Assembly (NCBI GenBank): GCA_905193755.1
Contig: CAJJPX010000001.1
Coordinates: 210,348 to 274,347, forward strand
Direction of reading: 5' to 3'
Length of the DNA: 64,000 bases
Origin: an uncultured Clostridium sp.
GTDB lineage: Bacteria > Bacillota_I > Bacilli_A > RF39 > UBA660
Shown here: positions 1 to 64,000 of the stretch, piece after piece
How the letters are laid out: each line of letters begins with the position of its first letter
How positions within the stretch are numbered: position 1 is the stretch's first letter
Notes under the pieces: model-generated
Databases searched by the model: none
Told to the model about the DNA's origin: nothing
Seen by the model: only the letters and a program-made list of their open reading frames with translations
Position numbers and translations under genes: made by a program

Positions 1-56
1 TCTTTATTTTTGAGTAACATCTTTACTATTTCTTTTTTAGTTCTAACTTGTCCCAT
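1..56 (-). CDS. 5' end of an unidentified CDS running off the left edge (MGQVRTKKEIVKMLLKNK...)
   Basis: ATG at 56-54 with AGAGGT about 9 nt upstream. The frame stays open to position 1. Too short to identify. Confidence 0.3.
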   Translation of the reverse strand, partial: MGQVRTKKEIVKMLLKNK

Positions 57-131
57 ATCTTATCTACCTCTACTATAAATAATATAACAAATAACATTCA
101 AAGTAAAGACAAAGTCCCACATTCAAGCAAT

Positions 132-155
132 AAAAAAGTCCCATTACTGAGACTT
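132..155 (-). terminator. Intrinsic terminator downstream of tRNA-Ala
   Basis: The minus strand reads AAGTCTC-AGTAAT-GGGACTT, a 7-bp stem with one G-U, followed by TTTTAT. Confidence 0.55.
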
Positions 156-165
156 AATATTCTAA

Positions 166-242
166 TGGTGGAGAATGTGGGACTCGAACCCGCGACCCCC
201 TGCGTGCAAGGCAGATGCTCTAGCCAACTGAGCTAATTCCCC
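166..242 (-). tRNA. tRNA-Ala (anticodon UGC)
   Basis: The reverse complement is GGGGAATTAGCTCAGTTGGCTAGAGCATCTGCCTTGCACGCAGGGGGTCGCGGGTTCGAGTCCCACATTCTCCACCA. It has a 7-bp acceptor stem with the G3:U70 alanine identity pair, anticodon loop CUUGCAC, T-loop TTCGAGT and an encoded CCA. There is one C-A mismatch in the T stem. Confidence 0.9.
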
Positions 243-318
243 ATTAGGTAGGCACTTGATAACAATCAAGCATACTAATACTACCATATATAACATGAAT
301 AAGTCAAGCATTATTTTA

Positions 319-1257
319 CTATTTTATTAAAATATTCATAATTTCTAGTGCCAATTTAACATTATCATGCCTAATTATATTATTTTCTATCTTAATTAAA
401 GGCTTATTTACATGTTCAATCTTAATATTTTTAGTGTCTACTTCTACTAAATCCTTTTGTTCTTGTGTTTCATAAATCTTAACAATATCAGGACTTACTT
501 CTTCACTATTAGTTATTATTGTATCTACTTTTCTCTTACCCAAATATTTATTTAATAATTTAATATGGTCACTTGCTTTAAAATTATCAGTTTCACCAGG
601 TTGAGTCATAACATTACATACATATATGATTTTAGCATCAGACTTATCTATTGCCTTAATAACATCTTTGCATAATAAATTAGGAATAATACTTGTATAT
701 AAACTACCCATACTTAAAACTATAGCATCAGCATCCATTATTTTATCTAATACTTCAGTATTTACTGTAGGTTCTTTTTTATAATATACTTTCTTAATCT
801 TTTTTGGTGACATAGTAATATGATGTTCGCCTTCTACTACTTCACCATCCTCCATTTTACCCATTAGAGTAACACAATCATCAGTCAAAGGAAGAACCTC
901 ACCTTTTAGATTTAAAATATCACTTATAAGTTTAATACCACCAGATAAATTTCCACCTATATCAGTTAAAGCAGCAAGTATCAAATTACCAACAGTATGA
1001 CCATCAAAATCTCCATTAGAGCAAAATCTATAATTTACTAATTTTTCAACAATATTCTCGGTCTCAGACAACGAAATAAGAACTCTTCTAATATCACCAA
1101 CAGCAGGTATATTAAATTCTTCTCTTATCTTTCCTGTACTTTTTCCATCATCACAAACACTAACAACAGCAGTTATATCAAACGGAAATTGTTTAAGACC
1201 TTGAAGTAAAACAGATTGTCCTGTTCCACCACCCAAAACCACTAATTTTTTATTCAT
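319..1257 (-). CDS. yvcK: YvcK/CofD-like gluconeogenesis factor (UPF0052)
   Basis: N-terminus VVLGGGTGQSVLLQGLK, then CDDGKSTGKIREEFNIPAVGDIRRVL and GSLYTSIIPNLL. It looks collinear with B. subtilis YvcK. Confidence 0.9.
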   Translation of the reverse strand: MNKKLVVLGGGTGQSVLLQGLKQFPFDITAVVSVCDDGKSTGKIREEFNIPAVGDIRRVLISLSETENIVEKLVNYRFCSNGDFDGHTVGNLILAALTDIGGNLSGGIKLISDILNLKGEVLPLTDDCVTLMGKMEDGEVVEGEHHITMSPKKIKKVYYKKEPTVNTEVLDKIMDADAIVLSMGSLYTSIIPNLLCKDVIKAIDKSDAKIIYVCNVMTQPGETDNFKASDHIKLLNKYLGKRKVDTIITNSEEVSPDIVKIYETQEQKDLVEVDTKNIKIEHVNKPLIKIENNIIRHDNVKLALEIMNILIK

Positions 1258-1272
1258 ATACGTCTCCTCAAG

Positions 1273-1716
1273 TTATCTTATTAATATAGCCTCTTTTTTA
1301 TTCTTACGAGCAAGTTTATAAAACTTATCAACTTCACTTGCATATTCTTTATATAATCCTTTTTCTCTTAATTTTCTAAAATATTCAAGAACTTCATCTT
1401 TCTTAATAGTTCCTAAAAAGAACTCTTGATATCCATCCCCTTCATATGTAATTGTACCATATTTTTTATCAGCAAGAAACCCTGGTATATTTTTAAAACC
1501 TCTACTGACAAAATATGTTCTTCTTGTTAGCATTTCTTTGACATGAGTTTCAGGAAAATATACACCAATAGCTTTCTTAGTTGTTAACTCAAAAAATAAT
1601 TTTACTTCACTTCCATCACTTAAAAACACTTTTTTCATTTTAGAAGTAGGTTTATAGGTATCATCACTATAAAAATACATTTTATCTAAATCAACACATA
1701 AATACTCTTTATCCAC
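1273..1716 (-). CDS. Hypothetical protein (147 aa)
   Basis: Long ORF tightly packed between neighbouring genes on the same strand. No recognisable motif. Confidence 0.6.
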   Translation of the reverse strand: MDKEYLCVDLDKMYFYSDDTYKPTSKMKKVFLSDGSEVKLFFELTTKKAIGVYFPETHVKEMLTRRTYFVSRGFKNIPGFLADKKYGTITYEGDGYQEFFLGTIKKDEVLEYFRKLREKGLYKEYASEVDKFYKLARKNKKEAILIR

Positions 1717-1730
1717 TTATTTACTCCTTT

Positions 1731-2672
1731 TTATTTATCAACAAAATACGCATAATATTCTTCAAAACAAATATCTTCTGATTTTATAATATTAGCTGCC
1801 TCGCTTCCAACATATCTAAGTCTCCATGTTGAAGCCTCAAAACCTGTTATACTCGTTTTATTCTCTGGAAATCTAAAAATAAATCCAAATCTATAAGCAT
1901 TATCATTAAGCCATTTATATTCTAAACTTTCCTTTGGTTTATCATATGACTTATACAATGGAACAATCGTAAAAGATAATCCAGTTTGATATTCAGAATG
2001 TCCAGCTCTCGCAGCAATTCTATCAGCTTCACTATAACCATATGCATTCTTATATCTTTCAAAAATCTTTTCTTGATCACTATAAGATCTATATCCATCA
2101 GCTAACACAAAAGTATATCCATCCTCACTAGCAGCTTCTATTAAAGCAATAATATTATCCATTATACTTTCACTAATCTTAATACCAGAATAAGCATACT
2201 GACTAGGAACATCAATTATATCACTTGGTTCATAATCTTTGCTCAAACCATAAAGTCTATTAACAAGCATAAGTTCATTTTTTGAAGTATCAGTTTCCTT
2301 AGTATTATCAAACCAATCTATATTAGATTCAGTATTTATAACAGTAACAATATTAGTATAACTACTTAATTTATTTTCTTTTTTATAATCTAAATACTTA
2401 GTTAAATTTTTATATATAAAATATTTTTCACTCATAAACTTAACAATATTTTTATCATACTTAAGTTCCATAAGTTTGTTTATATCTTCTTCACTTAGTT
2501 TATCTTGAATAACTTTTATTTCGTCTTCTTTATAGCCAATTAATCCAAGTTTATACTCGTAAGTTTGTTTATATTTATAATTGCTAACTAATTTAACTAT
2601 TCCGAAAATAATACCTATCAAAATAACCAAGAAAACACAAAATCTATAATAATTAAATTTTCTAACAACCAT
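1731..2672 (-). CDS. Membrane-anchored VanY/LdcB-like (peptidase M15B fold) protein with degenerate metal ligands
   Basis: N-terminal TM helix and SD GGAGG. Family motifs are present (GYRSYSDQEKIF, AGHSEYQTGLSFT, STWRLRYVG), but the expected SEH...D and EPWH zinc ligands read Y, T and R. Confidence 0.8.
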   Translation of the reverse strand: MVVRKFNYYRFCVFLVILIGIIFGIVKLVSNYKYKQTYEYKLGLIGYKEDEIKVIQDKLSEEDINKLMELKYDKNIVKFMSEKYFIYKNLTKYLDYKKENKLSSYTNIVTVINTESNIDWFDNTKETDTSKNELMLVNRLYGLSKDYEPSDIIDVPSQYAYSGIKISESIMDNIIALIEAASEDGYTFVLADGYRSYSDQEKIFERYKNAYGYSEADRIAARAGHSEYQTGLSFTIVPLYKSYDKPKESLEYKWLNDNAYRFGFIFRFPENKTSITGFEASTWRLRYVGSEAANIIKSEDICFEEYYAYFVDK

Positions 2673-2814
2673 TTCTTATCCTCCAATTTAATTATACTAA
2701 ATTTATAACTTTTTTTATAGTTAGAAACTAAAAATAGACAAAATATTACATAATGTGTTCTTTTTTTAATTTATATGTGATAAAATCAAGTTATAAAATA
2801 GAAAGGAGTAAGAA

Positions 2815-3807
2815 ATGTTAAGTAATACATTGATAAATTTATTAAATTTTGCCTATTATACAGGAGAAACTGATTATTATGATTATTCAGGTGTATTTGC
2901 TGGATTAGGAATTCTTGCAGGACTTGGTGTTGCTTTCTTTATTTTCATGATGGTAGCTATAGTTTTCTATATTATAGTCAATTGGAAAATATTTACTAAA
3001 GCAGGAAAACCAGGATGGGCGGCACTTGTTCCAGTGTATAATGTTTACGTTATGTTACAAATAGCTGATTTAGGTGCAATATATTTGTTATTATTATGTC
3101 TTCCATTTATAAACCTTTATGCAATTTACAAAATGTATGTAGGTTTAGCAAGAAACTTTGGAAAATCTGATGGATTCGGAATCGCAATGATATTCTTTTC
3201 ACCTATCCTATTACCAGTATTAGCATTTGGAAATGCAACATATAACGGTAATGGAAACAGTGATTGGAACAACAACAATAACAACAATTGGAACAATAAT
3301 AACAATAATAACTGGAATAATAATAGTAATAACAATTGGAATAATAATCAAAATTCAAATCAATCTATGAACTTTGATCCTCAAACAGGTCAAGCAATAA
3401 CTGGTTATGATCCACAAACAGGACAACCAATTTATGGAAATCAAAACACAGTTCAAACAAACAATAATACATTTGTTAACAATACTATGAATGAACCAAC
3501 AAATAATACATTCGTTAACAATAACTCAAATAACAATAATATGTTTATTAACAATCAAAACAATGTAGATAATAATTCATTTAATAGTAATAACATTGAT
3601 TATAATAACCAAAATATGAATAATAATTCATTCACAAATAATACAACTGTTAATGATAATAACCAAATGTTCAGTAATCAACAAGTAAATGAACCAGTAC
3701 AAAATAATTTTGGAACACAAAATGGAACATTCATTAATAATCAAACTGAACCATCAATTGATAGACCTGATGCTATGCCAGTAAATGATTTTGATAATCA
3801 ACAATAA
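2815..3807 (+). CDS. DUF5684-like small membrane domain fused to a long Asn/Gln-rich low-complexity tail
   Basis: SD AAAGGAG. Motif IFTKAGKPGWAALVPVYNVYVML...LARNFGKSDGFGIAMIFFSPILLPVLAFG. The C-terminal roughly 190 aa are dominated by N and Q. Confidence 0.8.
   Translation: MLSNTLINLLNFAYYTGETDYYDYSGVFAGLGILAGLGVAFFIFMMVAIVFYIIVNWKIFTKAGKPGWAALVPVYNVYVMLQIADLGAIYLLLLCLPFINLYAIYKMYVGLARNFGKSDGFGIAMIFFSPILLPVLAFGNATYNGNGNSDWNNNNNNNWNNNNNNNWNNNSNNNWNNNQNSNQSMNFDPQTGQAITGYDPQTGQPIYGNQNTVQTNNNTFVNNTMNEPTNNTFVNNNSNNNNMFINNQNNVDNNSFNSNNIDYNNQNMNNNSFTNNTTVNDNNQMFSNQQVNEPVQNNFGTQNGTFINNQTEPSIDRPDAMPVNDFDNQQ
3265..3360 (+). repeat. Four tandem 24-nt units, each encoding W followed by seven Asn-rich residues
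   Basis: TGG recurs at 3265, 3289, 3313 and 3337. In the first two units it is followed by seven AAC/AAT codons; the third and fourth carry Ser/Gln substitutions (AGT, CAA, TCA). In-frame within the 2815-3807 CDS. Confidence 0.9.
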
Positions 3808-3815
3808 TAAAAAAC

Positions 3816-3837
3816 AATTCATTAATTAAAATGAATT
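3816..3837. terminator. Bidirectional terminator between convergent genes
   Basis: AATTCATT-aattaa-AATGAATT, an 8-bp stem flanked by an A-run on one side and a T-run on the other. Confidence 0.6.
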
Positions 3838-3848
3838 ATTTTTTTATG

Positions 3849-5246
3849 TTATTTAATTTCGTAAGTTGTTCCCTCACGAGTGTCTTTAAGAATTATACCC
3901 TTCTCTAATAATTCATTACGAATCTTATCAGCAAGTTCATAATTCTTATTTTTTTTAGCTTCATTTCTTTCTTCAATTTTAGATTTGATATATGCTTCAT
4001 CTACTTCATTATTATTAGTGATTTCAGTAGTAAGTTCGAGACCTAACACTTTATCAAAATCTTTAACTAACTCATATTTAGTAATATCATTAGTTTCAGC
4101 TTTCAATACATCATATATTACTGATATAGCATTCGCAGTATTAATATCATCTTCTAAATATAAAACAAATTTATCTTTATATTCATTAAATACTTTTGTA
4201 TCTATTTCACCATCTTTAGATAAACTTAAAACTTTATTTTTAAGCTTTTTATAAGCATTTTCTGCACCATCTAATGAACTATAACTAAATGTTAATTGCT
4301 TTCTATAGTGACTTTGTAAACATAAAAAACGATAACTAAGTGGGTTATAGCCATTTTCAATTAATGTATCCACAGTTAAAGTCTTACCTTTACTCTTACT
4401 CATTTTACCACTTTCATCATTTAGATGTTCAACATGGAACCAATACTTACACCAAGGATGTCCTAAGAAACTTTCTGATTGAGCAATTTCATTAGTGTGA
4501 TGAGGGAATATATTATCAACTCCACCACAATGTATATCTAAATGTTCTCCTAAATATTTGATACTTATACCAGAACATTCAATATGCCACCCTGGATATC
4601 CAAGACCAAAAGGACTTTCCCATTTTAAATCTTGACTATCAAATTTACTTTTAGTAAACCAAAGTACAAAGTCAGCTTTATTCTTTTTATTATTATCAAC
4701 TTCAACTGTGTCTCTTACTCCATCTAATAATTCTTCTTCTGTATGATTAGTTAAAACATAATATTGCTTTAATTTACTAGTATCAAAGTATACATTTCCA
4801 CCAGCTTCATAAGCATATCCATTATCCAATAATTTTTGAATAATCTTAATATATTCATCAATATTCTCAGTAGCTGGACTAACTATTTCGGGTTTAATTA
4901 TATTGAGTTTCTTGAAATCTTCAAAGAATACATTCGTATAATATTTAGCAATTTCAAGAACTGTTTTATGTTCTTTTTGAGCAGCAGTTACCATTTTATC
5001 ATTACCAGTATCTGAATCACTTGATAAATGTCCTACATCTGTAATATTCATACATCGTTTAACATTATACCCTAAATATCTTAATGTACGTTCCAAGATA
5101 TCTTCCATTATATAAGTTCTTAAGTTACCAATATGTGCATAATGATAGACAGTAGGCCCACAAGTATACATATTAACAACATCATTATTCCAAGGAATGA
5201 ATTCCTCTTCACTATGACTTAAAGTATTATAAATCTTTAATGACAT
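3849..5246 (-). CDS. cysS: Cysteine--tRNA ligase
   Basis: Class I HIGN and KMSKSKG motifs, CGPTVY, typical length of 465 aa. Confidence 0.95.
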   Translation of the reverse strand: MSLKIYNTLSHSEEEFIPWNNDVVNMYTCGPTVYHYAHIGNLRTYIMEDILERTLRYLGYNVKRCMNITDVGHLSSDSDTGNDKMVTAAQKEHKTVLEIAKYYTNVFFEDFKKLNIIKPEIVSPATENIDEYIKIIQKLLDNGYAYEAGGNVYFDTSKLKQYYVLTNHTEEELLDGVRDTVEVDNNKKNKADFVLWFTKSKFDSQDLKWESPFGLGYPGWHIECSGISIKYLGEHLDIHCGGVDNIFPHHTNEIAQSESFLGHPWCKYWFHVEHLNDESGKMSKSKGKTLTVDTLIENGYNPLSYRFLCLQSHYRKQLTFSYSSLDGAENAYKKLKNKVLSLSKDGEIDTKVFNEYKDKFVLYLEDDINTANAISVIYDVLKAETNDITKYELVKDFDKVLGLELTTEITNNNEVDEAYIKSKIEERNEAKKNKNYELADKIRNELLEKGIILKDTREGTTYEIK

Positions 5247-5303
5247 ATGTTATTACACCTCTTTCTTTAAAATAAATTCTATCACATTTTATGCATTATT
5301 AAA

Positions 5304-5329
5304 AGAAAAAAGATTGAATATTCAATCTT
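5304..5329 (-). terminator. recA terminator
   Basis: Palindrome AAGATTGAATATTCAATCTT followed by a T-run on the minus strand. Confidence 0.65.
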
Positions 5330-5339
5330 TATTAAAATA

Positions 5340-6356
5340 TTATTTCTTTTTTTCTTCTTTACCTTCTGTATTATTAAATAAATGATTTCTAACTTTATCT
5401 TCTATTTCTTTATAAAGTGTTGGATTATTTTTAAGAACTAATTTAGCATTTTCTTTTCCTTGTCCAATCTTTTCACCTTTATAACTATACCATGCACCAC
5501 TCTTATCTAAAATACCTAAATTTGATGCTATATCTATAATTTCACCAGTTTTAGAAATACCTTCGCCATACATTATTTCTACTTCAGCTGTTTTAAATGG
5601 AGGAGCAACTTTATTTTTAACAACTTTTATTACAGTTTTATTTCCAAGCACATCACTACCAACTTTAATTTGTTCAGCACGTCTTACATCTAATCTTACA
5701 GTAGAATAGAATTTAAGAGCTCTTCCACCTGGTGTAGTTTCTGGATTACCAAACATAACTCCAACTTTTTCTCTTAATTGATTTATAAATATACATATAG
5801 TATTTGTTTTATTAACAATACCACCAAGTTTTCTTAAAGCCTGTGACATAAGTCTTGCTTGAAGACCTACATGAGAGTCACCCATTTCGCCTTCTATTTC
5901 AGCTTGTGGAACTAACGCAGCAACAGAATCTATTACTATAATACTCATAGCTTCACTTCTAACTAATGCCTCAACTATTTCTAACGCTTGTTCACCAGTA
6001 TCAGGTTGGCTTAATAAAAGTTCATCAGTGTCTACACCTAACTTTTTAGCATAAACAGGATCTAAAGCATGTTCTGCATCTATAAAAGCAGCTCTTCCAC
6101 CAGTTTTTTGCACTTCTGCAATAGCATGTAAAGCAATAGTAGTTTTACCACTTGATTCAGGTCCAAATATTTCTATAATTCTACCCTTTGGATAACCACC
6201 AACACCTAATGCTTGATCTAATGCTAAGGAACCACTTGATACTACATCTATATTTCTAACGCCTTTTTCTCCTAATTTCATAATAGCGCCTTTACCAAAT
6301 TGTTTTTCGATATCAGCTAATACTTGTTCTAATGTTTTGTCTTTCTCTTTTTTCAT
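5340..6356 (-). CDS. recA: Recombinase RecA
   Basis: GPESSGKTT Walker [11 protein letters not shown], and full-length collinearity with RecA. Confidence 0.98.
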
Positions 6357-6379
6357 AAGTTTTCTCCTTTGATAATTTA

Positions 6380-6408
6380 ATTGTAAACCAAAAGAATACC
6401 TTTGTCAA
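6380..6408 (-). promoter_or_regulatory. Sigma-A type promoter for recA
   Basis: The minus strand reads TTGACA, a 17-nt spacer, then TACAAT, about 25 nt upstream of the recA SD. Confidence 0.6.
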
Positions 6409-6418
6409 CACTTTTTTA

Positions 6419-6432
6419 CAAACACATGTTTG
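6419..6432. promoter_or_regulatory. Candidate LexA (Cheo-like) box upstream of recA
   Basis: CAAAC-ACAT-GTTTG inverted repeat 10 nt upstream of the -35. It resembles the Firmicute GAAC-N4-GTTC box with G to A changes. Confidence 0.4.
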
Positions 6433-6555
6433 CTAAAAATTTAATTATCAATTCAACAAGTTCTCTATAATTAAATTATATCAAAAATAGTACCATTCAA
6501 ACATAAATTTTATATATTATTTTAATTATAAAATGCAATTTTAATTTTTTAAAAA

Positions 6556-6581
6556 ATTAAAAAAGAAGCAAACTTGCTTCT
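6556..6581 (-). terminator. pgsA terminator
   Basis: AGAAGCA-aact-TGCTTCT hairpin next to the stop codon, with a T-run on the minus strand. Confidence 0.55.
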
Positions 6582-7177
6582 TACTTAGTATCAAATAAGT
6601 ATTTCTTATTCTTAACATAATATTGTATTCCACTTATTACAGATAATACTGTAGCAATCATAATAATTGCTTTAGCAGGATATACATTTAATAATGAAAA
6701 TGGCAAATCATAAAAGAATAATAATGTAATTCCAACTAACATACAAGCAGTTTTAATTTTGCCAGCCATTGAAGCACCAACAGCTCCTGATTTTTGCCCA
6801 GCAACCATTTTAATTGAATCAACTACAATATCTCTTGACACAATCACAACTGGTATGATAGCACTTATATATCCTTCAGTAGCTAGTAATATTAATACAC
6901 CATTTACTAATATTTTATCAGCAATAGCATCCATTACTTTTCCTATATCTGTTACCAAATTATATTTTCTTGCTAAATATCCATCAAGAAAATCTGTAAG
7001 AGATGCAATCAAGAATATAATTCCACATATAATATACTTACTATCAATAATTAGTTTACTTCCTAATTGAAATTCCGGAAAACTAATTCCTATTTTATCA
7101 ATTGGAAATATCATTATAATTAATAATAATATAGATAAACCTATTCTACATATAGTAATTTTATTTGGAACATTCAT
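6581..7177 (-). CDS. pgsA: CDP-diacylglycerol--glycerol-3-phosphate 3-phosphatidyltransferase
   Basis: CDP-alcohol phosphatidyltransferase motif DFLDGYLARKYNLVTDIGKVMDAIADK. Polytopic membrane protein. Confidence 0.9.
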   Translation of the reverse strand: MNVPNKITICRIGLSILLLIIMIFPIDKIGISFPEFQLGSKLIIDSKYIICGIIFLIASLTDFLDGYLARKYNLVTDIGKVMDAIADKILVNGVLILLATEGYISAIIPVVIVSRDIVVDSIKMVAGQKSGAVGASMAGKIKTACMLVGITLLFFYDLPFSLLNVYPAKAIIMIATVLSVISGIQYYVKNKKYLFDTK

Positions 7178-7179
7178 AT

Positions 7180-7668
7180 CTAAACTCTCCTTTCAATATT
7201 ATAATTTATATTAACACCTTGTAATTGTTTATCAGTAACATACTTAACTATAAATAACACTAAAAAAACTAAAATTATGACTGCTACTATATAAAGAACA
7301 ATATATTTAACATTACTATTTTTTCTTTGTATTGTATAAGGTGAAGCTATTTTATTCTCTTCTTTTTGTTTTTCTTTTATATTTATCTCTCTAGTTTGCT
7401 CTAAAATATCACTAACAGGAATTCTAGAAGTATATCCAAATATAAAATCATTAAATTTATCAACTATTTCATCTTCATCTAAATTAAGATATTTTGAATA
7501 TTTCTTAATTATTTCTTTTAAGAAAAAAACATCTTTAAACGCATTAGCATTTCCATCCTCTAAATTATCAAGTTGACTTTCAGTAATACCCAAATCTTTT
7601 ATAACTTCTTCTTTAGAAATACCAATAGTTTCTCTAGCTTCTTTGAAACTTTCTCCTATTTCTTTCAC
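7180..7668 (-). CDS. RodZ-like HTH (XRE) protein with a single TM helix
   Basis: N-terminal HTH (FKEARETIGISKEEVIKDLGITESQLDNLEDG), a TM helix near the C-terminus, GTG start behind AGGAG. Confidence 0.7.
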   Translation of the reverse strand: MKEIGESFKEARETIGISKEEVIKDLGITESQLDNLEDGNANAFKDVFFLKEIIKKYSKYLNLDEDEIVDKFNDFIFGYTSRIPVSDILEQTREINIKEKQKEENKIASPYTIQRKNSNVKYIVLYIVAVIILVFLVLFIVKYVTDKQLQGVNINYNIERRV

Positions 7669-7691
7669 TATAATCTCCTAAAAAAATAAAA

Positions 7692-8046
7692 AATAATTTT
7701 TAATAAGCCATTTTCTGTACCTATAAATAGGTGGTAAACATTTATCTAGAGATTTCTCTCTCTCTTACTCCTTTGTTATTCATTCGTAAGGACTCCCCTA
7801 CCAATTTTGGGTTTCTCACTCGCGGGGTTTACCTCGTTCCACAATAGTTATCCCTAACCATCTCGTCTCTATGGCACTTTATGACTACTATAGTCAGTTC
7901 TTGACTACCTCATCGCCGTTAATACTTACGTACTACCCAAGGTTATTTTTTTCCTTGGCACGAACACTTTCATTCATTTCAGAATGAGTGAGTATGGACT
8001 TTCCTCTACATAAATTAATATGCAGCGTTTACCTAAAAAATTATTT
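7692..8046 (-). ncRNA. rnpB: RNase P RNA, type B
   Basis: The reverse complement contains GGTAAACGCTGCA...GTAGAGGAAAGTCCATAC, AGTGTTCGTGCC, AAAGTGCCATAGAGACGA, GTGGAACGAGGTAAACCCCGCGAGTGAGAAACCCAAAATTGGTAGGGGA and ACAGAAAATGGCTTAT. These match the conserved blocks of B. subtilis RNase P RNA. A P1 helix forms between AATAATTTTT and AAAAATTATT. No ORF covers this GC-enriched gap. Confidence 0.95.
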
Positions 8047-8050
8047 TTTC

Positions 8051-8368
8051 TTATTCTTCTCCATAAACTACTTTTTCAAGGTCACTAATTCTCTTTAATA
8101 AGTCTACATTAGTAACACCTTTGTTAGAGTTAGCTATTTCAAGTGCTGACTTCATATTTCTAACTTCTGCTTTTAACTTAGCATTATCTGCTTCTAAAGC
8201 TTTAATTTCTGTTACTAATCTTTTAGTAGTAGTCTCAAAATCAACATAATCTTTAATAATTAAATCAAGAAATTGATCTACTTCTTGAGGTCTATATCCT
8301 CTAGCATCTATCTTAAAATCTTTATCAAGTATCTCTTTAGCAGTTAGAAATCTTTTATCATCATACAT
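8051..8368 (-). CDS. gpsB: Cell-cycle protein GpsB (DivIVA-domain)
   Basis: LTAKEILDKDFKIDARGYRPQEVDQFLDLIIKDY and C-terminal LLKRISDLEKVVYG parallel B. subtilis GpsB. I prefer the internal ATG at 8368 over the GTG at 8389. Confidence 0.85.
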   Translation of the reverse strand: MYDDKRFLTAKEILDKDFKIDARGYRPQEVDQFLDLIIKDYVDFETTTKRLVTEIKALEADNAKLKAEVRNMKSALEIANSNKGVTNVDLLKRISDLEKVVYGEE

Positions 8369-8568
8369 ACTTTTTAGCCTCTCTTCCACAATAATTTTAC
8401 CTCAAAAAAACAAATTATGCAATATAAAAGAGCAAACACTATAGTTTGCTCACTAAATCTAAAATACAACCATTAACTAATAAATCAATTTCTTTAAAAC
8501 ATTCATTAATATTTTTCATAAATATATATTACATTTTTTAAAGAAATTTTTCATCAAATTCGACAAAA

Positions 8569-9342
8569 TTAGTTTTTCTTTTTACTAAGTTCTTCAAAAT
8601 ACTTAATTTCATTTTCAAAATTATTGGTATTTATTTCATTTATATAGATTTTATATATAACTTTATCTTGTTTTTTATTAATTATTTTTTCAATTTCACT
8701 AAAATCATAACTAATTTGATTTATTTTTTTACTACCATATTCAATTGTTATTTGTATTTTTTTATCTTCTTCTATTGAATATGTTGTTTTATAAATATTA
8801 TTATATTCCGTTAGATAATTACTAACATTTATTTCACATGTATTATTATCTATAAATTCACAATAATTTATTATCTTTTTTAATAAATCAATATTATAAA
8901 CATATTGAGGTATATCATTTTTAATAGTATTATTTTTATCAAGTACAAAGTCTTCCCCTTCAATTATATATTGTTTACCTTTATATTCTACGTATCCTTC
9001 ATTATTAAGAGAACTTCCATAAAAAATAGTAAAATCTTTTTCCCTACTTATTTCTAATTTATCTTCTTTTTCTTCATCATTAACAGTTTTATATATTTCC
9101 AACTTATAATTATCTTTTACTAAATCAAGTTTATTAATTATATCTTCTTTTTTAACAGTTATCGTTTCTTCTTTTTTTTCATTATTTTTATTAGTAGTTT
9201 TATTCTCACCAGGATTTATAGATAATATAGAAGCACAAACTATCGCAATAATAAAATATATTAAAAATTTTTGTTTTAAATCTTGCTCTTTCTCTTCTTT
9301 TGTTGGCTCTTTTTCTTCTTTTTTAAATAAATCTTTTAACAT
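8569..9342 (-). CDS. Hypothetical membrane-anchored protein (257 aa)
   Basis: SD GGAG. One TM helix after a K/E-rich N-terminus. Overlaps the fmt stop by 7 nt. Confidence 0.6.
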   Translation of the reverse strand: MLKDLFKKEEKEPTKEEKEQDLKQKFLIYFIIAIVCASILSINPGENKTTNKNNEKKEETITVKKEDIINKLDLVKDNYKLEIYKTVNDEEKEDKLEISREKDFTIFYGSSLNNEGYVEYKGKQYIIEGEDFVLDKNNTIKNDIPQYVYNIDLLKKIINYCEFIDNNTCEINVSNYLTEYNNIYKTTYSIEEDKKIQITIEYGSKKINQISYDFSEIEKIINKKQDKVIYKIYINEINTNNFENEIKYFEELSKKKN

Positions 9343-10265
9343 AATATTTCTCCAACTATAGTTTTATTTTTACCATTTAAATAATCTCTAACTGCCATTT
9401 CTTTTTTACCACTTGGTTTTAACCTTGTAATTATAATATTTTTATCTTTACACATTACACTTATTCCATCTTTAGAAGTTTCTATTATTTCACCAGGTTT
9501 TCCTTTGGAAGTATTTCCTATCCTAGATTCACATATTTTAATTACTTCTCCGTTAAGTGTAGTATACGCCACTGGAAAAGGATACATTCCTCTTATTTGA
9601 TTAAATACTTCACGAGCTGTTTTATTAAAATCTATCTTTTCTTCTTCACGTTTTATATTGTATGCATAAGTAACTTCATTAGGATCCTGCTTAATTCTTG
9701 TAATATTGCCACTAAATATATTAGGAAGTGTTTCTAATAATAAATCACGTCCCATAATGCTAAGTTCATCATGTATTATTCCAACATTATCTGTATCTTT
9801 TATTTCTATACTTCTTTGAGTAATAATATCCCCATCATCCATACCAGGAGCCATATACATAATAGTTATTCCTGTTTCTTTATATCCATCGATTATACAT
9901 TTATGTAATGGACTTCCACCTCTAAGTTTTGGAAGTAAAGATGCATGAACATTTATAGCTTTATATTTAGGTGTATCAAGTAAAATACTTGGTATTATTT
10001 GACCATAAGCACAAGTCACAATAACATCAGGATTACACTCTAATACATGCTCATATTCATTTCTAATTTTAACTGGTTGATATACTTCAATATTATGTTT
10101 TAACGCACATTCTTTTACTGGTGTAGCTTTAAGTTCATGATGTCTTCCTGACTCTTTATCAGGTTGAGTCACAACTAAAACAACATTAGTATTTTCTATT
10201 AACATTTCTAAAACAGGTACACTAAATTCAGGTGTTCCCATAAATACTACTCTTTTATCTTTCAT
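9336..10265 (-). CDS. fmt: Methionyl-tRNA formyltransferase
   Basis: FMGTPEFSVPVLEML, INVHASLLPKLRGGSPL, typical length. Confidence 0.93.
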   Translation of the reverse strand: MKDKRVVFMGTPEFSVPVLEMLIENTNVVLVVTQPDKESGRHHELKATPVKECALKHNIEVYQPVKIRNEYEHVLECNPDVIVTCAYGQIIPSILLDTPKYKAINVHASLLPKLRGGSPLHKCIIDGYKETGITIMYMAPGMDDGDIITQRSIEIKDTDNVGIIHDELSIMGRDLLLETLPNIFSGNITRIKQDPNEVTYAYNIKREEEKIDFNKTAREVFNQIRGMYPFPVAYTTLNGEVIKICESRIGNTSKGKPGEIIETSKDGISVMCKDKNIIITRLKPSGKKEMAVRDYLNGKNKTIVGEILC

Positions 10266-10289
10266 TTTTTCACCTTCACATAAATTATA

Positions 10290-12443
10290 TTAAATATTTA
10301 TATTTATATCAATAGACACATTCTTTATATTAATATTATTTACTTCCTTCATTACTGGTAATAAATTATCTATCTTTTTATACTTTATCATTATATTAAA
10401 TCTATATTTATTATTAAGTCTTACTATACTCGATACTGATGGACCTAGTACTATAAATTCATTTTCATTAAGTTTACTATCTATAAATCTTTTAACTTTA
10501 TTAGCAGCATCCCCTGCTTCATTAAATGTAGTACTTGTTATTAAAATATTACAAATGTAATAATATGGTGGATACATTAATTTCTTACGAATATTCATTT
10601 CATAATTAAAGAAAGCATCAAAATCATTTTTAACTACACTTTTATATACATAGTTAGTTGGATTATATGTTTGTATTATAACTTTACCTGGTAAATTAAA
10701 TCTTCCTACTCTTCCAGCTGTTTGACTTAATAGTTCATATGTTTTTTCACTACTTCTAAAGTCTGGAATAGAAAGACTAGCATCACTATTTATAGTTCCG
10801 ACTAAACTAACATTTTCAAAGTTAAGTCCCTTAGAAATCATTTGAGTTCCAACAAGTATACTATATTTACCACTTGAAAACTCTTTTATTAGTTTTTGAT
10901 GAGCATTTTTAGTACTAGTAGTATCAGCATCCATTCTAAGAACTTCTACATTATATTTTTTAGCTATCATACTTTCTAACTTTTCTGTTCCAAGTCCTAA
11001 ATCTTTAATAGCTTCTTCATGACAACTAGGACACACATCACTCTTCATGCATCTATATCCACAATAGTGACAACTATAACTATTACTACTCTTATGATAA
11101 ATTAATGATATATCACAGTTAGGACACTTATATACAAATCCACAGTTAGTACAACTTAAAAATGTAGAATAACCTCGTCTATTTAATAAAAGTATTACTT
11201 GTTCTTTTCTCTCTAACGCTCCCTTTATTTCTTTATCAAGTTTATCACTAATTATATAATTATGTTTTTTAGCTTCCTTGTCCATATCAACAATTTCAAA
11301 AGATGGAAGCCTACCACTTATTCTAGAAGGAAGATTTATTAAATGAAATACTCCTTTTTTACCTCTAGCATATTGTTCTAAAGAAGGAGTTGCACTTCCC
11401 ATAATTACTTTAGCATTATTATATTCACTTCTTTTAAAAGCAATATCTATCGCATTATATTTAGGAGTATTATCTTGTTTATAAGTTTGACTTTGACATT
11501 CGTCTATTATTATTAAACCTATATTTTTTAAAGGAGCAAACACTGCACTTCTAGCACCTACTACTAAAGAAACTTCTCCATTCATTATTCTTCTATATTC
11601 ATCATACTTCTCTCCCTCACTTAAAGAACTATGAAACACAGCTACATTATCTCCAAATACACCCTTAAAACGAGCTACTATTTGAGGAGTTAAAGATATT
11701 TCTGGCACTAATACTATACCAGTTTTATTTAATTTCAAAGTACGTCTTAAAAGTTCAATATATACTTCAGTCTTACCACTACCAGTAACACCATATAATA
11801 AAAATTTATTATCGCTAGAATTTAATATCTCATCTACTGCTTTTAATTGTCCTTCTGTTAAATTAATAGTTTTCTTTTCTTCTTCTACCTCTACTTCTCT
11901 ATTAACTTCATATTTACTCTCTATTACTATTCCTTTTTCTATTAACTTCTTTATTGAACTACTAAATTCTTTTCTTTCTTTTTCACCACTTCTAAGACTC
12001 TCTATTATACTTATTTCAGTCTTATTTCTCTTGTGTTCAAGAATATATTTATCTATATCTATTTCTTTATTCAATGATACTTTAGTTATATATTTTCTAT
12101 TTATATTAGTCTTTAATGATGCTTTTAAAGCCTTAGGTAACATTACTTGATAGCAAGATATTAAATTACATAACAAAAAATCACTCATATATTTGCCTAA
12201 CTTGAGTAATTCTTCATTTAAATAAAAATCACTTTCTTGTATTCTTATAATACTTCTATATTCTAAATTTTCATCTTTATTATTATGAATCTTAAGTACA
12301 AAGCCTTCTACTTCTACTTTTCCAAAAGGAATTATTACTTTATGTCCAACTCTTATACTTTCTTTTATATCTTCTGGAATTATATAATCAAATACTTTAT
12401 TTAATGATTTTACTGAATACTCTATTAATACACTCGCAAGCAT
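10290..12443 (-). CDS. priA: Primosomal replication-restart helicase PriA
   Basis: Walker A GVTGSGKT and the Cys-rich zinc module CTNCG...CPNC...CHYCG...CPSC. Motif II reads DECQ instead of the usual DEEH. Confidence 0.92.
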   Translation of the reverse strand: MLASVLIEYSVKSLNKVFDYIIPEDIKESIRVGHKVIIPFGKVEVEGFVLKIHNNKDENLEYRSIIRIQESDFYLNEELLKLGKYMSDFLLCNLISCYQVMLPKALKASLKTNINRKYITKVSLNKEIDIDKYILEHKRNKTEISIIESLRSGEKERKEFSSSIKKLIEKGIVIESKYEVNREVEVEEEKKTINLTEGQLKAVDEILNSSDNKFLLYGVTGSGKTEVYIELLRRTLKLNKTGIVLVPEISLTPQIVARFKGVFGDNVAVFHSSLSEGEKYDEYRRIMNGEVSLVVGARSAVFAPLKNIGLIIIDECQSQTYKQDNTPKYNAIDIAFKRSEYNNAKVIMGSATPSLEQYARGKKGVFHLINLPSRISGRLPSFEIVDMDKEAKKHNYIISDKLDKEIKGALERKEQVILLLNRRGYSTFLSCTNCGFVYKCPNCDISLIYHKSSNSYSCHYCGYRCMKSDVCPSCHEEAIKDLGLGTEKLESMIAKKYNVEVLRMDADTTSTKNAHQKLIKEFSSGKYSILVGTQMISKGLNFENVSLVGTINSDASLSIPDFRSSEKTYELLSQTAGRVGRFNLPGKVIIQTYNPTNYVYKSVVKNDFDAFFNYEMNIRKKLMYPPYYYICNILITSTTFNEAGDAANKVKRFIDSKLNENEFIVLGPSVSSIVRLNNKYRFNIMIKYKKIDNLLPVMKEVNNINIKNVSIDININI

Positions 12444-12973
12444 TAAATTCCTCTTAAGAATGGATTATATTTAAGTTCATGTTCTACAGTAGTCTCTTCA
12501 TCATGACCAGGATACACTTTTACATTAACAGACATATATTTAAATACTTTAAGACTATTTATCATAACTTGTTCATTATCTTCTTCAAAGTTACCTATTG
12601 TTTCTTTAAATACAAAGTCTCCTGTAAATAATATATCATTTTTATCAAAATAAAATGATACACTATCCATAGTATGTCCATATGTCTCTATTACTTTAAA
12701 TTCAAATGTATCTATTTTGACATCTCCTTTTGTTTTATAATCAACTATTCTAGCAGTCGGATAAATCTCTTTAAATGTTTCTAGGCATCCCACATGATCA
12801 AAATGATAATGTGTAATTAGTATACCTTTAACATGCAAACCTCTACTATTTATTTCAGTTAATATTTTCTTTTGATCATCTCCTGGATCTACAACTAAAC
12901 AATCTATTCCATTATGTATAATATAACAATTTTCTTTTAAAAATCCAGTTACCACTCTTACAACTTCTAACAT
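12443..12973 (-). CDS. MBL-fold metallo-hydrolase
   Basis: THYHFDHVG (HxHxDH) motif and GHT later in the sequence. Confidence 0.8.
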   Translation of the reverse strand: MLEVVRVVTGFLKENCYIIHNGIDCLVVDPGDDQKKILTEINSRGLHVKGILITHYHFDHVGCLETFKEIYPTARIVDYKTKGDVKIDTFEFKVIETYGHTMDSVSFYFDKNDILFTGDFVFKETIGNFEEDNEQVMINSLKVFKYMSVNVKVYPGHDEETTVEHELKYNPFLRGI

Positions 12974-13485
12974 GACTTCACCTCTTCATCTTTAAACATA
13001 TCTATTAATTCATCTAAATGATTAAGTACTCTATATCCATGACTTTCAAGCTCTTTAGAGAATCTTATAGCTATACCACCATTCTCTTCCCATTCTTTTA
13101 AATTACCTGAATAATCATCCACTAGTATTGCCCCTTCACTATGAACCACTTTAGTTTTAGAAATTTCCTTAGGTACCATAATAATAGTTATATCTTTAAA
13201 ATGACGTCTTAAATATTCTACCTTAACACATCCTTCAGTTAAAGAATTAACATGAGTCAAAAATGATATTTCAAACATCTTACTATCAATTAACTTCTTA
13301 ATACAATTTATTGAGTCGTTAAGAATATTTTCATCATTAATTATTTTAGAAAAATCATAACTAGCAAAGAACACTCTTATCTCACTTTCATTAGTTACAT
13401 CAGCTCCACTCTTTTGTAAAGCTTCATATAATGGAGGAATCGTATCCATAACAACCCCATCAAAATCAATATATAATCTCTTCAT
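12967..13485 (-). CDS. HAD-superfamily hydrolase (nucleotidase-like)
   Basis: MKRLYIDFDGVVMDT carries the DxDG motif. The start is moved to the ATG at 13485 behind AGAGG, which removes the overlap with the upstream gene that the 214-aa ORF would have. Confidence 0.7.
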   Translation of the reverse strand: MKRLYIDFDGVVMDTIPPLYEALQKSGADVTNESEIRVFFASYDFSKIINDENILNDSINCIKKLIDSKMFEISFLTHVNSLTEGCVKVEYLRRHFKDITIIMVPKEISKTKVVHSEGAILVDDYSGNLKEWEENGGIAIRFSKELESHGYRVLNHLDELIDMFKDEEVKSC

Positions 13486-13579
13486 AATATTACCTCTTAT
13501 TAACAATATAATATTTTGACTCAAAAATGTCAATAAATTTAACACGAAAATTTGTTTGTTATAAAAAATTAAAAAAGAT

Positions 13580-14185
13580 TTATTCATTTGATAATAAATC
13601 TTTAACTTCATTATTTTTATTTAACCCTACAAGTTTCAAATCACAAGTATCACTATATAAAGATATTTTAGTATATTCTTCATCTAATGGAAGTTCTAAA
13701 AATGGTTCACCACTAAATAATCCATCTTCTTCTTCAGTTTTATAGACTTTCCCATCTTCAGTAAGTGCAACATATATTAAATCACATTCACTATTAGTAG
13801 AATCTATACTTATTACTTTAGACTCTATATTATCATATACTTTAATTACTTTACCAGTTAAGTCTTCAAAAACAAGTTTTCCTTCATCATTTATTTTTAA
13901 GGTTCCTGCTTCATTTTCATTAGTATCATAATTGAACATATTATCTACTTTAATAGATTTCTTAATTGAAAATTTATACTCTTTATTTTCAAATTTAAAA
14001 CATTCATATCCATTATCACAACTAAGATATATGTCTTCTAGTCCTTTTTCTTCATCAACATCATTATTCTTATCTTTATCATTAGTTTTATCAGCAACAT
14101 CTTTATATTCTTGATTATAATAATAAACTCCACCAACAACTAATACGCATAAGAATATAATAATTAATACTTTTTTAATTTTCAT
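13580..14185 (-). CDS. Hypothetical secreted or membrane-anchored protein (201 aa)
   Basis: N-terminal hydrophobic helix after MKIKK. SD GGTGGAAG. Confidence 0.6.
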   Translation of the reverse strand: MKIKKVLIIIFLCVLVVGGVYYYNQEYKDVADKTNDKDKNNDVDEEKGLEDIYLSCDNGYECFKFENKEYKFSIKKSIKVDNMFNYDTNENEAGTLKINDEGKLVFEDLTGKVIKVYDNIESKVISIDSTNSECDLIYVALTEDGKVYKTEEEDGLFSGEPFLELPLDEEYTKISLYSDTCDLKLVGLNKNNEVKDLLSNE

Positions 14186-14217
14186 ACTTCCACCTACCTA
14201 TAAAAATTATATCATAT

Positions 14218-15630
14218 TTAGTCTTTAATATATACTCCATCCATTGAAAAACTTTTAGTATCTGTTATTTTAACATTAACAATATTACCAATTAATTCTT
14301 TAGGTCCTTCTATATTAACAAGTTTCATATTTTCAGTATATCCACATACTTTAGTTTTATCTTTATCACTTAGTCCCGTTACTAAACATTTAACTATAGT
14401 ATTATTCATTCTCTTATTAGCTTCATTGCTATATTTGTTTATTACTTCATTTAGTCTATGAAGTCTTTCCATTTTAACTTCTTCAGCAATAGCATCTTTC
14501 ATTAAAGCAGCTGGTGTATTTTCACGAGGACTATATGCAAAAGTAAATGCTCCGTCAAATTTACACTCATTTACAAGTTTTAAAGTATCTTCAAAATCTT
14601 CTTCAGTTTCGCCTGGAAATCCCACTATTATATCAGTAGTAACACTAGAATTCTTAACTTTACTACGAATACTCTTATAAAGTTTTAAGTATTCACTACT
14701 AGTATATTTTCTATTCATTAATTTTAGTATCTTATCACTACCAGATTGAAGTGGTAAATGTATATATGGCATTATATTATCACGACTTGCTATTATATCT
14801 ACCATTTCATCAGTAAAATCCCATGGATGACTAGTAACAAATCTGATTCTTTCTATTCCAGTATCACTTACATCACTAAGTAAGTTTGCAAGATTATAGT
14901 CTTCATACAAATCTTTTCCATAAGCGTTTACATTTTGTCCTAAAAGAGTTACTTCTTTATAACCATTTTTAACAAGTTCTTTTACTTCTTCAACAATAGC
15001 TTCATGCTTTCTACTTCTTTGAGTACCACGAGTATAAGGAACTATACAATAAGTACAAAACTTATCACAACCATATATTATGTCAACCCAAGCACTATAT
15101 TTACTTTCTCTTAACACTGGTACATTCTCAACAACATCACCTTCATAACTAAGTACTTCTATTTGTTGTTTTTTAGTATCAATTTTATTCTTAACTATAG
15201 ATATCAAATTATCTAAATTATGAGTTCCACATACAAAATCTACATATTTATATTTATTTAATATATCTTTAACTACCACTTCTTCTTGAGCCATACATCC
15301 ACATATACCTATTAATAAGTCAGGTTTGCTTTGTTTCAAATGCTTTAAAACACCTAAAAAACCAAATACTTTATCATGAGCATTTTCACGTATCGCACAA
15401 GTATTAAGAATTACAACGTCAGCTTCTTCTATAGAATCTACTAGTTTAAAACCAGCACTCTTCATCATACCTCTTATTTTCTCAGAATCATGTTCATTCA
15501 TCTGACAACCATAAGTTCTTACAAAGAATGTTTTTCCTTCACCAAATTTATCAAAATTCTTATCATAATCTACATACTTTATTTCATTTTGATTTCTCTT
15601 TTTTGCATCTAACATATTAGGTGTTTTCAT
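14218..15630 (-). CDS. miaB: tRNA-2-methylthio-N6-dimethylallyladenosine synthase MiaB
   Basis: Radical-SAM CDKFCTYCIVP, N-terminal YGCQMNEHDSE, C-terminal TRAM domain. ATG at 15630 preferred (SD GACGGAG). Confidence 0.9.
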   Translation of the reverse strand: MKTPNMLDAKKRNQNEIKYVDYDKNFDKFGEGKTFFVRTYGCQMNEHDSEKIRGMMKSAGFKLVDSIEEADVVILNTCAIRENAHDKVFGFLGVLKHLKQSKPDLLIGICGCMAQEEVVVKDILNKYKYVDFVCGTHNLDNLISIVKNKIDTKKQQIEVLSYEGDVVENVPVLRESKYSAWVDIIYGCDKFCTYCIVPYTRGTQRSRKHEAIVEEVKELVKNGYKEVTLLGQNVNAYGKDLYEDYNLANLLSDVSDTGIERIRFVTSHPWDFTDEMVDIIASRDNIMPYIHLPLQSGSDKILKLMNRKYTSSEYLKLYKSIRSKVKNSSVTTDIIVGFPGETEEDFEDTLKLVNECKFDGAFTFAYSPRENTPAALMKDAIAEEVKMERLHRLNEVINKYSNEANKRMNNTIVKCLVTGLSDKDKTKVCGYTENMKLVNIEGPKELIGNIVNVKITDTKSFSMDGVYIKD

Positions 15631-15689
15631 AATAATCAACTCCGTCACATATTATAGCAAATATTAAATAAAAAAGAAACAACAGTTTT

Positions 15690-16064
15690 TTAACTTACTA
15701 TTATTGTTCTGTCATCACTGCATATACAAGTATTACCATTTATTTCATATTTAGAATTACAATACTCTTCACATTGATCTTCTTTAGACTTAGGTGCCAT
15801 CGCAGGTTTAACTATAAGCATGAAGACTAAAGCAACTATAAGAACTAAAGCCCCCATACCTATCAAATAATATTTAAGTACTTTTTCAAGTCTAGTATCA
15901 TTACCCTTCATTAGAACACAAAATAATATTCCTACCATTGGAAACATAAATAACAACATTAATCCCATTACTAAATAATAATTATTAGTATTTATTTGAT
16001 TTCCACATCTGGGACAATATTTAGCGTTATCTAGAATTTCTTGTCCACAATTATTACATCTCAT
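15690..16064 (-). CDS. Zinc-ribbon membrane protein with a C-terminal 4-Cys module
   Basis: CNNCG...CPRCG ribbon, two hydrophobic segments, then CEEYCNSKYEINGNTCIC. Paralogue of the N-terminal half of 16075-16935. Confidence 0.65.
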   Translation of the reverse strand: MRCNNCGQEILDNAKYCPRCGNQINTNNYYLVMGLMLLFMFPMVGILFCVLMKGNDTRLEKVLKYYLIGMGALVLIVALVFMLIVKPAMAPKSKEDQCEEYCNSKYEINGNTCICSDDRTIIVS

Positions 16065-16074
16065 ATTTACCTCT

Positions 16075-16935
16075 TTAAAAACTACTTAAATCCTGTTTCA
16101 TATTATTTATAAAGTCTATTGTTTCTTCAAGATCCATTCCACCAACTCTTTCATTTAATACTTTTCCATTAAAAGTTATAAATGTATAAGGAACGCTTCC
16201 TTTAAATTTATTTAACTGTAATGAAGTTATATAAGCAGTATAATCTTCTTTACTTAGTTTATCATTTTCTATAAAGAATAATTTAATTTTTTTCTTTTTA
16301 GCAGCATCTATAACTATTGGTTTATAATTTTGACAGTGTGGACACCAACTAGCAGCTATAACATTAATAACATATTCACTTGAAGAGACAGTATTTAACC
16401 ACTCGGTCTTATCAAATTTAGTTTTAATTAATTCATCATCTGTATATGTTTTATCATCATTATTAAAATTATTTCCATCATCAACATTACTATCATCATT
16501 ATTGTTATTATTATCATCATTATTATTTATTTCTTCACGTTCAGGAAACATATCATAACTTCTTCCATCTTTACATACACAGTAATAATTTTCTATAGAG
16601 TATTCTCCATCACAAAATTTAGAACATTTAAATTCTCTAGATGAAGGATCATTTAAAGGAGAAAACATAGAAGCAAGTCCATAAGCAAGTAAAATTAACC
16701 CTCCAATAAAAACAACAAGAATAACAAAATAATAAAGTAATACTTTTTTTAGTCTACTATCAGATTTCATCGTCAATAAACAAAATATAATTCCAATAAG
16801 AGGCATAAATAATAAAAGTAAAACTCCAATTAATAAATAATCATTATTTGAACTCACATTTCCTAGTTGATTCCCACAATTAGGACAAAAATTATTTTTA
16901 TTTTCTATATTATATCCACATCTATTACACTTCAT
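16075..16935 (-). CDS. Zinc-ribbon membrane protein with a 4-Cys module fused to a thioredoxin-fold domain (WCPHC)
   Basis: CNRCG...CPNCG, two hydrophobic segments, CSKFCDGEYSIENYYCVC, an Asn/Asp-rich linker, then ASWCPHCQNYKP. Confidence 0.7.
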   Translation of the reverse strand: MKCNRCGYNIENKNNFCPNCGNQLGNVSSNNDYLLIGVLLLLFMPLIGIIFCLLTMKSDSRLKKVLLYYFVILVVFIGGLILLAYGLASMFSPLNDPSSREFKCSKFCDGEYSIENYYCVCKDGRSYDMFPEREEINNNDDNNNNNDDSNVDDGNNFNNDDKTYTDDELIKTKFDKTEWLNTVSSSEYVINVIAASWCPHCQNYKPIVIDAAKKKKIKLFFIENDKLSKEDYTAYITSLQLNKFKGSVPYTFITFNGKVLNERVGGMDLEETIDFINNMKQDLSSF

Positions 16936-16994
16936 ATTAACAACTCACTTTATTATCCTATGAAAATTATAGCGCAACTAAAAAGATTTAAAAA

Positions 16995-18944
16995 CTAATT
17001 TAAATCTTTTAACTCAAATATTACATCACGAAGTTCAGTTGCTCTTTCAAAGTCAAGTCTACTAGCAGCCTCCTTCATCTCTATTTCAAGTTTATGAATC
17101 ATATCATTTAATTCTTTCTTAGAATATTTTTTCTTTTCAATTTTTTGTTCTTCTACTTCATTAGTTATAGCCTCTTTAATATCTTTAACTATTGTTTTAG
17201 GAACAATACCATGTTCTTTATTATATTTTTCTTGTATAGCACGTCTTCTATTAGTTTCACTAATTGCAATCTTCATCGCATCACTCATCGTATCAGCATA
17301 CATTATTACTTTACCATTTTGGTTTCTAGCAGCCCTTCCTATAGTTTGTATTAAACTTCTATCACTTCTTAAAAATCCTTGTTTATCAGCATCCATAATA
17401 CAAATCAATGACACTTCTGGTATATCAATGCCTTCACGAAGTAGATTTATTCCAACAACTACATCTATCTTACCAAGTCTAAGATTACGTATTATGTTAA
17501 GTCTCTCTAAAGTTTTAATTTCATTATGTAAATATGTTACTTTATATCCAAGTTCTTTCAAATATGATGTTAATTCTTCACTCATACGTATAGTAAGAGT
17601 AGTAATAAGTACTCTTTCATTCTTAGCTATTCTATCATTTATTTCTTCAATAATATTATCTATTTGATTCTTAGTTGGTCTTACATCAATTATAGGATCT
17701 AATAATCCAGTTGGTCTAATAATTTGTTCAACTGGTTTATCAACTAGTGAAAGTTCATAATCCCCAGGTGTTGCTGACACATATATTACTTGGTTAAGTT
17801 TAGACTTAAATTCATCAAACTTTAAAGGTCTATTATCCATCGCACTAGGAAGTCTAAATCCATAATCAACAAGAGTTTGTTTACGCATATGATCTCCATT
17901 ATACATACCTCTTACTTGAGGAAGTGTAACATGACTTTCATCTATTACAAGCAAGAAATCATCAGGAAAGAAATCAATCAAAGTAGTTGGCGTTTCACCT
18001 GCATCTCTAAGTGACATATGTCTACTATAATTTTCTATACCATGACAAAAACCAGTCTCTTTAAGCATCTCTATATCATACATAGTTCTTTCTTTAAGTC
18101 TTTGTTCTTCAAGAAGTTTACCTTCTTCATGTAACTCTTTAAGTCTGCCTTCAAGTTCTGCTTCTATTCTCCTAGTTGCTTCTTGTATTTTTTCGTCACT
18201 AGTTACAAATAATGATGCTGGGAATATACTTATAGTTTTAACACTACTATTTACTCTACCACTAAGTGGGTCAAATAAACTTATTTTATCTATTTCATCA
18301 CCAAATAATTCTACTCTAATACCACTCTTCTTTTCTCCAATAGGTATTAACTCTATAGTATCCCCTTTAACTCTAAAAGTACCACGTTTTAAATCAAAGA
18401 CACTTCTTTCATACTGCATACCAACTAGCTTTTCAAGAATTGCATCTCTGTCAATTGTATCTCCTACTGAAAGGTTAAGCATCTTATTTATATATTCTTC
18501 CTTCTCACCAATACTATATATGCAAGAAACACTAGACACTATTATAGTATCTCGTCTATCTATTATAGCAGCAGTAGCAGCATGTCTTAATTCATCTATT
18601 TCATCATTAATACTAGAGTCTTTCTCAATATATAAGTCTTTACTTGGCACATATGCTTCAGGCTGATAGTAATCGTAGTATGAAACAAAGTACTCTACTT
18701 TATTATTAGGAAATAACTCTTTGAATTCAGCATACAACTGTCCAGCAAGTGTTTTATTATGAGCAAGAATTAACGTAGGCTTATTAGTTTTTGCAATAAT
18801 ATTTGCTATAGTAAAAGTTTTACCAGTACCAGTTGCACCTAAAAGAACTTGATTCTTTTTACCACTATTAACTCCATCAACAAGTTCTTTTATTGCTTCA
18901 GGTTGATCACCACTAGGTTTATATTTACTTACTAGTTCAAACAT
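16995..18944 (-). CDS. uvrB: Excinuclease ABC subunit B
   Basis: [12 protein letters not shown], and the C-terminal UVR domain ([15 protein letters not shown]). Confidence 0.97.
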
Positions 18945-19061
18945 AATGCTTGCCTCCCTTAAACTTTATTTTAGTAACTATTTATCTATATTATTTCTCT
19001 TTTTGCTTTTTATATTCTAACACCTACATCAAATCAAAACAAGCGAACAAAAGAAAAAAGT

Positions 19062-19073
19062 AAACAAATGTTC
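19062..19073. promoter_or_regulatory. Candidate LexA (Cheo-like) box upstream of uvrB
   Basis: The minus strand reads GAAC-ATTT-GTTT, upstream of a TGtTAGAAT extended -10 element. Confidence 0.35.
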
Positions 19074-19076
19074 ACT

Positions 19077-19862
19077 TTAATTATTATAATATACTATTCT
19101 TCCATCCATTTGTTGAAAGAATTTATTAAATTTGTCTATCTCTAGTTTTTCTTTTTTACCTGTATTTGGATCATTATAATATGTATAATCACTATCTATT
19201 CCAGTAACAAGTATCGCATGTTCATGTCTTGGCCATCTAACTATTTCACCAGTTTCATAATCATACCATTTATCTTGTTCTCTATAAATAATACCTTCTT
19301 CCAAATCAGTAGTAAACCAAACTTCAATTGGATTTTTCTTTAATAATATTTTATATAAATCATCTACTGTTACATTCTTCTTAGTAAGTGCTCCATCTTT
19401 AAACTTATTTGCAGTCTGTCTAATAGGTTCATTAAATACTCCATAAGCATATTTGCTTTTAGGATTACCAACAAATTCTTTTTCAGGATTAGCTCCTTTT
19501 ACATTGTCACCACTACCATATGGAACAGGACCTTTAGGTAACTCATCATTAATATCATCTATAGTTACATCAATTCCATAATAGCTAAGTAACATATACA
19601 AAGATACACTCTCACATCCAGTTGGATAATCTGGATACTGATATACTGGATCCACATCTAACAATATTTGTTTATATCTTACACTTTTCTCTTGTATATT
19701 ATAATTACTTTTATCATTAACTTTATTATCTATATTATCTCCTTTATTATCATCATTTCCACCACTAAAAAAACTATAACCAAAATATCCTAAAGATAAG
19801 AATAATATAAACAAAATTGATTTTGGTAAAAATCTAAGTTTTCTTCTTCTAACTCTAGCCAC
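19077..19862 (-). CDS. Peptidase C39-like (YvpB-like) secreted cysteine peptidase
   Basis: TM or signal segment, then YQYPDYPTGCESVSLYMLL (Cys) and HAILVTG (His). Confidence 0.7.
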   Translation of the reverse strand: MARVRRRKLRFLPKSILFILFLSLGYFGYSFFSGGNDDNKGDNIDNKVNDKSNYNIQEKSVRYKQILLDVDPVYQYPDYPTGCESVSLYMLLSYYGIDVTIDDINDELPKGPVPYGSGDNVKGANPEKEFVGNPKSKYAYGVFNEPIRQTANKFKDGALTKKNVTVDDLYKILLKKNPIEVWFTTDLEEGIIYREQDKWYDYETGEIVRWPRHEHAILVTGIDSDYTYYNDPNTGKKEKLEIDKFNKFFQQMDGRIVYYNN

Positions 19863-19980
19863 TTCTTACTTCTCTATATATTATATTTTATCATAATTAA
19901 ATATAACTCTTCATAATTTAATAGTTTTAATGTAAAGTATATAAAAAACTATAACAATTTAAAGTGACATCTAAATGACT

Positions 19981-20892
19981 TCACACTTCTTCTCTTTCAA
20001 ATAATTTCTTACTTAACTCTCTAGCAGTTACATCACTATGTATTCCATAATTATAAGTTCTAAATATTATATTCTTACAGACTTTTCTATATATCATTCT
20101 AATATTTTTCCATCTAGTTTCTATTTTTCTACCAAGTACTTCATATAACATTTTTAATTCACCATTAGAAATATCATTATAAATAGGTATTCCATCTTTA
20201 GAAGCATAATAGTCAACTTTATCATTTATATCTTGAAAATAAAATTGTTTTATTTTTAAAAACATTTCTACTTTATAATCACTTATTTCATCTATATTAC
20301 CTATACCAACTGGATACATCAAACTATTATTTTTATATTTTTTAAATGGTAATATAAGTGTCCCTGAAACACCACCAGCTATTACTAATTTAACTATATC
20401 AGGATGCAATAATGCAAATCTATTCACAAATATACCAGAACTAGAAAATCCATAAAGAATAAGTTTGTCATCAATAACTATATCATTATCATATAATCTT
20501 CTCTTAGCATCCTTAATCATATTTACTATTTGTTTGTCAATTCTTTCTTCTTTATTTTTAAATATTTTTCTTAATAAATCATTTTTTGATATTAATGGAC
20601 AAATAATTGGATACCTAGTTTTGCTATTAACATAATGAATATTATCTTTAAAACTCTTAAATTCTTCATATAACTGTTCTACTTCATTATCTAAATCATA
20701 ATTTATTCCCTCTAAAACAAGTATAGTATGATCTTTAATATCATTTGGTATAAATAATAAATATTCAAAATTAAAACCATCTTTTATAGAAGAAGGTACT
20801 CTATATAACATACCACCATTCTTAAGATTATTTTTAGGATTAATTACTTCTAAAAAAGAATCATCAAAATTTATATATTTCATATTTATCAT
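19981..20892 (-). CDS. Hypothetical protein, possibly alpha/beta-hydrolase fold
   Basis: GFSSSG nucleophile-elbow-like motif. No other recognisable feature. Confidence 0.55.
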   Translation of the reverse strand: MINMKYINFDDSFLEVINPKNNLKNGGMLYRVPSSIKDGFNFEYLLFIPNDIKDHTILVLEGINYDLDNEVEQLYEEFKSFKDNIHYVNSKTRYPIICPLISKNDLLRKIFKNKEERIDKQIVNMIKDAKRRLYDNDIVIDDKLILYGFSSSGIFVNRFALLHPDIVKLVIAGGVSGTLILPFKKYKNNSLMYPVGIGNIDEISDYKVEMFLKIKQFYFQDINDKVDYYASKDGIPIYNDISNGELKMLYEVLGRKIETRWKNIRMIYRKVCKNIIFRTYNYGIHSDVTARELSKKLFEREEV

Positions 20893-20923
20893 CCCATACT
20901 TTTTATTCTAAATTTATAATATC

Positions 20924-20956
20924 AAAAAAAGAAGAAACTATCAAATAATAGTTTCT
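20924..20956 (-). terminator. Terminator after the 315-aa gene that follows trpS
   Basis: AGAAACTAT-loop-ATAGTTTCT 9-bp stem followed by TCTTTTTTT on the minus strand. Confidence 0.7.
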
Positions 20957-20959
20957 AGT

Positions 20960-21907
20960 TTATACTCTTCTAACAGGTCCATCATAATGTACCATAGGCA
21001 TATCTTTATCTTCAGGTACCATTCTTACAAAATCACTTAATTCATAAGGAAGTATATCTTTGGTTGTTACAAACATACCAGTAGTTCCATTATGCATAGG
21101 AGTTCCTTCTTTTACTTTAACTACTCCTGGAAGAGCATTAATCATATCAATATTACATAGTTTTGGTATAAAGTACTCAACTACTGCATCTTTATCTTCA
21201 TAAGTTACTTCTATACTTAAAGCATGTCCTTTATCTCTAACCATCATAAGTGATTTATTAACAGCTGGAAGACCTATTAAATCAACATCACCAGCGCCAG
21301 TATCTTTAGGAAAACTATCAAATATACTTTTAGTTTCACTATGACTTTTACCATATAATGTTATACCATAATACCCATCACTTCTAGAATCAATAACATT
21401 TAAAGATTGAAGTAACTCATCATTATTCATAGTGTATGAATGATATAAATGTAATAACTCATTAATAGAAACTATATTACCAGGAAAACTCTCTATACTA
21501 TTAAATCCAGTATATCCAACAAAATGTCTTTTAACTTCTTGAACAAACTCTTCTCTCATACCAGAAACTCTAGTACTAAAGAATCTTCTAATTTCATTTG
21601 GTTCATATCTAACACCAGCACATTCATTCATAATACTAGTTATAAATTCATCTATTCTTTTAATAGTATCTTTATCTAAATCAAGACTTTTTCCCATAGC
21701 TTTAAAATCAAATTTAAAGTCTCTTAATCCATCATATAATTTATCCATATATTTAACTATTGAATCATTACTATATAAGTCAGTTTCTGTTGGTACTAAA
21801 CTATGTAATTCTTTTTTAACACCTAAATTAATACCAAAGAATCTTTCCATTTTATCAGTTTTTTCTTGTTTTATATCTTCCTCTGATTTCTTAAATATAT
21901 CAAACAT
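20960..21907 (-). CDS. Hypothetical protein (315 aa), apparently co-transcribed with trpS
   Basis: The gap to the trpS stop is 34 nt with no hairpin. SD GGTGAAG. No recognisable motif. Confidence 0.6.
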   Translation of the reverse strand: MFDIFKKSEEDIKQEKTDKMERFFGINLGVKKELHSLVPTETDLYSNDSIVKYMDKLYDGLRDFKFDFKAMGKSLDLDKDTIKRIDEFITSIMNECAGVRYEPNEIRRFFSTRVSGMREEFVQEVKRHFVGYTGFNSIESFPGNIVSINELLHLYHSYTMNNDELLQSLNVIDSRSDGYYGITLYGKSHSETKSIFDSFPKDTGAGDVDLIGLPAVNKSLMMVRDKGHALSIEVTYEDKDAVVEYFIPKLCNIDMINALPGVVKVKEGTPMHNGTTGMFVTTKDILPYELSDFVRMVPEDKDMPMVHYDGPVRRV

Positions 21908-21941
21908 GCTTCACCTACTATAAGTATATAATACTATATTT

Positions 21942-23024
21942 TTAATTATTTATAAACTTATTTTTAAATTCTTCATCATCAAAATAGTTAATTCCTATAT
22001 CTTTTTTAACTTTATTAAGAATTATATTTGAGTGTTCTATGGCTTTTAATGTACCTTGTCTTAACATTTCAAACACTTCAGGTTTACGTTTTTCATAGTC
22101 TTCACGTCTTGTTCTAATAGGTTCCATCACTTCTTGCATAACATCATTTAAGAATCTCTTAACTTTCATATCTCCTAAACCACCACGTTCATAGTGTGCT
22201 TTTAATTCATCAAGATTTTTATATTCTGATAAGTATTTCTTGAAGTGTTCATCTGTGGCAAATGCTTCTAAATATATAAATACTGTATTATTTTTAGTAT
22301 CCCCTGGATCTTCTACTCTAATATGATTAGGATCAGTATACATACTCATTACTTTTCTCTTTATTTCTTCACTTGAGTCTTTTAAATATATACAGTTACC
22401 AAGAGATTTACTCATCTTAGCATTTCCATCAGTACCAGGAAGTCTTGAACAAGTTTCATTATCTGGAAGAATTGCTTCAGGTAATACTAAAGTATCTGTT
22501 TTATATATTCTATTAAATGAATTAACTATTTCACGAGTTTGTTCTATCATTGGAAGTTGATCATCTCCAACTGGTACATACTTAGCACCAAAAGCAGTTA
22601 TATCAGCAGCTTGACTAATTGGATATGTAAAGAATCCTACTGGTAAATTATTTTCAAAATTTCTAAGTTTTATTTCATTCTTAATAGTTGGATTTCTTTG
22701 AAGTCTAGCAACTGTTACTAAGTTTGAATATAACATTGGAAGTTCATATAAAGCAGGTATTTCACTTTGTAATAAGAATGTTGTCTTATCTGGTTCTAAT
22801 CCTGCAGCTAGATAATCAAGCATAACCTCCATTACATTTTCTCTTATCTTTTCTGGATTATCTGCATTATCTGTAAGTGCTTGTAAATCCGCAATCATAA
22901 CAAATTGATTATATTTTCCACTATTTTGTATTTCTACACGTTTTCTAAGTGACCCAACATAATGTCCTATATGTAATGGACCTGTAGGTCTATCTCCTGT
23001 TAAAGTTATTATTTTTTCTTTCAT
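21942..23024 (-). CDS. trpS: Tryptophan--tRNA ligase
   Basis: Class I motifs LHIGHYVG and KMSKSLG, plus TYPISQAADI...VPVGDDQ, typical of TrpRS. Sits downstream of a T-box leader. Confidence 0.85.
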   Translation of the reverse strand: MKEKIITLTGDRPTGPLHIGHYVGSLRKRVEIQNSGKYNQFVMIADLQALTDNADNPEKIRENVMEVMLDYLAAGLEPDKTTFLLQSEIPALYELPMLYSNLVTVARLQRNPTIKNEIKLRNFENNLPVGFFTYPISQAADITAFGAKYVPVGDDQLPMIEQTREIVNSFNRIYKTDTLVLPEAILPDNETCSRLPGTDGNAKMSKSLGNCIYLKDSSEEIKRKVMSMYTDPNHIRVEDPGDTKNNTVFIYLEAFATDEHFKKYLSEYKNLDELKAHYERGGLGDMKVKRFLNDVMQEVMEPIRTRREDYEKRKPEVFEMLRQGTLKAIEHSNIILNKVKKDIGINYFDDEEFKNKFINN

Positions 23025-23124
23025 AATTTCATCTCTCCTTAAATATTAATATTTTTATTTTTGCTTTAGTTATTAATACTTAACACCATCGAAATCCCTC
23101 ATAATATTTTATCATTTCTTCACC

Positions 23125-23373
23125 TCTAATAAAAAAATCTTACCCTAAACTAGGATAAGATTATAAATTCTTACTATTGCCACCTAAAATAGCTTATTAC
23201 CTATACCATCATATAGTCCTTTTATTAACAAAGACGAGTACTTCGTATTATCCTACTATCGTTTCAGATAATCTTTCATTGGCCCATTCAATATAATCAG
23301 TCTTATGACTTTCCATCAACCAGTCACTTTCTATAAAGAATCATATATCTACTCTTCCAAATCAACAATTTAT
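23125..23373 (-). promoter_or_regulatory. T-box leader (probable tRNA-Trp responsive) with terminator
   Basis: The minus strand has GGAAGAGTAG near the 5' end and the T-box-like sequence TTTTAGGTGGCAATAG. This overlaps a terminator ATCTTATCCT-loop-AGGGTAAGAT followed by TTTTTTT. The single stem mismatch is G-U only on the minus strand. UGG triplets occur at 23313-23315 and 23320-23322. Confidence 0.65.
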
Positions 23374-23379
23374 GAGTAA

Positions 23380-23408
23380 ATTATAATATATTTTTTATAC
23401 GTTGTCAA
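23380..23408 (-). promoter_or_regulatory. Consensus sigma-A promoter for the T-box/trpS unit
   Basis: The minus strand reads TTGACA, exactly 17 nt, then TATAAT. Confidence 0.75.
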
Positions 23409-23411
23409 CTT

Positions 23412-24194
23412 TTATACTCCAACACTCATAGTTTCAGGAAGTGTACTACCACCATCTATTACTATTCCTTGTCCAGTTATATAGCTTGCTTCATCACTAG
23501 CAAGAAATGCTGCAAGTTCTCCTAACTCTTCAATAGTACCAAGTCTTTTCATTGGAATACCTATTCTTATACCTTCAATAACACTCTTTGGATCACTACT
23601 ATTAGAATCTTTTGCTATTCCATCTACCATAGGAGTCATTATATATCCAGGCATTATAGCATTTACTCTTATATTTCTACTTACTAGTTCCATCGCAAGT
23701 CCTTTAGTAAATCCAATTAAAGCAGCCTTAGTAGTCGCATAAGCACATTCTCCAGTATCAGCAACCATTGGTCCAGTTACACTAGATAAATTAACAATAC
23801 TACCATTATCATTAAAATACTTAAGACAAGACTTAGTTACATTCCAAGTACCCTTTATATTAATATCAAAATGGAAATCTCTTACTTCATCACTCATATC
23901 CATAAAATTTTCTATTTTGGCAACACCTGCATTATTAACAAGTACATCTATATTACCAAATATTTCTTTAGTCTTTTCAATTGCTTCATTTACTTTTTCT
24001 TTATCTCTAATATCTGCATGAAATCCTATAGCATTATATCCTTCATTATTAAGTTTAGCTACTACTTCACTCACAGATTCATCATAATCAATAATAGATA
24101 CTTTAGCTCCATATTTTAAAAACACTTTTACTATTCCAAGTCCATTTCCCATAGCTCCACCTGTTACTACACATACTTTATTCTTTAATTTCAT
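23412..24194 (-). CDS. SDR-family oxidoreductase
   Basis: TGGAMGNGLG, NNAG and YATTK motifs. Confidence 0.85.
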   Translation of the reverse strand: MKLKNKVCVVTGGAMGNGLGIVKVFLKYGAKVSIIDYDESVSEVVAKLNNEGYNAIGFHADIRDKEKVNEAIEKTKEIFGNIDVLVNNAGVAKIENFMDMSDEVRDFHFDINIKGTWNVTKSCLKYFNDNGSIVNLSSVTGPMVADTGECAYATTKAALIGFTKGLAMELVSRNIRVNAIMPGYIMTPMVDGIAKDSNSSDPKSVIEGIRIGIPMKRLGTIEELGELAAFLASDEASYITGQGIVIDGGSTLPETMSVGV

Positions 24195-24240
24195 AATTCA
24201 CCTCAATTTTATAATAACAAAAAAGTAACCAAATTAATAG

Positions 24241-24861
24241 TTACTTATTACAATCAGTTGTACAATAATCAAAAGAAACATCATTAATCATTTTAGATAA
24301 TCTATTCTTAAGACCATCCAAATCTTCATTTTTCCAATAATCTTCAGGTTTTTCATATCCTTTAGTATCATAAGATGTTTCATCATCAAAACCAACAATT
24401 TTACCTTTATTAACAGCTATAACAGCAGGCACATAAATTCTCTTATTTCCTTCATCATCATATTTTAAATAATCTTTTAATAATTCAACAGTTTTCTTAT
24501 AATCATCAGTATTATTCTTTCTATCTTTTAAAATATTAAAATAATATATTTTATCTAATTTTGCCTTTTTAGCAACTTCATTCAAATAAGGAACATATCC
24601 TTTACACCAAGGACATTCAGGAAAACCCAAATACACAATTCCAGTACCATTTTTAAGTATTTTATTTATTTCTTCAAGTGTTTTATAAACAAATACATTA
24701 TCATTATCAATAGAATATTCACTGGCGAATTTTTCAGCATCTGTTTCTTTATTTTCTATACTTGTGAATACTTTATAGAATCCGATACTACATGCTAAGA
24801 CTAAAACTACTATTCCAATAATGGTATATAATTTTTTGTTCTTTTTATCTTTTTTCTTCAT
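24241..24861 (-). CDS. Membrane-anchored thioredoxin-fold protein (CPWC)
   Basis: N-terminal TM helix and GFPECPWCKGYVPYL. Confidence 0.7.
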   Translation of the reverse strand: MKKKDKKNKKLYTIIGIVVLVLACSIGFYKVFTSIENKETDAEKFASEYSIDNDNVFVYKTLEEINKILKNGTGIVYLGFPECPWCKGYVPYLNEVAKKAKLDKIYYFNILKDRKNNTDDYKKTVELLKDYLKYDDEGNKRIYVPAVIAVNKGKIVGFDDETSYDTKGYEKPEDYWKNEDLDGLKNRLSKMINDVSFDYCTTDCNK

Positions 24862-24947
24862 AATCTACATCCTTACATTATCATTTTAATATATTTTTAT
24901 AAAAAATACTATAAATTTTAAGTTTAGATACTAAACTTAAGGTTGAG

Positions 24948-25634
24948 TTATTTATTACAACTAGCAAGTGATAATGGAATTTTATATGTAGTAGTCTTAC
25001 CATCTTTACTAGCAAGTATTTCTATATATAAATGATTATTAGTATAATTCTTACAATTAGATTCATAATCATCTATTACAAATTCTACTTCATGTAAATA
25101 TTCTTCAAGAGTAACATTATCTTTCTTATTATATTCACTTATCTTAGTAATCACATCATCATGAGAATCATATAATATACATTCTATACTATCATAAGTA
25201 TTATTATCATCTCCACCACAATATTTAACATTAGAAATATATATAGAAGATTTATCTTTATTATAAGCTATACTTCCAGATATAGTAAAATCTTTACATG
25301 AAGCACTTAATGTTTTAAATTCAAACTTTTCTTTATGAAAAAACATAAGTCCAATTAACAATATTAATATCAAAATTAATACTATTATAATTGGTATATA
25401 ATATTTATGATCAGGTTTACTTTTCTTACTTTCACCCTCAAGTATATCATCTATATTTATATTAAAATCTTTACTCATCTGTTTTATTATAGAAATATCT
25501 GGTATATTTTTACCATTCTCCCATTTACTTACTGCTTGATATGTAACACCATATTTAAGAGCTAAATCAGCTTGAGTTAAATTATTATTTTTTCTAAGTT
25601 CTTTTATAAATTTTCCAATTTTCTCTTGATCCAT
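24948..25634 (-). CDS. XRE-family HTH protein with a TM helix and an extracytoplasmic domain
   Basis: LRKNNNLTQADLALKYGVTYQAVSKWENG, then a TM helix. ATG at 25634 preferred (SD GGAG). Confidence 0.7.
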   Translation of the reverse strand: MDQEKIGKFIKELRKNNNLTQADLALKYGVTYQAVSKWENGKNIPDISIIKQMSKDFNINIDDILEGESKKSKPDHKYYIPIIIVLILILILLIGLMFFHKEKFEFKTLSASCKDFTISGSIAYNKDKSSIYISNVKYCGGDDNNTYDSIECILYDSHDDVITKISEYNKKDNVTLEEYLHEVEFVIDDYESNCKNYTNNHLYIEILASKDGKTTTYKIPLSLASCNK

Positions 25635-25692
25635 ATCTACTCCATTCACAAATATTATAACAAAAAAAGAATAATTTTTAAATTACTCTTTT

Positions 25693-27339
25693 TTATTCAT
25701 TACTAGTTTTTATTCTAAGTTCTTTAACATTATTTTTTTGCATTCTATCAGTGTAATATAGGAATCTATCACATATATCATTTTCAAGTACTTGTAATAG
25801 ATAATCTCTATCACCATAATTTTCATATTTTAATTTACTTGGTCTTAAATAATAAAAACTATCTCTTGATTTTAAGTCTTGACTAAATACTAATTCATAG
25901 TTGCCATACTGACATAATATAGTCTCTTTAGATGTTCTTGTTCTTCTAGATAAATTAACAACATTACCTTTGTTTACAAAAATACTAAGTGGTAACAATA
26001 ATGCTTCATCACTTATTTCTTCTTTAGTTTTGACATTTACTGAATCATTATCTAAACTAATAAAATTATCAACATTAGCATTACCAAGCACAAATGGCTC
26101 ATATCTTTTACTTTTTCCATCTTTTGGAAAACTAACAAATATATTATATAAATCATTATTAAACATTGAAAGTAATAATTTATCTTTATCTTCATCAAGA
26201 AATGATATATTTTCAAGTATTATTAAGTCTTGAGTATTATATTTACCATTCTCAGCATCATCTAATATTTTAAATACTTTATCATATGTATTAATAGCAC
26301 TATTAACTCTATCATTATCTTTATTTGGATTTAATACCAATAATACACTTTTATATTTAAGCATTAAAGTAGTTTTTAACTTTCTAATAAGTTTTCTTTT
26401 TTCATTAATTTTATTTATTTGTCTTTCAATACTAATTTTAGTACTTGTAAATTGTTTATTTACTATTGATTCTTCTATTCTATTTAATAACTCTTCTCTA
26501 GCATCTTTACTTATATAAGTTTCATCCATTTTATTTACTTTTCTAATCAAAGCAAAATATTCTTTCCTATTTTTTTCATAATAATCAGATATTTCTTTAG
26601 ATTTAACTCTAAAAGTCTTAAATATTGTTTTTTCTTCTTCACTAGTTAAATTAGCATTAAAAAGCATATTCATATACGATTTTCTAAATTCTAAAAAAGA
26701 AGTAGTAGAAGAATACTCATCATCAATAAAACTATCTAATGTTATTCTATCTAAAGAACTATCTATATATTGTTTTCTTACATTTACCATACCATATAAT
26801 CTTCTTAAAAAACTATCAACATCGGTATTATAGTCTATTTCATACTTAAATGAAGCTGGTATCTTATTAATTATACGATATCTTGTTTCTTCGTTTTTAT
26901 ATAAAAGTGATATAAAACTTAAAAACATATCAACACTTTTCTTAAGTTCGACATTATTAGTAGCATTTTCAATGTTACATCTATTATAAAGATTAGAAAC
27001 ATCTCTTTTAAGTTTTGAATCTTTAGAATTTATGAAATAACTTTTTAACATAGAAGTAGCTTTGGCTTTTCTTAAGAAAAATACAACATCATCATTATTA
27101 GATTGTTGTTTAGTTTTAGTAGTATTTACTCTATCAATATTTTGTTTTAAATAAACATAAGCATTATTAATATCAATAGATTTTTGAGTATAATCTTTAA
27201 GTTCAGCCTCGCTTGAATCAGCATGTCTATCTGGATGATATTGTTTCATTAATTCTCTATATCTTTTAGTTATAATTTCTATAGTTAATATTGTATCTAA
27301 ATCAAATCCTAATATAGTTCTAGCATTTGCGATTGACAT
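25693..27339 (-). CDS. J-domain (DnaJ-like) protein with a large uncharacterised C-terminal region
   Basis: YRELMKQYHPDRH (HPD motif) within an N-terminal region of about 65 aa. ATG at 27339 sits behind AAAGGGGGG. The remaining roughly 480 aa are unrecognised. Confidence 0.7.
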   Translation of the reverse strand: MSIANARTILGFDLDTILTIEIITKRYRELMKQYHPDRHADSSEAELKDYTQKSIDINNAYVYLKQNIDRVNTTKTKQQSNNDDVVFFLRKAKATSMLKSYFINSKDSKLKRDVSNLYNRCNIENATNNVELKKSVDMFLSFISLLYKNEETRYRIINKIPASFKYEIDYNTDVDSFLRRLYGMVNVRKQYIDSSLDRITLDSFIDDEYSSTTSFLEFRKSYMNMLFNANLTSEEEKTIFKTFRVKSKEISDYYEKNRKEYFALIRKVNKMDETYISKDAREELLNRIEESIVNKQFTSTKISIERQINKINEKRKLIRKLKTTLMLKYKSVLLVLNPNKDNDRVNSAINTYDKVFKILDDAENGKYNTQDLIILENISFLDEDKDKLLLSMFNNDLYNIFVSFPKDGKSKRYEPFVLGNANVDNFISLDNDSVNVKTKEEISDEALLLPLSIFVNKGNVVNLSRRTRTSKETILCQYGNYELVFSQDLKSRDSFYYLRPSKLKYENYGDRDYLLQVLENDICDRFLYYTDRMQKNNVKELRIKTSNE

Positions 27340-27416
27340 AATTAACCCCCCTTTATCCAAAAGCTATTACATTATATCATATTTGATACAATAAGTCAAT
27401 TATAATAAAAAAACTA

Positions 27417-28478
27417 CTATAAAGTAGTCCTATTTTTCATAGTTAATTTCATCTGTTGTGAATCTGTTGGAACTAAATCAAAATTCTTAATGAAAGCTCC
27501 TGGTTTCAATGAATTAACAAGTAAAGTTTTTATTTCAGGAAGAGTTTTTCCTTTTATTTTAGCAGCGGCAGAAAATTCATTTCCTCCTCCTCCAAATAAT
27601 CTCATTATTCTTGATACATCTATCATTCCTTTACTTCTGGCACTCATACTTATTGTTTCATCATCTATATATGCCATCGCAAAACTACAATTGATATTAT
27701 ATTTAAGTAAATAATCAGCAGCTTTTGCTATATCTTCTGGTTCATATATTCTACCACTATCTTCTGAATCAGATGCTATCGCAAACATAAAAGTTTGAAA
27801 ATCAGTATTATCTACTAATCTTTGAATAGCTCTATCATGTTCAAAATCTTCTAAAAACATATTATTAGCTATAGTAGGATCTGCTCCACATGCAGTTAAT
27901 AAAGAAGCAACTTCAAATGTTCTAGCACTAGTATTTTTACTTAATTTATTAGTATCAAGTATTATACCAGCAAGTAAATAATTAGCGTAATCTGGAGATA
28001 CTTTAACATCATATAAAAACAATAATCTTGATACTTCTTCACACGCACTAGAAACCTTATCATCTACAAATAAATAAGGTGTCTTAATAGTATGTTCATC
28101 CATTTTATGATGATCAATAACCATAATATTTTTAAAATCTTTTAAATATTTTTGTGTACAAAGCAAATAATCTTTATTAGCGTCCACTGCTATCATAAGA
28201 CTTCTATCAGTCAAATAAACAGACAAGTCATTAGAACGTATAAATTCAAAATTACCTTTAACACTATCTAAGACCTTCTTAGTTTCAGGTTCTAACTTCT
28301 CATAATCATCATCTATTACAATATAACATTTCTTATTTTTTTTCTTGCATATTAAAGCCATACCAATAGAAGCACCTAATGCATCAAAATCAGGTCTAAT
28401 ATGTGGAACAATAAATACATTATCATTTACTTCAAGTAATCTATCTAATACTCCTTTAACACACTTACTATTTTGCAT
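27417..28478 (-). CDS. DHH/DHHA1-family phosphoesterase
   Basis: PDFDALGAS, VIDHHKMD, ILDTNKL and GGGGNEFSAAA. Confidence 0.8.
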   Translation of the reverse strand: MQNSKCVKGVLDRLLEVNDNVFIVPHIRPDFDALGASIGMALICKKKNKKCYIVIDDDYEKLEPETKKVLDSVKGNFEFIRSNDLSVYLTDRSLMIAVDANKDYLLCTQKYLKDFKNIMVIDHHKMDEHTIKTPYLFVDDKVSSACEEVSRLLFLYDVKVSPDYANYLLAGIILDTNKLSKNTSARTFEVASLLTACGADPTIANNMFLEDFEHDRAIQRLVDNTDFQTFMFAIASDSEDSGRIYEPEDIAKAADYLLKYNINCSFAMAYIDDETISMSARSKGMIDVSRIMRLFGGGGNEFSAAAKIKGKTLPEIKTLLVNSLKPGAFIKNFDLVPTDSQQMKLTMKNRTTL

Positions 28479-28536
28479 AATATCTCCATTCCAAATAATA
28501 CTCTATATTATATTAAAAAAGACTCTAAAAAGTCAA

Positions 28537-29085
28537 TTATGAGTCTTTATTATCTAAATAATTTGTATTAACACTTTTATCTATTTCATTATTTACTTCA
28601 TCTTCATCTACTATTAAATCATACTCATCTTCACTATTGCTAACAGGAATTCTTATCTTAGCATCTCCTACTATCTCAATACCAAGTTCTTTAGATATAG
28701 TATATTTAATTGTTTTATCTTCATTTGATACATCTATACAAGTAGGGTTTTTAAGACTTCTAATAATAATTTCAGAGCTATCATTTAAATCCCTATTCTC
28801 ACGCACCTTAACTCTAACTTTCTCTTCATAAAACATTTTCTTACTTACTACATTAGTCTTCGTATTATTATCATAACTATACCATATATTAATATCATAA
28901 CTTCCATTTATTTTGATATACTCATCATCCTTCTTACCCTTTATTTTATGATTTATTACCCAACACCCAAGTACAGTATCAACATCAGTATCAGTAGTTA
29001 ATTCATAATCATTCTTAAATGTTTTCTTTCCTTTTCCAATAACAGTCTTAGTAACTATCTCTTTATAATTATTAAACATAGGCAA
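28537..29085 (-). CDS. cotE: Spore coat morphogenetic protein CotE (Bacillus type)
   Basis: YKEIVTKTVIGKGKK, LGCWVINHK, YDINIWYSY and an acidic C-terminus parallel B. subtilis CotE. Confidence 0.85.
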   Translation of the reverse strand: MPMFNNYKEIVTKTVIGKGKKTFKNDYELTTDTDVDTVLGCWVINHKIKGKKDDEYIKINGSYDINIWYSYDNNTKTNVVSKKMFYEEKVRVKVRENRDLNDSSEIIIRSLKNPTCIDVSNEDKTIKYTISKELGIEIVGDAKIRIPVSNSEDEYDLIVDEDEVNNEIDKSVNTNYLDNKDS

Positions 29086-29152
29086 TCCTCCTATAATAGA
29101 ATATGCTTAATATTTATTTTTGATAAAAAAAATAAGAGATTTTAATAATCTC

Positions 29153-30883
29153 TTATGAATTTAAAGATTCATTTAAATATAGATTTTTATATAATTCACA
29201 TGTTTTTAATAATTCTTTATGTTTACCAGTCGCAACTACTTTACCATGATCAACAACATGTATTACATCAGCATCCATTATTGTTGAAAGTCTATGTGCT
29301 ACTATTATAACTGTATGATCACATACTAAGTCATCAATAGTTTTTTTAATGTAATTTTGACTATTATTATCTAAAGCACTTGTTGCTTCATCAAATAGTA
29401 TTATCTTACTATTTCTTGATAGTGTTCTTGCAATAGATAATCTTTGTTTTTGACCTCCAGATAAATTTACACCACCTTCGCCTAAAATAGTGTCATATCC
29501 TTTAGGTAGTGACATTATGTAATCATCTAGATAAGCCATTTTACAATACTTACGAATCTCATCTAATGTAAGACTCTCATCTACAATAAGAAAGTTCTCT
29601 TTTATACTTCTATTAAATATAAATGGTTCTTGTCTTATTATAGATATATTTTTTCTAAGTACATCTTCTTTTAATTCTTTAATATTAACATCATCAATAA
29701 GTATTTCTCCATCACTTGCATCAAATATTCTAGTCAGTAAGTTAAATAACGTACTTTTACCTTGACCAGAAGCACCTACAATAGCTACCTTTTTATTTGG
29801 TTCAACAACTAAATTAAAATTGTTTAGTGTTTCACTCTCATCAGGATAAGCAAATGATACTTTATCAAATTTAATAACCCCTTTAACATCCTCTAATTCT
29901 TTTAGACCGAACTTTTCATCTTCAAATAATCTATTATCTAAAATATCATTAACTCTTGAAACAGATACTTTAACACTTTGATATGTTTGTATTAACTCAT
30001 TAACATTTTCTATCATATTAGTAAATCTATATACATAGTATGTCATAGCTACTAAGAATGTTAATGATACTTGTTTATAATATAAAAGCACAATACAAGT
30101 AGCAAGTACTCCACATTCTAATAAAGATTTAAGTAAACCTGTTACTATATCAAAATTCTTTTTAGTATCAATTTCATTAGCTGACTTCTTGAATAACTTC
30201 TTAATAATCTCAATAACATTATTAATTAAATTATTTTTAACACCTAATGTTTTTATCTCTCTTATACCTCTAATTGACTCATTAGTTAAAGATATAAACT
30301 TATCTTGCTCTTTCTTTCTATCTTTATGAATACTCTCTAATATTGGATTATATTTCTTAATTACAAAGTATAATATTATCATAATTACTATGATCTCTAA
30401 ACCAATTATCCAAGAATTTATAAATATATATACTAGTAAAACCATTGATGTAACAAATACTGTTACCATATTCAATAGTCTTAAAAATACAAAACTTAAT
30501 GTATCAGCATCATTTGTTATACGATTTATTATTTCTCCTGAAGACATCTTTTCAAATGCTACTGCTGGTAAATTAATAGCTTTTTTATAAGCATAAAATT
30601 CTAATTTTCTTGTTAATATACTCTCTAATTTAGATAACATTGATTTAGCTTTAAGATAAAGTACACCATCAGTAGTAATCTCTAATACAAAATATATTCC
30701 AATATATATAAGAGCTGCTTTAAGATTTAACTCAGTTATTGATTCAACACTTTTACCATTTAAATAACCAGTAAATATCTCACAAAATCCACATATTACA
30801 ACTATTATACTAGATAAGATAAGTTTTCCCTTTTCTTCTTTCATTAACTTAATTAGAGGTTTAAATTCTTTTAAATCCTTCAT
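29153..30883 (-). CDS. ABC exporter, fused permease and ATPase (MsbA/BmrCD-like half transporter)
   Basis: Six-TM N-terminal domain, GASGQGKST, LSGGQKQRLSIAR, ILFDEATSALD. Confidence 0.9.
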   Translation of the reverse strand: MKDLKEFKPLIKLMKEEKGKLILSSIIVVICGFCEIFTGYLNGKSVESITELNLKAALIYIGIYFVLEITTDGVLYLKAKSMLSKLESILTRKLEFYAYKKAINLPAVAFEKMSSGEIINRITNDADTLSFVFLRLLNMVTVFVTSMVLLVYIFINSWIIGLEIIVIMIILYFVIKKYNPILESIHKDRKKEQDKFISLTNESIRGIREIKTLGVKNNLINNVIEIIKKLFKKSANEIDTKKNFDIVTGLLKSLLECGVLATCIVLLYYKQVSLTFLVAMTYYVYRFTNMIENVNELIQTYQSVKVSVSRVNDILDNRLFEDEKFGLKELEDVKGVIKFDKVSFAYPDESETLNNFNLVVEPNKKVAIVGASGQGKSTLFNLLTRIFDASDGEILIDDVNIKELKEDVLRKNISIIRQEPFIFNRSIKENFLIVDESLTLDEIRKYCKMAYLDDYIMSLPKGYDTILGEGGVNLSGGQKQRLSIARTLSRNSKIILFDEATSALDNNSQNYIKKTIDDLVCDHTVIIVAHRLSTIMDADVIHVVDHGKVVATGKHKELLKTCELYKNLYLNESLNS

Positions 30884-30894
30884 CTTTTACCTCC

Positions 30895-30920
30895 AAAAAA
30901 CTACTCTAATAAGAGTAGTT
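30895..30920 (-). terminator. Terminator/attenuator hairpin between the leader ORF and the ABC exporter
   Basis: The minus strand reads AACTACTCT-TATT-AGAGTAGTT, a perfect 9-bp stem. It is followed by TTTT and runs straight into the exporter SD (GGAGG). Confidence 0.6.
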
Positions 30921-30940
30921 AAATATTTAAATATCAAACG

Positions 30941-31033
30941 TTATAAAGTTTGTGGAAAACATTGAAGATTCCCACTTCCTTTATTAAAACTCTTATCATT
31001 AAAAACATATAAATTCAAATTTAAAATCTTCAT
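30941..31033 (-). CDS. 30-aa leader or small peptide ORF (MKILNLNLYVFNDKSFNKGSGNLQCFPQTL)
   Basis: Not in the ORF track. ATG sits 7 nt after AAGGAG, with its own promoter upstream. The stop is 20 nt before the hairpin. Confidence 0.45.
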   Translation of the reverse strand: MKILNLNLYVFNDKSFNKGSGNLQCFPQTL

Positions 31034-31066
31034 TTCTTCCACTCCTTTCTCTTTAAATTCAACAAA

Positions 31067-31095
31067 AATATATCATAAATATTTCACAAAGTCAA
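31067..31095 (-). promoter_or_regulatory. Sigma-A type promoter for the leader ORF and ABC exporter
   Basis: The minus strand reads TTGACT, a 17-nt spacer, then TATATT. Confidence 0.6.
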
Positions 31096-31098
31096 ATT

Positions 31099-31836
31099 TT
31101 AATTACAGAATCCTTCATAATGTACTTTTAAGCTATTATTATCTATGTCTACATAGTCACATGTATTAAGAGCATTAATTTCCTTTTTTATATGATCCAA
31201 AGTACACTTTATTTCATTATGATCTTCATCATAACATTCAGTAATTTCTTTTAGATATCTTTCATCAGTATAACCATCTTTTTCAAGTGCTTCTGTTGCT
31301 GTTATAATTTTATCATTTTTAACATCATAGAAGTAATTATATTTAAATGTTCCATCTCCACTTGCATTCCATGGATTTAATTCAACTATAACTAAAATAC
31401 TTACTATGTCATTCTTTACAAGTGATTTATATTTAACATTTATATCCGCAACATCACCTGTTTCACATCCTTTTGGATTTTCATCAGTGTTACATCCTGC
31501 TTCGATTGGTAGAATTATTCTAGAAATAACATCATCAAGAATTTTTTTATTTATTACTTCAGAATTATCTTTACCACCTATTATTTTAGGAATAATTATT
31601 TTAATTTTATTTGCACTTTCAGAACCAAAATAACTAGGTACAGTATTAGTAGCATCAACAACACTAACTTTATTTTCAACTGTTTCTTCTTTTTTATCAT
31701 CAAGTACTTTATCCTCACACTTAGGACAACTAACATTTTTTCCTTTATACCACATATAACCAAAACCACCAACTGCACATAATACAATTATTAAAAGTAT
31801 AATTAACACTATATTAACATTCTTTTTTCCTTCCAT
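31099..31836 (-). CDS. Hypothetical membrane-anchored protein
   Basis: ATG at 31836 behind AGAGGTG. One TM helix and a Cys-containing extracytoplasmic domain. Confidence 0.6.
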   Translation of the reverse strand: MEGKKNVNIVLIILLIIVLCAVGGFGYMWYKGKNVSCPKCEDKVLDDKKEETVENKVSVVDATNTVPSYFGSESANKIKIIIPKIIGGKDNSEVINKKILDDVISRIILPIEAGCNTDENPKGCETGDVADINVKYKSLVKNDIVSILVIVELNPWNASGDGTFKYNYFYDVKNDKIITATEALEKDGYTDERYLKEITECYDEDHNEIKCTLDHIKKEINALNTCDYVDIDNNSLKVHYEGFCN

Positions 31837-31918
31837 ATACTTCACCTCTATTATAGAATAACACACAAAAAATATTTATTCAAGCACAATCAAAAAAGTT
31901 CAACCATAAAATTGAACT

Positions 31919-32992
31919 TTATTTTATATTAAGAATTACATATTCACTATGCACATCTGTTCTAATTGGTATTCCCCAACCTGCTATACCTGAAGTAACT
32001 ACTTTATTAAAAGCATCTTCTTTTTCATATCCATAAATCATATCAGAAGTTTTAAATATTTCTTGAAATAACTTAGCTGGGAATATTTGGCCAGCATGAG
32101 TGTGACCACTAAGTATTAAGTCAGTTCCAACTTCTTTAGCACTCTTATAGTCAACTGGTATATGAGCAAGTACTATCTTATAGTCTTCACTGTTTACATT
32201 TTCTACAAGTTCACTCATACTCTTCTTGTAACCATTACTTCTACCTATAATAGTTAATTCATCATTAATTCTATAATTTTCATCTTCTAATATTTTAATA
32301 CCATTACCTAATATAGTATTTTTAAGTGTCACTTTATTATAATTTTTACCATTACTATAATTATTCTCATCATGATTACCATAACTATAAAATATTCCAT
32401 AATTAGTTTTAAGACCACCTAATATTCTAAAACATTCTTCCATTCCTTGGAGATTAGTATTTTCATCAACTATATCTCCAACAAGAAATACAAAATCAGG
32501 ATTTAATTCGTTTATTTTAACAATTACTTTTTGAAGCTTATCACCAGTTATCGCAAGTCCATAATGTAAATCAGTTATAAGTATTCCTTTATATTTATTA
32601 TTAAGTTTATTATTAGAACTTATATCATAACTAACACTTCTAATATCATAAATGTTATAGTAACCATAACATACAAATAAGAAACTAAATACTGCAGGCA
32701 ACAATAAATATATTTTCATAAACCATTTATATTTCTTTAAAAATTTATAAAATAACATAACTATTAAATAAATAAGTATTAAATAAAGAATAAATATCAT
32801 AAATAACGCAACTACCTTATTCATCATTGAAAGTACTAAACTACTATAAAATACAAGAACACTTATAATACTTAAAATATTTTTATTAACCTTAATCTTT
32901 AATTTATCACAAACCTTATATAAATATTTATAAAAGGCAAGTGTTAAAAACATAAGAAATATAAAAAATAAAATTCCATATAAATAAAACAT
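31919..32992 (-). CDS. Membrane-bound metallophosphoesterase
   Basis: Four N-terminal TM helices, then DLHYG, GDIVDE, GNHD and GHTH. Confidence 0.85.
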   Translation of the reverse strand: MFYLYGILFFIFLMFLTLAFYKYLYKVCDKLKIKVNKNILSIISVLVFYSSLVLSMMNKVVALFMIFILYLILIYLIVMLFYKFLKKYKWFMKIYLLLPAVFSFLFVCYGYYNIYDIRSVSYDISSNNKLNNKYKGILITDLHYGLAITGDKLQKVIVKINELNPDFVFLVGDIVDENTNLQGMEECFRILGGLKTNYGIFYSYGNHDENNYSNGKNYNKVTLKNTILGNGIKILEDENYRINDELTIIGRSNGYKKSMSELVENVNSEDYKIVLAHIPVDYKSAKEVGTDLILSGHTHAGQIFPAKLFQEIFKTSDMIYGYEKEDAFNKVVTSGIAGWGIPIRTDVHSEYVILNIK

Positions 32993-33054
32993 ATCTTACC
33001 GCCTTAATTATTATATCATAGTATTTTTATTATGTTTAAGTAAATAATATAATT

Positions 33055-34449
33055 ATGGATATAATAAGTAAGCTAAAATCTAAGAAAGAACATATGCCAG
33101 ATCTTCAATTAAAAGAAGTTTCTTTTGGTATAAATAAAATTTATATAGTTAATATTCAAACTGTTTCTTCAAGTACACTTACTAATGAATTTATTCTTGA
33201 TTATATTTCTAAAAGAAGTCTTTTAAAAAACGAGCTCATCACTTCTCTTAAAAAAGATATTATGAATTATATACCATCTATTAGTTTTATAGATATAGAT
33301 TCTAAAGATGTAATGGAATACTTATTTAATGGTTTTAGTATCATTATTTATCATGATGAATGCATTGCATTAGAGACAAGAGCTAACATTGATAGAGGCG
33401 TTAATGAACCATCTAGTGAACCTACTATTAAAGGCCCAAAAGATGCTTTTAATGAAAATTATAATACTAATATAGGTCTAGTTAGAAAAAGAATCAAAGA
33501 TGAAAATCTTTATATGAAAGAACTTACTCTTGGTACTAGAACTAAAACTAAAGTAAGTATTCTTTATATGAATGATATAGTTGATAAAGAATTACTAGAA
33601 TGTACTATAGATAAAATAAGTAATATAACTAGTGATAAAGTACTTGATACTTACTATATAAAAAGTCTTATTAGTGGTGAAAACAAATCATCATTTCCAT
33701 CTATTAAATCAACTGAAAAACCTGATAGTATAGCTAAAGGTCTTACTGAAGGTAAAATATGTATAATATCAGAAAACTCTTGTAACGCTCTTATTATACC
33801 AACATTTTTTATAGATTACTTTCATAATGACGAAGATATTTATCAAAAAAGTTTATACGTTGAATTTGTTAAATTTATAAGAATACTAGCACTTTTTATA
33901 ACTATATTTGCTCCATCTATATACCTTGCAATTATTACTTATGATCAACAAATACTTCCAACAAGTTTACTTATAAATTTTTCTCTTCAAAGAGCAAGTG
34001 TACCTTTTCCAGCACTCATCGAAGCATTCAGTTTAATGTTTACTTTTGAACTTCTTTATGAAGGAGATGCACTGACTCCATCTTCGAGAGGTACTTCTCT
34101 TTCAATATTAGGTGCTTTAGTTTTAGGTGATGCTGCAGTAAGTGCAGGAATAGTATCTCCTATCACGGTTATAGTAGTAGCAGTAACAGCGATCTCATCA
34201 ATATTCTTTGTTTACTATGATTTTCAATCATTCATAAGACTCTATAGATATAGTTTAATGATACTATCATCTATATTTGGAATAATCGGAGTACTATTTG
34301 GTTTCATATTTATAATTACTAATCTATGTAGTATTAAATCATTCGGAAAACCATTTATGTATCCAATAAGTCCAAAATTAAATATAAAAGGAAGAAAACA
34401 ACTAATAAAAAGAGGCCTTCTACCTCAAAATAGTAATAAAGGAGAATAA
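33055..34449 (+). CDS. Spore germination protein, GerA-family A subunit
   Basis: Typical GerAA blocks (PTIKGPKDAFNE, FPSIKSTEKPD, VPFPALIEAF) and C-terminal TM helices. The start is uncertain because there is no clear SD. Confidence 0.88.
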   Translation: MDIISKLKSKKEHMPDLQLKEVSFGINKIYIVNIQTVSSSTLTNEFILDYISKRSLLKNELITSLKKDIMNYIPSISFIDIDSKDVMEYLFNGFSIIIYHDECIALETRANIDRGVNEPSSEPTIKGPKDAFNENYNTNIGLVRKRIKDENLYMKELTLGTRTKTKVSILYMNDIVDKELLECTIDKISNITSDKVLDTYYIKSLISGENKSSFPSIKSTEKPDSIAKGLTEGKICIISENSCNALIIPTFFIDYFHNDEDIYQKSLYVEFVKFIRILALFITIFAPSIYLAIITYDQQILPTSLLINFSLQRASVPFPALIEAFSLMFTFELLYEGDALTPSSRGTSLSILGALVLGDAAVSAGIVSPITVIVVAVTAISSIFFVYYDFQSFIRLYRYSLMILSSIFGIIGVLFGFIFIITNLCSIKSFGKPFMYPISPKLNIKGRKQLIKRGLLPQNSNKGE

Positions 34450-35516
34450 TGAAAAAAATACTAATACTTTTAATAATGATTTTATCCTTAACTGGATGTA
34501 AAGACTACATAGAAATAAATGATTTAGCAATTCTAACAGGTATAGTTATAGACTACACTGATAATATGTATGAAGTAACTGCCCAACTAATAGTTAATGA
34601 CAAAGAAAGTAATACTGAAATATTTACTACAAAGTCTTCCTCAATTAATGAAGCAATAGCTGAACTATCAAAACTAAGTAACAAAGAAGTATTTATTTCA
34701 CACCTAAAAGTTCTAATAATAACAGAAAACATAATAAAAAATAATATAGATTTTAAAGACTATTTTCTAAGAAGTTCTAAATCAAAAATGAATTTCTATG
34801 TTTACATAATAAACCAAAATATAAAAGATAAAGTATTAAATATATACAAAGAAAATGATGGCTCAGCTATATACTTAGAAAAAATGATGAAATTTAATCA
34901 AAATATTTTTTCATCTTCTACCCCATTAAAATTCTCAGAATATGCTTATTACTCCATTGAAAAAGGATATACTAATATTTATCCAAAAATAGATATAATT
35001 AAAAACAATGATAAAGAAGTATTATATCTATCAAACTTAACAACTTTTAATAATGAAAATGAAATAGATCTTACAGAAAACGAATCTATTTTCTATAATA
35101 TACTAACTAACAAAGCTAATAAAAGTTCGCTAACTATAGATTGTGATGATAACACCTTCTCTATTGAAATACAAGATATTAAAACAAAGTATAAACTAAA
35201 AGATAATAAGTTATATCTAAATAATAAATCTAAAACTAAAATAATTGATTATAAATGTAAATATAATTTAAATGAAAAATCTTCTATAGAGAAACTAACT
35301 AACTTAACAAACGAATATATAGAAAACAACATAAATAATTTAATAGATTTTATTAAAAAGAATAACACAGATATTATAGGTATTGGTTCTTATATTTATA
35401 AACATAAAACAAGCTATTTTAATGATAAAGATAAATGGAATACATATTTAAATGATATAAAAATAAATGTAAAATCTAATACTAATATAACATCTCTAGG
35501 AGAAATAAAACGATGA
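34449..35516 (+). CDS. Spore germination lipoprotein, Ger(x)C subunit
   Basis: Lipobox LSLTGC. Overlapping ATGA junction with the A subunit. SD AAAGGAG. Confidence 0.8.
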   Translation: MKKILILLIMILSLTGCKDYIEINDLAILTGIVIDYTDNMYEVTAQLIVNDKESNTEIFTTKSSSINEAIAELSKLSNKEVFISHLKVLIITENIIKNNIDFKDYFLRSSKSKMNFYVYIINQNIKDKVLNIYKENDGSAIYLEKMMKFNQNIFSSSTPLKFSEYAYYSIEKGYTNIYPKIDIIKNNDKEVLYLSNLTTFNNENEIDLTENESIFYNILTNKANKSSLTIDCDDNTFSIEIQDIKTKYKLKDNKLYLNNKSKTKIIDYKCKYNLNEKSSIEKLTNLTNEYIENNINNLIDFIKKNNTDIIGIGSYIYKHKTSYFNDKDKWNTYLNDIKINVKSNTNITSLGEIKR

Positions 35517-36616
35517 AAAATAAGAATGAAAAAGTAAATAGTTTTTCTTTAAGTATTTTAGTAATAACTTTAAGTGGTGCTCCATTTTGGGGAATACTTA
35601 CTAGTTATCTTCTTTATAATTCAAAAGAAGCTACACCTATCTCTATGTTAATAGGTTATTTTTTAGGCCTTATTATTTCTAAAATATTTTTATCTTTCAA
35701 TGATACTCATAAGGATTTAATAAGCTCAAAAAAGATAGAAAAAATATATAGTAAATTCTCAATAGTTATAAACATTATAGAAGCGATACTTGCTATATTT
35801 ACATATATTTTTCTTTGTTATAGACTTTCTTCATTCCTATCAAGTCAATATTTAATTGAAACTCCTGATATATATTTTTTTATTCTAATTTTAGCTTTAA
35901 CTTTCTATATTGCTAACCAAGGCATTGAAACACTAACTAGAGTAACTATCATATCTATTTATGTAGCTATTACTATATTTGTTTTTGACTACATTAACTT
36001 ATTTAAAGAAATCAACTTTAATAATTTTTTACCTATTTTAACAGTAAATTTCAAAAGTATAATAAAGTCTTCAATTATATATGCATTATTTTCATCTGTT
36101 CCACCTATGTTTGCGATGAGTATAAGTAAAACTGATATAATTGATCATGAAAACTTCAATAAAATGTATTATAGGATGTACTCCATTTCATTTATTATCC
36201 TATTAATAGCCATAACAACTACTATAGGTGTCTATGGTATAAACTTATCTAGTTTATTTGATTATCCATTATATACAGTACTTAAAAAAATAGAAATATT
36301 CTCATTCATAGATTCTATTGAAAATATAAGTGTTATACTTTGGATTCTATACTCCATAAATGCTGCATCTGCAGTGCTTCTTTCCATATTTAACAATTTA
36401 AAAGAAGCACTAAATTTAGACAAAAAGAAAACAAAATATTTTAAAGCATTAACTATGTTATTAATACTAATTATAACAATATTCTTTTATAAGAAAAATA
36501 GTTATATAGAAACAATAGAATATATAAAATATCCAGTTTATGTAACATTTATATTATTTATGTTAACATTTATATCTCTAATAATAAGTAAAATAAAATC
36601 AAGAAAAAAGAGCTAA
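35513..36616 (+). CDS. Spore germination protein, GerAB-type permease-like B subunit
   Basis: Roughly 10-TM protein, translationally coupled to the C subunit. Confidence 0.8.
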   Translation: MKNKNEKVNSFSLSILVITLSGAPFWGILTSYLLYNSKEATPISMLIGYFLGLIISKIFLSFNDTHKDLISSKKIEKIYSKFSIVINIIEAILAIFTYIFLCYRLSSFLSSQYLIETPDIYFFILILALTFYIANQGIETLTRVTIISIYVAITIFVFDYINLFKEINFNNFLPILTVNFKSIIKSSIIYALFSSVPPMFAMSISKTDIIDHENFNKMYYRMYSISFIILLIAITTTIGVYGINLSSLFDYPLYTVLKKIEIFSFIDSIENISVILWILYSINAASAVLLSIFNNLKEALNLDKKKTKYFKALTMLLILIITIFFYKKNSYIETIEYIKYPVYVTFILFMLTFISLIISKIKSRKKS

Positions 36617-36620
36617 ATTA

Positions 36621-37115
36621 TTATCTAGCTCTCATATGATCAACTTTACCCTGTAAATAGTTTTCTAAATCTTCACGACTAAATGGTTCTAAACTTGCTT
36701 CAAAGTATTTACCATCTCCATAAGTAGTCTTTCTAACCACTTTAGAATCTTTAAAATTAAAATAATCAACTACTTCATAAGGTCTTTTATCCATAATTGA
36801 ATCATGTAATGGAGTTAATTCACTGCTAACATATACTTTGTTACCAATACTCTTAATAACACCATTTAACCATTTATTTTCGGCTTCACTAGCAATAGCC
36901 CCATTAAAACCAACTTCACCATTTTCTAATTTTTCAAGTGACATAGTTACCAAATCATAAGAACTACTCTTAGATTCTTTAATATTACGTTCACTATCAG
37001 TCATTTCTTTAATATGTCTGATAATATCAATATAATAATCTCCTTCTTCATCACTTAAGCCTTTATAACTGAATCTTAATTCATATAGAATTCTATCTTC
37101 ATAATTCATAAACAA
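36621..37115 (-). CDS. Hypothetical protein (164 aa)
   Basis: ORF with SD AAGGCGGGG. It starts only about 12 nt after the terminator of the rpsP/KH unit. It does not resemble RimM. Confidence 0.55.
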   Translation of the reverse strand: MFMNYEDRILYELRFSYKGLSDEEGDYYIDIIRHIKEMTDSERNIKESKSSSYDLVTMSLEKLENGEVGFNGAIASEAENKWLNGVIKSIGNKVYVSSELTPLHDSIMDKRPYEVVDYFNFKDSKVVRKTTYGDGKYFEASLEPFSREDLENYLQGKVDHMRAR

Positions 37116-37126
37116 CCCCGCCTTTT

Positions 37127-37152
37127 AAAAAAGAAATAGTTTGCCTATTTCT
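37127..37152 (-). terminator. Terminator after the KH-domain gene
   Basis: AGAAATAG-gcaaa-CTATTTCT followed by TTTTTT on the minus strand. Overlaps the stop codon. Confidence 0.65.
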
Positions 37153-37393
37153 AAAATGAATCTATGTTTACTTTTACTTTTCTACTACCTTCATTATAAG
37201 CTTTAGCTTGTATTAAAGTTTTAATACTAGTAGCAATTTTACCCTTTTTACCTATTACTCTACCCATATCACTTTCAGATACAAGTATTTCAATAGTAGT
37301 ATCATCTTCACTAGTAAATTCTTGAACTTTAACTAAATCAGGTTCTTTAACTAATTTCTTAACTATTAATTCAGAAAATTCAACTAAATTCAT
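37151..37393 (-). CDS. ylqC: KH-domain RNA-binding protein (YlqC/UPF0109)
   Basis: GRVIGKKGKIATSIKTL and the position directly after rpsP. Confidence 0.88.
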   Translation of the reverse strand: MNLVEFSELIVKKLVKEPDLVKVQEFTSEDDTTIEILVSESDMGRVIGKKGKIATSIKTLIQAKAYNEGSRKVKVNIDSF

Positions 37394-37662
37394 TATTTAC
37401 TATTTTTAGATTTATGGAATTCTTCCATAACACCTACTTCACTTAAAATGTTCTTAGCTGTATCTGTAGGTTGAGCTCCTTCCTTAAGCCATTTTAAAGC
37501 TGCTTCTTTATCTACATTATATTTAGTAGCTTCTAAAGGCATATAAGTTCCTATAGATTCAATAACATTACCATCTCTTTTAGCTCTAGAATCAGCTACT
37601 ACAACACGATAGTAAGGTCTTTTCTTAGCTCCCATTCTTTTAAGTCTAATTTTAACTGCCAT
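37393..37662 (-). CDS. rpsP: 30S ribosomal protein S16
   Basis: [31 protein letters not shown]. Confidence 0.97.
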
Positions 37663-37687
37663 ATCTTTCTCCTCCTCAGTGACTATT

Positions 37688-37716
37688 AATATACACTAAA
37701 TTAAATAGTATGTCAA
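37688..37716 (-). promoter_or_regulatory. Sigma-A type promoter for rpsP
   Basis: The minus strand reads TTGACA, a 17-nt spacer, then TATATT. Confidence 0.6.
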
Positions 37717-37739
37717 CCTTTTTTGGTTAACATACTATT
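37704..37739 (-). other. 15-bp hairpin whose 3' arm carries the rpsP -35 box
   Basis: AATAGTATGTTAACC-aaaaaa-GGTTGACATACTATT on the minus strand. The one non-Watson-Crick pair is U-G on the minus strand and C-A on the plus strand. Confidence 0.5.
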
Positions 37740-37870
37740 TTATTGATTTATTTAAAATTTACTTAAAATTAAATTTTATATATTAAACCATGATTGATAA
37801 TTAATTTTTTACATAGAGAAAAGTTAAATTTCCACTATGAAAATCTATCCTAAAATTAAATTTTATCCAT

Positions 37871-37899
37871 TTGCATTACTTTTCCATATATATTACTCT
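37871..37899 (+). promoter_or_regulatory. Candidate promoter for the small hydrophobic-peptide mRNA
   Basis: TTGCAT, a 17-nt spacer, then TACTCT. The predicted transcription start is about 37906-37907. Confidence 0.35.
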
Positions 37900-37906
37900 A
37901 CATGCC

Positions 37907-38141
37907 GAAGTGCCTGAGGCTAGGTGTCACCAAAGTTATTTTTTCTCTTCAGGGGGGATAATACGGAGGGGATATTGTATGAGTAAAAAGGATTTTTTGA
38001 TAGGTATATTACTTGTTATTATTATCTTGTTACTTTTTATAATAATTTTATTAATTTTTTTAAATTAATAAAAACACCTAACTCACTTTGTAGTTAGGTA
38101 TTACAACAACGTGATACCTAGCCCACAGGGGGCAGGTGCTT
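37907..38141 (+). other. Structured mRNA: long-range 5'/3' clamp enclosing the 29-aa ORF
   Basis: 37907-37916 pairs with 38132-38141 (10 bp). 37918-37930 pairs with 38110-38122 (13 bp). The three non-Watson-Crick pairs are all G-U on the plus-strand RNA. Confidence 0.5.
37979..38068 (+). CDS. 29-aa hydrophobic peptide (MSKKDFLIGILLVIIILLLFIIILLIFLN), candidate type I toxin
   Basis: ATG sits 7 nt after GGAGGGG. Single predicted TM helix. This is the internal start of the 65-aa ORF-track entry. Confidence 0.5.
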   Translation: MSKKDFLIGILLVIIILLLFIIILLIFLN

Positions 38142-38144
38142 CAC
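38066..38144 (-). ncRNA. Candidate antisense sRNA (putative antitoxin) overlapping the peptide mRNA 3' UTR
   Basis: Extended -10 element TGATAGACT (38151-38159) with TTTACA upstream. Hairpin ACCTAACT-loop-AGTTAGGT (38075-38098) followed by GTTTTTATT on the minus strand. Confidence 0.35.
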
Positions 38145-38188
38145 TAATAATAGTCTATCACATTTTAATATATATTGTAAATAATTTA

Positions 38189-38210
38189 TAAAAAAGAAGT
38201 ATACACTTCT
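38189..38210 (-). terminator. Terminator of the BspA-like surface protein gene
   Basis: AGAAGT-gtat-ACTTCT immediately after TAA, followed by TTTTTT on the minus strand. Confidence 0.6.
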
Positions 38211-39676
38211 TAATTATTCTTCAATGTAAAGTAGCCTGGACTACTAGTGCCTCCATCTATTCTAGCATATGTTTTATCAACAAATGAACTATTATATTTA
38301 GTACCAGCACCACCTACTAAATTAGGTGAATTTTCAAACATATTATAATCATCAGTTACATTTGTTGTTACAAATTTATCACTTACATATATATGCTTTA
38401 AATTGCTAGAATCACTAAACATAAATTTCATATCAGTAACTTTGCTTGTATCAAAATTACTTACATCAATCTCATAAACATGGCTTCTATAAAACATATA
38501 TTTCATATTAGTAACTTTACTTGTATTAAAATTTTCTAAACCTTTTATTTCAGTAGCATAACTACTTTCAAACATATAACTCATATTAGTTACATTGCTT
38601 GTATCAAAACTACTTACATCTAGTGATTTTGCATGGCAGTAATTACCAAACATAGATGCCATATTAATAACTTTGCTTGTATTAAATTTTTCTAAACCTT
38701 TTATTTCAACAGCTTGACTATTATTAAACATTTCCTCCATAGTTGTAACATTACTTGTATCAAAATTACTTAAGTCTAAAGTAGTAGCATTAGAACCACC
38801 AAACATATAACTCATATTAGTTACATTGCTTGTATCAAAACTGCTTAAGTCTAATACTTTTGCTTTACTTTGATAAAACATTAAAGACATTGATGTAACT
38901 GGTTCATTATTTATATATGTACACAATTTAGAAGTTACAGGATTTGTACTTTCTTTATCAGTAAGAAAAACACTCCACCCATTATCAATGTTTTGAAGAA
39001 TTATCATATCATCGTCACTAGTGGCATCATAATTTGGTGCATATTCTTGTTTATATTTATAAGTATATTGTCCATTAACATACTCTGTTCCTTGTACCAT
39101 TTCTCCATCAAATGTACAATATATTGGAGTATTTTCTACATATTCATTTATTCCTAAAACTCCAGTAAAGCTTTTACCTTGATTATAGTTTTGATCAGCA
39201 TTTGTTTCTTTGAAAGTTATTGTTATATTATATTTATGAGTAATGTTTGGTTCTATTGAAACATTCTCTTTTACTTTAATTCTCTTAATTAGTGTACTTG
39301 ATAAAGATTCACACGTTCCTTCCTCTACTCCATTTGCATTTAACCTCGTACATGTAGCTTCAATTACCATTTCATCTTTAATTATTTCATTTGCTAATTC
39401 TTGCCATACTAAGTTGTATGATGTATTTAAAGTACCAGTATTCTTAACACTTACTTCTTTTGTAATAGTTGCTCCTGGTTTTATGTTATTCATTATTATT
39501 TCTGGCCCATCAGTATAAGTAAGTTCCAACGTACCTGTTTGAACTACTTGTTCTTTTACATCTTTATTAACTATAGTTGCTGTAAAGTACGCATAACTAA
39601 ATCCAACTGTAGCCAAAAATAAAAATACTATTCCTATGCCATATAACATCTTTTTATCTTTATTCATATCATTCAC
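38210..39676 (-). CDS. Secreted protein: TasA/camelysin-like N-terminal region plus DUF285/BspA-type leucine-rich repeats
   Basis: Signal region ending GFSYAYFTAT resembles the SipW-type class. The C-terminal half has about 7 units of FDTSNVTNMSYMF. Confidence 0.8.
   Translation of the reverse strand: MNDMNKDKKMLYGIGIVFLFLATVGFSYAYFTATIVNKDVKEQVVQTGTLELTYTDGPEIIMNNIKPGATITKEVSVKNTGTLNTSYNLVWQELANEIIKDEMVIEATCTRLNANGVEEGTCESLSSTLIKRIKVKENVSIEPNITHKYNITITFKETNADQNYNQGKSFTGVLGINEYVENTPIYCTFDGEMVQGTEYVNGQYTYKYKQEYAPNYDATSDDDMIILQNIDNGWSVFLTDKESTNPVTSKLCTYINNEPVTSMSLMFYQSKAKVLDLSSFDTSNVTNMSYMFGGSNATTLDLSNFDTSNVTTMEEMFNNSQAVEIKGLEKFNTSKVINMASMFGNYCHAKSLDVSSFDTSNVTNMSYMFESSYATEIKGLENFNTSKVTNMKYMFYRSHVYEIDVSNFDTSKVTDMKFMFSDSSNLKHIYVSDKFVTTNVTDDYNMFENSPNLVGGAGTKYNSSFVDKTYARIDGGTSSPGYFTLKNN
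38290..38880 (-). repeat. Tandem units of about 75 nt (25 aa) encoding DUF285/BspA repeats
   Basis: CATATAACTCATATTAGTTACATTGCTTGTATCAAAACT recurs near 38575 and 38806. The xFDTSxVTxMxxMF period is visible in the protein. Confidence 0.8.
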
Positions 39677-39716
39677 CTATTCTAATTATAGAGCAAAAAA
39701 GATACTATTTCTAGTA

Positions 39717-40301
39717 TCAATTCTTATTCTTAAATTTATATCCTTTAGTATAAGGTATTAACTTATTACCTTCAACTACATAAGCAGTTTTAGCAACTTC
39801 TAATATTGGTAAATCACTTTCGCTATCACTATAAGAAGTAACAATTTGAGCATTTGGTATAACAAGAGCTAATCTTTTTAACTTTTCTTGTCCTTTACAA
39901 TTTCTACCTATTATATTGCCATCTTTATCAGTTCTAGTAGCTATTATATATCTAATACCAAGTTTCCTACAAAATGGAATAATCCATAATTCATAAGAAG
40001 CACTTATTACAATATCATAATCACTCTTTCTAGATAAATACCAAGGTTTTATATTCTTCATATGTGAATTAACAAATCCTTCAATATACTTATCTAAATC
40101 ATCTATTTGAAATAAAAATGACAACATAGCTTCTTTAACTCTTTCAAAAGATATCATACCTCTTTTATATTCTTTTTCTAACATCTTTGTTCTCTTTAAA
40201 GCCTTCATAACTTTAAAAGGATGCCTTTTAAAAGAATAAAGTAATATATCTCTATTAGTGTCACCATTATATATTGTATTATCAAAATCATATATATTCA
40301 T
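39717..40301 (-). CDS. HAD-IB family hydrolase
   Basis: MNIYDFDNTIYNGDT (DxDxT motif). Terminator hairpin at its stop codon. Confidence 0.75.
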   Translation of the reverse strand: MNIYDFDNTIYNGDTNRDILLYSFKRHPFKVMKALKRTKMLEKEYKRGMISFERVKEAMLSFLFQIDDLDKYIEGFVNSHMKNIKPWYLSRKSDYDIVISASYELWIIPFCRKLGIRYIIATRTDKDGNIIGRNCKGQEKLKRLALVIPNAQIVTSYSDSESDLPILEVAKTAYVVEGNKLIPYTKGYKFKNKN

Positions 40302-40417
40302 CTTATCACCTAATTTATTTTATCAAATTTTACATAAAAAATAAATCTATTTATATTATTTTAAAACAATAGTAAATTAACATTTTATTAACAACTAGTT
40401 TACAAAAAAAGAAAGAA

Positions 40418-43075
40418 CTAGTCTTTCTTAATTATTTCATCATATATTCTATCACATTGATTATTATCATAATATAAGAAGAAATCTTTACTACGCATTT
40501 GATATTTCTTTTCATCAAATCCATTATTTTTAAGTATTATTTCTAATCTATTAAGTAACTTATCAGAAGTTTCACAGAATTCTCCAAAACCTTCTTCAAA
40601 TGGTAAATCTATTTCTCTATAAATATTAAGACCAGCCTTAAACATATCATAATCAGGAAAGAAATAAACTACTGCTCTTTTTAAATATACAAAATCGAAT
40701 ACAAAACTTGAATAATCAGTAATAAATACTTTATAATCATCATTATTATAATTACCAGTACCTAAAATAACATTATCATTATCTATTTTATAATGATGCT
40801 CATATCTTTTAAATATTGGATGTAATTTAAAATCTAAAATATAATTATATTTCTTTAATAATTTCTTTAATTCTGGACTATTTAAGAATTTTTGAGTTTC
40901 TTTATAGAAAGATGAATTTAAAAATAATTCATCATTATTCACCCATTCATTACCTTGTTTACCTATTAAGTAATTTCTCCATGAAGGAGCAAATAATATA
41001 ACATTTTTAGCTTTTTTATCTTGATCAACATAATCATATCTAGGCATACCTGATTCAATTAAATTATGTTTTGCGAATGAATAATTCTTCATTAAATTAT
41101 TTTTTTCAAATGATGTTGACACTACTTCTTTATCTATCAATAATCTATCTATAGAATATTTCCATGGCATATGAGCATGTAATACTCCATGTTGTAAATA
41201 TATAATTTCTGGATTCTTACTAATATCTATATAATTTAAAAATGATTTTTTAGTATATGGAGAACAGTTATTTTGTTCTACATATGCAGTTATTACTTTA
41301 TTAGCATATAAATAATAGAATTTATGTTTTATAGAATTAAATTTAATTAAATGTTTTCTTTGTTTTCTATTAAATAATTCTTTAATATCATTTTTATTAT
41401 GAGTAGTAACAAAATATCTTTTAACTCCATCATTCTTTTCTAAATCATGTATAAATTGATAGTAACCATTATCTTTTTTTACACCTTTACAATCATAATA
41501 TAACCATACTTCTTTTTTAATATAAAACATTTTAGCTATTAGTCTAGTAAGCCATCTTTTCTTATCATTAATAAAGTATTTTATTTCTAAACATTTATTA
41601 TATTTATTAGTCTCTTTTTTAGAAGTCTTTGATATATATATAGCATTTCCATCTGTTATATACTTATATCCGTAACGATGATATTCATATCTTAATAAAT
41701 CATCACTAAATATTGTTTTATCTTCAAAATAGAATTTTGTATCTAATAATGATGATCCAGTCTTAACTTTAAATTCTATTTTAGGAGAATCTTTAATACT
41801 TAAATCTATTTCAAATAAATATGTTTTAGTAAATTTTTCTTTTCCTTTTAAATAATCAAAAGAAGAATCCCTTAGTTCAATCTTTTTATTAACACGTTTA
41901 TTTGATATATATAGATAAAGTTCTGGTTTATCAACTAAAATAAATATTGGAGATTTTATATATGCTCTTATCTTAATTTTATCATCTATTATTTTCATTG
42001 TTAAGAAATGTACTTCTGCATTAGAAGAAGCATATACTAATTGATTATTATTTAGTATTCCAATGTTACTTGTATTATCTCCTTCGATTGGTGTTAGTTT
42101 AGTACTATTTTTTAAATTCAAATAATACATTTTATAGTATGAATCTATAAGTGGATGGTTCATAATAACATAATCATCACACATATTTAATAGTTTTAAT
42201 ATTCTTCCAAATTCTTGTTCATATTTTTTACCTTCATATTGATAAGGTTTTAAAATATCCTTATTGTTTTTCCATATTATATCATTCAAGAATAAAGCTT
42301 GGTAATATCTTGGAACTTTTTCATTAAATGATGTAAATGTGTCTTCCCAGAATTTAGTAGTAGCATCAAATAAATAATATGCATGAAAATAACTTTGTGT
42401 TACGCTATTAGGTCTCTGTAAGTATAAATATTCTGCTTCATCTACATAACCTATTTTCATTTTAGAACGAATAACATCCATACTATATTTTTGATCTTCA
42501 TGGTTTAATATATTATTATCAAAAAGATGCGTTTTATTACCTAAGTTTTTAACAATATAATTAATAGTTGTAACACTAGCAAATATATTATTATTATTTT
42601 CTAAATCATATACACCAGTGTCTGTTAAATAATCATATCTATAATGTAAATTTTTACTCTTAACACCATTTTTAACAGGTATTATTTTATATTCAACTAA
42701 ATCAACTTCATCATAATGTTTATCAAAGAAACTAGTTAATTTTTCTAAAGCAACTTCATTAAGTGTATCATCAGAATCTAAAAAGCATAAATACTTTCCA
42801 GATGAATTTTTTATTCCATTATTTCTAGCAGTTACAGCACCACTATTTTCTTGAACTATATATTTTACATTATCAGGATACATACTTTGATACTTCTTAC
42901 AAATTTCATCACTATTATCTGTAGAACCATCGTTTATCAACACAAGTTCAATATTCTTACTAAAATCTAATGTTTGATTTAATAAACTTTGTATACTTGT
43001 TTCAACATAATCGTAAACATTATACACTGGCATTATAACACTTACTAAATATTTATATTTTACTTTATTACTCAT
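40418..43075 (-). CDS. Bifunctional glycosyltransferase family 2 / CDP-glycerol glycerophosphotransferase (TagF-like)
   Basis: N-terminal VSVIMPVYNV...NDGSTDNS...LDSDD (GT2). The C-terminal roughly 380 aa resemble TagF (FAPSWRNY, HP..). Confidence 0.85.
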   Translation of the reverse strand: MSNKVKYKYLVSVIMPVYNVYDYVETSIQSLLNQTLDFSKNIELVLINDGSTDNSDEICKKYQSMYPDNVKYIVQENSGAVTARNNGIKNSSGKYLCFLDSDDTLNEVALEKLTSFFDKHYDEVDLVEYKIIPVKNGVKSKNLHYRYDYLTDTGVYDLENNNNIFASVTTINYIVKNLGNKTHLFDNNILNHEDQKYSMDVIRSKMKIGYVDEAEYLYLQRPNSVTQSYFHAYYLFDATTKFWEDTFTSFNEKVPRYYQALFLNDIIWKNNKDILKPYQYEGKKYEQEFGRILKLLNMCDDYVIMNHPLIDSYYKMYYLNLKNSTKLTPIEGDNTSNIGILNNNQLVYASSNAEVHFLTMKIIDDKIKIRAYIKSPIFILVDKPELYLYISNKRVNKKIELRDSSFDYLKGKEKFTKTYLFEIDLSIKDSPKIEFKVKTGSSLLDTKFYFEDKTIFSDDLLRYEYHRYGYKYITDGNAIYISKTSKKETNKYNKCLEIKYFINDKKRWLTRLIAKMFYIKKEVWLYYDCKGVKKDNGYYQFIHDLEKNDGVKRYFVTTHNKNDIKELFNRKQRKHLIKFNSIKHKFYYLYANKVITAYVEQNNCSPYTKKSFLNYIDISKNPEIIYLQHGVLHAHMPWKYSIDRLLIDKEVVSTSFEKNNLMKNYSFAKHNLIESGMPRYDYVDQDKKAKNVILFAPSWRNYLIGKQGNEWVNNDELFLNSSFYKETQKFLNSPELKKLLKKYNYILDFKLHPIFKRYEHHYKIDNDNVILGTGNYNNDDYKVFITDYSSFVFDFVYLKRAVVYFFPDYDMFKAGLNIYREIDLPFEEGFGEFCETSDKLLNRLEIILKNNGFDEKKYQMRSKDFFLYYDNNQCDRIYDEIIKKD

Positions 43076-43206
43076 CTAAAACCTCCATATTATTAATTAA
43101 TCACCATACAAAGTTTATTATAACAAATATAATCTATCTTATCAAAAATTAATGTAAAGTTTACACTTAAAAAATTATAGTAAATAAATGATTGATTATA
43201 CACTAG

Positions 43207-43235
43207 TTTACAATCATAATACGCTTTGCTATAAT
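43207..43235 (+). promoter_or_regulatory. Near-consensus sigma-A promoter for the tandem paralogue pair
   Basis: TTTACA, a 17-nt spacer, then TATAAT. Confidence 0.7.
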
Positions 43236-43257
43236 ATGAGGATACAAAGGAGAAGAT

Positions 43258-43810
43258 ATGAAAAAAACAACTAAGTATTATTTAGTACGTATTCAAGATA
43301 ATGCTATTTACTATAATGGTAAAAAATTAATAGAATTATTAAGTGAACAACTTCCCTTTTTATAAAAAAGAATGTGAAAGAATAGAAGTTATATATAGTG
43401 GAAGTATGTTTGAACCTCTAGATGAGAAAAAATTAGCTAAACATAATGAAATGACTCAAGTAATATATGATATATCATTAATACCTTATTATCTTGCTTG
43501 TACTGGAAATGACATTGAAGTAACTGAACTAGTAACTGGTGAAAAATTAACTTCAGAATACCCTTCAGGTTTAGGTGTAAGAGAAGTTTCTAAAGAAAAA
43601 TTTGATAACTATATTCATCAAAATAATTACTCTTTAAAAGCTAGAAATTATTTTAAAGAAATAACTAAGGAAAAAGTAAAAGAACCAGTCAAAGAAGAAC
43701 CAGAAGATATATATAATGGAACTGCATACTTAAGTGGTGAATTAAATGGTAAACCATACGAAGGAAGTTTTACTGGAACATTAAAATTAAAAAGAAAAGA
43801 TAGAGTTTAA
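43258..43810 (+). pseudogene. Frameshift-split paralogue of 43819-44262
   Basis: ATG at 43258 behind AAAGGAG encodes MKKTTKYYLVRIQDNAIYYNGKKLIELLSEQLPFL and stops at 43363-43365. Homology to the downstream paralogue continues in the +1 frame (FYKKECERIEVIYSGSMFE...). The junction is CCCTTTTTATAAAAAAG. Confidence 0.7.
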
Positions 43811-43818
43811 GGAGAACT

Positions 43819-44262
43819 ATGATGAAATATTATATTGTACCTATAACAGAAAAACGAGCATTCTATAAAGGAAAATCATTATACGAATTATTAAAGGAAA
43901 CATATCCAGAACTTGGACAAAGAGAAGATCAAAGAATCGAAATAGTACTATCACACAACATGTTTGAAGAAGATACTGAAGTAGATAAAATGTTAATTGA
44001 ACACAACAACACTACTCATGCATTATACGAATCTAACAGTTTACCTCCATGGATAATACTAAAGGAAACTGAAAAAGGAATACATGAATATATAACACAT
44101 GAACCATTAAAAGCTAAAACAAATGGATTTATAAAAAGATATGCAATAACTCAAGGATATATAAATGAATATATCAAAGATAGTGATTATGAAAATAAAG
44201 TTAGAACTTACTTTAAAAAGATAAAATCTAAAAAAGGTCCAACTCTTACATTAAAAAAATAA
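43819..44262 (+). CDS. Hypothetical protein (147 aa), intact paralogue
   Basis: SD GGAGAA. KYYIVPITEKRAFYKGKSLYELLKE...RIEIVLSHNMFE aligns with the split upstream gene. Confidence 0.7.
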   Translation: MMKYYIVPITEKRAFYKGKSLYELLKETYPELGQREDQRIEIVLSHNMFEEDTEVDKMLIEHNNTTHALYESNSLPPWIILKETEKGIHEYITHEPLKAKTNGFIKRYAITQGYINEYIKDSDYENKVRTYFKKIKSKKGPTLTLKK

Positions 44263-44279
44263 CTTAATTTTCTTAAGTT
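44261..44279. terminator. Bidirectional terminator between convergent units
   Basis: AACTTAA-ttttc-TTAAGTT followed by ATTTTTATTT. Confidence 0.55.
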
Positions 44280-44287
44280 ATTTTTAT

Positions 44288-45028
44288 TTACCCTTCATTT
44301 CTCATAAACGCTTCATATTTATCCATAATAACTTTAGGATCACCTTGATCTTTTATCAATCCTTCATGAAGCCATATTACTTTATTACATAATTCTTTAA
44401 TAGTATTACTATTATGTGAAACTATAACAACAGTTCTATCTTCATTACTAATAAGTTCTTTCATTTTATTATAACTTTTTTCTTTAAAATGAATATCTCC
44501 TACACTAAGAACTTCATCTATAAGCATTATATCAGTTTCAAGTATAGCTGTTATAGAGAATGCAAGTTTAGAGTGCATACCTGAACTATAGCTTCTAACT
44601 GGTCTATATATAAAATCTCCTAATTCTGAAAATTCTATAATATCATCTATTTTAGCTTCTATTTGTTCTTTAGAGTAACCAAGTAACATACCAGATAAGA
44701 ATATATTTTCATATCCAGTTAATTGCTTTTGAAAACCTACTCCAATTGATAATAATGAAATACTATTACCATGTAAATTAATACTACCAGAATCTGGTGA
44801 AAATATACCTGAAATTGCTCTTAAAAGAGTACTTTTTCCACTACCATTCTTACCACATATACCAAGTATTTGTCCTTTAGGTACTTCAAATGATACACCT
44901 TTTACTGCTTTAAATATTTTACCTGTACCTCTTGCCTTTAATCCTCCCTTTTTCAAAGAGAATCTATTCATATCTCTATAATACACGTGTAAATCTTTTA
45001 CAGTTATAGCCATTTCTTCTCTCTTCAT
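44288..45028 (-). CDS. tagH: Teichoic acid/polysaccharide export ABC transporter ATP-binding protein
   Basis: GKNGSGKST, YSSGMHSKLAF, LIDEVLSVGD. Coupled to an ABC-2 permease gene. Confidence 0.85.
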   Translation of the reverse strand: MKREEMAITVKDLHVYYRDMNRFSLKKGGLKARGTGKIFKAVKGVSFEVPKGQILGICGKNGSGKSTLLRAISGIFSPDSGSINLHGNSISLLSIGVGFQKQLTGYENIFLSGMLLGYSKEQIEAKIDDIIEFSELGDFIYRPVRSYSSGMHSKLAFSITAILETDIMLIDEVLSVGDIHFKEKSYNKMKELISNEDRTVVIVSHNSNTIKELCNKVIWLHEGLIKDQGDPKVIMDKYEAFMRNEG

Positions 45029-45816
45029 TATTTCATCACCTTTACATATGTATTTTCATATTTATATATTATCTTAATTCCAAGCATACAAACTAATATA
45101 CCGACAAAAAACCATACAAGTGTCCACATACCTACTGGACCACTCTTATATATAAGTACATTTCTCATATTATAAATAAAATTAGCTATAGGATTTAAAT
45201 CTAATAATATAGTTCTATAAACAGCATTATGTATTCTAGTACTAATATCATAGAACACACCAGTCATATAGAATAAAAGTCTTAGTACTATATTAACTAA
45301 ATTAGTTAAATCTTCTGCAAATACTCCAAAATGCATAATGATAGTACATACGCCAAAAGTAAATATAAGCACAGTTATAATAATAGGTATAAACCATAAT
45401 ATATTCCATGTAATTGGTACTTTATAAATACACATAAATATTGCTACTAATAAGAATGAAACTCCCATCTTAAATGCATTAACACCCATCTTAATAAGAA
45501 TTAATACAAACTTAGGTATATATACTTTTGTTACTGTATCTCTATTACTAGAAACTAATTTCACACTACAAGTAACCATCTTATTAAAGAAATTCCATAT
45601 AGATAAACCAATAAAAACAAATACAGGAAAGTATTCAACATTTGATTTAAATACCACATTAGCTATAAATGTATATATAAGCATAAATGCAAGTGGTTCT
45701 AATATCATCCATAAAAAACCTAAATATGAATTAATTACTTCTGTTTTTAACTCTGCCCAAGTAGCATACATTATATAATTTTTATACTTCTTTAAATCAT
45801 TTACAAATCTTTTCAT
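45028..45816 (-). CDS. tagG: Teichoic acid/polysaccharide export ABC-2 permease
   Basis: Six-TM ABC-2 type protein. Its stop overlaps the tagH start. Confidence 0.85.
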   Translation of the reverse strand: MKRFVNDLKKYKNYIMYATWAELKTEVINSYLGFLWMILEPLAFMLIYTFIANVVFKSNVEYFPVFVFIGLSIWNFFNKMVTCSVKLVSSNRDTVTKVYIPKFVLILIKMGVNAFKMGVSFLLVAIFMCIYKVPITWNILWFIPIIITVLIFTFGVCTIIMHFGVFAEDLTNLVNIVLRLLFYMTGVFYDISTRIHNAVYRTILLDLNPIANFIYNMRNVLIYKSGPVGMWTLVWFFVGILVCMLGIKIIYKYENTYVKVMK

Positions 45817-45903
45817 ATAACTCCTCGCATTACAATTTTACCATATTTAACTAATAATTACCATAAAAAATGATTATTAGTAATACTAACAATCATTTAT
45901 ATT

Positions 45904-48036
45904 TTATTTAGAAAAGTTTTCCATCCATTCACTATAAGATGTAACTTTTTCATAATCACTTAAAAATCTAACCTTCAAATTAACTTGTGATTTATAATAT
46001 TTATCAAATAATTTTTTCTTCTTTTTACATGTTTCTTTATCTAATTTTTCTATTTTATTATCATCATAATATTTTTTACTGTAAGTTTTATTAAAGTAAT
46101 AGAAATTAGATTTATCTTTTACAAGACTTGTAACTATCTTACTTGTCATCTTATGATGTATATGACCATACTCACCTTCTGGATTATGTGTAACTATCTT
46201 ATCCCATTTTTTAAGTTTTATAATATTATTTATATCTCTCTTAATTAAATCATATTCATATTCCCATTCGGATCTCTTACCATCTACTAAATCAGGATAT
46301 CCAAGAGTAATATATTCATCATTAAAGTACTTCATCATACGTTTAAATTCTTTTAGTCTAGTTTCACTAGATCCACAAGTAACACATACTACTACGTAAT
46401 CATCTTTCATAAGTTCAGTACCGCCAAATAGTAAATCATCATCAGGATGTGCTACTATCATAAGATTCTTATAATCATAATTTTCTTTAAATAATAACTT
46501 ATATTTTATATCATTAGCATTTAATGTTTTAACACTTACTTTTGTAATACCAAATCCATAGAAATCTAAGAATCTCATATCCCAAGTACTATTTACAGGA
46601 TTATTTTTCCATATATAGTCATCATATTTTGTCCTCTTAATATATACAGGATTCATATGCAATTCCATTTGTTTCTTAACACTTTCATATCTTTCATTAT
46701 TATCTACATATACAGTATGATATATATGTAAGTAAGATCCTAATACCATCACTAAACAAATAAATAAAACCTTTGTAATATAACCCTTTTTATCAGTAAT
46801 AAGTAAATTATATAATTCACTAGCCATTAATACATATATAACTATTGCTGGCAAACTGCATCTATAACCCACTGGAGTTAAAACTAATAATGGAGCTAAT
46901 ATGACAACTATACTACACATATAAAATATTAATTTATAGCCAATAATTCTATCATAATATTTACTTTTATCAAAGAATATCAATAATGTTATTAATAGTA
47001 ACGATAAACAATATATTGCAGTCATAAAACCAGTAACATAGTGACTACTTCCTATAACTACATTAAAGTTAAATTTATTACCTAATATTAAGAACAAACT
47101 ATAGAATATAATAATAACGTTTAATATTTTAAGACTATTAACTTTCCATTTAACAACTTTATTATTAGCAAGAAATTTACATGTAAGAGCTACCATTAAT
47201 GCACTAACAACAAAATTAATAATTAAGTTACGAGAAAATGAATTAGTTTGTATTTTATTAAAATAATTTCTAGCCATAGTGACTATTATAGATTGTTTAG
47301 TTGTTACAGTTCTATAAAAGTCGTCCCCCTTCACAACATGTAAATATGCTCCATTAGTAAACATAATTATAGAACCTATTACTACACCAGCAAAATATAC
47401 TAAAAAGCTTTTAGGTATCTTTTTATACTTAACATATGAATATATACAAAGAACAACACATAAAGCAAGTAAATAAGTAGTTATATGTTCCATAAATAAT
47501 GTACTACTAACCCCTAGTATAAATAATAATACTAAGTTATACCATTTCTCTTTAAAATTAACTTTCTTAAATACATCTTTTATATATGCTATAAATATTA
47601 AAACTAATAACATATTAAATGTATAATTAATAAATCCACTAGTATTAACTATAGTTTCTCTAAATACAAGTTTATTCATTAAAAATAACATTAACATAGA
47701 AAATATCATAACACCATTACTATTTTTATTAACTATTCTTTTAATTAAATAACCTATACCAAAATAAGTAATAGCCATAAATAAAGATTTAAGAATATTA
47801 CTACGAGTTAATACTATAACAAGTAAATTACCTAAATATCTTCCATTATAATCTTTAAAATGATTTTGTAATTTCTCTATTCCAGCAGAACTTCCCCAAG
47901 ACCAATCATCATTTGAATATGGAAAATAATAAGCTAGAATAAATAAGAATACAAAAATGAAAACATAAAATAAATAAGTTTTCCAATTATTCTTTAAATT
48001 CTTCTTTAATTTTTTCACAATTGTCACCTCACACAC
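45904..48036 (-). CDS. Polytopic membrane protein (GT-C-like) fused to a C-terminal PIG-L/LmbE-family deacetylase domain
   Basis: About 13 hydrophobic segments, then IVAHPDDDLLFGG and EYGHIHH. The start could instead be the GTG at 48018 behind GAGGTG. Confidence 0.8.
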   Translation of the reverse strand: MCEVTIVKKLKKNLKNNWKTYLFYVFIFVFLFILAYYFPYSNDDWSWGSSAGIEKLQNHFKDYNGRYLGNLLVIVLTRSNILKSLFMAITYFGIGYLIKRIVNKNSNGVMIFSMLMLFLMNKLVFRETIVNTSGFINYTFNMLLVLIFIAYIKDVFKKVNFKEKWYNLVLLFILGVSSTLFMEHITTYLLALCVVLCIYSYVKYKKIPKSFLVYFAGVVIGSIIMFTNGAYLHVVKGDDFYRTVTTKQSIIVTMARNYFNKIQTNSFSRNLIINFVVSALMVALTCKFLANNKVVKWKVNSLKILNVIIIFYSLFLILGNKFNFNVVIGSSHYVTGFMTAIYCLSLLLITLLIFFDKSKYYDRIIGYKLIFYMCSIVVILAPLLVLTPVGYRCSLPAIVIYVLMASELYNLLITDKKGYITKVLFICLVMVLGSYLHIYHTVYVDNNERYESVKKQMELHMNPVYIKRTKYDDYIWKNNPVNSTWDMRFLDFYGFGITKVSVKTLNANDIKYKLLFKENYDYKNLMIVAHPDDDLLFGGTELMKDDYVVVCVTCGSSETRLKEFKRMMKYFNDEYITLGYPDLVDGKRSEWEYEYDLIKRDINNIIKLKKWDKIVTHNPEGEYGHIHHKMTSKIVTSLVKDKSNFYYFNKTYSKKYYDDNKIEKLDKETCKKKKKLFDKYYKSQVNLKVRFLSDYEKVTSYSEWMENFSK

Positions 48037-49160
48037 AATTTAACAAATATAATTATATCACTTGTATAACTATTTTCAAATTCTTTTATATATTTTTTTC
48101 TAAATTCATTTAGTTTATTCATATCATAATTATTATTATCAATTTCTTTATATAATTCTTCTAAGTTTAAGCATATTTTACCGGGCATTTCTTTATCATA
48201 TTTTAAATAAAAATCTCTATCATTAACATAATCTTTTTTGTCATATGCATAGAACATCATAGGTTTACCTATAACTGCTACTTCATATATAACTGCCGAA
48301 TAATCACTTATAACTTTATCAGACACAAATACCATCTCATAAGTATTAAAACTTTTATCAAATATAGCTTCTTTATTATCAAAAGTATACTTAGTAAGTG
48401 GATGTAACTTAACTATTAAGTTATATTTCTTATAATCAAAGTTATCAATAAATTCTTTTATATATTCATAATCAGTATTTCCATCTCTAAATGTTGGACA
48501 ATATAATATATTTTTCTTTTTATTTTTAAGTTTAGGATACTTAGTATATATCTTATTACTTACTTTTTTAATATTGTCTTTATCTACCATTAAATCAAGT
48601 CTTGGAAGTGGATATACTCTAAATTTACTTTTATCTTGACCAAATGCTTCACTAAAGAATTTTATACAATATTCACTACTAGCAAATATATAATCATAAT
48701 TATTATGCATATTCATAACAGTAGCTAATTTTTTATTATCAACATGTTTTACTCTTTCATTACTATTATTTATTACACTAAGACCAAACTTCTTAAATGC
48801 ACCCATCGCATGCCACATTTGTATAACAGTTAAATTTTTCTTATGTTTACAATTACTTATAACAATACAATATGAATCAAGTATAACAACTTTACTTGTT
48901 GCTATAAAGTACATTTGTCTAAACATATGAAACACATATTTAATCTTATTAAGAAGACCGGAATCTAATGTCTTACATAAATACACTACATCATATTCTG
49001 GCATCTCTTTATTAATTTCTTTACCAAGTAAAACAAAATCAATATTAATATTATTAGATTGTCTACTTATAAAAGTAATTCTATTTCTAGTTTTAAATAA
49101 CTTAAATATTGAATATATAATATTAAGAATAAATTTAAATATCTTAATTAGTACTATCAT
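48024..49160 (-). CDS. CDP-glycerol/ribitol phosphotransferase (TagB/TagF/TarL family)
   Basis: QMWHAMGAFKKFG, YCPTFRDG, KLHP. Confidence 0.85.
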   Translation of the reverse strand: MIVLIKIFKFILNIIYSIFKLFKTRNRITFISRQSNNINIDFVLLGKEINKEMPEYDVVYLCKTLDSGLLNKIKYVFHMFRQMYFIATSKVVILDSYCIVISNCKHKKNLTVIQMWHAMGAFKKFGLSVINNSNERVKHVDNKKLATVMNMHNNYDYIFASSEYCIKFFSEAFGQDKSKFRVYPLPRLDLMVDKDNIKKVSNKIYTKYPKLKNKKKNILYCPTFRDGNTDYEYIKEFIDNFDYKKYNLIVKLHPLTKYTFDNKEAIFDKSFNTYEMVFVSDKVISDYSAVIYEVAVIGKPMMFYAYDKKDYVNDRDFYLKYDKEMPGKICLNLEELYKEIDNNNYDMNKLNEFRKKYIKEFENSYTSDIIIFVKLCVR

Positions 49161-50307
49161 CTTTTTCCCCTGTTATTAATTTCTTAACTACTCTCTCAGT
49201 ACTCTTTCCATCACAAGCACCACAGAAATAATCAAAAAATTCTTTTAATTTCTTTTTATCTACTTTACCATTTTTAATTGAACTTACAAGTTCCTTATTA
49301 TTTTTTGCTACATCTCCATAAGTATATTTAGAGAATGGATAGTAAAAACCTCTACTACCATCATAATCTTTATAATCAGGTGTATAGAATATAACTGGTT
49401 TATTAAAGAACGAATATTCAAATATAACAGAACTATAATCAGTAATTAATATATCTGTTATAAATAATAAATCATTTATTTCTCTCTCACTACTTAAATC
49501 ATAATAGAAGTCATCATTTTCAAAATCTATATCAGGCATTTCTTTAATAAATGGATGCATCTTTACTAAGAATACATAATCTTTAGAAAAATTCTCTTTT
49601 ATTAAGTCAAAGTCTATAAGACTATAGTCATAATAAGCACTCTTTTGTCCTTGACCTCTAAATGTAGGAGCAAATAATATAACTTTTTTATTTTTAAATT
49701 GAGGATATTTTTTATATAAAGTATTTTTTATATTCTTTTTATATTCTTCACTAAAGAATATATCTGTTCTAGGTACTCCATATGGATGTACTTTCTTTAT
49801 ATCTATACCAAATGCTTCAGCATAATTTCCTCTTATATTTTCAGAACTAACTATTGTATCTGTATAATTCTTATGTGTTAAGCTTGAACTGTTATATCCT
49901 TCCTTACTTTTATTTCTACTATAACCTACTGTTTTAAAAGCACCCATCGCATGCCATACTTGTATTAATTTAGCATTTTCTCTTATCTTTAATGGATAAA
50001 TTAATGGATAAAAATCATCAACAAGTATATATTTAGCTTTAGCTATATCCTTCAATAATAACTTTTTTTCTTTAAAACTTCTTCTAGTTTTTAAAGACTT
50101 TTTCAAATGATTTTTAAGTTTATACTCAGGATTATTTTCTTTTAAATAGTTATATATATATTCAAAATTTCCAGAGATATGATCTCTGGAATCTGATAGG
50201 AATAGTACTAACTTATCATCTAAATCAGTTCTTTTAATATAATAATTATAAATGATTATACAAAATAGTCTCCTCACTCTTTGTAAAAATCCTTTTATAT
50301 ATCTCAT
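49144..50307 (-). CDS. CDP-glycerol/ribitol phosphotransferase (TagF/TarK/TarL family)
   Basis: QVWHAMGAFKTVG, FAPTFRGQG, KMHP. Confidence 0.85.
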   Translation of the reverse strand: MRYIKGFLQRVRRLFCIIIYNYYIKRTDLDDKLVLFLSDSRDHISGNFEYIYNYLKENNPEYKLKNHLKKSLKTRRSFKEKKLLLKDIAKAKYILVDDFYPLIYPLKIRENAKLIQVWHAMGAFKTVGYSRNKSKEGYNSSSLTHKNYTDTIVSSENIRGNYAEAFGIDIKKVHPYGVPRTDIFFSEEYKKNIKNTLYKKYPQFKNKKVILFAPTFRGQGQKSAYYDYSLIDFDLIKENFSKDYVFLVKMHPFIKEMPDIDFENDDFYYDLSSEREINDLLFITDILITDYSSVIFEYSFFNKPVIFYTPDYKDYDGSRGFYYPFSKYTYGDVAKNNKELVSSIKNGKVDKKKLKEFFDYFCGACDGKSTERVVKKLITGEKDDSTN

Positions 50308-50308
50308 A

Positions 50309-51328
50309 TTAAATCTCCCATTTCATTATTGTTTTAAAATTATTATTTAAGTCATTTTGGAAAGCAGAATGTATATCATTAACATTATGTACTTCTACTT
50401 CACTTGATATTATAGTACTTAAGTAGTCAGGTACATCTTCATTTTCTTCAATAAATTTAATTGAAGCATCAAAATCTTCATAACCACTTCTACTATTACC
50501 AAGAATTGATAAACCTTTTTCAAGAATCATTCGTGTATTTAATGGTACATTATTTTCGCTAACACCCATTAATGCAATACTTCCTTGAGGATTTATTATA
50601 TCGATTATTTGGTTAATTGCATATTCAGCTTTAGCTCCACCTACACATTCGAATGCATGATCAACTGTTACACCTTCAGGGATTTCACCAACTTGATATG
50701 TTTCATCAGCAAATTGGAAATAATGAAGTTTTTCATATCTATTACCAAAAACTATTATTTTAGCATTAGGGAATGTTTTCTTAAGAACTAGTGCAGTAAC
50801 AAAACCAACACTTCCATCTCCCCATACACCTATTGTTTGTCTTTTCATATGACTATATCCTTCAAAATGTTCAAGTGCATTCATAGCAACACTTAATAAT
50901 TCTAAAAGAACAGCAATTCTATCCTCAATCTTAGTATATTTAATAATTCTAGTTCTTTCGATATCTACAACACTTTGCATAAATCCATCATAACCACTAG
51001 ATTTAAATAAACTACTTCTTAAATAATTTTCTTTAATAATTGAATCTGTTTCTCTAGGAGTATTTGGTATCATAACAACACTATCTCCAGGCTTAAATTC
51101 ACCTTTAGGATCAAATACTACTTTACCTACACATTCATGTATTAGAGCCATTGGAAGCTTCTTAGCAAGAACTTCTGGTGCTCTCTTTCCTTGATAATAT
51201 CTTTGATCAGCTGCACAAATAGAAAGATAAGATGGTCTTACAAGTACATCATCTATAGGAAGTGGTAAATCTATAAAATCAGTTCTAATTTGTTTAGGAG
51301 AACAAAGTCTATAAGATTGTACTATCAT
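50309..51328 (-). CDS. tarJ: Ribulose-5-phosphate reductase (zinc alcohol dehydrogenase family)
   Basis: MDR/Zn-ADH fold. Translationally coupled directly downstream of tarI. Confidence 0.8.
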   Translation of the reverse strand: MIVQSYRLCSPKQIRTDFIDLPLPIDDVLVRPSYLSICAADQRYYQGKRAPEVLAKKLPMALIHECVGKVVFDPKGEFKPGDSVVMIPNTPRETDSIIKENYLRSSLFKSSGYDGFMQSVVDIERTRIIKYTKIEDRIAVLLELLSVAMNALEHFEGYSHMKRQTIGVWGDGSVGFVTALVLKKTFPNAKIIVFGNRYEKLHYFQFADETYQVGEIPEGVTVDHAFECVGGAKAEYAINQIIDIINPQGSIALMGVSENNVPLNTRMILEKGLSILGNSRSGYEDFDASIKFIEENEDVPDYLSTIISSEVEVHNVNDIHSAFQNDLNNNFKTIMKWEI

Positions 51329-52050
51329 TTTTCATCCTTTCCCATTAAAATAGCACGAGCTATCTTAAGATCATATAATGTTGTTAACTTAATATTGTAA
51401 ACTTCACCATCAACTAAACCAACATTTTCACCCTTTAATGAGAAAATCTTACATCCATCAGTTAATATTTCTTTTTCCTTCTTAGTTAATGAATCAAATA
51501 ATTCCATTAATTTCTTAATATTAAATGTTTGAGGAGTTTGTCCTTGATAACATTCTTTTCTATCAGGAATCTCTGTTATTATTTTTCCATCTTTAGAATA
51601 TACAATTGTATCTGTTGCTGGAATAACTGTATCAACAGCATCATACTTTTTAGCAAGTTTAATATTATCATCAAGTATTCTTTGGTTAACAAATGGTCTA
51701 ACTGCATCATGAGTAACTATAATATCTTTATCAGTCAATCCATATTTTTCTTCAATTAGTTTACAACCATTCATAATAGTTTCATTTCTAGTTGAACCAC
51801 CTGCTGTTACTTCTACCTTTTCAGTATCAATATCATATTTTTGAAGTAAGTCTTCAGCATAACTTACCCATTCTTTAGGACAACAAACTATTATCTTTGA
51901 AAATGATTGGTTAATCAAAAATTGTTCAATAGTATGAATAATAATTGGTCTATCTCCTAACATTAAAAATTGTTTAGGCATTTCAGTATTGCCCATTCTT
52001 GTACCGGAACCACCGGCTAATATTTCACCGTAAATCATTTCTACCTCCAT
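51325..52050 (-). CDS. tarI: Ribitol-5-phosphate cytidylyltransferase (IspD family)
   Basis: ILAGGSGTRMG...PKQF, IspD-like length, and the tarI-tarJ pairing. Confidence 0.85.
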   Translation of the reverse strand: MEVEMIYGEILAGGSGTRMGNTEMPKQFLMLGDRPIIIHTIEQFLINQSFSKIIVCCPKEWVSYAEDLLQKYDIDTEKVEVTAGGSTRNETIMNGCKLIEEKYGLTDKDIIVTHDAVRPFVNQRILDDNIKLAKKYDAVDTVIPATDTIVYSKDGKIITEIPDRKECYQGQTPQTFNIKKLMELFDSLTKKEKEILTDGCKIFSLKGENVGLVDGEVYNIKLTTLYDLKIARAILMGKDEK

Positions 52051-52138
52051 ATTTATAAAATTTATAATTTACATTTCTATGTCTATCCAAATTATAACAC
52101 ATTAAGTAAAATATAAGCAAATATTTACATATACTTTA

Positions 52139-53110
52139 CTATTCCTTATCTATTAAGAATTTAAGCATTTGTTCCTTATCTTTCTTACCTTCAATTATAT
52201 CATGTATTAAATTTATAATTGGCATCTTTACTTTTTTACGTCTTACTAATTTATGTATTGATTTTAATGTATACATTCCTTCTACAGTAGTATTTTTTAA
52301 GTATTCATCGATTTTCTCTTTAGAAGCACCACTACCAATTAAATATCCAAAACTAAAATTTCTTGAATTTTTACTAGTACAAGTCATAAGAATATCTCCA
52401 AAACCGGCAAATGATAATATTGATTTTTTCTTACCACCTAATGCATTAATGAGCTCTTTTATATCATTCATACTTTCTGTTAAGAATAATGCACGTGTTG
52501 AATCTGTTACACCCATACCTTCTAACATACCACTAGCAATAGCCATAACATTCTTAATACTACCACATATCTCTATACCTGTAATATCCCTAGTTCTTCT
52601 AAATTTAGTTGTTGAATTTTCAAAACATTTACGAATTACCATCTCAGTTTTATGACTTTTAGTCGCCATACTAAAGCCAATAGGAGCATCCTTAATCATA
52701 TCAACAGCAAATGTAGGACCAGATATAACAGCAATACTATTCTTTAAGTATTTAGCAAACACATCATTTAAGAATAAACAAGTGTTTTGTTGTATACCTT
52801 TAGTCGCTATCAATACTGGTTGTTTTTTCTTAATACATTTAGATAAAGCAATTGTTACATCTTCAAACGCAAACGCAGGTATTGCCATCACTATTAAGTC
52901 TTTTCCTTCAACTACCTTTTTTAAATCTGTTGAAAACACTAATTCATCAGGTATTTTATAATTATTTAATTTTTTACTAACTTTACTACTCTCTAATTCA
53001 TTTTTTTCATCTTCACTATGAGTCCATACTTCTGTATAAACTTTATTATTTACTAAAATATGTGAAAGCGCTAAACCATAAGCACCAGCACCAAGTACAC
53101 CTACTTTCAT
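52139..53110 (-). CDS. gpsA: NAD(P)H-dependent glycerol-3-phosphate dehydrogenase
   Basis: VLGAGAYGLAL, GSIKNVMAIASG. Confidence 0.9.
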   Translation of the reverse strand: MKVGVLGAGAYGLALSHILVNNKVYTEVWTHSEDEKNELESSKVSKKLNNYKIPDELVFSTDLKKVVEGKDLIVMAIPAFAFEDVTIALSKCIKKKQPVLIATKGIQQNTCLFLNDVFAKYLKNSIAVISGPTFAVDMIKDAPIGFSMATKSHKTEMVIRKCFENSTTKFRRTRDITGIEICGSIKNVMAIASGMLEGMGVTDSTRALFLTESMNDIKELINALGGKKKSILSFAGFGDILMTCTSKNSRNFSFGYLIGSGASKEKIDEYLKNTTVEGMYTLKSIHKLVRRKKVKMPIINLIHDIIEGKKDKEQMLKFLIDKE

Positions 53111-53185
53111 CTATTCACCTCTAAAATCAATTATATCATAGTGACATATGTTTTAAAACATATAAAAAAGTTCAATTACTTGAAC

Positions 53186-53500
53186 TTATAAATTCATCTC
53201 TTTAGTTTTAAAATATTTATATTGAAAGAATGCAAATACTGAAATAGCTATTACTGCAAATGTTATGCTTATCATTCCTGTCTTAGGGTTAACAAGTGGT
53301 GAATTAGTAAATATAACTTTAACAGTAATATCACTATTAGGCATAACAAATTTATTACCACTTACTTTAATAACATTCCCATCTTTATCAGTAACAATTA
53401 TTTTATCAATTCTATATCCTTCACCAGCTTTAGCATCAATTGTTATTTCATCTCCAGCTCTAGCATTATCTAGATTTACATTTACTTCTCCCATTCCTTC
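53186..53500 (-). repeat. 3' block nearly identical to 54846-55160
   Basis: By-eye alignment shows only scattered substitutions over about 315 nt. The N-terminal 33 codons and upstream leader (about 54671-54800 versus 56415-56545) are also duplicated. Confidence 0.85.
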
Positions 53501-54769
53501 AGTTTCTTTACTAATTAAATAATCAATACCATATTTAATAATATTTGCTTGATCTATATAAAAACTAGGTGGTGCCCACGTTTGTAAACTTAATTCAGAT
53601 TTTAATTGTTCTTCTTTTACAATTCCTCCAACATAAACATAATTATTATTTTTATCAATATTCATATTCAAAAAGACATTCTTATCATCATGTTCTAATT
53701 TCCATAAATGATTTAAATTTTCATCATATTTATCTGACTCTAAATAATAGCTATTATATTTATTTATAACTAAATTATTTTCTTTATCAACATACACTTT
53801 TAATGAATTAACATCATCAGTATTAATATCTAATTTTTTACTATCTTTAAGATTTCCAGAATTGTCATATACTTCAAGAGATATAAACTGACTCTCACCA
53901 ACATTAGCAGACAAAGTTATATATTCATCATTTCTAGAAGTAACAAAAATAAAAGTTGACTCTACATTCTTTTCCATACTAATCTTTTTTTCAAAAAGTA
54001 AATTGCCATTAATATCATATTTATATATTTTTTTAAATGATTCACAAACCCTATCATTAGCTGATAAAAGCTTACATTCACTACTTACACCAACTAATAC
54101 TATATTATCATTACCATCTAAATAACTATCATTATAAAACTCACTTCCCTCTTCACCTTCAGTATACTTAAAGATTTTTTCAAGTATTTGATTACCATTT
54201 TTATCAAATAACATAATTTGTCTACTATCATATCCAATCATTAAAAGAATATTTTCATCTTTTGTTATATTAATTGAACTTGTATTATAACTATCATTAT
54301 AATAAGTTTGTTCTATTTCTTTTTTCCATAATACGTTTCCATCTTTATCATATTTTAATAGAAATGAATGATCAAAATAACTATAATTTTTAGCCCATAC
54401 TATAGCACCACCATCACTAGTTTCTCTAACATTAAAGAAACTAGAAACCTCATGATTTATTTTTTCCCATAACACATTTCCATTAGAATCATATTTAACA
54501 ATAATTCCATAATATTTTTTTTCTACTTTTGAAAACTTTTCATCATTTAAAGATTTAGAACTTTTCATATATAAGTCAAAAGCCAAATAAGAATCACTAG
54601 TAGATCCAACTGCATAATGACTAATTCCATCATAAGAATCTGAGGCAGTAAAAACTTCATAGTTATCGCTATCACCCCATGTTTTCTCCCATAATAATTC
54701 TGGTTCTTTAGCGTTAACAAAACCTAAACATAAAAATAAACTGATTATTGTAATAAATATTTTCTTCAT
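53186..54769 (-). CDS. Cell-wall-sorted surface protein (NPKTG signal) with YD.NGN.LWEK repeats and an InlB-B-repeat-like domain
   Basis: Signal peptide. Repeats such as YDSNGNVLWEK and YDKDGNVLWKK. C-terminal NPKTG followed by a hydrophobic segment and KTKEMNL. Confidence 0.8.
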   Translation of the reverse strand: MKKIFITIISLFLCLGFVNAKEPELLWEKTWGDSDNYEVFTASDSYDGISHYAVGSTSDSYLAFDLYMKSSKSLNDEKFSKVEKKYYGIIVKYDSNGNVLWEKINHEVSSFFNVRETSDGGAIVWAKNYSYFDHSFLLKYDKDGNVLWKKEIEQTYYNDSYNTSSINITKDENILLMIGYDSRQIMLFDKNGNQILEKIFKYTEGEEGSEFYNDSYLDGNDNIVLVGVSSECKLLSANDRVCESFKKIYKYDINGNLLFEKKISMEKNVESTFIFVTSRNDEYITLSANVGESQFISLEVYDNSGNLKDSKKLDINTDDVNSLKVYVDKENNLVINKYNSYYLESDKYDENLNHLWKLEHDDKNVFLNMNIDKNNNYVYVGGIVKEEQLKSELSLQTWAPPSFYIDQANIIKYGIDYLISKETEGMGEVNVNLDNARAGDEITIDAKAGEGYRIDKIIVTDKDGNVIKVSGNKFVMPNSDITVKVIFTNSPLVNPKTGMISITFAVIAISVFAFFQYKYFKTKEMNL

Positions 54770-54845
54770 ATATTCACCTACTTTTATATGATATAATTTT
54801 ATAATAATTTAACATTAAAGTAAATAAAAACTCCATAACGGAGTT

Positions 54846-55160
54846 TTATAAATTCATTTCTTTAGTTTTAAAATATTTATATTGAAAGAATGCAAATACT
54901 GAAATAGCTATTACTGCAAATGTTATGCTTATCATTCCTGTCTTAGGGTTAACAAGTGGTGAATTAGTAAATATAACCTTAACAGTAACATCACTATTAG
55001 GCATAACAAACTTATTACCACTTACTTTAATAATATTACCGTCTTTATCAGTAACAATTATTTTATCAATTCTATACCCATCTACAGCTTTAGCATCAAT
55101 TGTTATTTCATCTCCAGCTCTAGCATTATCTAAATTTACATTTACTTCTCCCTTACCTTC
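54846..55160 (-). repeat. 3' block nearly identical to 53186-53500
   Basis: See the partner repeat at 53186-53500. Confidence 0.85.
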
Positions 55161-56513
55161 TACTTCTTTAATTATTGTATACTCAGCAGAATATTTAACA
55201 ATATATGCTTGATCAATATTTATTGAATTATCGATTCCTTCGAATAACGGTTCTTTTAAAGAACTTCCAAATACAGTTTGAAGTCCACCAACAATTATAT
55301 AATTATTATATTTATCAATATTAAAACCCATAAAAACACTATATTCATCAGGTTCTTTAGACCACATCAAATTTAAATCCCTATCATATTTTTTAACAAA
55401 AGTATATAAATTAGATGTATAAAAGTTTACTAAATAATTATCGTTTTTATCAACATGCAATTTTAAAATTCCAATCATGTCATCTTCATCAGTTAAAATC
55501 AAATCTTTTTTACTTTTATAATTTCCATTCTTATCATATATTTCAAAAGATAAATATTTTTTTGTTATTTCTTTATTGCCTTCATCATTAACTGTAAAAT
55601 CATAATTGTATGAAACTATTACATACTCTTTATTTTTATTTTCAGCCACAGACATTAAAGAACTCTCATGACTAGAAGAATTATCAATATCTATTTTCTT
55701 ACTATAAAGTATATTTCCATTTTCATCAAACTTAATTATTTTTTTATAATATTTACTACTAGTATTTCCATCATTATCAGTTGAAGTTTTAGAACCATTA
55801 CCAACACTTATAATATTATAATCACTATCAACATAATTATCATACACATAAACTTCTGCATCACTATTATCAGATTCACTAATTTCTTTAGTCCATAAAA
55901 TATTACTATTTTTATCTAATTTAATTATAAGATTACCAAATGTTAAAATAATATTATCATTTTTAACAAAATCTATTGAATTAACAAATAGTGAAATTTC
56001 ACTAAGTTTATAATTATCTAATGGTATTATTTTCTCCCATAATACATCACCATTAGGATCGTACTTTACTAATATCAATGAAAAAGGCGTTGCATCACCT
56101 GATGTTTGATTATTTTCATTTAAACTCAATCCAAATGCTAAAGCACCACTATCAGAAGTTTCCTTCACCTTCAAGAAAACATATACATTATTATTAACTC
56201 TTTCCCACAATACATTACCATTAGAATCGTATTTAACAATAGTTCCTTTACGAGCTTTATCATTAGATTCTTTTTTAAAAACACTCAAAGAAGACTCATC
56301 AATATTTCTAGAATTTTTCTTATAGTGCAAAGAAGCCTTTGTTCGAAAACCAACAGCATAATGATTAGTTCCATTATAAGAATCTGTTGCATAATAAATT
56401 TCATTAGTAGCATCATCTCCCCAAGTTTTCTCCCATAATAATTCAGGTTCTTTAGCATTAACAAAACCTAAACATAAAAATAAACTGATTATTGTAACAA
56501 ATATTTTCTTCAT
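54846..56513 (-). CDS. Cell-wall-sorted surface protein, paralogue of 53186-54769
   Basis: Same signal peptide, same C-terminal roughly 95 aa and the same NPKTG sorting signal. The centre is divergent. Confidence 0.8.
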   Translation of the reverse strand: MKKIFVTIISLFLCLGFVNAKEPELLWEKTWGDDATNEIYYATDSYNGTNHYAVGFRTKASLHYKKNSRNIDESSLSVFKKESNDKARKGTIVKYDSNGNVLWERVNNNVYVFLKVKETSDSGALAFGLSLNENNQTSGDATPFSLILVKYDPNGDVLWEKIIPLDNYKLSEISLFVNSIDFVKNDNIILTFGNLIIKLDKNSNILWTKEISESDNSDAEVYVYDNYVDSDYNIISVGNGSKTSTDNDGNTSSKYYKKIIKFDENGNILYSKKIDIDNSSSHESSLMSVAENKNKEYVIVSYNYDFTVNDEGNKEITKKYLSFEIYDKNGNYKSKKDLILTDEDDMIGILKLHVDKNDNYLVNFYTSNLYTFVKKYDRDLNLMWSKEPDEYSVFMGFNIDKYNNYIIVGGLQTVFGSSLKEPLFEGIDNSINIDQAYIVKYSAEYTIIKEVEGKGEVNVNLDNARAGDEITIDAKAVDGYRIDKIIVTDKDGNIIKVSGNKFVMPNSDVTVKVIFTNSPLVNPKTGMISITFAVIAISVFAFFQYKYFKTKEMNL

Positions 56514-56595
56514 TTATTCACCTACTTTATTATTCTACGTATATATTATAATAAATTTATTTTAAAGTAAATAAAAATCCACTAGTTCTAGTGAA

Positions 56596-57690
56596 TTATT
56601 TCTTTTTAAATTTTTTATTTTGATTAGTTTTTCCCTTTGACCAATCAAATACTATATTAGTTTTAAGTACAAAGAATAATACAATAAATATCAATACTAC
56701 ATAGCAACAAGCTACTACCTTTTTATCACCTAATACATAGAAAATAGTTGTAAGTGAGAATAATATATTAATAGCATAAATAACTAATAGTGAACTTTTC
56801 TTAGAAAAATGTTTTAATAATTGATGATGTAGATGTTCTTTATCAGCGTGATCTATACTTTGTCCTTTTAATTTTCTTCTTATTATAGCAAATAATGTAT
56901 CCATAATTGGAATAGCTAATATTAATAATGGAATAATTAATGATGTTAATGTAGTAGTTTTAAATCCAAGTAAGAATATAACTGAAATCATGAATCCTAA
57001 GAATGTACTTCCAGCATCTCCTTGATATATTCTAGCTGGTGGAAAATTATGTACTAAATACCCTAATGTTGAACCCAACATAATTAATGAAAGTATTATA
57101 TCTAAACCACCAAACTTATTTAATATAAAACCTATAACAGCAATAGTTAAAAAGTATATTGATGAAATACCAGCACATAAACCATCTAATCCATCTATTA
57201 AATTAATTGCATTTATTGTAGCTACTATTATTAACATTGAAATAAGTTCTGGTAAAAATGGTATTGAACCAAATTTAATAGTTATACCAAATAATGTTAT
57301 TTTAGTAAGTTCAAGTCCTCCATAGAATACCACTATCGCAGCAACTATTAATTGAACTAAAACTTTATATTTATTAGGCATTGGTGTTTCACTCTTGGTC
57401 ATATCATCAAATAAACCTAAAAGCATAATCAAGAATGAACCAATCAATATAGCAATCATTAAATTATTTTTAGGAGCAAATAACATATATCCAAGCAAGA
57501 ATGCAAAGAATATACCAAGTCCACCTAATAATGGAACAGGATGTTCTTGTATCTTTCTAGGATCATTAGGTACATCTAATATTTTCAAAAATATAGCTAC
57601 CTTTTTCATCATTTGAACAAATATTAATGATGATAAAAAACACACTGAAACTATAATAAATATATTATGTCCATTAACATTAAAATCCAT
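56596..57690 (-). CDS. tagO: Undecaprenyl-phosphate N-acetylglucosaminyl-1-phosphate transferase (MraY/WecA family)
   Basis: NLIDGLDGL, polytopic GT4-type membrane protein. ATG at 57690 preferred over the GTG at 57702. Confidence 0.85.
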   Translation of the reverse strand: MDFNVNGHNIFIIVSVCFLSSLIFVQMMKKVAIFLKILDVPNDPRKIQEHPVPLLGGLGIFFAFLLGYMLFAPKNNLMIAILIGSFLIMLLGLFDDMTKSETPMPNKYKVLVQLIVAAIVVFYGGLELTKITLFGITIKFGSIPFLPELISMLIIVATINAINLIDGLDGLCAGISSIYFLTIAVIGFILNKFGGLDIILSLIMLGSTLGYLVHNFPPARIYQGDAGSTFLGFMISVIFLLGFKTTTLTSLIIPLLILAIPIMDTLFAIIRRKLKGQSIDHADKEHLHHQLLKHFSKKSSLLVIYAINILFSLTTIFYVLGDKKVVACCYVVLIFIVLFFVLKTNIVFDWSKGKTNQNKKFKKK

Positions 57691-57866
57691 AAATTCACCC
57701 ACTTAGTAACTATTATAAACTATTAATATTATTTTTTCCATGAAAATAGATAAATATTATAAATATTTTAATTATTCTTTATATGTAAAATTCTTTAAAT
57801 ATAATGCAAAATATGTCGATTTTTGCTATAATTATAAAAGATAATTAAGAATGTAAAGGAGTACTC

Positions 57867-60053
57867 ATGAAAAAAAGATATATTCTAACTATTATTTTAT
57901 TATTTTTTCTATGTACACCATTTAATATAAATGCAGCTTTTGATGCAGAAATAAATGGAAGTGCAGTAAGAATTAGAACAGGTCCCGGTACTAACAATTC
58001 AGTAATTGTATCAGTTAATGCAGGAACATCTATTAAAGTAGTTGATAAAACTCTTTACGAAGGAAAAGGATGTAACTCTAAATGGCTAAAAATAATTCAC
58101 AACGAAAAAGAGGGATACGTATGTAGTGAATTTGTTACTTTCCTAAATACTAGTTATGCTGGTATTAATGTAATTGATTGGACAGCAAGAGTTAGTGGAA
58201 ATAATGTATCAGTAAGAAAAACAGCTTCTTCCAAAGGAAAACTAATTGAAACTTTAACACTCGGAGCAAATGTAACTATACTTGATACTAGTGGAAACTT
58301 TTATAAAATTAAATACTATGGTGAAAAAGTCGGTTATATAAGTAAAGATTACGTTGTTAAGAAAAGTGATATTACAGCAATAGATGAAGAATATACAAAA
58401 GTATTAAAAGCAAAAGGTTTTCCAGATAGTTATATTCCATATTTAACATACCTACATAAGAAATATCCAAACTGGGAATTTAATGCAGACAAAAATAATA
58501 GAAGTTTTACTACTTCAGTAGATAAAGAAAATGGTAAATGCTATATGCAAACAAAGAATGATAACTATAGAACCTCGTCTACTCCTGCTGAAGGTAGTTC
58601 ATGGTTTAGAGTTAATGCCGGTGTTATAGCATTCTATATGGACCCTAGAAACTGGCTTTTAGAAGATAGAATATTTATGTTTGAAAAATTAGATTATGAT
58701 AAAAATCTCGAAAAAGAATATCCTACTATTATTAAATCAATATTTGGAAGTGGAAAACTAGGAGATGATAAATACACTATACCAATGTTCAATGCAGCTA
58801 AATCTTTAGGAATCAGTCCAATTCATGTAGCAAGCCGAATTAGATTAGAAGTTGGCGCTTCAGGTAGTGCATCTACTGATGGAGGAAAATTCACATGGAA
58901 AGGTAAAACATATAGTGGATACTATAACTTCTTCAATATAGGTGCTTATGAAACAACAATAGATGGTGTTAAATATTCAGCAGTTACAAGAGGTCTAGCC
59001 TACGCTGCTAAACTTGTTGGTAGAACTACTGGAGAACCATGGAATAATATTGAAACTGCTATAAGAGAAGGAAGTAGTACACTTGCTAATAATTACGTTA
59101 CTAAAGGTCAACAAACTATCTTCTATCAAAAATTTAATATTGGACCTAACGCAGGTAGCCCTTATGCTCATCAATACATGACAAACATTCAAGCCCCAGC
59201 AATCGAAGGAGCTTCCTCTTACAAATCATATAAAAAAGGTGGATTATTAAATTCTAAATTAATATTTGACATACCTGTTTATAAAGACGGAACACTTCCA
59301 GCATACACTTCTCTACCAAAAAGTGGAGACACAAATAATGATTTAAAATCATTAAGCGTTGTTGGATATTCATTAACCCCATCATTTGATGAAGATATAC
59401 TTACTTATGACTCATACATTCCAAAAGAAGCAACAAGTGTAACAATAGATGCTAAGACAAGTAGTGATAAAGCAACTATCTCAGGAATCGGAGAAACAAA
59501 GATCGATGATGACGAAACAGATATAACAATAACAGTAACAAGTGAAGCCGGTGAAGAAAAGAAATATGTAGTTACAATTTATAGAGTTGATGACCCTACT
59601 ACAGTAAGTATGGTACTTAACAAAAGTAATTTAAATGTAAATAGTAGTTATATTTACAATATTAAAAACCAAACAAAAGCAAGTGTTATTAAGTCAGCAC
59701 TAATTACTTCAGGAGCAAGAAATGTAGTAATTAAAAATTTAAAAGGACGAGAAATAAAAGATACTGACATAGTTGGAACAAACTACAAAGTTACAATTTC
59801 AACTCTACTTGAATCAAAAACATATACATTATCTGTTAGAGGAGATACAGATGGTGATGGAAAAATTACTATTCTTGATTTACTAGATATTAGAATGCAT
59901 ATAAAACAAGAAACTAAATTAACAGGTGCAAAATACATTGCGGGACACGTTAACAGTAATAAAGGAAACGACCGCAAAGTTGGAAGTGATGATATAAATA
60001 TTCTTGATTTACTAGATATTAGATTACATATAACTAAAGAAAAATTATTATAG
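57867..60053 (+). CDS. Secreted peptidoglycan hydrolase: two SH3b domains, GH73 glucosaminidase, cadherin-like beta-sandwich and C-terminal dockerin
   Basis: Signal peptide. GSAVRIRTGPG and NNVSVRKTAS (SH3b). IHVASRIRLEVG...YNFFNIGAY...HQYMTNIQAP (GH73). LKSLSVVGYSLTPSFDEDILTY (cadherin-like). GDTDGDGKITILDLLDIRMHI plus a second ILDLLDIRLHI (dockerin). Confidence 0.85.
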   Translation: MKKRYILTIILLFFLCTPFNINAAFDAEINGSAVRIRTGPGTNNSVIVSVNAGTSIKVVDKTLYEGKGCNSKWLKIIHNEKEGYVCSEFVTFLNTSYAGINVIDWTARVSGNNVSVRKTASSKGKLIETLTLGANVTILDTSGNFYKIKYYGEKVGYISKDYVVKKSDITAIDEEYTKVLKAKGFPDSYIPYLTYLHKKYPNWEFNADKNNRSFTTSVDKENGKCYMQTKNDNYRTSSTPAEGSSWFRVNAGVIAFYMDPRNWLLEDRIFMFEKLDYDKNLEKEYPTIIKSIFGSGKLGDDKYTIPMFNAAKSLGISPIHVASRIRLEVGASGSASTDGGKFTWKGKTYSGYYNFFNIGAYETTIDGVKYSAVTRGLAYAAKLVGRTTGEPWNNIETAIREGSSTLANNYVTKGQQTIFYQKFNIGPNAGSPYAHQYMTNIQAPAIEGASSYKSYKKGGLLNSKLIFDIPVYKDGTLPAYTSLPKSGDTNNDLKSLSVVGYSLTPSFDEDILTYDSYIPKEATSVTIDAKTSSDKATISGIGETKIDDDETDITITVTSEAGEEKKYVVTIYRVDDPTTVSMVLNKSNLNVNSSYIYNIKNQTKASVIKSALITSGARNVVIKNLKGREIKDTDIVGTNYKVTISTLLESKTYTLSVRGDTDGDGKITILDLLDIRMHIKQETKLTGAKYIAGHVNSNKGNDRKVGSDDINILDLLDIRLHITKEKLL
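59871..60023 (+). repeat. Internal duplication of the dockerin helix
   Basis: The 24-nt sequence ATTCTTGATTTACTAGATATTAGA occurs identically at 59871-59894 and 60000-60023. Confidence 0.9.
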
Positions 60054-60061
60054 GAGGAAAT

Positions 60062-61552
60062 ATGAAAAAAATATTAAAAACATTATCTGTATTGATAGTA
60101 TCCCTACTCTTTATCATGACAGTAGATGCAGCAAGCGCTAATATAAAAGTTACAACAAGTAAAAGTCAAGTAGTAGTTGGAAACACATTCACAGTAACAA
60201 CTAAAATTTCTGGTTCGAGTCTTGGAGTTTGGGAATGGACACTTAACTATGACACGAAGAAATTCAAACTAGTTAAAGGCGGAAACATAATGCATGTAGG
60301 TGATTATGATGACTCAAGTAGTAAAACCAAAACCTGGACACTTAAAGCAATAGCTAAAGGAAGTGGAACAATTTCTGTTAAATCATATGCAGCTTATACA
60401 AAAAATAAAGATACAATAAAAGTTTCAACTAACTCTAAAACAGTTAAAGTAATAACACAAGCTGAACTAGAAGCAAGTTATTCAAAAGATAATAATCTTA
60501 AAAGTTTAAGTGTAGAAGGTTTAACATTAGAACCTGCATTTAATAAAGGCACTACCGACTACAAAGTAACTGCTGAAAGTAATACAACTGAAATAAAAAT
60601 AAATGCTACTAAATCAGATTCAAAAGCAGACCTTTCAGGAACTGGAACATTCAAAGTAACTGAAGGAGAAAATAAATTCACAATAACTGTTGAAGCGGAA
60701 AATGGTTCAATTAAAAAATACAATATTACTGTTAATGTAACAGACCCAAATCCTATAACAGTAAAAATAAATGATAAAGATTATACTATTGTTAAAAGAG
60801 AAAGCAATCTTACTAAACCAGAAGATTATGAAAAAACAGAAGTAACTATTAATGAATCAAAAGTACCAGCATTCTATAATGAAATTAATAAATTCACATT
60901 AGTTGGTCTTAAAGATGAAAATGGTGAAACTTCCCTATTCTTATATAACAGTGAAACTAATACATTTAGTGAATACAAAGAAATAAAACTTGATCAATTA
61001 AAACTATATCCTTTATCAATAGATAGAGAAATAGATAACTATAAACTTAAAAAAATAACTATAAATGATGTTGAATTTGATGCATTAATATTAGATAATA
61101 GTGATTACGCAGTTATTCATGCACAAAATATGAATAATGGCTCAAGTGATTACTATACATATGATACTAAAACTAATACTGTTATTAGATACACAGATGA
61201 AACATTAAAACCTTTAAAAGATAAACTAAATAAATATGAAAAAATGATTATATTACTATGTGGTGAAACATTATTAGTATTCTTTATTCTAATATGTATA
61301 CTTATTGCTAAAATAAGAAATAATAAAAAAAGAAAAAAAATACATAAAATGATGTTAAAACAAAAAGAACTTGAAGAAAAACAAAAACAAGAAAACAACA
61401 TTAAAGAAGAAAAACAAGAAATAAAAGAAGAAAATAAAAGCGAAGAAAAAAATAAAGATGAAAAAGAAATTCAAGATGAAGAAACCAAAGCAGAGATAAA
61501 AGAAGATAAAACTAAAAAGAATAAAAAAGATAAAAAGGAAAAGAAGAAATAA
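60062..61552 (+). CDS. Membrane-anchored protein: cohesin-like N-terminal domain, cadherin-like beta-sandwich, TM helix and K/E-rich cytoplasmic tail
   Basis: Signal peptide. IKVTTSKSQVVVGNTFTVTTKISGSSLGVWEWTLNYDTKKFKLV (cohesin-like pattern). LKSLSVEGLTLEPAFNKGTTDY. TM LLCGETLLVFFILICILIA. SD AGGAGG. Confidence 0.75.
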   Translation: MKKILKTLSVLIVSLLFIMTVDAASANIKVTTSKSQVVVGNTFTVTTKISGSSLGVWEWTLNYDTKKFKLVKGGNIMHVGDYDDSSSKTKTWTLKAIAKGSGTISVKSYAAYTKNKDTIKVSTNSKTVKVITQAELEASYSKDNNLKSLSVEGLTLEPAFNKGTTDYKVTAESNTTEIKINATKSDSKADLSGTGTFKVTEGENKFTITVEAENGSIKKYNITVNVTDPNPITVKINDKDYTIVKRESNLTKPEDYEKTEVTINESKVPAFYNEINKFTLVGLKDENGETSLFLYNSETNTFSEYKEIKLDQLKLYPLSIDREIDNYKLKKITINDVEFDALILDNSDYAVIHAQNMNNGSSDYYTYDTKTNTVIRYTDETLKPLKDKLNKYEKMIILLCGETLLVFFILICILIAKIRNNKKRKKIHKMMLKQKELEEKQKQENNIKEEKQEIKEENKSEEKNKDEKEIQDEETKAEIKEDKTKKNKKDKKEKKK

Positions 61553-61570
61553 TTAGAAAGAAGTGTTAAC

Positions 61571-63559
61571 ATGAGAAAGAAAAAAATATTAAAAACATTC
61601 ACTACCTTATTACTACTATTAATAGAACTAATAAGTCTTTGCTTCTTCACCTACTCTTTAATTCTTTATAAAGGTGTTGAAACATTCTATAGAATATATG
61701 GAGTAATAATACTAGTATATTTCTTCTTATTCTTAAGTTACTTACTACTTAGAAGTATAAAGAAGAAAACAATGAAGTCATTCTTAATACCAGCTATTCT
61801 TACAGTAATCATAATTGGATGTGAATTTGGTGGTTATTATTATTTAACTAAAATATATAAGTCAATTGACGCTTATAGTGATACAACAAATACTTATTAT
61901 AGTAGTCTTGTTACTTATGATAAATCATTAAATACTCAAAAAGATTTAAGAAAGAAAAAAATTGGTATAGTAAGTGATACTAAAGATATTGAAGGGAATA
62001 TACTTCCTAAAGAATTAATTAAGAAATATGGATTAGATTCATCTAATGAAATAAAAGAATATGATTCAACTATTGAGTTATTACATGCCCTATCTAATAA
62101 AGAAATAGATGCTGCATTCTTTAGTAGAAACTATGTAGATATGTTCTATAGTTTAGAAGGTTATGAAAATATAGAAAGTGAAACTAAAGTACTTCTTGAA
62201 GACTCAAAAGTTTATGAATCAAATGAAGAAAATATTAAGAGTGAAACAGCTTCTTTAGATAAACCATTCACAATGCTATTTATAGGAGTCGACTCATCAA
62301 AAGATGGTGTTACTTCAGGATACAATGGAGATGTACTTTTACTAGCTACATTTAACCCATCTACTCTAAGGGCAACAATAACTTCAGTGCCAAGAGATAC
62401 TTATATTAAAACAGCATGCTCAAATGGAAGTTATAGAAGAATAAATACTACTACTTGGGGAAGCTCATCTACTTGTGCTGTTAAAACAATAGAAAAACTA
62501 TTTGATGTAGATATTGACTATTATGCTAAGATTAACTTCAAAGGAGTTGTATCTTTAGTAAATGCAGTCGATGGAATAGATGTAGATGTTCCATATTCAT
62601 TCTGTGAACAAAATAGTTCAAGACAATGGGGAGATAATACTATATATGTAAAAGAAGGCAAACAACATCTAAATGGTGAACAAGCCCTAGCCCTTGCTAG
62701 AAATAGACATAAACCAAATGATGGCTCTGGTACTGGTAAATCAATGGGTAGATATTGTGCTGAATGGAATCAAGGAACAAGAAATGATTTCACAAGAGGA
62801 AAAAATCAAATTAAAGTTATAATGGGAGTTGCTAACGCTGCTACTAAACTAACAGATCCAAATCAAGCAATTTCAATACTTGAAAAAATTAAATCAAATT
62901 TCCAAACAAATATAACTACTAAAGATGTATTATCACTATATAGTTTAGCTAAATCAATAGTACTTAATGATAGTACAAACTTAGTAAATCTTCAAAGAAT
63001 GCAACTTAAAACATATTCAGTTTGGAGAAAAGTATATGAACCACAATCAAAAGGATATCCAGCAGTACAAGTTCCATATCAAGGAAGTATTGATGATATT
63101 AAAAAAGAAATAAAAATTAACTTAGGTAAATCAACACCTGAACTAATTAAAACAGCAACATTTGACTTAAATAACTTATTTGAAGATACACTTATCGGTC
63201 AAGGTAAATACAGTACACCTACAATAAATACACTTAAAAATTTATCTAGTTATTCAGTCGCGAGTATTAAATCATACGCAAGTAAAAATAAATTAAAACT
63301 TAAATTTGTAGATTATAGTACTAATACAGAAGTTTCTATAGATAGTTGGGGAGATTATAAATTCCATAGTCAAAAAGAACACGTAGATACATTAATAGAT
63401 CAATTAAGTTCGCTTACAATATATGTAAGAAAACAAATATCTACACCTAAACCAGCAGAACCAACTACTCCAACAGAGCCAACTACTCCAACAAAACCGA
63501 CTACTCCTACTGAACCAACAACACCAGAAGAAGGAAACAACACTAATACTCAAGCATAA
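61571..63559 (+). CDS. LytR-CpsA-Psr (LCP) family glycopolymer ligase with extra N- and C-terminal domains
   Basis: TM helices, LFIGVDS...GDVLLLATFNP...SVPRDTY...LALARNRH (LCP), and a C-terminal PT-rich tail. Confidence 0.85.
   Translation: MRKKKILKTFTTLLLLLIELISLCFFTYSLILYKGVETFYRIYGVIILVYFFLFLSYLLLRSIKKKTMKSFLIPAILTVIIIGCEFGGYYYLTKIYKSIDAYSDTTNTYYSSLVTYDKSLNTQKDLRKKKIGIVSDTKDIEGNILPKELIKKYGLDSSNEIKEYDSTIELLHALSNKEIDAAFFSRNYVDMFYSLEGYENIESETKVLLEDSKVYESNEENIKSETASLDKPFTMLFIGVDSSKDGVTSGYNGDVLLLATFNPSTLRATITSVPRDTYIKTACSNGSYRRINTTTWGSSSTCAVKTIEKLFDVDIDYYAKINFKGVVSLVNAVDGIDVDVPYSFCEQNSSRQWGDNTIYVKEGKQHLNGEQALALARNRHKPNDGSGTGKSMGRYCAEWNQGTRNDFTRGKNQIKVIMGVANAATKLTDPNQAISILEKIKSNFQTNITTKDVLSLYSLAKSIVLNDSTNLVNLQRMQLKTYSVWRKVYEPQSKGYPAVQVPYQGSIDDIKKEIKINLGKSTPELIKTATFDLNNLFEDTLIGQGKYSTPTINTLKNLSSYSVASIKSYASKNKLKLKFVDYSTNTEVSIDSWGDYKFHSQKEHVDTLIDQLSSLTIYVRKQISTPKPAEPTTPTEPTTPTKPTTPTEPTTPEEGNNTNTQA
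63461..63532 (+). repeat. Tandem 18-nt units encoding PTTPT(E/K)
   Basis: CCAACTACTCCAACAGAG, CCAACTACTCCAACAAAA, CCGACTACTCCTACTGAA, CCAACAACACCAGAAGAA. Confidence 0.9.
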
Positions 63560-63594
63560 CAAAAGAATTCAAAAATTTTGAATTCTTTTTTCTT

Positions 63595-64000
63595 TTATAA
63601 ATGTAAATTATTTTTAATAAGTTGATTTAATTCAACTGCATACTCCATAGGTAGTTCACTTCTAAATCTATCTAAGAATCCTAGTACTATTAACTCAGTT
63701 GCTTTCTCTTCACTAAGTCCTCTACTCATTAAATAGAAAAGAACATCATCACTTATTTTAGACACTGTTGCTTCATGTTCTATATTCGATGTTATATTAT
63801 TACATATATTAACTGGTATAGTGTCACTCTTAGAAATACCATCTAATATTAATGTATCACATTTAACCATAGCTTCACTATTACTAGCACTACTTTTTAT
63901 ATCTACTTTTCCTCTATATGTAGAGTTACCTCCATCACTAGCTATACTTTTAGATACTATATTACTCTTTGTATTTTTACCTATATGTATCATACGAGCA
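63595..64000 (-). CDS. sufB: Fe-S cluster assembly protein SufB, C-terminal part (continues beyond the window)
   Basis: GKNTKSNIVSKSIA, STYRGKV, HEATVSKISDDVLFYLMSRGLSEEKA. Confidence 0.85.
   Translation of the reverse strand, partial: ARMIHIGKNTKSNIVSKSIASDGGNSTYRGKVDIKSSASNSEAMVKCDTLILDGISKSDTIPVNICNNITSNIEHEATVSKISDDVLFYLMSRGLSEEKATELIVLGFLDRFRSELPMEYAVELNQLIKNNLHL

Follow-up and report, generated by a model that had tools for sequence, protein, structure and literature searches.

The window analysed here is a 64,000-nt stretch of DNA from an uncultured Clostridium sp. and contains, as a single copy, a conserved element of ~440 bp at positions 37745–38187. The limits of this cassette, to which no strand is assigned, were set by aligning 12 copies together with their flanks: similarity between the copies ends at both edges (37745 and 38187), the neighbouring genes differ from copy to copy, and the right edge is formed by the -35 element of an antisense promoter, which is the last conserved block. 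The two ends of the cassette have a weak 27-nt inverted similarity to each other. Altogether 18 distinct variants, comprising the window copy and 17 others, were recovered from gut metagenomes and four species-level genomes, and these represent one narrow lineage with 78–90% identity and few independent substitutions. Genome contigs were scanned with the pattern GGCTAGGT-N{160,190}-ACCTAGCC, which was too loose, returning 119 loci that were nearly all chance palindromes from unrelated phyla; sorting by BLAST left only four true matches (L082, L089, L100 and L113). The left part of the cassette is an AT-rich block (37745–37870, no strand) recognised by its repeats and by its conservation across contexts. 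It features the palindrome AAAATTnAATTTT twice, at 37764–37778 and at 37851–37865, with the latter copy directly upstream of the toxin -35 element, and may serve as an UP element or operator; no convincing promoter or small RNA was found in these conserved upstream 125 nt.

On the plus strand, positions 37979–38068 encode a 29-aa peptide, MSKKDFLIGILLVIIILLLFIIILLIFLN (ATG at 37979, TAA at 38066–38068), preceded by the Shine-Dalgarno (SD) sequence GGAGGGG at 37965–37971 with a 7-nt spacer before the ATG, all present in the sequence as the initial annotation had described. The peptide, a putative toxin, starts with an N-terminal KKD followed by a 22-residue hydrophobic helix, carries charges at K3, K4 and D5 only, and has an uncharged C-terminus (...LLIFLN). 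Conservation in related genomes was one of the checks suggested at the outset, and the open reading frame (ORF) is kept in 18/18 variants, as is the GGAG of the SD, which is invariant. Variable columns of the ORF are distributed over the three codon positions as 12/4/17, with position 2, which sets hydrophobicity, almost fixed. Three indels occur within the ORF, all leaving it readable and two being multiples of three, and the encoded peptides are mostly 29 aa long but also 22 aa (after a 21-nt deletion) and 33 aa (after a 15-nt duplication), while in L145 a 1-nt deletion shifts the stop two codons earlier to give 27 aa. This pattern of substitutions and indels supports the view that the ORF behaves as coding.

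The peptide had not been recognised as a member of any named toxin family, and profile searches agree with this. Pfam, NCBIfam, PADLOC and PHROGs returned no significant family, the best being SecE at E = 0.015, and a score to the HokA model (E = 0.26, in one variant only) is noise. No similarity was found to the profiles of TxpA/BsrG, Fst/Ldr, Hok, Ibs, ShoB, TisB or other named toxins, and a concatenated peptide of two variants gave no match at E <= 1 in a collection of 5.8 billion proteins.

Transcription of the ORF is predicted to start from a plus-strand promoter at 37871–37899, identified from sequence and conservation and consisting of TTGCAT (37871–37876), a 17-nt spacer and TACTCT (37894–37899). 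The -10 element is weak, matching the consensus at 3/6 positions, and a generic promoter scan did not list this promoter. Across the homologues, TTG and TACT[CT]T are invariant at a constant spacing with a drifting spacer, and most copies have a TG upstream of the -10 that the window copy lacks. We propose that the promoter is of the sigma-A type. Its predicted start site (~37905–37907) falls at the first base of the long-range helix described below, as noticed earlier in the window copy, and the promoter itself is conserved in all homologues. Based on the promoter, this helix and the downstream hairpins, a toxin mRNA of ~310 nt is predicted (37906–38215, plus strand), with its 3' end probably at a weak hairpin at 38188–38217, or at the conserved bidirectional hairpin found there in other copies.

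The predicted mRNA is closed by a clamp between its extreme 5' end and its 3' untranslated region (UTR), both on the plus strand. The 5' arm (37907–37930) appears in the minimum free energy (MFE) structure, the centroid and the RNAalifold consensus of the variants, and the 3' arm (38111–38142) is defined by MFE, RNAalifold consensus and conservation. Positions 37907–37916 pair with 38133–38142 (10 bp) and 37918–37930 with 38111–38123 (13 bp), with A37917 unpaired and a 9-nt bulge at 38124–38132. The helix had been annotated with the right 10 + 13 bp, 9-nt bulge and three plus-strand G-U pairs, but its 3' coordinates (38110–38141) were one base off. All three non-Watson-Crick pairs (U37911-G38138, G37912-U38137 and G37926-U38115) are G-U on the plus strand, and this strand folds with an MFE of -76.9 kcal/mol (z = -6.2, 0/200 shuffles as good), whereas the minus strand folds more weakly (-55.7 kcal/mol, z = -4.1); both observations uphold the original assignment of the helix to the ORF-sense transcript.

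Conservation of the clamp is extensive, with 98.3% of 414 cells pairing, compared to 29–43% in controls with a slid partner. In eight pairs the only variation is by transitions that remain compatible with wobble pairing, and nearly all of the changes fit the plus strand only. G-U combinations account for 42 cells and A.C combinations for 2, which means that most copies would have mismatches if this helix were formed by the minus strand. The 3' arm is almost invariant and lies wholly within the antisense transcription unit. This near-invariance renders a column-shuffle control uninformative, and strict double-sided covariation was absent from the clamp among the 18 variants. Of the conservation that the initial annotation had called for, the pairing is thus present, but the compensatory changes are not; accordingly we claim no covariation for the clamp, and the argument at the RNA level is one of conservation and wobble asymmetry.

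Convergent with the ORF, the minus strand carries a promoter at 38152–38181 with a -35 TTTACA (38181–38176), an 18-nt spacer and an extended -10 TGATAGACT (38160–38152), which scored 9/12 plus TG in the scan. The hexamers and the 18-nt spacing are conserved, and about half of the spacer columns vary. An intrinsic terminator hairpin, recognised by terminator scan and conservation, is located at 38073–38102 of the same strand and is followed by TTTATTAATT, a U-run at 38063–38072; the scan yielded 2 terminator-like sites where 0.2 were expected. In the hairpin, 23/26 columns are invariant, loop included, and together with its U-run it is conserved on the minus strand only, the plus strand having no following U-run. 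Both promoter and terminator had been read from the sequence of the window copy, and both were found by the scans and conserved across copies. Combined with the alignment and an antisense consensus fold, they predict an RNA of ~80 nt (38064–38145, minus strand), a putative antitoxin that would start near 38144–38145 and end in the U-run adjoining the ORF stop codon. The predicted RNA is fully complementary to the mRNA 3' UTR and in its 5' half nearly reproduces the mRNA 5' arm, and the loop of the terminator hairpin, with its complement on the mRNA, is a candidate for a kissing-loop contact. An interpretation of the hairpin solely as the terminator of a neighbouring minus-strand gene was rejected, since the hairpin accompanies the cassette at its other locations too.

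The same structures might instead belong to a structured non-coding RNA, either a small RNA or a cis-regulatory leader (for example of rpsP), in which the ORF would be an AT-rich by-product. Such an RNA would be in line with the strong plus-strand fold (z = -6.2), the conserved GC-rich arms and the location of the window copy upstream of rpsP. We nevertheless consider it very unlikely, given that the interior of the cassette is coding-like and that variation is highest in the 5' UTR between the clamp arm and the SD, where 4/34 columns are invariant. A search of Rfam 15 over 37650–38260 produced no match to a known RNA family even at E <= 10, the best score being 17.7 bits for ARRPOF against a gathering score of 127, and a hit of this kind had been named in advance as an outcome that would count against a toxin-antitoxin locus. 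A leader of rpsP in particular was rejected, since the cassette and rpsP occupy opposite strands, some strains with an identical rpsP do not have the cassette, and elsewhere it adjoins unrelated genes.

Several helices compete for the ribosome-binding site (RBS). According to the initial annotation, UCUCUUC (37944–37950, plus strand) hides the SD by pairing with GAGGGGA; this pairing does occur in the MFE structure of the window copy, with an ensemble probability of ~0.4, but it is not conserved in the relatives. The segment is deleted in one group of variants (L113/L132/L133/L135) and replaced in another (L131/L136), being absent or replaced in 10/18 variants, and is best described as a lineage-specific alternative partner of the SD. 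The conserved anti-SD, recognised by compensatory pairs, is GUCACC at 37926–37931 of the plus strand, which pairs with 37968–37973. It overlaps the last five bases of the clamp 5' arm, and the GUCACC/SD helix and the inner clamp helix are therefore mutually exclusive. The GUCACC/GGnGAU helix pairs in 91.7% of cells and has compensatory double changes in 2/6 pairs (A-U/G-C and C-G/U-A), a result reached by 7/500 shuffles; the compensatory pairs stem from only two related variants, L007 and L145, and in the window copy the helix has one A.G mismatch. Furthermore, the translation-initiation region (37966–37985, plus strand), consisting of the 3' part of the SD, the AUG and codons 2–3, pairs in the RNAalifold consensus with 38031–38049, i.e. 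codons 18–24, which are nearly invariant even at synonymous sites. The 16 pairs of this helix are 100% paired with five one-sided wobble changes, and slid controls are also high (43–77%) because the region is AU-rich.

When the clamp 3' arm is absent or masked, the predicted cost of opening the RBS increases in 16/18 variants, the mean being 11.6 kcal/mol instead of 8.5 kcal/mol. This is a thermodynamic prediction for an AU-rich RNA, and the window copy has only a slight predicted increase, from 6.8 to 8.1 kcal/mol. A consistent trend emerged only for the energy needed to open the entire stretch from SD to AUG; simple SD pairing probabilities compared between the two states gave no consistent change. 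The clamp is hence predicted to free the RBS by making its opening ~3 kcal/mol easier, not to silence it as in hok. The hok-like silencing by fold-back that was suggested at first is contradicted by this prediction, in which the RBS is more accessible with the clamp than without it. Binding of the antisense RNA would re-sequester the RBS, as in bsrG/SR4.

The cassette is found in at least six chromosomal contexts with different neighbouring genes, its presence is patchy, and some genomes hold 2–3 copies. One copy, L143, has its left flank from one locus and its right flank from another. In strains L002, L003 and L006, with identical rpsP, the segment 37780–38167 (no strand) is missing; these 'empty' alleles result from an internal deletion between short direct repeats, ATTTTA(A)TATAT, which has eliminated the toxin gene together with the clamp and the -10 element of the antisense promoter. 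Both cassette ends stay in place, and the 'empty' site thus represents a deletion and not an unoccupied target. A further copy (L009) is degenerate: its ORF is shortened and its 3' arm rearranged. Multiple copies, patchy presence, the deletion allele and the degenerate copy support a population behaviour like that of toxin-antitoxin (TA) modules.

Being multi-copy, intergenic and variably present, the cassette could also be imagined as a non-autonomous repeat, MITE-like or otherwise dispersed between genes, with the arms as DNA inverted repeats and the ORF and promoters incidental, and the mixed flanks of L143, the direct repeats around the deleted segment and the weak 27-nt similarity of the ends would agree with this. 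Such an origin appears extremely improbable to us, however, as the arms of the inverted repeat lie inside the cassette, at ~160 nt and 45 nt from its ends, almost every mismatch between them is a G-U on a single strand (42 vs 2), and the ORF has a coding substitution pattern and frame-preserving indels. In addition, copy number is low, and no match to the cassette was found in the plasmid, phage and viral-contig collections searched. A MITE or dispersed element was accordingly rejected: the arms are not terminal and are strand-asymmetric, the ORF is under coding constraint, and the 'empty' allele retains both cassette ends.

Taken as a whole, the combination of a membrane peptide of 29 residues with an mRNA that folds back on itself and an antisense RNA that runs convergently makes an RNA-controlled TA family that has not been described so far the most likely interpretation, and we regard the cassette at 37745–38187 as probably a chromosomal type I TA module of such a family. 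This interpretation builds on the observed sequence features, conservation, strand specificity, coding signature and copy-number pattern of the element, which make it a well-supported candidate for a new type I TA family. Its core, namely a small hydrophobic ORF, a plus-strand 5'/3' helix and a convergent antisense RNA over the 3' UTR, was first put forward for the window copy and survives the comparison with 17 further variants.

An alternative, which we deem unlikely, is that the ORF encodes a harmless small membrane protein, such as a regulator or a subunit-like peptide, that is tuned by a cis-antisense RNA and mRNA structure and has no TA function. The evidence for coding and for antisense regulation is equally compatible with this alternative, and the peptide does not have the charged tail that type I toxins of Gram-positive bacteria typically carry at the C-terminus (PMC6563280). 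Arguing against it, the cassette occupies at least six unrelated intergenic sites, with up to 2–3 copies in a genome, and some strains have lost it by deletion. Housekeeping small proteins, by comparison, are usually single-copy and syntenic. Moreover, layered translational occlusion, a clamp that buries the 5' end and a complementary convergent RNA are together hallmarks of toxin-gene design.

For the type I TA module, we infer the transcripts, their ends, the order of folding, the toxicity and the role of RNase III from these features, and the mechanism that we propose is conditional on them. The promoter at 37871–37899 would drive a plus-strand mRNA encoding the single-helix membrane peptide (putative toxin), and the convergent promoter at 38181–38152 would produce the ~80-nt putative antitoxin RNA. 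In the nascent mRNA, the AUG region would pair with codons 18–24, and translation would therefore be blocked during transcription. Once the 3' UTR is finished, the arm at 38111–38142 would capture the whole 5' arm to form the 23-bp clamp, burying the 5' end, pulling the anti-SD off the SD and lowering the cost of RBS opening by ~3 kcal/mol. The antisense RNA would probably dock via the invariant hairpin, whose loops on the two RNAs are complementary, before zipping up over the 3' arm, upon which the displaced 5' arm would return to the SD and the ~80-bp mRNA/antisense duplex would become a substrate for RNase III. Loss of the antisense RNA would allow the mRNA to persist in its clamped, more translatable form, and the peptide would damage the membrane. 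More specifically, we tentatively suggest, while considering it somewhat doubtful, a three-state switch in which the 5' arm acts as an anti-SD, the 3' UTR as an anti-anti-SD that licenses translation only after complete transcription, and the antitoxin as a mimic that displaces the 5' arm, an arrangement that would be undescribed for type I TA systems. Under such a switch, the 5'/3' helix would be both the activator and the direct target of the antitoxin, the inverse of the logic of hok and aapA.

Compared to known systems, the cassette shares with bsrG/SR4 and txpA/RatA a small hydrophobic peptide and a convergent antitoxin complementary to the 3' region of the toxin mRNA. The peptide itself, with 29 aa and an uncharged C-terminus, has no sequence similarity to the TxpA and BsrG models, and BsrG and TxpA have 38 and 59 aa, respectively. 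Also, the present cassette is a dispersed chromosomal element and not part of a prophage, in contrast to bsrG and txpA. Relay of the signal would here proceed through displacement of a 5'/3' clamp of 23 bp, with the anti-SD in its 5' arm, and to our knowledge no comparable clamp has been described for bsrG. In SR4/bsrG, contact is made via the terminator loop and the SD helix is extended from 4 to 8 bp upon antitoxin binding (PMC3834814); a first contact via the antitoxin terminator loop is likely here too, and binding at the 3' end is likewise predicted to tighten a distant upstream helix that hides the SD.

In having a full-length mRNA whose extreme 5' end pairs with the 3' UTR and so closes the molecule, the cassette resembles hok/Sok (fbi) and aapA/IsoA of Helicobacter, for which 5'-3' long-distance interactions and metastable SD hairpins are known (PMC6733600). 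As in hok and aapA, hairpins sequestering the SD during transcription are expected to precede the long-range helix, and the loci are chromosomal and multi-copy. In those systems, however, the 5'-3' interaction yields a translationally inert mRNA that is activated by 3' trimming, while the opposite is predicted here. Sok and IsoA overlap their mRNAs in the 5' part, whereas the cassette antisense RNA covers the 3' arm; there is further no homology to Hok, and the cassette host is Gram-positive. Ibs and ShoB are Gram-negative type I toxins that are very short and fully hydrophobic and are encoded by multi-copy chromosomal cassettes. By this general description only, the present element is similar, with a peptide of <=30 aa that is almost entirely hydrophobic, an uncharged tail and multiple copies, but there is no NCBIfam or Pfam similarity, and both the antisense arrangement and the phylum differ. 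The toxins of the type I TA modules of Clostridioides difficile (CD2517.1-RCd8, CD0956.2-RCd10 and others) had likewise escaped annotation and are without homology to other families, and these modules exist in several copies per genome (PMC6563280). The type I toxins of C. difficile have 34–59 aa, a hydrophobic N-terminus and a lysine-rich C-terminus, and are mostly located within prophages or beside CRISPR arrays (PMC6563280), in contrast to the present peptide, which is charged at its N-terminus, has no lysine-rich C-terminus (...LLIFLN) and is encoded between housekeeping genes.

Homology searches detect type I TA systems only with difficulty, and among gut anaerobes other than C. difficile hardly any are known (PMC6563280). 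If the interpretation is true, the cassette would represent a new TA family from an uncultured lineage of human-gut Firmicutes, with a toxin ORF that gene callers have never reported. Within a compact ~440 bp, it would combine three conserved and partly exclusive helices with an antitoxin that mimics one arm of the mRNA, and would thereby offer a clean and testable case for how antisense binding at the 3' end is relayed to a distant ribosome-binding site. It could also be put to use in low-GC anaerobes, as a portable device for RNA control or as a marker for counter-selection.

The cassette, a candidate type I toxin-antitoxin unit of about 440 bp (37745-38187), is single-copy within the 64-kb window and belongs to a dispersed group of related elements. 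The exact RpsP protein of the window is present on many human-gut metagenome contigs, and in seven of ten loci with this protein the spacer between the HAD gene and rpsP holds the same element at 79-88% identity. In the remaining three loci (L002, L003 and L006) about 390 bp are missing from the spacer; as both cassette ends are kept and the junction lies within a short direct repeat, ATTTTA(A)TATAT, this shortened allele reflects an internal deletion rather than an unoccupied site. A genome scan identified four species-level genomes with the element, labelled 'uncultured Clostridium sp.' or 'Bacilli bacterium', and the invariant hairpin, used in a metagenome scan, led to 20 additional loci, all of human-gut origin; two contigs in that scan hold two copies each, and one of the assemblies concerned has another copy on a second contig. 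Across all loci there are at least six different neighbourhoods (HAD/rpsP, truA-like, M16 peptidase, nrdG-like, camelysin/DUF285-type gene and prepilin-type gene), and nothing similar to the cassette was found in plasmid, phage and viral collections. When flanks are included in the alignment, similarity starts at about 37745 and stops at about 38187, with the -35 hexamer of the antisense promoter forming the right edge. Additionally, in the comparison of L143 with L137 and L144 (contig ERZ857965.6), the left flank of copy L143 is that of the L137 locus (96-aa protein) and its right flank that of the L144 locus (nrdG-like gene), which suggests recombination between two cassette copies, and cassette repeats may therefore mediate chromosomal rearrangement.

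Direct reading of the plus strand confirmed the 29-codon ORF of the initial annotation (37979-38068, encoding MSKKDFLIGILLVIIILLLFIIILLIFLN) and its Shine-Dalgarno (SD) sequence GGAGGGG (37965-37971), 7 nt 5' of the ATG. ORF and pairing counts are based on an alignment of eighteen distinct cassette variants (A2), in which ORF, start codon and SD are kept in 18/18. The ORF carries three indels in total: a 21-nt deletion in L009 (22 aa) and a 15-nt duplication in L135 (33 aa), both multiples of three, and a 1-nt deletion near the ORF end in L145, whose sole effect is to bring the stop forward by two codons (27 aa). Variable columns number 12/4/17 at codon positions 1/2/3; position 2, which sets hydrophobic character, is almost invariant, and the peptide replacements are I/L/V/F exchanges. 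Judged by this comparative pattern, the 29-codon ORF is a gene. The peptide matched no family in Pfam, NCBIfam, PADLOC or PHROGs, leaving it with no detectable homology to a named toxin family in these profile searches, and no relative was found in a collection of 5.8 billion proteins, presumably because gene callers skip 29-codon ORFs.

The minus-strand promoter and terminator proposed earlier were both recovered by a generic scan and are conserved across copies. The promoter, TTTACA-18-TAGACT with an upstream TG (38181-38152), keeps its -10 TGATA[GA]ACT, its -35 TTTACA (TTTATA once) and its 18-nt spacing in all copies, with about half of the spacer positions varying. The terminator hairpin (38102-38073, minus strand) is followed by TTTATTAATT, the scan finding two terminator-like sites against 0.2 expected; 23 of 26 hairpin columns, loop included, are invariant, and all variants have the U-run 3' of the hairpin on the minus strand, while none has one on the plus strand. 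The most variable stretch is the linker between hairpin and 3' arm (0/17 columns invariant). The predicted antisense RNA, the putative antitoxin, would comprise a 5' stem-loop, linker and terminator within about 80 nt (about 38145 to 38064). [quoted passage not shown] The plus strand does contain the proposed toxin promoter, TTGCAT-17-TACTCT (37871-37899), with a weak -10; a generic promoter scan of the region did not list it.

The ~125 nt 5' of this promoter (37745-37870) are conserved within the cassette in every genomic context and hold the palindrome AAAATTnAATTTT twice (37764-37778 and 37851-37865, 87 nt apart); no convincing promoter, ORF or RNA was found in this block, which may be an UP element or operator. 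About 25-45 nt beyond the antisense -35, a hairpin recurs in several contexts (L001, L007, L113, L131 and L132) with compensatory changes (GATACTA...TAGTATC, GTACTA...TAGTAC and GCACTA...TAGTGC). It resembles a bidirectional terminator formerly belonging to the cassette, and the 3' end of the toxin mRNA may be set by it. In the window, the HAD gene and the cassette are separated by a gene (38210-39676, minus strand) whose 488-aa DUF285/BspA-like product has a camelysin-like N-terminus (Pfam PF03382 and PF12389). This gene is absent from 10/10 related rpsP loci, where HAD adjoins the cassette directly, and the comparison indicates that it is a strain-specific insertion that replaced the conserved bidirectional hairpin present right of the cassette in other copies. 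Directly 5' of rpsP, a 16-bp terminator-like hairpin (37703-37740, minus strand), whose 3' half includes the -35 TTGACA of the region's best promoter match (11/12), probably insulates rpsP from upstream transcription. No ffh precedes rpsP in the window, which is unusual, as ffh ahead of rpsP is the expected Firmicutes gene order. The window also holds a class B RNase P RNA (250.9 bits) and a tRNA, at 7699-8040 and 169-242 (-), and GerA-type spore germination genes adjoin the locus; the RNase P RNA and the GerA-type genes place the organism among low-GC spore-forming Firmicutes.

The clamp, which joins the 5' and 3' arms of the putative toxin mRNA, consists of a 10-bp outer helix (37907-37916/38133-38142) and a 13-bp inner helix (37918-37930/38111-38123) around a 9-nt bulge (38124-38132), all on the plus strand. 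This is the architecture first described, with 3' coordinates corrected by one base, and its three non-Watson-Crick pairs are indeed G-U on the plus strand. For plus-strand RNA 37903-38145, folding gives -76.9 kcal/mol (z = -6.2, 0/200 shuffles as good) with the clamp in MFE and centroid alike, whereas the minus strand folds clearly worse (-55.7 kcal/mol, z = -4.1). In A2, the RNAalifold consensus recovers the clamp as its outermost element, and 98.3% of 414 clamp cells are paired; sliding the partner by 1-3 columns lowers this to 29-43%. Thirteen pairs are invariant, another eight change on just one side (A-U/G-U or C-G/U-G) and a single pair is U-G, C-G or U-A, with U.U in five variants; none of the clamp pairs scored as changed on both sides. 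The alignment of related genomes hence bears out conservation of ORF and clamp but not covariation in the clamp, for which the evidence is conservation and strand asymmetry; with so little variation in the 3' arm, the shuffle control carries no information. As 42 cells are G-U and 2 are A.C, the helix is maintained for the plus-strand RNA and would be mismatched on the minus strand or as DNA, in agreement with its assignment to the ORF-sense transcript. One degenerate copy (L009:2506-2728, minus strand), which encodes the 22-aa peptide left by the 21-nt deletion, carries, in place of part of its clamp 3' arm, the terminator hairpin in reverse complement (CCTACAAAGTGAGTTAGGT) and looks like an inactivated module.

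These features bear on two other readings of the cassette. A MITE-like repeat is extremely unlikely, given that the inverted repeat is internal and strand-asymmetric, that the ORF shows a coding signature and that the deletion allele is of the nature described. A structured non-coding RNA or rpsP leader is very improbable in view of the strand of the cassette, its occurrence in other genomic contexts and its variable 5' UTR. Rfam gave no match in the region at gathering score and nothing meaningful at E <= 10 (best ARRPOF, 17.7 bits vs a gathering score of 127), so no known RNA family claims it.

The anti-SD originally suggested, UCUCUUC, was not conserved: the L113/L132/L133/L135 group lacks the segment through deletion, and the L131/L136 group has another sequence in its place. 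The recurrent SD partner in fold ensembles is the sequence at and just past the 5'-arm end, GUCACC (37926-37931, plus strand), which pairs with the 3' part of the SD and the spacer (GGnGAU, 37968-37973). In A2, 91.7% of cells in this helix pair, two pairs show two-sided changes (L145 AUCGCC/GGCGAU and L007 AUUGCC/GGCAAU, vs GUCACC/GGUGAU), and the observed value was reached in only 7/500 shuffles. Because 5/6 GUCACC bases are common to both, the anti-SD and inner clamp helices are mutually exclusive. The 5'-arm substitutions of L145 and L007 still pair with the invariant 3' arm via wobble, as would be expected if both pairings were selected. Further, a consensus helix joins the AUG region with codons 18-24 (37966-37985/38031-38049, plus strand), which are near-invariant, synonymous sites included; all of its cells pair in A2, yet slid partners score high too, owing to the AU-rich sequence.

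Accessibility of the ribosome-binding site (RBS) was assessed in the 18 variants as the free energy for opening the SD-to-AUG stretch, which averaged 8.5 kcal/mol in full-length mRNA with the clamp formed and 11.6 kcal/mol both in nascent RNA ending at the stop codon and in full-length RNA with the antisense-complementary region masked. The rise occurred in 16/18 variants, the exceptions being L007 (unchanged) and the degenerate L009, and was modest in the window copy (6.8 to 8.1 kcal/mol). Given the lower opening energy, the clamp is predicted to act as an anti-anti-SD, opposite to the hok-like silencing by fold-back initially envisaged. From sequence and predicted thermodynamics we infer the following order of events. 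During transcription, the anti-SD would silence translation; once the 3' UTR is made, the clamp would form, protecting the 5' end and partly exposing the RBS; the antisense RNA would then dock via complementary hairpin loops, invade the 3' arm and free the anti-SD, and RNase III would probably cut the long duplex.

The convergent, 3'-overlapping putative antitoxin resembles those of txpA/RatA, bsrG/SR4 and C. difficile modules (PMC6563280). The peptide lacks the charged C-terminal tail common to txpA, bsrG and C. difficile Gram-positive toxins. An innocuous small membrane protein controlled by antisense RNA is nevertheless unlikely, as a toxin is favoured by the cassette being dispersed, multi-copy and deletable and by the several layers of translational occlusion. 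The long-range 5'/3' helix is shared with hok and aapA, where long-distance interactions keep the mRNA inert (PMC6733600); unlike these, the clamp is predicted to expose the RBS. In bsrG/SR4, antitoxin binding to the mRNA 3' part starts from the antitoxin's terminator loop and lengthens the SD-sequestering helix from 4 to 8 bp (PMC3834814), and the predicted cassette mechanism is similar, with the putative antitoxin acting at the mRNA 3' part and the SD re-sequestered. The cassette is a candidate for a new family within an established kind of system, type I toxin-antitoxin, and the displacement switch, if borne out experimentally, would be a new regulatory variant.
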